Shown here: piece after piece, positions 1-64,000 of the stretch | Position numbering within the stretch: position 1 is the stretch's first letter | Layout: the number at the start of each line of letters is the position of its first letter | Origin: Elsinoe ampelina | Lineage: Eukaryota | Length of the DNA stretch: 64,000 nt | Direction of reading: 5' to 3' | NCBI GenBank assembly: GCA_010093995.1 | Contig: ML992505.1 | Coordinates: forward strand, 1,009,147-1,073,146 | Made by a program: the position numbers and the translations under genes | Notes under the pieces: model-generated | Seen by the model: only the letters and a program-made list of their open reading frames with translations | Databases searched by the model: none | Told to the model about the DNA's origin: nothing

Positions 1-1198
1 TTATTAAGCCTTTACTTAACCTCCTTAAGGGTTTATTAGTTTAGTAACTATCCTTCTAGCCTTAGATGCTTATTTAAGTAATAGTACTTGCTCTACTTAT
101 GCCGCTTCTAGTATATACATCTAGGCTCCCTAGTAGAACTAGGCTCTTTTATAGAGTCCTTAGTAGCTATAGGGAATACTATTGCTCCCTTACTAGCCTT
201 TATAGTACTATATAGCTTATAAAGTTTATAAAACTATCTAAACTTAGTAATTAGTTTAAGCATAGTTAGTAGAGTTAGTAAATCTAGATCAATAAGATAT
301 TTGTTAGTAAATGCTAGTTTAGTCCTTAAGATAGAAAGCAAGAAGTCTCTCTATAGCCTTAAGCCTTAAGCTTCTAGTAGATTATAATTCCTAGCCTTGT
401 CTATAACCTCTTCCTATTACTAAAGCTAATAGTCCATGTTCTATAATAATAGACTAGAGAGCTATCTCCTCTAGAGAGCTTTAACCTTAAGCTGAATTAT
501 AGCATTAGATAGTACAAATCTGTTCTTTAATGCTCTAAGGATAGCCTATAGATAGGGATCTCCCTCTAGTTAGATAACTATAAGAACTTATAGTGCAATT
601 AATAACTAAATAAGGCTAGCTAGATCTACTAAGGCCTTATACTGTTTGTTATACTAAGCTTACTTCTCCTTATAGATCTAGAAGAGTGCTAAGAAGTTAG
701 GATCTAATATATCTAGCCTCTAAGGCTTAGGGAGCCCTTTAGGCTTAATACTCTCCTAAGGATTAATAAGGTGCTAGATCTTAGTATTTAAAGCTCTAGT
801 CTTAATAATATATAGCTAGCTAGCCTATTTAGCTAATGTAGTAAGAATGATAGGTGTTCTAGCTGTTAGTGTGTTAGTATCTATAGTTATTTATCTCTTT
901 ATTAACATCTGAATTCTATAGTAGTAGATAAGGCAGTACTTAACAGATTCTAGTACTTAAAAAGCGAGATAATAGAGAATGAACTAATAAATCGAGTAGA
1001 GAAGCCACTAAATAATATACTTATATAGGGGTAGTTATACCGGGCTTATAACTGTTAACTTGTGTATAGGGAGGGAAAGAGATTTATTACTGCCTAATCC
1101 ACCCAAATTAGGTGGATTGTAACTATATATATACTTAACCTAATGAACTAAGAGATAGCTAAATTAGAAGAACTCCTTAATGGTAATAGAATAAGACA
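1..1198 (-). mobile_element. RIP-degraded Ty1/Copia LTR retrotransposon, 5' end (LTR, PBS, gag); continues off the left edge
   Basis: Minus strand: putative LTR TGTCTT...TTAACA (~1198-1053), followed directly by GTTATAAGCCC (RIP form of the GTTATGAGCCC PBS-like motif of fungal Copia). A gag-like frame starts ~885 (TPIILTT..W..WLYIIKTRA..IW..INP after reversing TAG). Strong TpA excess and CpA/TpG depletion. Confidence 0.7.
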
Positions 1199-2074
1199 AT
1201 AACCGTCTAAATTGATCATGAATTGGTATAACTGTTGATGAGTGCTCAGTTCAACCTTGGTTGCACTGAATCAGGGTCCTTCTTGGCACCACAGCTCTTG
1301 CCGAGGTTGACAGTTACACCGTATCATGTGACCTGCAAACCATCAACATCAAGCTCTGTGCTTGATCCATGGAGAAGGCATGAAAGGTTGGTGGAGAAGC
1401 TGCCACATCCCGATGAGAAGCTTCGACCCCACCGAGACGATCCGGGCTGACTTGCGAGCATTTGTTCCCAGCGTCCCGCATCGTGAGATGAGGCTCAACA
1501 AATGGGGCGGACCGTTGGCATTCAGGCATGAAGCTAAGCTACCAAACCAAGCCGACATGAACAACGTGGACAATGTTCGTCTCAATCCATCTGAGACTGG
1601 TAGGTACTTCTACGATCAAAAGATCAGATGTAGTATAAGTCCATAACTAGTCAGCGTGCAATGTACCTTTTTGCAGAGACCAGAACCAGAGATTGGAAGC
1701 GGGGGACTCGCAGCGGGATCAGTTGATGAGTTCGCGTGTTGCAAATGCAATCCTCATCTCGATGATCGCCCGACTTTTCGATCCCAGGCCGCAATTGCTG
1801 CTGGTTCGCCCTCGGGCTACACGTTCCCTGACAGCTGCTGGACGTGGACACAATTGCATGATCTTGAATTGTAAAGTTGGAGCTCTGACCTTGACACTGC
1901 AACATTCGTCGTCCTAATCGATATCGTTGAGCAGCAATTGCGATATTGTCTTGAGCATTCGTCGTGGAGATTCGTCGATCGCCGAATCAGCAGACGCGTC
2001 CCGCAGCGATTGCACAAATCACCTGCACCCCCTGCAGAAGACCAGCAAACCACAATGCGAACCATCGCGAGCCC

Positions 2075-4818
2075 ATGGACATTCGAAATAATCTTCGGCG
2101 CATGTTAGGGCGTTCGAAGGAAGTCAAGAAACATAACATCTCGGCCAAAACTATCAGTCCAAAAGCAAAACCAGAAGCAGTCAACACCGTTTCCGCCCGT
2201 CTTCCTTCTTCTGCGGCCTCATTACTGCATGGGGAAACCGCCGATCATCCACCTCGTCCCATCTCATCTCCCTCAACTTCTTCAACTGTAGCCACAAATG
2301 ACCAACTCGACCACTCGACCGACGATAATTCTTCCGAGTCGATAAGAGACAAGCAGAGTACAGACGATACGAGCTTGGAAGACATTGCATCTCCACCGCC
2401 GGCCAAGGAGCTTGCGGTAGACGGAGTTTCAGAAGCTGGATTGGCCTCTTCGGAGGACATCCCAACCCAAGAGGACTCTGTACGGGAAGAGCTGGACTCT
2501 GCCTCACATCCCGAAGTAGTCGTTCAGCAGCCGACTCCACCGCCCCAGAATGAGAATATCCTACCGGCTCCGCCAGATCCGTCAATCGCGCAACAGATAG
2601 CAGCGAGCAGGTACGACACCCTTCTTTCTTTACATTCCTCGCGGCATACTCGGGACGCAAACTACATGACCTAGGCACTGCAAATGCGCAATCAGTCCAC
2701 ACGTCAAATTGCTATACTGCACTGCGTCTTTGGCTACCATTGTCGTAACTACCACTAACATTGCGTGATAGTTTCGATTCGATCCAGTCAACGGCAGTCT
2801 CTAGCTATACCCATCCATCGCCCGCACAATCCAATCCTTCCATCGCTCGGATACAAGCAGAAGCAGAACCGCGACGACAATCCCTAGTCTCCAATTCAAA
2901 CGTCCCAGAAATCCAGCAGATCCTCACCGGCTCCGACACATCCGTGAACCAGATCACATCTCCTGCAAGTCTTACGGCACATTCCTCGCACTCCGGCAGT
3001 CATACAGGAAGTCTAGCAGCCATGCTGACCCGAAAGATTTGGGTCAAGCGACCTGGCGCATCTGCGACCTTGGTGGCAATAAGAGAGGATGACTTGGTGG
3101 ACGATGCGCGCGATAAGATTCTTACAAAATACTCAAACTCATTGGGTAGAACGTATGATTCTCCGGATGTAACACTCCGGATATCCGCAAGGTCAGATGG
3201 TCCAAGATCACAACCGCAGGAAAGGTTACTTGGACCCGAAGAGGACTTGTGCAGAGTACTGGATTCATACTATCCAGGTGGTCAGATGGTAACGGAAGCC
3301 CTCATCATTGATATCCCGCCAAAGAAGACTCCACGACCATCGCCAAGGCATCAATACCACAATAGTAATGGTCACAACAACTATCACTCTCTGGAAGAGT
3401 TTCGACCGCATGAGTCCGGCACAGATTACTTTCCACCAATGCCAGCTGTCGTACAGACAGTAAATGGCCAGACCGCGACCATACACGATCCACGGACGGG
3501 TCATGCTCAGGTCCTTCAACTTCCAGATCATACCCGATCAATCTCTGTACTGCAAACGGGCCAGGTCCCTCCACTTCCATCACCCGGCGCAGCAACCCGC
3601 CGGCATCGACCGAAATACGCAAGGCAACACACCTCTTCGCCGACAATCATGGCTCATCCGACTAATGCAGCTGCAGTCGCCGCACTGAACTCCCCTAATC
3701 CTATCGGCCAACATGTGCCGCTTCGCAACAATCTCGTCCGACCACGTCATGATTCCAATGCTTCAGAAAGGCCAAATGGAGTGCCACCAGCTCCACCTCT
3801 TCCCACTCCACCCGCGCCAGAAGCAGCGCCGACTGCAAAGACTGGCTCGACTCCTCCCACTCCGGTTCCGCGCGATCACCATCGTGTGCCTCGCCCTCGT
3901 AAGACTAGGAAAGTGACGCCCACGAATGGCACAGCGACGGTGAAGCCATCCGCTCTCTCATCTCTGCTAGACGGCAGTGTCCCACCCATCAATGTCCTCA
4001 TTGTAGAAGACAATATCATCAACCTGAAGCTTCTCGAGGCGTTTATGAAGCGCCTCAAGGTCCGCTGGTCGACTGCCATGAACGGCCAAATCGCCGTCAA
4101 CAAATGGCGGACAGGCGGCTTCCATCTAGTTCTCATGGATATCCAACTCCCCATCATGTCCGGTCTCGACGCCACGAAGGAGATCCGCCGGCTAGAGCGT
4201 GTCAACGGAATTGGTGTCTTCAGCAATTCCCAGCCCGGCACGCCCAATCGCGGCGTGAAGAGGGAGGAGACAAATGGCAGCACGGAAAGCGACGGGACAA
4301 TCACCGAGACGCCCGGAACAGAAGAAGAGCGCGACGAAGAACGCCGCCGCCAAGAGCGCGAAAAGGATCGACTGGTCATGGACGAGGGTCTTTTCAAGTC
4401 CCCTGTGATCATCGTGGCTTTGACAGCCAGCAGTCTGCAAAGCGACAGGCACGAAGCGCTGGCAGCGGGATGCAACGATTTCTTGACAAAGGTATGTCCC
4501 TTGCTTCCCTGTCCCTTGCCCTGATTCCATACTGACTTTTTCCGTGTCCAGCCCGTCAACTTTGTCTGGCTAGAACGAAAAGTCAAAGAATGGGGCTGCA
4601 TGCAGGCTCTAATCGACTTTGATGGGTGGCGCAAATGGAAGGATTTTTCGAGCGAGAAAGTCGATGCTGTGGCTGTGGACAAGAAGGGTGGGGATGGGGT
4701 TAGTAAGGCTGATTTGGAGAAGAAGGCGAAGGAGAAGAAGAGGGGGAGGGAGAAGGAGAGAGAGAGGGAGAAGAGGGTGAGTTTGGAGTTGGGGAGGGGG
4801 GGTTTGGAGGGCCAGTAG
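2075..4818 (+). CDS. SSK1: HOG-pathway response regulator Ssk1/SskA (3 exons: 2075-2610, 2772-4491, 4552-4818)
   Basis: RKIWVKRPGASATLV domain. Receiver domain PPINVLIVEDNIINLKLL...LMDIQLP...ALTASSLQSDRHEALAAGCNDFLTK|PVNFVWLERKVKEWGCMQALIDFDGWRKWK. GT-AG introns with CTAAC/CTGAC branch sites keep the frame. Confidence 0.95.
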
Positions 4819-5280
4819 GGAGTGCCAGTAGGGAGGGAGGAGGAAAGCAGAGAGGGGGAGTGGAAAGTGATGATGAAGAGTCATAGCGAGGCGTAATCCA
4901 TCTTGATCTCTATCCCTCGCTTTCATGAGGTTCACTCTGGATGTAACGTTACACTGTAGAAAGCGTACCATGGCCAAGGGTGTAGAGGTAGGAGATACAG
5001 TCTTTCATCATGTTGAGCTATGCTACGCTATGCTATGCTGAGCTCAATACGCTATACGCATTGTACTTTTGATATCGGCCGTGACACATTTCCCTCCCTG
5101 CCCCTTTTCCCGTCTCCCTCAAATCTCCTGCACCTTGGTCTTGACAGCCCCTGCAGCCTTTGTCTTTGTCCTCTTCGCCTTTTTCGTCGTAGTCGTCGTC
5201 TTCTTCGTCTTCTCCCCCACCACAACCTTCTTCTTCGTACTCACTCCCTTGACCGTCGTCCGGGCCTTCTTCACCGCAAG

Positions 5281-6036
5281 TCATTTCTGCGTAACCCCAT
5301 TCACCTGCGCCACCAACTGCGGCCAAAACCTACTGAACTTGTCATACGCCGAGGTGGTACTGATATAAATCCCCGTGATGTTATTCGCCGTCACGGCGTT
5401 GATCATCTGCTTCTGCTGCGCCGCCGTGCCGCCGAACCCCTGGATGATGAAGGCTGTTTTCTGCTTCGGGCCCTGCAGCGCGTTGGTCGGGAAGGACGTC
5501 AGCGCCGAGTCGAATTCTCTGGCGTAGTTCTCGAAGCCGACTATCGTGTCGGCCAGGGGGTAGTATTCTCGCGGGACCGCGACGCCGGGGTTGAGGACGA
5601 TGCGTTTGTTGGTGGATTTCAGGGAGGTGCGGGCTGTGGTGGTGAGGTCTTTCATGTAGCTGAGGAGGGCGGGGGTGTTGTTGGATGGGGATTCGTCGAA
5701 GAAGATGCCGTCCAGGGCGATGTTGGCGGGTTTGTATTGGGCCCAGGAGGCGTAGGTGGCGATGTCGGATTGGACTTCGGTGGAGGGGCGGGCGCCGTAT
5801 TGGACGTGGGTGTAGCCGAGGAGTTGGGTGTTGGGCTTGGAGTTTAGTTTGGCGATGGTGTCGATCCAGGTTTGGTCGGGAGGGGTGCCGGAGGTGCCTG
5901 GGCCTGAGTTGGGGTTGATGATGATGTTGAAGTTGACGTTGGGGTATTTGTCGATTTGGTCGTAGAGGGGTTGCCAGGCGTTGGGTCCGGGCCAGAGGTA
6001 GAGGGGGAAGAGGATGAAGGGTTTGAAGAAGACCAT
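5281..6036 (-). CDS. Spherulin-4 family protein (GH135, Sph3-like), 251 aa
   Basis: Motifs PLYLWP..W, IINPNSGPG, LLGYTHVQYG, LDGIFFDE, IVLNPG, DTIVGFE. ATG at 6036 starts the domain; the longer ORF extension upstream looks non-coding. Confidence 0.9.
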   Translation of the reverse strand: MVFFKPFILFPLYLWPGPNAWQPLYDQIDKYPNVNFNIIINPNSGPGTSGTPPDQTWIDTIAKLNSKPNTQLLGYTHVQYGARPSTEVQSDIATYASWAQYKPANIALDGIFFDESPSNNTPALLSYMKDLTTTARTSLKSTNKRIVLNPGVAVPREYYPLADTIVGFENYAREFDSALTSFPTNALQGPKQKTAFIIQGFGGTAAQQKQMINAVTANNITGIYISTTSAYDKFSRFWPQLVAQVNGVTQK

Positions 6037-6781
6037 TGTGGGTGATGAGAAGGTCGGATATGTGATGTACAGGTATTGACAGTGAATAGAATTAAAGGAA
6101 TGACGGTGCGCACTGCGGCAAAAGGAATGTGGACAAAGAGAGTGTGGTCGACCTCGAACGTTGGAGACAGAAAAAGACGTGATACAAACCAAGAGCGCTT
6201 GTCAACGTTCTTATGGATTGACGACAATCCGGTAGTGGGAGCGCCAGCGGCCGTTGCAAAGGCGGAATGAGGCTCCTCAGAACGTTGTACGCATCCCGGG
6301 CGTCGCATACCACATGGATGATGGATGGCGAGATGCGCATAGCGGGACCTCACAGCGGCTGGTGAAACACAATCATTCTGTCAAGGCCGCGTGCAGAACG
6401 AGGTGCCGTGCATAAAATCGTGGCTTTTGAGGCATCACCGTTGTCGTAATTGGTCTGGAACCCCGCTCTCGTGGGACACAGGGCGGTACAAGGGCTTGAA
6501 GGGAGTGGAGTTTGTGCATGGGTGGAAATTGAAAAAAGGAGTGAAGGAGGTCGAGGTGCAGGAGAAGCGACCGGAAGGAAGGTCTCGATTTGCCCACAGC
6601 ACGTGCCAAGGCCGTGACAGCATGACCGCATCCATGCCATCATTGACTGGACGGCCCTGAGCGAGTGTGGTCCAGGTATCGATCGGGTATCTTCTATGAA
6701 TATGCATGCCATTCCTTCCTAGCTGCATACACCAAATTGATCAAGGACCCAAGGACCTGGTCATCTAGAAAAGCATCCATC

Positions 6782-7107
6782 ATGTCTCCAATTCGTTCAC
6801 CAAAGTTCATGATCGGTCTGGCCAATCTATTTGCTATTGGAGGATCTACATACTGGATGAGGAGCTGGCATGTCTACAATCTTGAGGAACACGAAGCACG
6901 AATGGACGAGCTAGAAGGTACACTCAGAGGTCACATTGGTCTCATCGAGGACGCATTAGACCGTTTAGAGGGCAAGGCCAACGAGAACAAAATGTACGCG
7001 GGACACGCAGACCCACTTGCCGGCAGTTTGTAGCACAAGCTGATCAAACTTGTAGGGATGCTTTGTACAGCACGAGAGGTAGATTCGAGAAGAACAAAGA
7101 AAAGTAG
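6782..7107 (+). CDS. Small hypothetical protein, one hydrophobic segment plus coiled coil (probable intron 6994-7055)
   Basis: MSPIRSPKFMIGLANLFAIGGSTYW...EEHEARMDELEGTLRGHIGLIEDALDRLE. A GTACGC..GCTGAT..TAG intron gives the in-frame ending MDALYSTRGRFEKNKEK*. Confidence 0.55.
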
Positions 7108-7590
7108 AATTGCAGGATCAAGGAACTGAGAGGTATCCTGCGGGTTTGTTGGATGTAGCTGCAGCATGGTCATGCTTGACCGCTTGAAGTACGGAAAGTG
7201 GTGGTGATTCGGTGGAGCATGGCGCGACGCTTGCATTGTCAACAGCGCTACGGTAATCGAAGGCCATAGTATTGCATCACAGCTGCTGTCATGTAAATAG
7301 GTATGTAAGCCTAGTACATGAAAGGTGATGCTCGAACGAGATGAGGGCAATATGGGAAGGTGCCAAGGACAACTGTGATTGGCCATCGCAGCTCCCCCTT
7401 TCGAGGGTCTTTGGTCCTGAAGTGTGCATGTCAGTGCTCCAACACCCAAAGAACATCCAACGTCGCCTGCATATTCACTCAACTCGCAGGGATCAGCTGA
7501 GCTATTCCGCGCATCCATTGCATCTCAATTGCACCCGCCATTACTCGGCATTACATTCATTGCAACCATAGCGCTCATTGACACACAATC

Positions 7591-9097
7591 ATGTCATCCA
7601 ACGCAGTTAGTTCCTCGCAGTATCTGGCCTTCTCCCGGGTCCAACAACTCCCCACGCGCGGTCACTCACACTTGAACAGATCAGAATACGTCGCAAGAAG
7701 AATGTCAAGAAGGGAATTCAGTTCTGTCTGATGGTATGTGGCGCATCAGGCACGGGTATGTGAGAGCCATCACCGACTCCGGATCAAGCTCACGCCAGCA
7801 GGTCGCACCACATTCGTCAACACACTTTGCGGCAAGAGCGTTCTTCAAGGGCGAGACGATGACGACCCAGCCAATGCTCACATCGAAGAGGGTGTCCGGA
7901 TAAAGCCCATGACTGTTGGTATGCAGAATCAACCGGCCTCGGCCAATACGAGTACTAACGGTCATCACAGAGCTCGAGCTCGACGAAGAAGGAACCCGCA
8001 TCTCTCTCACAGTTGTTGACACACCCGGTTTTGGCGATCAGATTGATAACGAGGCGAGGTACGAAACATAAGAGCAAGGAATTGAATAATCTGGCTGATA
8101 ACTTCTAGCTTCGGCGAAATTGTCGGATATCTCGAGCGCCAATACGACGACATTCTTGCGGAAGAGTCCAGGATCAAACGTAATCCGAGATTCCGGGACA
8201 ACCGCGTTCATGCTCTCCTCTACTTTATCACACCCACCGGACACGGGTAAGTCACAATCTCTGGCAGTCGCCAACTGCGATTCCTACAGTCACGAATGCG
8301 TCCATGGTATCTAGTTACTGATTCACGACAGCCTTCGCGAGCTGGACATTGAGCTCATGAAGCGGCTCTCCCCTCGCGTCAATGTCATCCCAGTCATCGG
8401 CAAGGCCGATTCTCTCACACCTGCAGAACTCGCCGAGTCCAAGAAGCTCATCATGGAGGATATCGAGCACTACCGCATTCCCGTTTACAACTTTCCCTAC
8501 GATATTGAAGAGGATGATGAGGACACCGTTGAGGAGAATGCCGAGCTCCGTGGTCTCATGCCATTCGCCATTGTCGGTTCAGAAGATGTTGTAGAGGTTG
8601 GTGGTCGTCGCATCAGAGCCAGGCAATACCCATGGGGCATCGTGGAAGTGGACAATCCTCGTCACAGTGACTTTCTCGCCATTAGAAGTGCGCTTCTCCA
8701 CAGCCATCTGGCCGACCTCAAGGAGATCACTCATGATTTTCTCTACGAAAACTACCGTACCGAGAAACTCTCAAAGAGCGTCGAGGGCGGCGCTACTGCG
8801 TATGTGCATCTTTATGCGGACATTCTTATTGCTCAAGCTAACCAACTGGACAGCGATTCGTCACTCGCCCCTGAGGATCTGGCTACCCAATCCGTCCGCC
8901 TCAAGGAGGAACAGCTCCGCCGTGAGGAGGAGAAGCTCAAGGAGATTGAGCTCAAGGTCCAACGCGAGATCAACGAGAAGAGACAGGAGCTGCTGGCCAG
9001 GGAGAGTCAACTCAAGGAGATCGAGGCACGCATGCATAGGGAGCAGAGTGCAGCACTGCAGCCACACTCGGAAGAAGGCACCGAGGCAGGTGCTTGA
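7591..9097 (+). CDS. CDC11: Septin, Cdc11/AspA group (multi-exon)
   Basis: Polybasic RRKKNVKKGIQFCLMVCGASGTG|RTTFVNTLC P-loop, DTPGFGD, IGKADSLT (G4), RQYPWG, YENYRTEKL, C-terminal coiled coil. Several short GT-AG introns. Confidence 0.93.
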
Positions 9098-9462
9098 GAG
9101 GTCTGTTCACACACATGAGCACCTCAGTACATTCATCGACTTTTGAGGGACACTCCAGGCTTGGCTTCATAGATACCTCTTTTCTTGGTCCGGCTTGTTG
9201 CGCGGCGATTGCGCCTCACAAAATTCCCCTTGTTGTCTAGAGAGCGAGTATCTTAGTTGATAATAGGCGTCGACTTGAAAAGCTATATCAAGCAGGTCTT
9301 ATACCATCAGCTTTCTTCTGAACATTGTGCCTCTTTTGTCCAGTCAACTTCCAGACCCACTTTTGCCTCTAGGCCTCGGCTCACCGCGCCCCCTCCATCC
9401 CAGCATTATCCTTCCCATATCCCCTCTCCCCTTCTTTCCACCACTACCCCTTCTCAGCAACC

Positions 9463-10377
9463 ATGGACCTCCCCCTCTCAGACCCCACCCTCCCCTCGCC
9501 CCCCTTCCACCACTGCCCCGGCCTCCCCAACCTCCGCGACGTAGGAGGCTACCCTCTCACCGTCCCCACCTCCCCCACCACCCACTCCGTCACCCGCGGC
9601 CTCCTCTACCGCTCCGCCGACCCCTCCCGCATCACGCCCCAAAGCCTCTCCCTCCTGCGCGACACGCTCGGAATCCGCACCGTCTTCGACCTACGCTCGG
9701 TCCCCGAAATCCAACGTGCAGGCGCCGAACGGGGCGGGACGGGGGCGGATGAATCACCTTTCTTCTCAGCAGGGGACAGCGAGGAAGTCAAGCGCCAAAA
9801 GGGGGTGGAGAGGGTGTGGACGCCCGTGTTCCGCGAGGAGGACTACAGTCCGGAAAAGGTCGGGGTGAGGTACAAGGCTTACACGCGGGGGGCGGAGGGG
9901 TTCAGGGAGGCGTATAGGGATATTCTTGCCGCGGCGGGGGAGGCGTATGCGGTGGGTTTTAGGCATTTGGCGAGGGGTACTGGGGGGAGGGGGCAGGGGG
10001 GAGGGCAGGGGGCGACGTTGGTGCATTGTACTGCCGGGAAGGATCGGACGGGGTTGTTGGTCGCGGTGTTGTTTGGGTTGCTTGGGGTGGAGAAGGGGAG
10101 GATTTGTGAGGAGTATGCTTTGACGGACAGGGGGTTGGGGTTGATGAAGCCGGTGTTCAAGGAGAGGTTGTTGAGGAATGAGGCGTTGAGGGGGGATGAG
10201 GAGGGGGTGGAGAGTTTGATTGGTTCGAGGGCGGAGAATATGAGGGTTACGTTGGAGTTGGTGGATGAGGTTTATGGGGGCGCGGAGGGGTATTTGAGGA
10301 AGGTGGTGGGGTTGACGGATGGGGAGATTGAGGGGTTGAGGAGGAATTTTGGGAGTGAGGAGGAGCCGGTGTTGTGA
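9463..10377 (+). CDS. Tyrosine/serine protein phosphatase (Y_phosphatase3 / PtpB-like), 304 aa
   Basis: NLRDVGGY, LYRSA, TVFDLRS..E and catalytic HCTAGKDRTG (CX5R) motifs. Confidence 0.92.
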   Translation: MDLPLSDPTLPSPPFHHCPGLPNLRDVGGYPLTVPTSPTTHSVTRGLLYRSADPSRITPQSLSLLRDTLGIRTVFDLRSVPEIQRAGAERGGTGADESPFFSAGDSEEVKRQKGVERVWTPVFREEDYSPEKVGVRYKAYTRGAEGFREAYRDILAAAGEAYAVGFRHLARGTGGRGQGGGQGATLVHCTAGKDRTGLLVAVLFGLLGVEKGRICEEYALTDRGLGLMKPVFKERLLRNEALRGDEEGVESLIGSRAENMRVTLELVDEVYGGAEGYLRKVVGLTDGEIEGLRRNFGSEEEPVL

Positions 10378-10481
10378 CTTGGGGAGAAGGGGAGGTTGTG
10401 AGGGGTGGTATTAGGGTTCTAACACAGGAGTGGAGGCTATGGATATGGGTCTTCGAAGCTGGCTGAATACCAACGACAAAT

Positions 10482-11216
10482 TCATCCCTCGGCAAAGTAG
10501 GTCACCTCCTTCAAGCATGGACCTTGGCCGATGAAGGATCTTTCCTCCCCAGGGTACCAGAGGGCTTCTGTGGCAGCATCACCTCGAGGACACCCGTCGT
10601 CGACAATAGACATGGAGCAACCGTCGTTGAACCCCCATGACAAGCAACCCGCAGAGCCAGTGAAGCATGACATACAGCAGTCCGCCGCAGAGATGTCGGT
10701 GGTGTTGATGTCTCGCGACTGGAAAGATTGGTAGCGGTTGTTGACAACAATGGTGCCTCTCTTCAAGCCATAGTTGGTCGACGCATTGCACGCCTGAACA
10801 TACGCCGTCACTCTGGCAGCCCGCGAGAAGGTGTATGTTGTCGTCAAGGTGGTAGTTGGTGTCGGTGCTGTCGTGGTGCTCGTGATGGCAGCCTCACAGG
10901 GCACAGAGGTGCGGCGAGCTAGCTGATCGGCGACTCCTGTGGTTATCGGCAGGGTTGACTGAAGGCTCGCAGTCGTTGGAGGCAATAGAGCATATGCCGT
11001 GACGGTGGAAGTTGTGTAGAATACGTCGAGGTTGGTGTAGGTCGAACTGGTCCTGATAGACTTAGATATAGATACTATATAACAGGGGTACATGCCTTAC
11101 ACTGCTGCAGGTGTTTCTGTGACCCAGACAGTGTCTGCGCATTCCTGTCGTGGCAGTAGTGCACCTGATGCTAAGCTCGAAGCGAGAATGAAGAGCAATG
11201 GTTGGTATTGCCGCAT
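10482..11216 (-). CDS. Secreted Thr-rich protein with Cys-rich C-terminal PAN/apple-like domain (intron ~11053-11100)
   Basis: ATG 11216 gives signal-like MRQYQPLLFILASSLASGALLPRQEC. A GTAAGG...CTAAG..CAG intron joins ORF 10482-11093. C-terminus SAADCCMSCF...GCLSWGF...C...C. Confidence 0.7.
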
Positions 11217-12359
11217 GGTGTTTAAGCTTATCTGAGACTTCGTAGATTTGAGGATTACCGGATGGAGCTCTTCACTAGCACTTGCAGCAGACCGGGATGA
11301 TGCGAGCTTCGCTAGATAGGTGGAAGAAGCTGTTCAAAACGAATGGTTGAGGACAAGATATGTAGCGTGGCAACATAGAAGCCTTTTGTACACAGCGAAG
11401 ACAACTTGAATACCATCCTGGCCAAAGACACAATGCAATCTCCCCAATCGATGAACAGAGCAGCATGCACGAAACATACCAACCACGCTACAGACGAGCC
11501 GGATGCTCAATAGCCATGACTTAGCGTCAAGGTACCTACTCTGTTGACAGGTCCACGACCACGGCCTGCATGGTATGTCGGAACGAGAGCGGAGAAGTGA
11601 CGACGAAAGACGAGGTTTGCAGGCATGTGAAAGGTATTTCCGTCTTCGTTGAGGAGGGTTGAGATTGAGGAGAATTAGTACCGAAGTCGTGGACAGCCAA
11701 TCACGAGCGAGCATGTGGGGACACGTCCTCGACCAGGCGGGACTGCACCGGGGAAGCTGCTCGCCTCGCAATTGTCCCAACATGTGAGCTGACAATGAGG
11801 TCAAGCCCCAAGTCCAGATCACTCATCCTCAGCGCCGCCAGAGCGACATTAGGATGTTGCTTTGGCCAAGGGACGACATGCTAAGTTTATCGATGGAATG
11901 GCCAGACTGTACCAGAGGCTGGTCGACCAGTAGAAGTTCCGCCGACGACAAAAAGAGCGCAACGACGAGTATGAAGGTTGCGCTGGATCCGACGACGAAG
12001 ACGAAGACAAGGATATTTGCACACTGCCACTCTCCCTCCTAGCTGGACTTGTGATTCGGCGGATGAAAAGTTTGACTGGTCGTGATTTCACTAGGGTATG
12101 TGGTATCCGGGTTCGATGCGAAATTCATGTTCCATCCTCATTATTCTGCAGGCCTCAACCCTATCGTCCTCGTGTATATCCCGCTACGTGGCGTGTACAA
12201 GGTTTGCCATACCATGCAATACCAGAATATTCTTAGACGTAAATCTGGGGCAGAAATATGTAGAGATGTATATCAACCCTCCTTGGTCCACCGGCATATT
12301 TACTACAGACCACAAACACCTACCTCCTGCAACCGAGAAAACACCACTCCGCCTCGATC

Positions 12360-24467: not shown

Positions 24468-25018
24468 CTTGACAGCTGTGAGTCGAAGATGGGCTTCGTT
24501 GACGATAGTGATGTCGACTTGGAAGTCAGAGTGTTGGCGTTTGCGGAAGACGATCGATTGCTCAGTTCAGCCGGAGTCTCAATGTCACGTGCGGGGGCCG
24601 CGAACGTGCATCACCACGAAACCTTACCACTCCGTCAGTCCAACCGTGTCGACCACAGAGCATTTGCTTATTCACCTTCCGTTCCTGCATCCCCACTCCG
24701 TCTGCGACATCAGAAACAAAGACTGGCCACGCAGTTTGAGCATTGCGTCGCTTGACAAAGTTTGACAAACACGCGGCCACCACCGGATCAGTCCTTGACG
24801 AGCCTCCTTAGATCGGCTTGCTTGGTGTCGCGCCTCGAACAACACCATACAGGATCGCGAGCGATGTTTGTCTGAAACACAAAGAAGGTCTGATTGGCAA
24901 ACAGTCAGATCATTTGTCCCTCCACCGCACGAGGGTCACCAGCCCTGGTCGCGGGTTATATGCTGTTGCTGTCCTCAGACCACAGTAGCAAGATTAGCAC
25001 TACAGGGTATTATTCAGG

Positions 25019-28000
25019 ATGGCGCAATACCAGGGTAGAGACTACGGCGGCCGACCACCTGGATATGGTCCTCCATCTGGACACCAGCGCGATGCTGCCT
25101 TTTCGAACATCTTTGGGGCACATCCCCCACCAGGCCGATCACAGACCATGACGAATGTCCCAGGCGCTGTTCCTCAACAACAGCGAGCTGCGACCATGTC
25201 TTCACAAATGCAGCCACGACCTCCCCCGCCTCCTCAAAACGACTTTGCTCCAAGGCCCCCGCCGGTACGACAACCTGTGAATGGATATCCTCAACAACAG
25301 CAAATGCCGCATCGGCCAATGGTAAACGGAGATCATGGGCAAGAGCATGCAGGTCATCCTCCGCCCCATAGACAGTCGTATCAGCAGCAACAACCACAGC
25401 AAGCGCCTCCTCAGCAGCAGCAACCACAACAGCAATCTCAACAACCGCAGTATCTACCTCAGCCGTTGCGACCCGATCGTCGGCCGTATGGCGCGCCGAC
25501 TCGGTTGGATCCACGAGGCGCTCCGCCGACCGCACAGTACACTCGTGCATACGCACCTCGACCCTATGTTCCAGCTGGTCCAGGTCCAGGCCCAGCTTTG
25601 AACTCGGACGCAGGACGATCACAGTCTATGGCCTCAACTTCGCGACCTTCATTTCAGCCGACAAATCCGAATTACAGCATTTCTCCAGCACATACTTTCA
25701 GGCAAGCGCCGTATATGGGACGGACGACGGCGCAAGGTAGAGTGGTACCCGATCGACCACCAGATGAGAGGACAATGTCCATGTCGTCTTATACAAGAGA
25801 TTCGGAATATTCGCAGACCATGAGCAGTGGACGTGTCATTCCTGCCAGGAAGCGAGGTGACTCTGGCGACCCAGAATGGCCGAGTGAGAGACCACCACCG
25901 AATGTGCGGCCAAATGGCGCAGTGGACGGACAGAAACCTCGAGTTCCTTCGCAAGGCAGCGTACAGTCGAGAACCATGTCTATGGCTTCTACAATGACTA
26001 CCATGACTACCATGACTACCATGACTTCGCCATCACTCAACTATGATGAAACAGCTTCGCCACGACCGTCACAAAATCCTCTTGGTCCTACTACGACGAG
26101 GTCTAATAGCCAATTGACTGGTAGCACCATGGTTGCGCAAAAACGGCCCTCTCTGGTTTATGGCGCACTTCTTTCCAAAGTTGCACAGGCGTTCCGCGAA
26201 AGGACGTCGATCAGTGAAAAGGAGAAGGATGGATTGGTGTACAAGAATGCCTTTACTGGCTACGAAGCTGTGGAGCTCATCGCATACATAATTCGCACAT
26301 CCGACAGGAATCTTGCTTTACTCCTTGGTCGCTCACTGGACGCACAAAAGTTCTTTCACGAAGTCGCCTACGCGCACCGTTTGCGAGACTCGCCGAATGA
26401 GATCTACCAATTCAAGGAAGCTGTGGTTGATGAGACTCCGGAGGTGAATGGTGTCTTTACATTACTGACTGAATGCTATTCGCCAACCTGTACACGAGAT
26501 CACCTTTGCTACTCGATAGCATGTCCACGAAGACTGGAACAACAATCACGACTGAACCTCAAACTCCAGCCAGGTCTCAAGCGGGAGTCCTCTCAGGCTA
26601 GTCTTCACGAAGAGGAGAAGAACGATGAGCAGCGACTGTGGATCAATACTGTCTCTGCAGAGGTTGCTGACAGTGTAGACGAAAGCGAGAAGCGACGACA
26701 AGAAGTCATTGCCGAACTCATGTACACGGAACGAGACTTTGTTAAGGATCTCGAATATCTCCGCGACTTTTGGATAAAGCCGCTTAGAAATCCGGCCATG
26801 TCACCCATCCCTGAGCACCGTCGCGAAAAGTTCATCCGGACTGTTTTCTCGAATTGTCAAGAGGTTCATGCAGTCAACGTACGTCTTGCTAGTGCATTGA
26901 CGAGGCGACAACAACAAAATCCTGTCGTTCGAAACGTCGGCGACATCTTCCTTGAATATGTACCTCAGTTCAGTCCATTCATCAGATACGGCGCCAACCA
27001 GCTTTTTGGAAAGTTCGAGTTTGAAAAGGAGAAGGCATCCAATCAACAATTTGCACGCTTCGTCGAAGAGACGGAGAGGCTCAAGGAGTCGCGCAAGCTA
27101 GAACTCAATGGTTACCTGACTAAACCCACGACTCGTCTTGCAAGGTATCCCTTGCTACTAGGCGGTGTTCTCAAGGCGACAGCAGATGATAATCCTGATA
27201 AGCAAGACATCCCGAAAGCCATCGAGATGGTCAAGAGCTTCCTTGGAAAGGTCAATGAGGAATCTGGAAAGGCTGAGAACATTCAACAACTCATGCAGCT
27301 CAACCAGTCATTAAAGTGGGGCAATATCCCATATGTCGACCTCAAGCTCACAGAAGAGTCGCGACAACTCATCTTCAAGTCGAATCTGAAGAAGTCACCG
27401 ACCGCCGAAGTCGCCGATATTCAGGCCTATCTGTTCGACCATGCTGTGCTTCTGGTCCGGCAAAAGATTGTCAACAAGCGAGAGGAACAGAAAGTTTACA
27501 GGAAGCCTATACCGCTTGAATTGCTAGTGGTCGCTCAGATGGAGGAACTTGCTCGGTACAGTCTATCGAAACGACCATCATCGAGCATGATCCCAGGAGC
27601 TAGAAGCATGGCCAACAATCAACCGAAAGACCAAGGCTATCCTCTGACGTTCCGGAGATTGGGCAAGGGTGGATACGAGCTGCAGCTCTTCTGCACCTCG
27701 CAGATCTTGCGAGAGAAGTGGATGGAGCACATCCATACTCAGCAAGAGAAGCTGCGGGAGAGGAGCAACGTCTTTACCAAGACCAACATCAGTGAGAACT
27801 TCTTTTCTGCGGCCATTCGCGTCAATTGCTGTGTGCCCATTGATGGCGCCAGGAAGCTCGTCCTCGGCACTGACTTTGGTATCTACGTTGCTGATCGGAA
27901 GCCAAAGGATGGCAGCAAGCCAAAGCGTCTTTTGGATGCTAAGCTGGTCACGCAGATTGATGTGCTCGAGCAATATCAGATTCTCCTTGTTTTGGCCGAC

Positions 28001-28874
28001 AAGGTCATGTACACGTATCCTTTGGAGTCTCTGGATCCCGAGGAGAGTCAAGCAGCGCCGAGCAAGAGAGGCCGAAAGATCTGCCACGCCAACTATTTCA
28101 ACGCGGGTATGTGTAACGGCAAGCTGCTGGTCTGCTGTGTGAAGAGTAGCTCGCTCAGCAGCACGGTCAAGGTGTTCGAGCCGATGGACAGTGTGGGCAA
28201 GAACAAGAAGAAGAGTGGCTTCTCAAGGATGCTTGCAGGCGGACAAGATGTCCTGCGGCCATACAAGGTGAGCATAAGGATTTCTACTTCACTCACCAAT
28301 ACTAACGATCCCAGGAATTCTACATTCCCATGGAATCCAACAGCATCCACTTCCTCCGGAGCAAGCTCTGCGTCGGCGGCGCTAAAGGTTTCGAGATCGT
28401 ATCTCTGGACACACTCGAGACACAATCACTTCTCGACCAAGCCGACACATCCCTCGACTTTGTCGTCCGCCGCGAGAACGTCAAACCTATCTACATCGAA
28501 CGCACACCCTCCGAATTCTTACTATGCTACACCGACTTTTCCTTCTTCGTCAACAAGAACGGCTGGCGAGCCCGGAACGACTGGAAGATCGTCTGGGAAG
28601 GCGCACCAACAGCGTTCGCCACCTGGGGCGACAAGTACATCTTGGCTTTTGAGCAGGATTTTATCGAGGTCAGGCTTACGGAGACTGGCGGACTGGTTTG
28701 CGTGCTTACGGCGAGGAATATTCGCTTCTTGCATAGTAGCAGTAGAGAGGTGAGCAGGATCCTAAGGATCAAGTTTGAACAGGTCACTGACATTTCCAGA
28801 TATTGTACGCATACGAGGACGAGGCAGGAGAGGATGTCATTGCCAGCTTGGACTTTTGGGGGAACAATCACTGA
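25019..28874 (+). CDS. ROM2: Rho1 guanine nucleotide exchange factor Rom2/Rgf1 (DEP-DH-PH-CNH); introns ~28268-28315 and 28750-28799
   Basis: DEP YKNAFTGYEAV...LLGRSLDAQKFFH, ECYSPTC. DH RQEVIAELMYTERDFVKDL...KPTTRLARYPLLL. PH domain, CNH domain, and last exon ILYAYEDEAGEDVIASLDFWGNNH*. Confidence 0.95.
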
Positions 28875-29492
28875 GCCGGCTTTGGAGGGAGCGATCTGGC
28901 AGCCACGCAGAACGCATAGCAATTCCAGGTGCCCACTTACCGAGCCGCGAGAGAATTGTAGGCATGGTTGGGAGGGTGCAAAGTCTTGAGCCAGGGATGG
29001 GCAGACGGGGGAGGACGTGAAGGTACAAGGCAGAAGGATACGCAGCAGACGAGCGATGAATAGACGGCACGTATTTTCGCTATGAGATACACGGGCATCA
29101 TGGAGCGAATGTTTACCTCGCGCACTCAGTGTCGCGCTTTTCTGTTTAATGGTGGAGGGGAATGATATGGTTGTGTTGTGGTTTACCTTCATGCTTCTTG
29201 CGTGTTGGCTGTGGATTTGCTATGTCTTTGTCTGTCCAGGCGTCACCATAACTACCAGTCCTTTGCCACCCCCTTCCAACCCCTTGATCTGTATCCGATT
29301 CAACCAGGGTCGTGCATCCTGCCTTCCAATACTTCACTTCTCATGCTGCAGCTCCTCTCCCAGCTTCCCGGCCCTCCGCTCTCTCCTCCCGTAGCTTTGG
29401 CCCCGCTTCCCCCCACCTCCACGCCACCACCTCCGATTTCGCCCTCCTGAGCTCAAAAATCATGCAAAAGTGACGAGACAACCCTCAAAAAA

Positions 29493-29575
29493 AGCTCCTG
29501 GTGGGGCTCGAACCCACAGCCTCGAGATGTCAATGGTTTTAGAAGTCTCGCGCGCTACCATTGCGCCACAGCTTA
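29493..29575 (-). tRNA. tRNA-Arg(TCT) with short intron; 5' acceptor strand damaged (probable pseudo-tRNA)
   Basis: A box TGGCGCAATGG, D stem GCGC/GCGC, anticodon stem CGAGA/TCTCG with TCT at 29543-29541, ~11-nt intron, B box GGTTCGAGCC, 3' CAGGAGC then a T7 terminator. The 5' strand is TAAGCTG, so only 3 of 7 acceptor pairs form. Confidence 0.85.
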
Positions 29576-31405
29576 GACAAGTTAGTATTGGGGATATGGG
29601 AACTTGCGGGACGGCGCGCTTACGAGCAAGATTTGCCAATCGTTTCCAGCTGGTTCTTGTGACGAGTCAGGGAGGAGGTAAATTTTGAGTTGTATATATT
29701 ACTAGTTATTTGATGAGAATTGAAATTCAATGGGACTTGAACAGGAAAATTTCGAAAGAAGTGCTGGTTCTAAGGAGGTGGCGAGGTGGCGAGGTCATGG
29801 GGTGGCAAAACGGTGTGAGGTTGGAGTACATGACGAACAAGCTGAGTCTGTGTTAAGTTGCCCATAGTTATGCGTCCTGGTCGTACGGCGGTAGGGTACA
29901 TATTGTCGGTTGATTGATGAGGTGTCCCAGTGGAACCTAGACGATTCTCTGTCAATTGACAACACTATAAGTCTACCTTGGCTACGTTAGGGTGTCTGTA
30001 ACATACACACAGATCTTGCTCCTATACACAAATATAGGAAAGACATCTGGTAGTATCTACCTTCCAACTACCAGGCTAAATACCATCCTGTTGTAGGAGG
30101 TAACGCCGATCGCCGATGGATTCTAGCGATTGTAGCAATGGGTATCGCTTCGACTGATGCGGCCGAATGGCCGTGAGTCGACTTCCATTCCACCTCTACC
30201 TCGTCTCCCTCTTCAGCACACCTTCAGCAGGTGAAGTGGTCTATTGACTGCTTGTTCACGGTTGTTATGGTAGTATCGCGCTAGTTCTTCCACTGCGTTT
30301 GATCATCTCGGGGTGGATAAAGGTTTCAAGCATCTTACATGTGCGGAATCAGGACGTGGGAGATTTGCTCTGCACTATGTGATTGCGGTGTCTCACCTAG
30401 GGTCATACCGCCCACACCAACGATGTATTCTGGAACGATCGAGCATGCAATAGAGTATTTCTCATGCTAGTAGTAGGTCATGAAGCTCATCTTGGCTCCG
30501 TCTTGCTGATAGCGGATCACAACCTAAGATCTGATCGAACCAAGTAGTGTGACAAGACGAGTACTACCAGGTATCGTTGAAAGTAGCCGGATACAAGATC
30601 TCAGGCTTCCCTTCCGGAGGGGCGGGTACAGATCGTTGTTCAGTCCCTAAGCGGACCATCGCTCTGTCTTGTTCGATAGACCGACGCATCCGAGACCAGT
30701 CATGTCGACTGGACCATGAACGATAACCTCTTTACCTTACCAGCATTGTGGGGGTGTGCAACTTCGGCAGCCTTCATCATCCAGTGCCTGTGATTGAAGG
30801 AAGCGCTGATCGTGATCAATCATACACGGCAGGATATGAGAATAATCAGGTCTTGCCGACCTCGCAGCCGTCGAAGCAGGTATCAGCACATACAACATTT
30901 GCCCATGATAGCTTGCAGATGTAGCAAGTATCAGCACGATAGGAAAGGCATGGACTTACGAAGCATTTTCTCAGTGCTTTCGTATCAAACTCACCATGTT
31001 CGTACAATTGAAGATCAGCAATCAGCACCGTGCCTCTGCCTGTGTGTCATGGCGAAATATACTGGGTGAAGCACATCTTCAGAGAGGAGGCACATGGATA
31101 CAGTCGCTGTACCTCTTGAGAGGACATGAATGCTTTCACTCGTCTCTCAAGAACCGCCAAAGTCGTCTTTGAGCGGGTGATGAGCTTGTATGCCCTCTTT
31201 TATCGTCACCTCAGCCATCTAACCTCTGACGGGGATACCGTCAGCTGGGTGTAATGCAGTCCAGCAGAGCTCGGTCACAGGGAGGCGACTACATGGCAGC
31301 CTCCCAGAAAGTGTGGACCTTTCCGGCCCCGAATGAGTCAGTACCCGTGCAGTATGTGAGCCCTCGTTCAGCTTCTTTGCTTCGTCCTGCTTCTATATTT
31401 CGATT

Positions 31406-31453
31406 GCTTCTTCTTCGCTCCGACTTGCTTCTTCTTCGCTCCGGCTTGCTTCT
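31406..31453. repeat. 21-bp tandem repeat (~2.3 copies) inside a short K-rich minus-strand ORF
   Basis: gcttcttcttcgctccgactt gcttcttcttcgctccggctt gcttc. A second 21-bp direct repeat, gggttcgtgatctt(c/a)cccggc, occurs at ~31538 and ~31615. Confidence 0.7.
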
Positions 31454-31761
31454 TTGCTTTGTCCACACTCCGCGCTAATCCTTGTAGGTCTTCCTGGTAG
31501 GTATTTTGTACGTCTCGTGGTGTGCTGCAGATTCTTTTGGGTTCGTGATCTTCCCCGGCAACCTTGCATGTATTCCTGATAGGAGAATCGCGCATCTAGT
31601 CGTCTGCCATTTCTGGGTTCGTGATCTTACCCGGCGGCTGTGATCCGGGCCTGAGGCCCAGAAGTCTCCCATAGTCGAGTGCTTCTCCCTTGTCTTGCGT
31701 TCCACACTTCACCATGGCATCCGCATTCGCATCCCAGTAAGAGCACAGCGCATCCTTAAGC

Positions 31762-33481
31762 ATGACTTCGAACATGGACGGTCTGGTCATGAGCCATGTT
31801 CGTCTTGAATCAGACGGCATCAACCTCCTCGTCAATGGACATCCTAGGGCTCGGATTTACGAACTGAGAAGAGTCTTCTACCCATACAAACCGAGTAGAT
31901 GTGTTGAGACGAGTGCCACACTTGCTAGGACGGAATCCTGGATGATTGCACAGATCAGGCACTACGGCCTTCAAGTGCCACCACATCCTACCAGAGCTGA
32001 CCTGATATCGACGATAAGAGATGCAATCGAGCGGAATCCTGTAAGCCTCTCTCACTAGAGGTCGTGCCCCAGCTGACGAATAACAGTTCCTGGCGCCACC
32101 TAGGCGTTTGTTTGAGCTGCAGAAGCGAATACAGGCCCGAGCAGACCCGAACAAACCAGGTATCAGCCTTATCCAACGAGAAACAAAGTTGCGGGAAATG
32201 TTCTCGGAACGTCCTTCCCATTCGGAGCAAGCGGCCCTCGACATGGATTACTTTGTTCGCCACCACTTCCTCGGTCCTAATGCACGGTACAGCTCGGTGC
32301 ATAGGACCGGGCTCATCTGCTTGGAGAACTTCAGACATTCGGCTTACGCGGCCATGATTTGCCAGAAGTACAGGTTGTCGTACAAGGTAGTCGGATTCGG
32401 CGAAACCACTACCATCTTCCTCGGCGGAGACCACGCAATGGTCCACAATTACGCTTTACATCGAGACATACAACGGCGAGAGGAGATGAGATCACTCAGA
32501 GCAGCTCGATGGCTCAACTACCAGCAGATGCACCAGATAGTGCTTGACTCATCATCCAATAGTCCTAAGGATTCAGAGGCTTGGGTGCCGGGACTGTATG
32601 GTATCCAATGTGACCCGCTTGCTGAGGAATTCGAAAGCACTGACATGCTCTTGGAAATCAGATCCGACGTCTTTGGAACTTGTCGCATTGGCTATCTTCG
32701 TTTCGGTGCCTTCCAGGCCGCTTTCATTATCGCTCATGATGAGCAGGAGTTGCAGAAGCACGGCGACATTCTCGAAAGCCTAGTGATACCTCGGACACAC
32801 TTCGATGACTCCAGCGAAGACTCCGATTCTGAAGGTCCTGACTCGGGAGAATTTGAGCTTGATGAAGCGAACAACTCTGAGGGAGGCGACTTTCCCGAGG
32901 ATGGCGCCGGGATTGACGATTCCGAGCTGCTTCACTCTATGGACGATTCTGACGTCGAAGAAGACTTCTCCGACGACGACGACCACGAGTGTGACAATTT
33001 GGACGAGGATGAGCGCAAGGAGGACGAGTCCAATTCAGACGGATCGATGGACTCCGACCCGGAGAAGAGAGATGAGGGGGGTTGCCACGAGGGTGAGGAG
33101 AAGAGCGAGGACGACGAAAGCGAGAGAGGAGAGCATGAGGTCGAGGCAGAGAGCAAGGGCGAGGGCGAGGTGAAGACAGAGGGCGGAGAGGAGGCAACCG
33201 AAGATCCGGCCTCTCCAGACCGGCTGGTCCTTCTAGATACTTCAGGTAGGGAGAGCCGCGGGGTAGACGAGGCTCCGTCCGATGGTACCTGGCAGGGATA
33301 CATCCAGTTGCGGAGCTGTGAGCGCCATGGCATCGGCAGACTGGAGATGAGGCATGGTGTGGGATGTGGACTCTTTCTCTGCGATCGAGAAACGGCGTCG
33401 ATGTTGGGATCCATCAAGTTGTCCCATGGTGCTCAAGTGGAGCTGATAGGGAAACGGATTGGAGCTACACCAGACCATTGA
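31762..33481 (+). CDS. Hypothetical protein with WxxAQxxHYGL motif and long acidic tract (intron 32041-32086)
   Basis: ORF 31762-32040 (NGHPRA...SWMIAQIRHYGL) splices via GTAAGC..GCTGAC..CAG in frame into ORF 32108-33481. D/E-rich stretch at 32800-33200. Confidence 0.7.
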
Positions 33482-34035
33482 GTTGCCAGTCACAGCCAGC
33501 TTTCAAGGCGCGCGCCTTGTCCCTGACAGTTTTCTTTGTCGTAATCTTCGACGTGGTATGCAGAAGCCCACAATCCTTCGCAAGTTCGCCAACGTAATCT
33601 GCTCACATACAAGCAAGACCATCCTTTGCGTGATGATAGACGTGCTGTGCCGTGAGACTGTCTCGGGTATCCTGCCATTGGCTCCAAGTTCTCATGCCGA
33701 GCAGCGCAATCTGACCTTTCCAGACTGCGACCAGAGCTGGTCAATAGTGGATGCCATGTGAAACCTCAGCTTGCTATCTTGTTTCCTCCAGGCACGGCGC
33801 CGCCAATTCCTCCCTGGGGATCCATTGCGTGTCGGCCACACAGCAGCTCGATTGAGAGCACGTGCAATGTGCGGAACTGTGATTCGTATGAGGTGGCGTT
33901 ACAGTGCAAAGTCGCCTAATGTCAGTGTTGGTGCCTGACGGGTTTTGTGGGGCAATGAAGTTGTTGCTGCAGGTTCAAAACTACAGTACAGTCAAATTCG
34001 CTTCAAACGAGCCACCCAGTCTTGGCGCGGAACCA

Positions 34036-35512
34036 AAAAAAGGTCTTACGACTTTTTGCCGGGGGGGGGGGGCCCGGGGGAGAATTTGCCACCCGCTTTT
34101 ATATTGACAATAACGTACTAATTATACGTAGTATATAGAAGATCTATATATCGTTAGATTCGTCTTAAAGAGCTCTATCTAGTAATATAAAGTTTAGATC
34201 AAGAAACGTTATATCTAGCTAAGTAGGTTTACTAGTAAAACTCTGTCATTTTTCTCTACCTAGCTCTTTACTTACTATATAAAGGTTTATAGTATATATA
34301 GCCTATATAGAAGGCTAGTTTAGAAGCTATACTTGGAGCGCGTACTAGCTATATAGCCTAATATAGCTTATAGACAGTCCTAAAGGTGTTAGAAGAGTAA
34401 ATACTAGGATTTACCTAGGGTGGTCGAGTGGGTTAATACTATACTCTTTAGAGTATAGTAATTACAACGTGACTTTTCGTGAAATTTTTGTGTTTTTTGA
34501 TGTTTTTACGTGTATTAGTAAGCTCCTTTTATAATCTAAAGTATTTTTTCTATACTATAAAAAAATCTACATTTTTTGGTACTACTTTCGCTTACGTAAT
34601 CCTAGATCCTGATTTTTAGAAGAAGAAAGAAATTTGAAATCACTACTAAAAATCAGGATCTAAGATTACGTAAGCGAAAATAGTACTAAAAAATGCAGAA
34701 TTTTTGATGGTATAGACAAAATATCTTTATTAGTAAAATACGCTTACTAATGCACGTTAAAATATCAAAAAACACAAAAATTTCACGAAAAGTTATATTG
34801 TAATTACTATACTCTAAAGAGTATAGTATTAACCCACTTAACCACTCTAGATTTACCCCTCTTAGGCTAGTATAGGAGCTATAGAATAATTAAAGATATA
34901 TAAAATATATATATAGGTAGCTAATAAGTAGTACTAGAAGTATATATAGGCTATAGCTTAGTAGAAGCTTAGTTTAAATACTTATAATAATATAGAATTT
35001 ACTAGTAAAATATACTATTTTAAAAGAGCTTCTACTAAGCTAAAGCCTATACGCGCTTCTAGTACTACTTATTAGCTACCTATAGATATATTCTATATAT
35101 CTCTAGCTACTCTATAGCTTATATACTAGTCTAAGAGGAGTAAATTCTAAAAATATCTCTTCTACTACTTATAGCGCCTTTTATAAGCTATATTAGGCTA
35201 TATAGCTAGTACACGCTCCGAGTATAGCTTCTAAACTAGCCTTCTATATAGGCTATATATACTATAAACCTCTATATAGTAAGTAAAGAGCTAGGTAGAG
35301 AAAAATAACAGAGTTTTACTAGTAAACCTACTTAGCTAGATATAACATTTCTTACTCTAAACCTTATATTACTAGATAGAGCTCTTTAAGACAAATCTAA
35401 CAATATATAGATCTTCTATATACTATATATAGTTAGTACATTATTGTTAATATAAAACCGAGTAGTAAATTCTCCTTCTACTTTATAAAAAAGTTATAAA
35501 ATCTTATTTTAG
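34036..35512. mobile_element. Non-autonomous foldback element: ~500-bp inverted arms, ~57-bp loop, left arm interrupted by a MITE
   Basis: 34036-34415 plus 34858-34969 is the reverse complement of ~35027-35512 (e.g. ggagaatttgccacccg vs cgagtagtaaattctcc). Differences are mostly transitions. Confidence 0.8.
34416..34849. mobile_element. hAT-type MITE, 434 bp, ~200-bp TIRs, 8-bp TSD GATTTACC
   Basis: TSD at 34408-34415 and 34850-34857. Ends TAGGGTGG...CCACTCTA. Arms 34416-34619 and 34646-34849 are inverted copies. Confidence 0.85.
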
Positions 35513-35515
35513 AGC

Positions 35516-35688
35516 AGGGGAGAGAAATTTGCTACTCGGTTTTATATTAGCGATAGTACGCTAATTAGGCACTAGATATAGAAGATCTATAGATTGTTAG
35601 ATTTGTCTAAAAAAGCTCTATCTAGTAATATAAGGTTTAGAGTAAGAAATGCTAGATCTAGCCTAGTAGGTTTACTAGTAAAACTCTA
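35516..35688 (+). repeat. Third, truncated copy of the foldback arm
   Basis: ggggagagaaatttgctactcggttttatatt...tactagtaaaactct matches 34076-34245. It is cut by the Gypsy LTR at ~35689. Confidence 0.8.
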
Positions 35689-38600
35689 TTTAATACGAGA
35701 TAGATACAAACTAGATTTAGTTAGAATTTAGTTTAGATTAGTTATATAATCTTAGTATTATAGCTTAGACTTCTAGCTACTTTACTCTTAATATTATATA
35801 TACTTTATATACTAGCTTTCTTCTTCTTCTTCTAAGTCTTAATATTTTAATAAATAGACGTAATTAACCTCTTATCTTACTAGTTATAATTACTATATCG
35901 AGACTTCGAAACAACTACGACTAAGTAATAGAGCTATTAAATTATCTAGTTATTCTACTACTTATATAACTACTAATAACTACTACTTATAAAGAACTAA
36001 AGAATTAAAGAAGAAGCTATTATAACTATAGTTCCTATATATACTATAATAGATCCTCGCTACTACTATATAAGTTAATACTATAAACCTTAAAGATATA
36101 AGAAGAAGATAATAAGTTAAGTTATAGATAACTCTTAAAGAAAGTAGGCTACTAGCTAAAATTTTTAATATTCTCTTTATTATATATTAACTTTTTATAC
36201 TATTTATTTATAACTAACTACGCTAAGTATAGCTTACTCTAACTATAGTAAAGACAATTATTATATAAGTAAGATTCCTCTACCTCTTACTAATAATAAT
36301 AATAAACTAGTTTAATTATTCTATTATAACCTTATTTACCTTAATAACTCTAACCTAAAGAAGAGATTATAAGAGTTAGATAATATAATTACTCTATATA
36401 AGGCCTTTATCTTTATTAAGTCTATCTATAATAAATAGGTTACTATATATAACTTAGTATATTTCGATACTCTTAATCTATATAACTAGTTAAATAATAT
36501 TCTTATTAAACTAGATATAGCTAATAGTACTACTAATAATCTTACTACCTAAGCTACGCGCTACCTTACTAATATTAGTAAACTTAAAACCGAACTAGCC
36601 TAGCTAAGAGCCGAGATAGAATATACTATACTAGCCTCTTCTATACGTAGCGTTATATTATTAGAGAAGATACTAGACTCTACTATCTTCTCTAGTAGTA
36701 CTCTAGAATAGTTTAAGGTCTTTAAATATTAAATAAAGAATAAGATATATACTAACGCTAACTACTTTTCTACTAAGGCTATCTAGTTTACTTACTTATA
36801 GTTATACCTCTCTAGTAAAGTATATACTCTTATTATAGATACTACTAGTAATAATACTATTAGTATCGATAAGACTTTTACTCTCCTAGCCTAATACTTT
36901 AAGGACTCTAACTATAAGGCTATAGTATATACTTAGTTCGCTAGTCTCTTCTAGTATAATACCTTCTTTAACTTCTTTATTAGTAAGTTTAATAAGTATG
37001 TCTTTTATACTAAGATTACTAAAGATAAATAGCTTTACTAGCTTTAGTAGAAGATATCTAGTAAGCTACGTACTACCCTTATTAACTTTAATACTAATAG
37101 CCTCTTTACCTTTATTATAAAGACTTATACTACTAATTATAATATCTAGTAGAGTAACCTTATTACTAAGTATACCTAGGCTTTATACTCTAGCCTAGCT
37201 ATAAGCTACGCTACTACTACTTCTACTTATATATCTTATTCTACCTTTATACCTACTACTCTAGCTACCTTTTACTCTATTACTAGAGGCGCTCTATAGC
37301 CTTTCTATCTAACTTAGGCACTTACCTACTATATATATAGTAAACCTAGCTATATCTCTACTAAGTGTATAGCTAGTACTTTAGAGAAGACTACTTACGC
37401 CGCTATATACTCTATATATATTAGTACTATAGAGAAGATATAGTAGCTCTAGAATTGCTTAACTAAGTTAAGTAACTAAGTTAATACTAGTTCGGCTTAT
37501 AAACTAGATCTAATTTAGCCTTAGTTTAACCCCGAAATAGACTATAAACCTACTAGTTTCTCTAGCTAGAGAAATAAGTAGCTAGAGAATAAGTTCTATT
37601 CTCTAGTAGAATAAAAGTAATTTAAGATAGATCTAGAGGTATATACTTAATAAATAGCGTTATTAGCTACTATATCTCTACTATTATAACTTCTATTACT
37701 ATTTGTAATCTCTATAACCGCTCGCGTACTATTATACTTTAAGCCTTTATTAATACTAGCGCGCTTATTAGCGCTATAGTTAATTATAACATCCTTAATA
37801 AGCTAAAGAGCTTTAGCTACTCTATAGTACTAGCTAGTCCTATTTAGCTTTAAGCCTATAATAGTGTTCTAATAGAGTAAGTTATATATAGTATTTCCCT
37901 TACTACTACTATTTCTAGTAAGCTAAATAACCTTACTACCTTTCGTATTATAGATATTAGCTAATTTAATATTATTCTTAGCCTTAGCTAGCTTAAGGCT
38001 AATAGGGCTACTATTAACTATAAGTATAGCTAAGTTATATATAAAGAAGAGTTTTCGCTAATAGTTATTAAGTAGAAGCTACTATAGCTAATTAAAAGGC
38101 TAGAATCTAGATCTAAGCTAGGCTTAGATCTAGAAATCTAGCTTAGTAAAGCTACCGTTCTAGTTTAGAATTAGTTCGGTCCTAGTTTAATATATAAACT
38201 AGTATAACTATTAGGGTAGGGTTAGCCCCTTTAGGTTTAGTACCGCACTAGAGTTTAGGTCGGCCTCTAGCCGGCGTAGTACCGCTAAGGGCTTAGTAGT
38301 ACTAGTACTAGCTCTACACCGTAGCTATAATAGTACTACACTAGTACTAGGTATAGGTCGAGTCGTATATATTCTAGACGTAGTATAGTACTAGGTTAGG
38401 TTAGTAGATAAGTAGTATAGTGCTATTAAGTCCTTAGCGTACCCTTACTAGTACTATACTAGAGTTACTATTCTTATAGTAAATTCTTATAGTAACTACT
38501 ATATTCTATAACTCTTATTACTTTTCCGCTCTAAACGCTTAAAGTTATAGTAGGTAAAGGATACTAGAGAGAAGTAAAAGTTATTAATTATTAACTCTTA

Positions 38601-40059
38601 TATATAATTACGACCTAATAGTAATTTGTAGAAGATTAACCTAATTAACATTATCTATATAACCCCTACGAGCCTATTTTATATACTTAGCTAGTAAGCT
38701 ATATACTACCTAGAACTAATACCTTATTATCTTATTATCTACTTTATCCGGAGGATATTCTATTCTTAGTAAGTTTACCCTTATATAAATTATAACTCTT
38801 AACTAGTAAACTAGAGTACTAAAGCTATTAGGCAGAGTCTAAGACTAGAATAATTAGTTCTAGGTAGTTTAGCCTTTCTACTAACTTATAGTATAGTTAC
38901 GAATTACCTTAATACTATTAGATTACTAGTTAATAGTAAGTATAAGGCCGTCTAGGGCCTTAATCTCTACTTAAAGGTTATTAATAAATTTATAGTAAGT
39001 AATATTAGCCTAACAAATAATAGAGAGGCAAGTAGTAGACATAGTAGTAGATTTGCTTAAATTCTAGTAACTATTAGTATAAGTTATACTATAGTAACGT
39101 AAAGGTATACTAGATAGTTATTTAAATGTTTCTAAGGAGAGAAAGAAGTAACTTAGCTAATAATCTACTTATATTCCTTAGTATAATAATAGCTATTATT
39201 CGATAATAGCTATTATTAGTATTATTGTTTTTTTATAATAGATAATAGCTATTATCTATATTATTGTTCTTATAATAGGTAATGCTAGATATATATACCT
39301 TTTAGTTACTATTTCTTCTTCTTCCTCTTAAACCTCTCTTTCTTGTCGTTTAATACCTTCTTCTATAATGTCTCCTTCTTATGCTTAACTCTACTCTAAC
39401 CTAGTAGATCTAATTCCCTTTTAGCCTTATAAGACAACTCCTAGTAACTACGCTAGGCCCTTATACCTACGTTAGTATAAAGCCTATATCCGCCGTATAA
39501 CTCTTATATATCTTAACTTTAATAACAACTACAAAATCTAAGCTAAATATATCTATAATAACTATAGAGGTTCGGTACTTCGCTATAAAGCCTACTATAC
39601 TTACGATACTCCTTACGACTTTATAGGTATTTCTAATCTAATCTTTCTCTATAATCTAACGAATATTAGTATAATATCTTATAGACTAATAATATCTTCG
39701 ACCTAATCGACATATAGCGTACTATTAATTGTCTTATTCTTAATAGAAGAGTAGATCTACTCTTACTCTTTACTATATACTATAATATTAAACGTAAGTA
39801 GGAGAAGTTAGATTACGTTAATAATAGTAATAATAGTGTTTCTTCCGATAACTAATCTAATTAAGGTAGCATAGTTAAAGCGTTAGCGGGCTAATAGCTT
39901 TAGATAGTTATTAATAATATAGACTTACACTTTATAAAGACTTAATTGCGTTACCTCTTCCTATAAGTAACTAAAATTAACTATAACAATAGCGTATATA
40001 AGCTCTTAAAGTAGAAGTATTTATATTACCTCTAGCTATACTAGTAGTTATATTACTAC

Positions 40060-40460
40060 CCTAGGTAGCACTATTAGTACTAGCGGTAGAAGTATCTCCC
40101 TCGTTATTCTCTTTACTATTAGTATTATTCTAGAAAGTAACCTAACTATTATTAGGCTTAAACCTAGTAAGGAAGTTAGAAGTATAATAAGGTAGATATT
40201 AGTAATAGCGTAGAGAGTAGCATTAGTAATAAGTTAGCTAAGGTCGTAGGTACTATAGTAGAGATAGTTATCAAGGTTAATAATAAGAAAAGTAGCGCAG
40301 AGATTAGTTATAGCTTTAGCCTTTATATTATAGTTAATCTATATAATTTCCTTATTAATGTTTTTATAAGCGGATCTAGTATAACTAATATAGATACAAA
40401 TATAGTTATATTAAAGATACTAGCGAGTAAGGGAATAAGCTTCCTTAAGGTAGCTAACAA
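40060..40460 (-). pseudogene. Captured DEAD-box RNA helicase-like fragments (Ded1-related) inside the hAT element
   Basis: De-RIP readings Y.KEA..LARQYL..D...I.IGRAGSAHENV...WV...K..A..DL (~40300-40455) and PDFL..FKPDDGQV.F.DDTDGEE....WG (~40060-40185). Confidence 0.45.
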
Positions 40461-40601
40461 AGAGAGACTATTAGTATTAGTAGGTAGAATTATATATAGT
40501 AATAGGGAAGATATACGCGGAAGTACTTTAGAGTAAGTATTAGTATAGATACTATAAGAGCATTATTGCTCGGAGGCTATTAACTAGATACGCTTAGAAT
40601 A

Positions 40602-43160
40602 CTAGCCTCTAACCTTAGTAACGTTATATAGTAGATCTTCGTCCTTATTATACTCTTCTTCCTTGTTAACCTCTTTATTACTTAAACTATAGGTAGTAAT
40701 ATCTCTAAAGTTATTACTTATACTATCTATTCTACTATTAGTATTATTATTAGCGGTAGTAAAATTATCTATCTTAGCCGATTAGATGTTTTAAAGATTA
40801 TTTTCTACTAGCTTAGAGACTATAATTTATTAAATTATCTACGGAAGTAGTCTATACCTTCGATTACTAATAACATTCTTTACTATATTAAAAACATATT
40901 TAATACCTACACTAGCGATTAGTATTATAAGAACATTACGAGTAATACAAGCTAGTTATAGAAATAAGTACTTATTTTCTTTCTACTAAGAAAGAATATT
41001 AAATTCTAATATTTCCTATATAGGCGGAGTCCTAAGGTAATTCTCCTCTTCTATCCTCGTTATATAGATATTACTCTACCCTTACGAAAGTGTATTATCT
41101 TAGCTAGATACTAAAGGTATAAAGCTACTTCCTATATTTAATAAGGAAGGCTTCTTAAACTAGTAAGTAATAGATAAGGCTAGTAGAGGAGGTAGGAGAG
41201 TAGTTTAAGAAGAGTAGTTATTATTATAGCGATTAAGGTAGTTAAGGAACTATTTATAGTAAAGCGATTTAAAATGTAGTTCCTATAAAGTATACTTATA
41301 TATACTAAGTTTCTAAGTTAGATCTAAGATTATGCTATAATTAAATAGGAAACTTTAACCTCTACTTATTCGCTTATAATACTTAGAAAGCTTAGTATAA
41401 CTAGCTTTTACTACATTTTATATAACTAATAGCTAGTCTAAGTTATTATTCTCTTCCTAAGTAGACTTAACTATATTAAGGAAGTTAAAAAGAGTATTAT
41501 ATATAAGCTATATATATTGTACTAATAGCGTATAAGACTAACTTAGCTAGTTAGTTACATTCTTAAAATTCTCTAGTATTCGGACGACAATCTTTAGATA
41601 TACCTATTTAGTATAGCCGAGGTAAAGGCGTTTTATATCTACGCGATCGATAGATACTATATCTTAATTAGCTAGCGCTTTATTAGTTTAGGGCTTATAT
41701 ATAATTATAATCTCTATATTAAGCTATTTGTCGATAATTAGTTAAAGTTTAATAGCTCGCTTATATATATTATACGTCGAGTTCTAATAGGTATAAACGT
41801 CCTAAACGACTAAGAGTTATTTACAAGGAGGTAGATATACTTAAAGGGATTTAAAGTATTAGTAGCGTTAAGGGGATTAGTTAATTATAATACAAATCGT
41901 ATAGAGCTTTAAAATTAGTTAAAAAACTATAAGAAAGAACTATAAGAAATATAACTTACTTTATAGAGGGAATTTAGAACTAATAGAGTTATTTAGATAT
42001 TATAGAGATACTACTTCTCGAGCTTATTAGCTTTCTTATTGTCCTTAGTAGTTTTTAGCTATAGAGCTTAAATAATATCTTATATAATAAGATTAATTAT
42101 ATAGGCTAGATATAGAATTATATTTTCGATAGAGGACTAGTATATACTCTTCTTCTTAAGACCTTATTATATTTTAGATTATAGAGTATTATTATTACTT
42201 ATATTATTCGCTATAATAGCGAGAAGATATATATTAATCTTTTTTTTATTTAGAACTCTTAGTAGTTCTATACTAAGCGTAACTCTAGTATACCGTCTAC
42301 TAATTAGTATAAAATCTAGTAGGTACTTACGTACTTACTAGTTATTGTTAATATAGTATACCTTTATAGCTATAAAACTTAGATAGTTATTTATAGACTA
42401 GCTGTCTAGTATAATTAAAACTTTTATCTAACTACTAAGATTAGTAAGAAGATTAGACTAAATGTCCTTATAGTGCTCTTTTAATAGCCCTAAGGCTTAC
42501 GTCCGACCTAGAATATTAATATATAGCTAGAGGAAATTTATAAATTAGAGAAAGGAGAAATTATTAACTATTCGGAATAACTAATTATAATTAATAAGGA
42601 CCTTAATAAGCTCTTTTTTAAATTATTCTAGGGAGAATTATAGTATATAGGATATAGTACTAGTAGCATTTACTTTTAATTACGTTAGAGCTATCTAAGC
42701 TACTAATTATTTATAGCTAGGAGATTTTATATTCTAGTAGCTTTAGCATCCGAGATGTTTTATTAGGTGTTTATTACTAATTAAGTTCGTTATTAGGTAT
42801 TATAAAGCTCTACTATAGCAGAGATAATACATAAGAGGTGTTCTATTAGTAAGCTTAGTACCTTTATTAAAGTTAGCCTAAATAACTCTATAGCGAGTTA
42901 TAGAATTCTAGTTTAGTAGGTTTTGTATTTCGCTAACTCTTAATTTACTACCTATTAATGTTATAGGCTACTATGTTTTTTAGGCTTATATAGCTAGCTA
43001 TTCTTTAAGTAGTATATCTAGTTAGTAGAGTAGATAGCTAATAATTTTAATAGTTTTATAGAATTAAGTAGAGGATAGATTATTCTAGTAATTAATATAG
43101 AACTCTTTAAGCTTGTAAGGGAGAGGTAGTAGTAGTATAATAACTTCTAAGAGTATCTAT
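40602..43160 (-). pseudogene. hAT transposase (BED finger, DDE, hATC dimerisation domain), RIP-inactivated
   Basis: De-RIP motifs YCLC...H....KHL (~42800), LDSWS (~42405), AITADNASNN (~42200), QDV.TRWNSTY.M..RAI.L (~41790), KAGY.KLSKYY (~41395), ILSWWKEN...FP.LA..ARDVL.IP.AGVG.ER.F (~40880-41000). Confidence 0.9.
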
Positions 43161-43299
43161 AGTTAAGAATCGATCGAGTCTTTATTAAATACTAACATTT
43201 TAAGAGTAGAGATATAGAATATTACTAGCTATATAATAAGGAGTAGAAGACTATAAGAATACTCTATAAGAATCCGTTAGCTACTCTTAATTTATAGAT

Positions 43300-44660
43300 T
43301 AAAAATTTTTTAATAGTATAGAACTAGAAAGCTACTAAAACTATAGTCTAATTTTCCTAACTTAAGGTTAATCTATTTATTCTTATCTATATTGTCCTTA
43401 CCTTTACTCTCCTTATTATTATTATTACTCTTATCTATTACCTTATTATTATCTTTATTCTAATTCTCTTTATTAGAATTATTAAAGTCCTTAGTAGTAA
43501 CTACCTTATAGTATATTTTAGCTACTTTCTTAGTCTTATACTTGTTAGGTTTCTTATTAAGGAGGTTCTTAATCTTAGAGTTATTCTTAACTTCTTCTTT
43601 AACCTTATTATTACTATACTTAATATAGTAATTATTAGATTTAAGTAAAATATTATTATTCTTATACTTAAATTCTAATTCAAAAGTAGGTTTATATTTG
43701 CTTTAATAGATTAGTATATAACTATAAGAAACAACTATAAGAAATAATATATACTTAATTATCTACCTATACTACTTAGAGTTTAGTAGGTATTATATTC
43801 TTAATAAACTTCTTAAACTTAGCTTAGTTACTATCGTTATAGTTACTAGTATTATATAGTAAGTTAACGCTATTATAGTAGATCTTATAGGTCTATTTCT
43901 TAAGAATTCTACTAGTACTAAGAAGACGTTTTACTTAGTAATTTAGAAATATATTTATCTCGTTATAGAGCACCTTCTTTATATAATTAGCAAGGAGTTA
44001 CTTATAGTAAAGAAGAGTATTAGCTTTATAAATACTACTCTATTTTTAGTAGATAGATATAAACTTATCCTCTAACTATTCCCCTATATAGAATTAGTAG
44101 ATATACTATAAGAATATACTATAAGAAATATACTACTCTACTAGGTATAATAGCAAGTCTCTACTATCTTCTTATATACTATATTAAAGGTAACTTCTTT
44201 CTCCTTATCGAATATTACTTAAAATTTCTTAGAGTTTTTAAGTTTTACCTTAAATATATATTTTATAGAGTAATTAGTATTACTAGTAGTAGTAAGGGCT
44301 TTCTCTTCTATACTAGCTTATATAGCGTAATCTCTTTACTAAATAGCTTACTAGGTATTACTAAGCTATACTTTCTACTATAGAATTCTAAGGGGGCAGC
44401 TATAGTAAGAAGTTCTAGTATTCTAAAAGCGATTTTTAATCTAGTATTTAATCTTATTAGCCTCGGAATTAAAACTCTATAGTCTAGTTAGTATTTAACT
44501 ATAAGAAGTATCTATAAGAATTACTTCTATTATAGCAAGAATTACTTCCTTTTTCTTAGTTATTTCTTTAGTCTTAATTACTAAAGTATTAGTTATCTCT
44601 TTCTCTTTACTAAAGGTTTACTAATCTATAGAATTAGTAGATATTATAGATTAAGAATTA
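43300..44660 (-). pseudogene. Unknown intron-containing gene with acidic C-terminal tract, inside the hAT element
   Basis: Long codon-like frames separated by CTAAY...TAG intron-like ends. The C-terminus reads as N/K runs, consistent with RIP-converted D/E (43380-43500). Boundaries approximate. Confidence 0.4.
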
Positions 44661-45020
44661 GTAGTAATTTATAAGAGAAGGTAGAATATTAAGTATAATA
44701 GGGAGCGAGATATAAGATATAAGTTTTATAAGAAGAAGATAAGGAGAAAAGGATTTAGTATTCCTTATACGTATAGTAAATAGAGTAGCTAGAAATATAA
44801 GTAATAATAGGTATTAATCCTATTATTATACTAATATAAAGTTGTTAATATTATTAATATAAAGTCGTTATAGTAGAGAATAACAATATAAAATTTATAT
44901 TCTATATACTATTATAAATTCCTTAATAAGGCTTAATATCTTACTCTTAGTATTTTCGCCTTACTCTTCTTTACCTTTATAAACAAATTTTAACAATTAA
45001 TTTAATAAATTTATATAGCT

Positions 45021-45602
45021 ATAGCTCGTAAGAAGCAAGTAACACCTCTAAAAAGAGTAAAGCTAAGAAAGTAAGGCGCTAAGAAAACTACTACTAAAAA
45101 GCCTACTATAGGTAGTTACGTAATAAAATTTAGACTAGCATTAACTAGATAAATTCGCTAGGCGAAGAGCTATAGGTTTAAGCTAGGTAGTTAATTTCTT
45201 ATAGTAAATTCTTATAGTCTTATATCTAATATAGTATAGCTATTACTCTCTAAGAGATTTATTACTACTAGAAGATAACTAAACTTCTTATATATAAGCT
45301 TCTCTTCTCCTATGTTATTTATAACATTACGTAAGATATTAAGTTAACGCTTATAAATAGAGATTTACGCTTTACGCTAGATACTATTAAGTATCTCTAG
45401 GAAGTAAGTAAGATAATACTAGTAGAATATTTCGAAGGTATATTAACTATATATTTAGAATATATAATACCTTATACTAACAACTATAGTAGACTATAAT
45501 CTTAACACTATCTATACTAAGTATTATACTATTATATAGAAAGACTCTTAGCTTACTAGAAAATATTATAATAAGTACTACCTACTTACTTTCTCTAATT
45601 AG
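45021..45602 (+). pseudogene. Histone H3-like gene inside the hAT element (introns 45190-45239 and 45438-45492), RIP-inactivated
   Basis: De-RIP: MARKKQ...KPRKQ...[35 protein letters not shown].QDI......DLRFT..AI..LQEASE..LVEYFE|D.NLNAIHAKR.TIMQKDSQLARK. Collinear with the H3 histone fold. Confidence 0.9.
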
Positions 45603-46362
45603 TAAGACCTCTCCTCTATAATACTATAAGAATAGACTATAAGAAATAGGTAGGTTTATTTTTATATAGACTAGACTATTAAATTTCCTTTCTATAGACT
45701 TATTATAATACTAAAGTATAGTATAGTAGCTATAGTCGCCTTAAAGCCTAACTAAGGTATAGTACTATAACGTAGTATAATACTAGGATTTAACCCTAGT
45801 ACTAATTCGATATAGTACTATCGTAGTATAGTATAGCGCTATTATAGTATAGTGCTATTCTTACTTAACTACGGTGTAGTACTAGTGCTAGTATAGCTCG
45901 GCGTAGTACTAGTACTAGTACTAATATAGTAAAGTACGGAGCTAGTACTATTTAGTTTAGCACTAGGTGCCGACCCGCTAAGAATAGCTCTATACTAGCA
46001 CTAGAGTCGGCCTTCGGCCGCCCTAACTCTACTCTAATAGTTATACTAATATAAACTAGGTTCTAGCTTAGCTACTAAGATAGAGCGAACTAGACTATAT
46101 TAACTACTAGCTCTTAGGTTGAACTTTAAGCTAAATTAGAAAGAGTTTAAGCTAATCTCCTATAGTACTTAGTTAATATATAAGTTCTTCTATATACTTA
46201 CCTACGTAAGTAATACTAAGTAAGAAGAGCTAACTATTACTTTTATTAGCGCTACTACCTTCGTATTAGTAGCTAAATACTAAGAGAATAAGGTGTTTAT
46301 AATCTTAGTAAAGAATATTAAAGATTACTACTAAATAGCTTTTAAGCTAGAACTAGACTCTA

Positions 46363-49223
46363 TATAATACAAGATAGATGCGAACTAGATTTAGTTAGGA
46401 TATAGTTTAGATTAGTTACGTAATCTTAGCATTATAGCTCGAGCTTCTAGCTGCTTTGCTCTCGATATTATATATGCTTTATATACTAGTTTTCTTCTTC
46501 TTTTTCTAAGTCTTAATATCTTAATAAATAGACGTAATTAACCTCTTTTATCTTACTAGTTGTAATTACTATATCGAGACTTTAAAACAACTACGACTAA
46601 GCGATAGAGCTATTAAACTATCTAGTTATTCTACTACTTACGTAACTACTAATAACTACTACTTATAAAGAATTAAAGAATTAAAGAAGAAGCTATTATA
46701 ACTATAGTTCCCGCGTATACTATAATAGATTCTCGCTACTGCTATATAGGTTAATACTATAAACCTTAAAGATATAAGAAGAAGGTAATAAGTCGACTTA
46801 TAGACGACTCTTAAAGAAAGTAGACTACTAGCTAAAAATTTTAATATTCCCTTTATTACGCGCTAATGTTTTATACTGTTTTATTTATAACTAACTATAC
46901 TAAGTATAGCTTAATCTAACTATAGCGACGAAGAGCGCTACTAAAGTAAGCTACCTTAACCTATCCCTAATAATAATAATACTTCTATCTACTCTCTCTA
47001 CTATAATCTTTTTACTCTCTCTAATACTATACTCCTTAAGAAGCTATAGGAAGAGTATAGTATATAGGCACTAAGAGATATATTTAACTATATTAAGTTC
47101 TTCTATAATAAGTAAACTATATAGATAAAAGACACTTATATCGATACTCTCTACTATTACTATAAGTTAAATACTACTTAGGCCTAGCTTAGTAACCTCT
47201 AATCCGAACTAGATATATCTTAGTTCTATACTAACGGCGTTACTACCTAAGCTACTCGCTACCTAGATAAAATCTAAAAGCTTAAGGCTAAGGTAAATTA
47301 ACTAAGAAACGAGATAGAGTATAGTATACTAGCTCTTTCTATACGCGGCCTTACCTTATTAGAAAAGATACTAGACCTTACTATCTTTAGCATAGGTACA
47401 CTAGAGTAGTTCGAGGTCTTTAAGTACTAGATAAGAAATAAGATACGTACTAATATAGATTGTTTCTCTATAAGAGATACCTAGTTTACCTATCTATACT
47501 TATATCTCTCTAGAGAAGCTTATATCCTTATTATAGACTTAGCTAGTAATAATGTTATTAGTGTTAAAGAGGTTCTTACTCTTCTAGCCTAGCGCTTCGA
47601 GGATCCTAACTATAGGGCTACTATATATACTTAGTTCGCTAACCTCTTCTAGCGTAATAGTATATTTAACTCCTTTATTAGCAAGTTTAATAAGTACGCC
47701 CTTTACGCTAAGATTACTAAAGAGGAGTAGCTATACTAGATCTATTAGAAGATATTTAACAAGCTACGTAATACTTTAGTTAACTACGACACTAATAACC
47801 TTACTACCTTTATTACTAAGACCTACGCTACTAACTATAATATCTAATAGAACAATCTTATTACTAAGTATACTTAGGCTTTGTATTCTATGCTAGCTAT
47901 AAGCTACGCCGCTATTATACTTACTTATATACCTTATTCTACCTTCGTACCTATAGCTTTACCTACCTTCTACTCTATTACCGGAGGTACTCTATAGCCT
48001 TTCTATTTAGCTCTAGCACTTACCTATTATATATGTAGTAAGCCTAGACATATCTCTACTAAGTGTATAGCTAGCGCCTTAGAGAAGGCTACTTACGCCG
48101 CTATATGCCCTATATATATTAGCGCCGTAGAGGAGATATAGTAGCTTTAGAATCGCTTAGCTAAATTAAGTAACTAAGTTAATACTAGTTCGGCTTATAA
48201 ACTAGATCTAGTTTAGCTCTAGTTCGACCCTAAAATAAATCATAAGTCTACTAACCTATCTAGCTAGAGAAATAAGTAGCTAAAGAACAAGTCTTATTCT
48301 TTAGTAGAATAAGGGCAATTCGAGATAGATCCGGAGGTATATAGTTACTAAATAGCGTTATTAGCTACTATATCCCCGCTATTATAACTCCTATTACTAT
48401 TTACGATCTCTATAACCGCTCCTATACTATTATACTCTAAGCTTTTATTAATACTAGCGCACTTATTAGCGCCGTAGTTAATTATAATGTTCTTAATAAG
48501 CTAAAGACCTTCGGCTACTCTATAGTACTTACTAGCCCTATTTAACTTTAGGCCTATAATAGAGTTCTAATAGAATAAGTTACTTATAGTATCTCTCTTA
48601 CTACTACTATCTCTAGTAAGCTAAATACCCTTACTACCTTTCGTATTATAGATATTAGCTAATTCGACATTATCCTTAGCCTTAGCTAGCTTAAGGCTAA
48701 CAAGGCTACTATCGATTATAAATATAGCTAAGTTATATATAAAGAAGAGCTTTTACTAGTCGTTATTAAGTAGAAGCTACTATAGCTAATTAAAAGGCTA
48801 GGATCTAGATCTAAGCCCGGCTTAGATCTAGGAATCTAGCTTAGTATAGCTACTACTCTAGTTCGGAACTAGTTCGGTTCTAGTTTAACTTATAAACTAG
48901 GTTCTAGCTCGGCCGCCGAGATAGAATAAACTAGACTATATCGACTACTAGCTCTTAGGTTAAACTTTAAGCTAAATTAGAGAGAGTTTAAGCTAATCTC
49001 CTATAGCACTTAGTTAATATATAAGTTCTTCTATATACTTACCTACGTAAGTAACACTAAGTAAGAAGAGCTAACTATTACTTTTATTAGCGCTACTACC
49101 TTCGTATTAGTAGCTAAATACTAAAAGAATAAGGTGTTTATAATCTTAGTAAAGAATATTAAGGACTACTACTAAATAGCCTCTAAACTAGAACTAGACT
49201 CTATAGTAGTTCTCCTAGAGAAG
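46363..49223 (+). mobile_element. RIP-degraded Ty3/Gypsy copy 2 (same family as copy 1), truncated before RT
   Basis: Starts tataatacaagatag (TGTAATAC-like LTR start). Collinear with 35689-38199 plus 46057-46362, with the same gag, Zn knuckle and protease motifs. Lacks the hAT insertion. Confidence 0.82.
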
Positions 49224-50799
49224 CTATACGTTACGAAATCCCTAACGCTAGGGAGCTATATTAGACTACTTCTAAGTAACTAACTTAGTTTAACTTAGTT
49301 CGATATAATTCCCTAGTTACCCCTAGGTCCTACTTAGAAGTAATATAGTTTTTCCCCGTAGAAATCTAAAAACCTCTAATACGTAGCAAATAGAGACGGC
49401 CTAATAGTAGATAGTGCACTACGTATATCTCTTATCTTAGTTTAAGCATTTCTTAGTTCGCGAAGTAATTAGTTTATATCTACTCTATAAGCTTAATAAT
49501 ATTAATTATAGAAATATTCTATTATATAGCTTACCTCGTAGTATATATTATATATGTCTATATATTATATAGACCTTATAATTTATCTACTACGTCTAGA
49601 AAATTATATAAGGTTACTAGAATACATATATTGCTTTATGTTCTACCTAACGCTACTCTTAATAATAATATATATACTATCTTCTTATAATTCTATATCC
49701 TTATCCCTTAGTTCTATAAAAGTATCTCTATCTAGTAAATGTCTATCCTCCTTAATGTCTAAGATACTACTACTATACTTTAGGCTAATTCGGTACTATA
49801 AGACTAGTTTACGTAGTAGGCCTCTAAACTTCTTACGTGTAAAGGACAAAAAGTTTATCTACGTCTATGTACCTAAGAAATCCTTCTACTACGCCTTAAC
49901 CGCTAGTAAATCGCTATTAAGTTATCCGTCTTAGGACGGTATAGTACGCGTATAATTAAGTAGCCCGGGTAGATGTCGCTATTAAGTCTATTGATTCTTA
50001 TATATACTAACTATAATCTAACTTAGTTTAGTAGTAGTTAAAGTTATAACAAGGTTACTGTCTATATTAGGTATTTACGCCGGCTATACTTCTATCGTAG
50101 AAGTCGCTATAGAGCAATTTAGTACTTCGCTCCTATATACGAACTAAGTAGTACCTTAATATGCTATAATAGGGCGTTTAGCCTTAATTAGACGCTCTTC
50201 TTAATCTATTAGTATTAAACTTAAGAAGCTAATAGGAGAATCGAGCTTACCTCTTAAAAGGTGCTTAGTAGGAGCATTTCGTACCGGTGCTATATAATAG
50301 CTATTACCTCCGCTATTAGGCCTATTATTATATACCTAACTTCTCTATAAGTTAGTTTAAAGTTAAGTAGGCCGAACTAAAACGAGAAGGTATATATACA
50401 CCTTTCCCTTATATCCTCTCTATCTAATAGTCTCTCTATAGTATTAGCGTAAAGAGATATATTTAACACTACTACTATAATAGTAAGTCTATTCCTCTCG
50501 ACGTACTTAGTAAAGCTAAGTTTTAGCTAATAAAGGATAAGAACCTATCTCGGGCTAATCTACGCTAGGAAGTTATTCTAAATGCTTAGTTAGATATAAT
50601 TAAGTTCTAAAGGTTCTATACGTTTAAATACTAGTATTCCCTTAGGTAAGTAGGACTTAACCCTGTTTGCTTACTTAACTAAGAGTATATAAATCGTTAC
50701 TAGAAGAGAGGAAATAAGAAAGAGTATTAGTTCGTTAAAGTAATAGCAAGTGCTAGCTATTATAGCTAAGCCTATACGTCCGACAAAGGCTACTTAGAA

Positions 50800-51605
50800 G
50801 GCTTTATATATTAAAGAACTCCTAAAGCATTTACGCTACTATATATAAGTAATTAATTAATAAGTACATCTAGCGCGTACTAAATCGCCGTCCTTATATT
50901 AGTACTTTCTTTTCTCTAGTAGCCTACGTACCTAATTCGGTAGCTCGCTATTCTCTAGCCCCTTAGCTAGCTATTCGTAGTAGAGTATCTTACTTACTAT
51001 TCGTGTAATGTTATTATAACTATAGTAGAGCGCCTCTTAGAGCTATACGTATATTAATAAGTAATTAGCTTTAGCTACGTAACTTACCTTACTAGCTATA
51101 ACTATAGAAGAGTATTCGCCTATAGTCCTCTATAGATAAAGTACTAGTAGCTAGTTACGAATTAAGCGCTAGTACTATGTAATTTATAGGAGTAGCTATT
51201 AATTGTCTAATGTTAGTAATATTGTATTATAATCTACTCTAATAGCTATACTTATACGTAGATCGTTATATACTACCTCGAAAATGTCGAGATACTAGTT
51301 TAGTATATTCTATTACCTTCGCTTTACTATCTTAACTAGTATAGAGGCTAACGTTAGGCTATTCTCGTCGGGTTATAGCTCCCTTAAACTCGGATTAAGA
51401 GTAGCAATGTCTAATTTATGCCTTCTTCTTCGTCTTTAATATTGTATTTATAGCCTACGTAGTTAGCTTAGTCTCCCTTAATGCTAAAGCCTTACTCTAC
51501 TTTATCCTAGTCGAAATAACCTAAATTGTTATCTTTGAAATACTTATTAGTCTTATAGTCTAAGCTATACGGGCACTAACGTGCCTAAGATATCTTAGTT
51601 TATAA
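50800..51605 (-). pseudogene. RIP-inactivated unknown gene
   Basis: Long frame whose only stops are TAA/TAG (RIP-derivable), e.g. RRRRRHKLDIATLNPSLREL.PDENSLTLAS, then a GTAAGT donor at ~51087. Confidence 0.4.
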
Positions 51606-52849
51606 TAGTTCTAATAAAGAGGTATATAGGTATAAGAGAGTTAGTAAAGTAGGCTAGAATAATATATACTATAAGGGGGATAGATAGTTATCTTATATGT
51701 GTTATAGTAACTTAGCGTTAGTTTAAGTTAGATAATAGCTTAGTTAGGTGTTTAAAGTGCGTAACTTTCTTCTAATTAGAATTAGTTATATCCGCCTATA
51801 CCCTAAGGTAATCTTAACTAGTAAGGGTATTAAATTAGACTTATAGCTAAGTCTAACTCGCGGAGTGCTAATTACTAGAAGCTAAACTAAAAAAGAAAGC
51901 TACTTAAACTTACTTAGACTAAATGCTCGAACTAAATATAGCATTTGTTATTAGGTTAAGCAATAATTAGAGTAGAAATACATAGAGAGAAATCGCAGAT
52001 TAAACTTAGACCGAGCAATTATATACTAATTCGAAAGACTATAGGAACTAGCTATTATATATATAGACAGGTAGTACAATTTATATAGTAGCTCCCTTAT
52101 TAATTACGTTAGTAGTTCCCTCTTTACCGAGTAGTATATCTTCTAAGTACTAAAAGTATTAATTGCTTACTATCTTACTATCTAGGGTGTCCGAATAAAA
52201 CACGCTAGATAGAGTAGCTTATCTTCTACTAATTATGTCGTAATAGAGAGCGGGCGTCGATTAGCTATTAGTAACTATATATAGTAATAGTAGAGTAGCA
52301 CTATTAGTGTAGCGTTATATACTCTTATTTAATCCGAATAAGCCCCTTAATACTCTACTAGTAAGGTCCGTAGAGGCGACGCTAAACGCGTAAAAAGCTT
52401 TACTAATGTACTTTCTAAGTATATTATTCTCTTACTAGAGTTATTTAATTAAGCTTATGTTCTTCTCCGCTATTAATTGTAATTAGCCTACTTCCTACTA
52501 AACAAGTATAATATCTTTCTCTAGGAGTTGCTGTCTATTAAGCTATTTAGGCTACTAGGTCCTATATCGCTTTTGCTAGCTACTAACGTAATTATACTCT
52601 TCTCCGTGCGTATATAGTAGAGAGCTTCTAATTTAAGCCTCTAGCTAGTTAGGGAGACTATTAGAAGACTATGCTTTAACACCTTAATAGATAAGAGAAG
52701 CCTATATACTTAATCCTATAGTCTAGATATTAGCCGCTAGAGAAATAAGGTCGGTGTAATTAATATCTATACTTAGGAGCCTAGCCGAAAGATACTAATA
52801 GACCCGATAGATTAATAGTAGGAGGATAGATAAGTAATTCTAAAGGGCA

Positions 52850-53770
52850 ATTTAGTTAAAAGGTAAGGAAGGATAAAGCGTAGTAAACGAACTAAAACTC
52901 TAGGGTTTAGTAGTAGGTACGGCTTAGTATAGATTACCCTACTACTTTTTAGTTCGACTTAGTCTACTACTAGACTATTCTCCTTTATGCTTGCTTCGGC
53001 TAGATACTTTCCTTAATCTCGTTGCCTTATTAGAATATAAAGAAGTAAACTATGTAATATCTTAGATAAGATAATAGCCTTAAACTAGATAGTATTCTCT
53101 ATTATAGCGAAATATAGCGTTCTATCGTCCTTCTAACCTATAACATCGCTTTACTTGTTATATATATAGTAGTCTATTATAATTAATATTACCCTTAGCT
53201 AATCGAACTTAATATCTATATTCTCCTTAGACATAGTAGTTATAGCTTTATAACGTATAAGTAGGAGATTTCTAATCGAGTAGATAGGACGTATCTCTCT
53301 ATCCTTACGAACTACTAATAGCATATTGTCTAGTTAATTAAAGAGTAAAGGCGCTTATAATTGTAATTAGTAATCTAAGGATTTGTTCGAGGTAAGTGTA
53401 TTAGTACTATTCTACGCTCCTCTAGGCTTATATAATCTTAAGTGTAATTATACCTACTAACGTCTAAAATTAGTACTTATCTTATAGACGAGAGTATAGA
53501 AGGCAGCTTAACTATCGCTACTCTCTAAGAGCTCTATCGTATACTAAAATATGCACCGAATGTTATTACTATCTAGTACTACTAGAAGCACCTTCTTCTC
53601 TAACTTTCTCCTATTAGAAATTAACCTAAATATTCTTCTAACTATACCTTTACCTATTATAATATTCTCTAAGAGACTATATAAGTCTCTATAGCCTTTA
53701 TTATCGAGGGCAAGGGCTTACTTAATAGCTTCGATTAAGCATATTACTAGTTAATAAGAAGTAGATATAG
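52850..53770 (-). pseudogene. RIP-inactivated unknown gene
   Basis: Pyrimidine-rich leader on the minus strand, then a long frame (..IEAIK.ALALD..G.RDL.SLLE...) with only TAA/TAG stops. Confidence 0.4.
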
Positions 53771-54011
53771 GTACAGCTACGAAGGGAAAGAGAGAGAGGG
53801 GAAATAGAGGTAGAAGAGCGACAGTATAGGTAGCAATTCGGTGTAAGTATTACTTGCGATAGATAAGCCTTAGATCTTAGTTTACTTACGAGAGAGGTAT
53901 ACTAGAATTGTGCTTAGTTATAATTAGTTAGCCTAAACTAACACTTGTAGAACTACAAAGTTTAACGCGCTAAACTTTATCTCCTCTTAGTTTTATTATA
54001 TACTTATTACG

Positions 54012-54779
54012 TAGCGATATAACTATATTATAAATACGATTTGTAATAACGCTTTAGTTTATGCTCTTTACTTACACCGACTTAAACGTAGGTATTAGCG
54101 TCCCTAGTATAACCTTTTCTCTTCTCTCTATCTAACCTCGATAATAGCTAGCTATCTATTATAGTAGATTTCCGCGCCTAGTATACTACAATTATCAATT
54201 GTTATATATACTATAGTAACTCTAACATTTACTCTTGCCTTGCTATTACTACTACTTCTAATAGTATTCTCTATACTAGCTACGTCGTGTTTGTAGAATT
54301 AACTACTACTAGTACCTAGTAGTTACGCCGGAGCAAATCTATTATAGTATACCTCTCTATCTTGCCTACTGCGCCGCTATAGGCTTAAGGGTGCGTAAGG
54401 AGACTCTAATACCTCTTTCTCTCTCCCTACTACTACTACTCTCTATAGCTTCCTTTATACTAGCTATGTATTATTAGTAGAACTAGCTATCGTCTCTACC
54501 TAGTAGCTACGACTAAGTAAATCTATCGCGGAGTATCTCCTAATCTTATAGATAGCACCGCTAGGGGTTCTAGTATATACGAAGAGAGTAGAGGAGCTAG
54601 CGTCTACTAGGAATTACCTACCTTATAGTATAAGAATATCGAGGGGAGAATTATAGAGAAATAACTAATATAATAAAGAGAAAGAGATAGAGAAATATTA
54701 TAGGTAAAGATATGTCTACTACCTCCTACTAGATAGTAGCTTACTATAGAGGGTGTTATAGGCGGAGCTATATTAGTAG
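54012..54779. repeat. ~770-bp direct repeat, copy A (copy B at 61184-61950)
   Basis: Near-collinear match from tagcgatataactatatt to ggcggagctata..agtag. Differences are mostly C/T and G/A. Confidence 0.93.
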
Positions 54780-55621
54780 TATTCTCTTTTATAATTACTT
54801 TTATAGCGGAGTTTTGTCATTAGTAGCGCTTTGTTATAACTTTCTTACGTTAGTAATATACTTCTTTCTATATAGATTATATACCTATTACTTTAATCTC
54901 TCTCCTCTAACTAGTAAACAAAATCTCCTTGTCTAATACGTGTAAGTATACTATATATCTTTCTTTATTCCTTGTTATTTGTCTTGTCTCCTATCTACTA
55001 TAAAGATATTAAGGTTGTTACTTTATACAATAATACTCTTTGTTAAATAGTTCGCTAGCTGTTCGAAGCATATATAACTTTATATATAGCACTAATATGC
55101 AAGTGTTTAGTATAGTTAATTACTTCAATACTAATTTTCTATAATAATTAGCACTTATAATATTCTCCGATAGCTATGTTTTATTTACTTACCTAATTTA
55201 CGCTCTATAATATTTATTAGTAGTAAACTAACTTATTTACTTTTAGTTCTAGTATTAACCTAATATTAGTAATTATTACGTGTTACTATTAGCATATACG
55301 AAATATAGACTTAGTTAACCTAGTTTACTTTTAGATCGAGGCCCGAACTAGATCTTAGTTATAAGTATACTACTTACTTCGGTATACTATCTTAAATACA
55401 AATTTTATTATATTTAAGAAGTTACTATCTACTTTCCGCGTAGTATTTTAACATTATACTAGGTAGTAGGTATTTATAATTGCTACTATTTACTCTATAG
55501 CGCTTAACTTACTACGCTTAGTTCCTAGCTATATAACCTTGACCTCTCTAACCTTACCTACCTTATATAACGCCTTTACTAGTAAACATTCTTATACTTA
55601 TTAAATACATATAATAGTACT

Positions 55622-56900
55622 ATACTACTAAAGACAAAGAAGCTAAAGGTCGCTACTAAACCTATAGAAAAGATTCTACTTAATAACCTTATACTAGCTC
55701 TTATTAAGAATGCACTTTATAATAACAATATTAGTAAGAAATCTATCTAATTCTTCTTTAATTAGGACAACTAGTAATACTCTACTACGTTCGTAAGGAT
55801 AAAGGAAATAATCTTAAAAGTCTTTATAGAATCTAATATTAAAATTAAGAAACAAGATAGAAGCGAGTTACGTAATTCTAAGGTGCTTAAAGCACGCCTT
55901 AAAATTGAAACTAGGCTACTAAATAGTACACCTAACGATTTCTAGCTCTTTATTAACTAACTAGATCGGAAAGATCTAGACTAGTTTAAGGAGAACTTAC
56001 GGACTATAGTTAATATTAACAAGATAAAAGCTATATAGTAATTATTCTAAAATACTATATAATTAATAAAGGCAAATCTCCTATCGGTTAAAAGGGAAAG
56101 AATAACGTCGCTAGGCAAAGAAGGCACCTAGAGTCTATATCCTTTAGCTACCTTATCCGTATAGATACTAATGCTCTCCTAAGTAAGAATACTGTCCTTA
56201 GAGAGATATATAACTCGTGTAAAGACAGGCGATAAGAGATTAGATTTGTATATATAGCCTCGTTATAGAATATTTAGCTTTAACTAGGGGCTAGCGTCTA
56301 ATCGTGTCTAGATTAATATTGAATTTGCTATAATCTAGATTATAGAGGTTATCGAAGTAAATACTATCCTATATTTAATATTAAGAAAGAACATCCGCGT
56401 CTACGACTTAAGAAAGCCTAGTACTAGTAAAGACAAGAATTGTTATGTTAATTACTATATTAGTAAGCTTAGGCAGATCCTTAACATTAGAGGTAATTAC
56501 TTCTAACTCTACTAGCTTAACGTATATAACTCCGTATAAGTCTTTACTATTAAAGACTCTTTCGATCTAGACACTACTATTACCGAGTATGTTATAACTT
56601 TTATCCCTAGTGCCTATAAGATCTTTCTCTATCTTACTTCTTCTATAGTATCTATTAAAGATCTTCTCAACTTTATACGAAGTAAGTTTACCTCTTCTCT
56701 ATTTATCTATATATACTAACACTTATAGACAACTCTTATCGATATTGTAGTAGCTAGTAACTACTTCCTATAGCCGAGGCTACTATAGAAGAGGACTTAG
56801 AAGTGTTTCTTACTCCTAAGAAGCTTTGCTTTATAGATATTAACACTAATAAGAAGCGTAAAGGAGATTAGTAGAAAGAGAACATTATAATATAGAATGT
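55622..56900 (+). pseudogene. RIP-inactivated unknown gene, paralogue of 62882-64000
   Basis: De-RIP MPPKTKKPK...FFFDQDNQQYS.TF.R...D.DWFKEN...DSFDLDTAIT.....IFLYLTSS. Confidence 0.6.
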
Positions 56901-58049
56901 TTAATACCTATAATAGCGACTAAACCGCTAAAGGCAAGAGCGGCAATACTACTATATTTTATTTGCTATTACGTTATTTATAAAACTATTTAGTTCTTAA
57001 CTAATAAAGTTTTATTTAGCTCGTTCTACCTCTAAGAGGCTATAGCCCCTATAAATCCTATAATTTCTATTATTATTATTAGAAGCAAACTTGCTCGATA
57101 GTCCTACGACTATAGCTAGACAGATTCTAACCGACCTAGCGACTTAGTTTAGAGTGTAGTTTTACTTTATATAGTTTTAAGAGAATGTAGCTCCTTCTCC
57201 CCTACTAGAAGAACATAGCCTATTTAGACTATAGTATATACCGCCGAGGTACTATTTATATTTCTACTGCTTTAATAGCTTAAAGAATATTATATAAGCT
57301 ACTATATACCTAAGGCCGGCTATTTATCTAGATAAACGCGATCTCTCGGAGCTCTCTAATACCTCTCCTAAGTTCTACTTTGTTACTAGTAACTTTCTAT
57401 AGCCTACCTAGCATACTATAACGTATTAGAGTAAAGAGAGCAAGTCCGAGAAGATAACAACTTACTTCTACTAACACAAGATTAATATTAGTATTAAAAA
57501 AGTAATATGTTCTTAATATTATTAATAATAGAAACAAAGCGATACTACTATAGATATAATAGACTAGGGCGTTTAATAATAAGTAAAACAAGTTAGCGGG
57601 ATAGAATCTTGTCCTCTATTATAGTAGAAGCGATAGTATAAGTTTTAGTTCTATACCGAACTTAGAGTTAACTAAATTAAATAAGAATAGTATAGTACTA
57701 TAAAGGAGCGCATAGGCGTTACTACTAACACGATTATTAGGCTTTACTCTTATATACTAGCGAGGTTTACACGTAGTATACTTAGAAGTTAATAAAGAAT
57801 TCCTACCGACTATTATTAGTTCTAGCTACTACCTTCTAATAAATAGTAGAGACGCTTTAGGTTAGGTCGCGCCTCCTAACTAAGTATAAACTTAAGTTAG
57901 TTTAGTTAGCCTAAAACTAGAGACAAACTTATTTTATATTAGAGTAGATAAGTCCTTTAAGGGAACGCTATAACGTCTAGCTATCTTATGCCTCTCCTTG
58001 TTAGGTAATTGCTACTTGGCATTAGCATAGCTCTACTAACTATATACGT

Positions 58050-59550
58050 AGGTTTAGTATTAAGCTTAATATTCGATATAAGGTTAATTACACCGAGAGA
58101 AAGAGATTAGATATCTACTACTTAATAAAGGTAGCTTCGACATAGTAGAGCTAGTCTCTATCTATAGGTAGTAAAGACGTATCTATTACAAAGAATAAGA
58201 GAGGATAAACTAGACACAATTTGACTCGATATTACTATATAATATAACGAGAAGTAGCTCTCTACCTATACGAAAGTAACGTAAGAATAGTTAAAGCCTA
58301 TCGTAGTCTTCTTTTTGTAAATATAATAGTTACTTCTCGTTTCTAGTTCGAAATCTTCGTATTAGTCTCTATATAGATAGCTAGACTTCTGTTTATTTCT
58401 CTCGACATGTATCTTAACCTAATTATAAAACATCTAGCGGCTATATCTGCTTTTATGTCTTATTAGGTTCGAGATATTCCTAACTAGGACTCTAAAGTTT
58501 TAATTAAGGATAGATATCTTATTTCTTTAGTAGCACTATATATATAAATCGCTTCGCGTATAGGGGAGTATACCTTAACTATAATTATAGAGACGCTATA
58601 TAGGAGAGAGTAGCACGGGATAATATTTATATTTAATAAGCAAAAGGAACCTAGAGGTAATTATGCTAGATGTTATTACAAGCTTACTTTATTTACTTCG
58701 CTACCCTACTAGTATAGGAAGAGTAATAACATTAACTAATATTATAGTAGAGGCTATAGACACTCCTTAGACTTTATACCCCGAGCTAAAGCAGTAGATA
58801 AGTATATAGCTAGCACTATGCTAGATTAGAAATATAGGGCCTTTATATTATTATCCCTAAGATTATAGAATAGAAAGCCTACGGTTAGAAGACTAAGAGG
58901 TAGTAAGGAATTATTCGTACGTGTAACTCTATAGCGCTAGTAGTAGCTACGGTAGTTAGTTTAACTTAGTTAGTCTAGTTCGGTTGTTACTAATAAGAGA
59001 GCTACATCTACGAGACTTAAGAGAATCCTAAATAGCTAAGCTATTAGAATCGGTAAGGGCACTAAAGTCGTCGTTATTGATTATAGAGAGAAGTCTATAG
59101 TAAGCTACGTAGGTATTATTAGGGTAGCTATATCGAAGTAAACTTACTTCGAGAAGGCTATACTAGTTAGTTCGTAACTAGGAATAGCGTATAGTTCTAT
59201 AACAAGTAGAGTACTAGTACTTCTGCCTTAATAGTATAACTTTGCTTAATACGAAGTTAGTGTATAGATCTAATTATTATAGTAGACTTCCGATAGTGCC
59301 TTAGAGAATATAACATTCGCTAGCGTAGATATAATAACAGCGTTTATGCTTAAGCTAACTATACTATCCTATCGGCCGAAGAAGTAAGTTAACTATAGCT
59401 ACGATACACTAACAATAATATAGAAGGTTATATAAGACAATATAGCAAAGTAGACAAACTAAAAGTATAGTTGTTTAAACTAATAGAGGAGTAATAGCAA
59501 ATTATTAGTTTATCCTTGTTAAGATCGGTTAAGGGAACGCCTATAATTTT
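58050..59550 (+). pseudogene. RIP-inactivated protein-kinase-like gene
   Basis: LNKGSFDIVE (~58120, de-RIP LGEGGFG.VE Gly-loop), REVAL, IMLDVI.SLL.L...NI.V, KVVVIDYG (~59065). These motifs are in kinase order, with introns or frame breaks between them. Confidence 0.45.
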
Positions 59551-60857
59551 CACCTAAAAAGCGCTAGTTTTAGTTTAGCGAACTAATTAACTACCCCTAA
59601 TAGATTAACTATAGGCATAAATAACCTAACGTTATATAGCCGAGGCATCTTCGTATACTACTATTGCTATTTTTTCATAGAGGCTATTTATAACTAACTT
59701 ATTACAATACTAGCGACAAGTTAAGACATAAGATAGTAAGAGCTATAAATCGTTTACTAGCTAAAATTATTATACCTACGTAGCGCTTTCTGTTTTATAA
59801 TTACTATAAAAGCCTCTACTAAGGATAATAGCGCGACAATAGCTAATTAAGTATAGTATTTAATATTGTTCTTAAGTAAGAGACAGCTAATAAACTCTGT
59901 CGCCTAGATATATTAGAGTAAACTTTATCTTAACATATCTAGTACTATAGCGTAGATACAATTTTAGCTTTAGTCTACTAATGCTATACGATAGCTTAGT
60001 CCTATTAGCTCTACTACGAATTACAGTAAATAAGAACCGAACTAAGTAACGAGGTAGAAATAATAGCCTACGGCTAGCGTAGAGTATTCTTCTCCCTTTG
60101 CCTACTATATAGTATAGTATAGTAGACAATCCTCTTAGTCTCTTTACTAATCTCGACTCTCGAACTCTAGTACGTAGAATAGATAGTAATAGTAATAGTA
60201 GGCTCGATAGCGACGTACACGAGAAAGAGAAGAGCATAGACAAGGTTATAATAGAAGGTATACACAAGGAAGAGTAAGTAATTATAGTAAGCATAACTAG
60301 CGGCACGTCTATAGAGTAGAGTACTAGGAGATTATCCTTATCTAGTAGAGCTATATCCGATTATACTACGTTCGAGATAGCAACTAGTATACTAGCTAGT
60401 AGCGAGAAGTTAGTAATAGATATAGTTTATCCTTAGTTTACGTTAACTAATCTTGTCTAGATCTCTCTAAGTCTATAATATATTCTTCGCCCCGAGCGAT
60501 TAATAAGATATAGCTTAGCTAGGGACCCTCGGCTTAGTACTCTAACGTTTAATAAAAGGTAAGCTACTAACTTAGATAGATAATTTTAATTCGAGTTAGG
60601 TTGTTATAGTAGAAGCGCCTTCTAGTAGAATACACTTACTACGGACTACTAGCCCCTATATAATGTTCTAACAAATCTACTTCTACCTACGTAAGGGTAC
60701 TAAAGATATATCTAAGTTATATATATAAAGGCTATAGTAGTCTAACTAATAGCAAAATAGTGTTTGCTAGTAGAAAGCTTACTCGGCTTAAATTTAGTAG
60801 TGTAAATCGTTGCTTTACTCTATCTCTAGCATGTTATATATAGCAGTAGTAGAGGGC

Positions 60858-61057
60858 AGCTAGCAGGGAACAGCTAGTAGTTTATTACGTCGAACTAACA
60901 ATTTCTTAGTTCTCTCTCTTAAAGTTTAAAGATAACTTAAAATTTTAACCTAACTATAGCTAGTAGAGGACAGCTAGTAGTTTATTACGTCGAACTAACA
61001 ATGTCTTAGTCCTCTCTCTCAAAGTTTAAGAATGACCTAAAATTTTAACCTAACTAG
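60858..61057. repeat. 100-bp tandem duplication
   Basis: cagctagtagtttattacgtcgaactaacaat...aattttaacctaacta at 60871 and 60971. Confidence 0.9.
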
Positions 61058-61183
61058 ATTAAGTACTCCTCGAAACTTAATTACGTAATGCTATCTAATT
61101 ATATTCTTCTCTAAAGTTAGGTATTATATGTTTAGAGACTTACAATCTTTATAGTATTATAAACGCGTTATAAACTCTATTTA

Positions 61184-61950
61184 TAGCGATATAACTATAT
61201 TGTAGATATAATTTACTATAACGCCTTAGTTTACGCCCTCTGCTTATACCGACCTAAATATAGGCGTTAACGTCCCTAGTATAATCTTTTCTCTCCTCTC
61301 TATCCGACCTTAATAATAGCTAGCTATCTATTATAGCGGATCCCTCGCCTAGTATACTATAATTATCTATTGCTATATATACGATAGTAACTCTAATATT
61401 TACTCTTACCTCGCTATTACTACTACTTCTAATAGTATTCTCTATACTAGCTATGTCGTGTTTATAGAATTAACTACTGCTAGTACCTAGTAGTTACGCC
61501 GGAGTAAATCTATTATAGTATACCTCTCTATCTTGCCTACTACGCTACTATAGGCTTAAGGGTATATAAGGAGACTCCGATACTTCTTTCTCTCTCCCTG
61601 CTACTACTACCCTCTATAGCTTCCTTTACACTAGCTACGTATTATTAGTAGGACTAGCTACTGTCTCTACCTAGTAGCTATAACTAAGCGAATCTATCGC
61701 GGAGTATCTTCTAATCTTATAGATAGCGCTACTAGGAGTTCTAGTATATATAAAGAGGGTAGAGAAGCTAGTATCTACCGGGGATTACCTACCTTATAGT
61801 ATAAGGATGTTAAGGGGAGAATTACGAAGGAATAACTAGTATAATAAAGAGGAAGAGACAGAGGAATATTGTAGGTAAAGATACGTCTACTACCTCCTAC
61901 TAGATAGTAGCTTACTATAGAGAGCATTATAGGCGGAGCTATACTAGTAG
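61184..61950. repeat. ~770-bp direct repeat, copy B
   Basis: Matches 54012-54779. Confidence 0.93.
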
Positions 61951-62881
61951 CGTCCTCTCTCGCTATTGCCTTTCTAGCAGGGCTAGGCGAGAAATAAAGC
62001 GCATTTGTAGTTATGTGGAATATACTATTAACCGCCCGTTCTATAGAATATATAGCCTTTACTCTACTCTACTACTTAATTCTATATATAGCAATTATAA
62101 AGTCTAGATAATTAGATAGTAGTATATTACTTTCTTTGTTCCTTTACTAGTATCTATAAGCTATACTATACACTATATATACTATGCCCTTTATTCCGCT
62201 ATAGGCTACTAACTACCTTCTATTTATGTTCTATTACTATTATCCTTCGTATATAAATACTAGTTTCGCTATTAAAATATTATTTAATTATTTTACGTTA
62301 ACTACTACTATATTCCCTTTATTTATTAGACTATTATCCCTTAAGATCTACCCTAAATATAATAATAGTATCCTTAGTACATACGGTATGTAAAATAAAA
62401 GGTAACTAAGTGTATAGACTATAGTTACTCTTAGTTTAGTGTCTAAACTAAGTAATCTACTATTACATGTATGCTGTATCTAGTATACTACTACGTGCTT
62501 AGTTCAGGGCCTAACCTAAGTCGACTAAATTTAGGTTACTTCTCTCCTTAATTACTTTAGTTTACCTTTGTTTATACTCTCTTATATATAAATAAATAAC
62601 TTATATAGCTCTCTAGTATTTCTTTAACCTCTTTAATCTCTCTTTTAAGCGCTTTTTACTTAAATATCTCCTCTTTAGTTAAGTCTTAGTTAGGTATATA
62701 TTACGAAGTATATAGACCTACTACGTTAATAAATTCTCTCCTTAATTCTTTTAAACTTATAAATATATAACACCTTTATAGAATCTCTTCTTTAATATCT
62801 ACTACACCTACTTAACCTATTTACTAGATATTATTCTAAGCTTTATTTATAGTATATACTAAGCTTATAGACGTACGTAAT

Positions 62882-64000: not shown

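Follow-up and report, generated by a model that had tools for sequence, protein, structure and literature searches.

A hAT transposon carrying a divergent histone H3-like gene (H3L) was described in Pyrenophora tritici-repentis (Ptr) by Manning et al. 2013 (PMC3538342), who placed H3L outside both the canonical H3 and the CenH3 groups, and Dhillon et al. 2019 (PMC6710886) give its consensus sequence (Ptr_cons) in their Additional file 2. The element has been cited as the first fungal example of transduplication and was later called, in PMC6710886, a recent and independent transcript capture that is absent in other sampled Pleosporales. A second group, reported in the same paper from Pseudocercospora fijiensis and five other Mycosphaerellaceae, resembles the locus described here in comprising hAT elements with an 8-bp target duplication and H3-like cargo that were amplified, lie in AT-rich blocks and were destroyed by RIP. 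As described there, these elements differ in that their H3 genes are intronless, are read as captured transcripts and occur as one or two per 9.5-kb element, and in that the transposon has a DUF659 domain while a dimerisation domain was not detected. Dhillon et al. 2019 report no similarity between the Mycosphaerellaceae consensus sequences and the Ptr element.

In the window, the 64,000-nucleotide stretch of DNA analysed here, we found a heavily RIP-mutated 7,849-bp insertion (38200-46048) in an AT-rich block, which we read, at a probability of roughly 0.87, as a full-length, RIP-killed copy of a three-gene hAT transposon of the lineage described in Ptr. A first-pass annotation had bounded this 7.85-kb element by terminal inverted repeats (TIRs), an 8-bp target-site duplication and an empty site in a sister repeat unit, and all of these were found again (Table 1). 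The two TIRs agree at 24 of 26 bases, both mismatches being G/A. The left flank (37200-38199) aligns to 47898-48897 with 86% identity and the right flank (46050-46364) to 48891-49205 with 93%; the two share exactly 8 bp, the single-copy target TTATAAAC (48890-48897). The element was thus inserted by cut-and-paste into a repeat unit, creating the 8-bp duplication. The host repeat had been called Gypsy, an identity that we could not recover, as Pfam gave no match at E ≤ 0.01 in 34000-38191 or 46057-49000. The 8-bp duplication, the short TIRs and a transposase with a C-terminal dimerisation domain are features of the hAT superfamily. The description of the element as complete holds for both ends and for the presence of all genes, which survive as remains only.

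Table 1. Positions of the element's features and of its empty target site within the window
Feature	Position	Strand	Description or evidence
Target-site duplication, left copy	38192-38199		8 bp, ATATAAAC
Left TIR	38200-38225	+	26 bp, starts TAG, reads TAGTATAACTATTAGGGTAGGGTTAG
Left subterminal motif pair	38471-38492	+	reads inward
Extra sequence	38500-40500		~2 kb, between transposase 3' end and left subterminal region
hAT transposase remains	40809-42910	-	Pfam, phmmer, tblastn, profiles from intact relatives
Upstream motif pair	43251-43272	-	upstream of transposase, between it and the central gene; sense orientation
Central ORF remains (second gene)	43520-44524	-	profile matches
Central-gene introns	44524-44477, 44136-44084, 43754-43701	-	GT..AG, CTAAY; motif pair in each
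H3L	45021-45602	+	exons 45021-45189, 45240-45437, 45493-45602
H3L intron 1	45190-45239	+	with motif pair; at PG|T, phase 1
H3L intron 2	45438-45492	+	without motif pair
Right subterminal motif pair	45624-45645	-	reads inward
Right TIR	46023-46048	-	inverted; matches left TIR at 24 of 26 bases
Target-site duplication, right copy	46049-46056		8 bp, ATATAAAC
Empty target site	48890-48897		TTATAAAC, uninterrupted, in next host-repeat unit; flank alignments

The element shows strong signatures of RIP, with a TpA/ApT ratio of 1.83 and a (CpA+TpG)/(ApC+GpT) ratio of 0.12, compared to 0.58 and 1.24, respectively, in a GC-rich block of the same window. All three genes are full of stop codons arising through C-to-T and G-to-A changes, so that the copy in the window is inert. 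In one DNA run (X1), 6,070 short contigs fitted the element stretch with 80-100% identity and covered 30 of 30 bins, and they differed by transitions at 433 places and by transversions at 8. These results demonstrate that many copies of the family exist in the source organism and have diverged by RIP, as the first-pass annotation had concluded from the damage itself; the family was also found under a second species label. In the same run the H3 segment was covered like the rest of the element, which answers the earlier question of whether other family copies lack it and indicates that its presence is not a one-off rearrangement. The ~2-kb extra block is absent from the intact relatives described below (5.9-6.5 kb); it gave no Pfam match and no similarity to the metagenome loci or to the remainder of the window, and a search for nested TIRs with a target-site duplication found none. 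Its coverage by contigs of one organism (A) was like that of other parts of the element, and bin 40060-40354 was uncovered by contigs of a second organism (B).

The transposase remains contain 62 in-frame stops in 683 codons and a single 53-nt intron (41959-41907). Pfam detected Dimer_Tnp_hAT (PF05699) at ~41048-40818 in one of six frames (score 27.3 bits, cut-off 21.4; E = 3.2e-6), and profiles built from intact relatives matched in four segments across 42910-40809 (E = 7e-19 to 1e-41; for all three genes, the search space of the profile E-values was the six translated frames of the element region only), bearing out the hAT transposase proposed earlier. HMMER (phmmer) with the transposase returned 80 matches at E ≤ 0.001, of which 14 reached 1e-10 and 2 reached 1e-30 (best 4.1e-45), and tblastn of residues 91-402 and 417-623 of protein P0003 matched the window transposase. 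The raw identity between the window transposase and its relatives is only ~35-38%, a divergence that is inflated by RIP. A C-x2-C ... H-x4-H pattern, a candidate N-terminal BED-type zinc finger, was discerned by eye in the ORF of the metagenome locus L003, in a part that gave no Pfam match, and is blurred by RIP in the window. The helicase-like fragments of the first-pass annotation were not recovered, since no helicase family was matched by Pfam in any frame of the element at E ≤ 1 or at E ≤ 10.

A metagenome scan with relatives of the transposase yielded 264 pattern matches, from which six loci were confirmed. Two of these (L001 and L004) are cut off, and the other four (L002, L003, L005 and L006) are intact and non-RIPped, with H3L on the minus strand and the central ORF and transposase on the plus strand; L005 and L006 are the same element, leaving L002, L003 and L006 as the distinct intact elements. 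The gene order in the window is the mirror image of these four and collinear with them by profile. The intact relatives also strengthen the domain assignments, with Pfam Histone matches of E = 1.5e-26 in L006 and 6.6e-14 in L003 and a Dimer_Tnp_hAT match of E = 9.9e-20. The TIRs of L002, L003, L005 and Ptr_cons have the form TA[CG]GCTGG[CT]AAA, which is lacking in the window TIR (TAGTATAAC... / TAGTATAACTATTAGGG..), and this difference marks the window element as a distinct subfamily.

We compared the window element by eye with Ptr_cons and the Ptr H3L, as given in the supplement texts. The order and orientation of its three genes, transposase, central ORF and divergent H3L, recur in the Ptr element, and both have TIRs that begin with TA and G-rich subterminal repeats. 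The window copy differs in being RIP-dead, in its length (7.85 kb compared to ~5.6 kb, with the ~2 kb of extra sequence), in the sequence of its TIR and motif, and in missing the second transposase intron. The second gene claimed by the first-pass annotation is likewise homologous to the central ORF of the intact relatives, with exon profile matches at 44473-44144 (E = 1.8e-11), 43949-43764 (E = 0.036, weak) and 43663-43520 (E = 1.7e-6). Four homologous proteins were found (E = 1e-76 to 2e-44); the three that carry a name come from Alternaria panax, Bipolaris sorokiniana and Alternaria arborescens. The gene is kept at 40-47% identity with invariant blocks.

H3L retains three exons in frame over two GT..AG introns without a frameshift; its damage consists of 7 internal stops and a change of the ATG to ATA. 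Exon 2 matched 156 H3 sequences of the PDB with E ≤ 1 (best 3e-4), and together with the in-frame exons these matches substantiate the two-intron H3-like gene reported earlier. The histone fold aligns to canonical H3 residues ~47-105, and loop 1 is 5 residues longer in the window than in the Ptr H3L. Compared to canonical H3, H3L is changed at alpha-3/C-terminal residues and carries a Q-to-S/A change in alpha-1, reading P-F-[SA]-R in place of P-F-Q-R; according to Table S10 of PMC3538342 the CenH3 of Ptr and S. nodorum have P-F-Q-R and that of N. crassa has P-F-A-R, so that P-F-[SA]-R sets H3L apart from canonical H3 and not from CenH3. H3L further reads K-D-[SA]-x-L-A..Y-[YF] where the non-H3L comparison sequences have K-D-I-Q-L-A-R-R, and other family-defining residues are E-D-C-N-x-N-A-I-H and L-V-G-[YF]. 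These derived residues are common to the window, L002, L003, L006 and the Ptr H3L (Table S10, PMC3538342); the window reads D-Y-N-L-N, K-D-S-stop-L-T-R-K-Y-Y and L-V-E-Y-F-E, and all of these departures are RIP-type transitions. The tail and alpha-3 differ from both canonical H3 and CenH3, and H3L is a separate kind of H3 paralogue. The H3L of L006 is the least derived, matching H3.3 at 1.6e-40 and keeping the A-R-T-K-Q tail start; a word-based search with the L003 exon mainly brought up CenH3 (51-58% identity). Judging from the tail and the PDB ranking, H3L probably derives from canonical H3.

Nearly every intron, the UTRs and both subterminal regions carry a paired 9-nt motif, a newly noted feature of the element, whose copies lie 13 bp apart in the form TTCTTATAG N4 TTCTTATAG. 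The window holds 8 exact pairs compared to 0.29 expected, and L003 holds 19 copies compared to 0.25 expected. The left subterminal pair corresponds in position and orientation to the pair after the L003 transposase stop codon, and the pair upstream of the transposase has its L003 equivalent at 3098-3118. In all 16 of 16 copies the window motif TTCTTATAG has one non-RIP difference from TTATCACAG, and all 11 occurrences of TTATCACAG or its complement in Additional file 2 of PMC6710886 fall in Ptr_cons, where motif pairs lie in three central-gene introns and two transposase introns. In the Ptr H3L, as in the window, the G|T junction is the site of intron 1, which has a motif pair, and the E|D codon that of intron 2, which has none.

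The placement of TTATCACAG and its complement within that supplement argues against membership of the window element in the Mycosphaerellaceae family of the P. fijiensis type, a reading that we consider very improbable. Both are RIP-degraded, lie in AT-rich blocks and are long (7.85 and 9.5 kb), with 8-bp duplications and TIRs that start with TAG (PMC6710886). However, the window has one H3L with two introns and a Dimer_Tnp_hAT match, Pfam found no DUF659 in the window element at E ≤ 1, whereas the P. fijiensis type has this domain according to PMC6710886, and the first bases of Pfi_cons and Czm_cons are unlike the window TIR.

The same residues and motifs bear on how the histone gene came to lie in the element. 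An unrelated hAT could have taken the H3 of its host, introns included, by transduplication; the two H3L introns would fit such an event, intron 1 being at PG|T, a position that the first-pass annotation describes as usual for introns of fungal H3 genes, as would TIRs unlike those of Ptr and the metagenome loci. PMC6710886 regards the Ptr and Mycosphaerellaceae events as independent. This origin is nevertheless extremely unlikely, as H3L shares E-D-C-N-x-N, K-D-S-x-L-A..Y-Y and L-V-G-Y-F-E with the Ptr and metagenome H3Ls and not with canonical H3, the central gene and transposase are homologous to and collinear with those of the relatives, and intron 1 bears the element's own motif pair. These sequence comparisons show that the lineage has had H3L and the central gene from its ancestors and conserved them, and that they are not a private capture. 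The first-pass annotation had left the choice between an independent capture and a widespread hAT lineage with its own histone; the same genes, order and derived residues support the latter, and 'widespread' is suggested from few independent lineages. Its further claim that the introns imply capture at the DNA level is uncertain: intron 1 carries the element's motif pair, as the introns of the other two genes do, and is absent from L005/L006, so that the element itself may be where it arose or was reshaped.

Selection on the cargo, another check proposed earlier, was assessed for H3L between the intact elements. With pS of 0.69-0.83 and pN of 0.25-0.34, dN/dS was 0.13-0.17 in the two of three pairs for which dS was computable, a rough value because dS is saturated, and H3L looks to be under selection. 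Belonging to the Ptr lineage would also be compatible with H3L and the central gene being neutral passengers that do nothing for the element, which we think improbable. In favour of this reading, the H3L N-terminal tails differ widely between elements in sequence and length (about 26 to 60 residues), and transduplicated fragments in plant transposons are mostly non-functional (PMC3538342). Against neutrality stand the low dN/dS despite synonymous saturation, an H3L reading frame intact in all three distinct elements and, as reported in Table S10 of PMC3538342, in 24 of 26 Ptr copies, the Ptr H3L ESTs reported in the same source, and the conservation of the central gene. As in plant Pack-MULE-like transduplication, the TIRs enclose a host-type gene that is amplified along with the element; in contrast to such captures, H3L is a whole intron-bearing gene, constrained and kept across divergent elements, and its behaviour is that of a transposon core gene, not of a captured fragment.

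Under the preferred reading of a conserved three-gene lineage, the transposase would act as in other hATs, with the BED finger binding subterminal DNA, the RNase-H-like DDE core cutting and the C-terminal domain dimerising. H3L and the central protein would serve the transposon, as both have stayed intact and under constraint in elements that are saturated at synonymous sites, and an element-encoded factor would read the paired motif. Our working guess is that H3L forms distinct H3L-H4 nucleosome cores. Every member shows the same changes at the alpha-3/C-terminal residues, from which the H3-H3' interface of solved nucleosomes is built, and the N-terminal tail is free to vary.

The copy in the window is an inert fossil that adds a RIP-degraded subfamily, of a kind that scans of annotated protein sets miss. 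Together, the window, the four intact metagenome contigs and the Alternaria and Bipolaris homologues of the central gene suggest that the lineage is old, and that what was published as a 'recent capture' is a histone that transposons have carried for a long time. An H3 paralogue and a partner gene seem to have stayed under constraint in one lineage for long enough to saturate synonymous sites, which raises the question of why a cut-and-paste transposon would need its own histone. Tentatively, and with the odds against it, H3L-hAT could be an old, widespread Dothideomycete lineage with its own chromatin module, composed of an H3 paralogue whose H3-H3' interface is remodelled and whose tail runs free, a conserved helical acidic partner with a K-G-R-P (AT-hook-like) motif, and the paired 9-nt motif as an address in the introns and UTRs of every gene and at both ends. 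If so, the element would package or mark its own DNA or else the donor and target sites, which could aid escape from H3K9-based silencing or aid transposition; what was published as the 'first transduplication in fungi' would in that case be a core gene of the transposon and not a recent capture.

The flanks and ends of the stretch 38200-46048 demonstrate that it is a genuine 7,849-bp insertion with an 8-bp duplication. GC content is near 0.52 in the GC-rich genic part of the window (about 1-34 kb) and 0.23-0.36 in its AT-rich part (34-64 kb), within which the element sits with a GC of 0.27. Compared to the GC-rich block, where TpA/ApT was 0.58 and (CpA+TpG)/(ApC+GpT) was 1.24, the corresponding indices of the element were 1.83 and 0.12, values that carry the signature of repeat-induced point mutation (RIP). 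The terminal sequence on the left is TAGTATAACTATTAGGGTAGGGTTAG; the right end, reverse-complemented, agrees with it in 24 of 26 positions, the other two being G/A differences. The sequence ATATAAAC stands on both sides of the element (38192-38199 and 46049-46056). In alignment, the left flank (37200-38199) is 86% identical to 47898-48897 and the right flank (46050-46364) is 93% identical to 48891-49205, and in this neighbouring repeat unit the two flank alignments overlap by exactly 8 bases, TTATAAAC. The host sequence, 35683-49205, is a repeat with a unit spacing of about 2.84 kb (repeat pairs D1, D3-D5, and D9); the hAT element occupies one unit, and the next holds the empty site. A Pfam search of the flanks found no domain in this host repeat, called Gypsy in the first-pass annotation. 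Elsewhere in the AT-rich block, a 100-bp tandem repeat in two copies, 89% identical, lies at 60858-61057 (repeat pair D8).

In a Pfam search of the translated element, with stops entered as X, the minus strand gave a hAT dimerisation domain at about 41048-40818, with 27.3 bits where the cut-off is 21.4. With the RIPped transposase as query, a word-based search for homologues gave no match among 3,398 candidates, and 80 matches (best 4.1e-45) came from a full HMMER scan against 1.84 billion representatives. The longest of these, P0003 (723 aa), aligns to 42907-41957 and 41909-41298 in two different frames because a 53-nt GT..AG intron (41959-41907) lies between the two segments.

An alignment of four of the transposase matches was used as the query to scan metagenome contigs, and 264 pattern matches led to 6 confirmed loci. 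Four of these (L002, L003, L005, and L006) are contigs of 5.9-6.5 kb without RIP, L005 and L006 being the same element, and L002 is complete from TIR to TIR. All four have the same order, with a histone H3-like gene (H3L) on one strand and a multi-exon central ORF followed by the hAT transposase on the other. Pfam detected Histone (1.5e-26 and 6.6e-14) and Dimer_Tnp_hAT (9.9e-20) in these intact relatives and no family in their central ORF. Profiles derived from the loci and compared with the six frames of the window region gave matches collinear with the loci, for the transposase in four segments (7e-19, 3.5e-33, 1e-41, and 1e-24), for the central ORF at 44473-44144 (1.8e-11), 43949-43764 (0.036), and 43663-43520 (1.7e-6), and for H3L in exon 2 (4e-6) and exon 3 (1.8e-6), E-values that refer to a tiny search space and weigh less than the collinearity. 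The loci are mirrored in the window element, whose orientation is that of the published consensus from Pyrenophora tritici-repentis (Ptr). The window element is a hAT element of the Ptr H3L type, complete but dead. The first-pass annotation was largely right in describing a complete hAT element with an H3-like gene and a second gene, and its helicase-like fragments were not borne out, since the Pfam search of the element returned no helicase family.

Coordinates of the H3L gene model and of the paired 9-nt motif in the window
Feature	Position	Strand or reading direction	Remark
H3L exon 1	45021-45189	+	gene model
H3L intron 1	45190-45239	+	phase 1, in Thr codon after P-G
H3L exon 2	45240-45437	+	gene model
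H3L intron 2	45438-45492	+	phase 1, in Asp codon after F-E
H3L exon 3	45493-45602	+	gene model
Motif pair	38471-38492	reads inward	near left element end
Motif pair	41927-41948	sense	transposase intron
Motif pair	43251-43272	sense	upstream of transposase
Motif pair	43722-43743	sense	central-gene intron
Motif pair	44106-44127	sense	central-gene intron
Motif pair	44499-44520	sense	central-gene intron
Motif pair	45196-45217	sense	H3L intron 1
Motif pair	45624-45645	reads inward	near right element end

The two-intron structure proposed for the H3-like gene was upheld, as the window model comprises 158 codons in a frame unbroken through both introns. The copy is damaged, with ATA as its start codon and seven internal stops, and the Pfam Histone match on the plus strand at about 45245-45436 was sub-threshold (E 0.19). 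Exon 2 compared against PDB matched 156 histone H3 sequences at E<=1 (best 3e-4), the match spanning H3 residues 47-105 approximately, with a loop 1 five residues longer. Introns occur at both of the same sites in L002 and L003, and the L006 gene (359-694, minus strand) is without intron 1, as is that of L005. The H3Ls read E-D-C-N-x-N-A-I-H and K-D-[SA]-x-L-A..Y-[YF], compared to [ED]-[TA]-N-L-C-A-I-H and K-D-I-Q-L-A-R-R in the canonical H3 and CenH3 entries of PMC3538342 Table S10, and the Ptr H3L entered in that table has identical derived residues. They also have P-F-[SA]-R, compared to P-F-Q-R in canonical H3, a feature that does not separate H3L from CenH3 because the N. crassa CenH3 entry of the same table reads P-F-A-R. 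All departures of the window H3L from the shared residues are C-to-T or G-to-A. When the L003 H3L exon was the query of a word-based search, 105 matches were obtained among 634 candidates, mostly CenH3; the H3L residues were absent from all 10 sequences fetched from this search, and there was no Pyrenophora entry among the matches listed. The least derived H3L, that of L006, matches H3.3 at 1.6e-40 and retains the A-R-T-K-Q start, and the origin of H3L is therefore canonical H3; since then, the tails have become different in both length and sequence. Comparison of the three intact H3Ls gave pS of 0.69-0.83, with synonymous sites saturated, and pN of 0.25-0.34; dN/dS was 0.13-0.17 for the two pairs with a defined dS.

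A 5.6-kb hAT element of Ptr is described in the text available from PMC3538342 (Manning et al. 2013), and 9.5-kb hAT elements with RIP-killed intronless H3 copies in six Mycosphaerellaceae in that from PMC6710886 (Dhillon et al. 2019). The latter text calls the Ptr event recent, independent, and transcript-derived, and reports the other sampled Pleosporales to be without it. The Ptr consensus, Ptr_cons, as given in Additional file 2 of PMC6710886, has the layout of the window element, with intron 1 at the same site, and contains the H3L coding sequence of PMC3538342 Table S10, so the Ptr element has, in the window, a relative that has diverged and been degraded by RIP. An alignment search with the central ORF scored 8,000 candidates and retrieved 4 proteins (E 1e-76 to 2e-44), and the homologues include Alternaria panax, Bipolaris sorokiniana ND90Pr, and Alternaria arborescens. 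A private, recent event in Ptr does not fit with homologues in Alternaria and Bipolaris. In the available text of PMC6710886, B. sorokiniana is listed without H3 amplification, and related elements may have escaped notice there. A literature search for histone H3-carrying fungal hAT transposons or transduplication returned nothing on the subject beyond these two papers; the word 'histone' is absent from PMC4210507.

Copies of the family were examined with DNA-run contigs from two species labels, organisms A and B. One organism A run contains half of the sampled words, and at an identity of at least 80%, 6,070 of its short contigs fit the element (1,681 at 99% or above, 1,879 at 95-99%, 1,973 at 90-95%, and 537 below 90%), differing from it at 433 transition versus 8 transversion places. 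These contigs cover 30 of 30 bins, and for organism B two runs reach 29 of the 30. Contig depth is not equal to copy number; even so, the whole element exists in many diverged versions, with H3L included. The first-pass annotation had named other family copies without the H3 segment as a refutation; the H3L bins are among those covered in organism A, and the annotation withstands this test. Organism B contigs link 43714/43716 to 44496 and leave out some 780 bp of the central gene lying between two of its motif-bearing introns, a structure reminiscent of the 2.3-kb recombinant short form that has been described for Ptr.

Between the 3′ end of the transposase and the left subterminal motif pair, the window element carries about 2 kb of RIPped sequence (38500-40500) with no counterpart in the intact relatives. 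Neither tblastx nor blastn gave anything significant against the loci or the remainder of the window, and a search for a nested TIR and TSD gave 0 candidates. The region matched no Pfam family, the search of it and of 43300-45000 giving only sub-threshold DUF7891 (0.13) and YKL023C-A (0.65). Organism A contigs cover these 2 kb as they do other parts of the element, and the bin uncovered in organism B, 40060-40354, lies here.

The 9-nt motif CTATAAGAA occurs in 17 copies in the window versus 2.5 expected, and 16 of the 17 lie inside the element as eight exact pairs, 13 bp apart; allowing up to three mismatches revealed no additional pairs. All three genes have pairs in introns and UTRs, and there is one pair near each element end. 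The pairs in or near genes, read as TTCTTATAG, all follow the direction of transcription, and the two end pairs read inward. The form of the motif in the unmutated relatives is TTATCACAG (19 copies in L003 versus 0.25 expected), found in the same kinds of places as in the window, and it is present in Ptr_cons too. The same pattern in the window, the intact relatives, and Ptr_cons indicates that introns of three unrelated genes share one design. The motif is absent from H3L intron 2 throughout (window, L002, L003, L006, and Ptr). The presence of motif-bearing introns varies among members: L005/L006 have no H3L intron 1, and the window element (near 41295-41276) has no second transposase intron, which L003 and Ptr_cons carry after Q-K-L-T-A-Y-E. 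One position, not explicable by RIP, distinguishes all 16 paired window copies from TTATCACAG, which suggests either co-evolution between the element and a reader or introns that evolve in concert. A literature search on TTATCACAG with transposons gave only unrelated primer matches. At one end of the intact L005/L006 element (L006 86-140, L005 479-533), a tandem run of four to five motif copies with 13-bp spacing was seen instead of a pair. The subterminal regions of L002, L003, L005, and Ptr_cons consist of G-rich, telomere-repeat-like repeats (GGGTTGGGGTT and variants), and TTAGGGTAGGGTTAG in the window may be their RIPped form.

The annotated central-ORF homologue of B. sorokiniana ND90Pr, P0188, was found on 7 contigs. 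It has no Pfam match, and its AlphaFold model is all-helical (mean pLDDT 71.6, pTM 0.43); Foldseek returned nothing at E<=0.001 and VIA-align only generic helical hairpins (Z<=7.2), none informative. The central protein has a conserved K-G-R-P stretch and an acidic tail. A complex prediction with its residues 70-275 and H3L residues 40-112 scored 0.18 versus a mark of 0.34.

The interest lies less in the dead copy of the window than in the lineage to which it points, with its histone, its partner gene, and its peculiar intron-borne motif, and this H3L-hAT lineage appears to be old and conserved.
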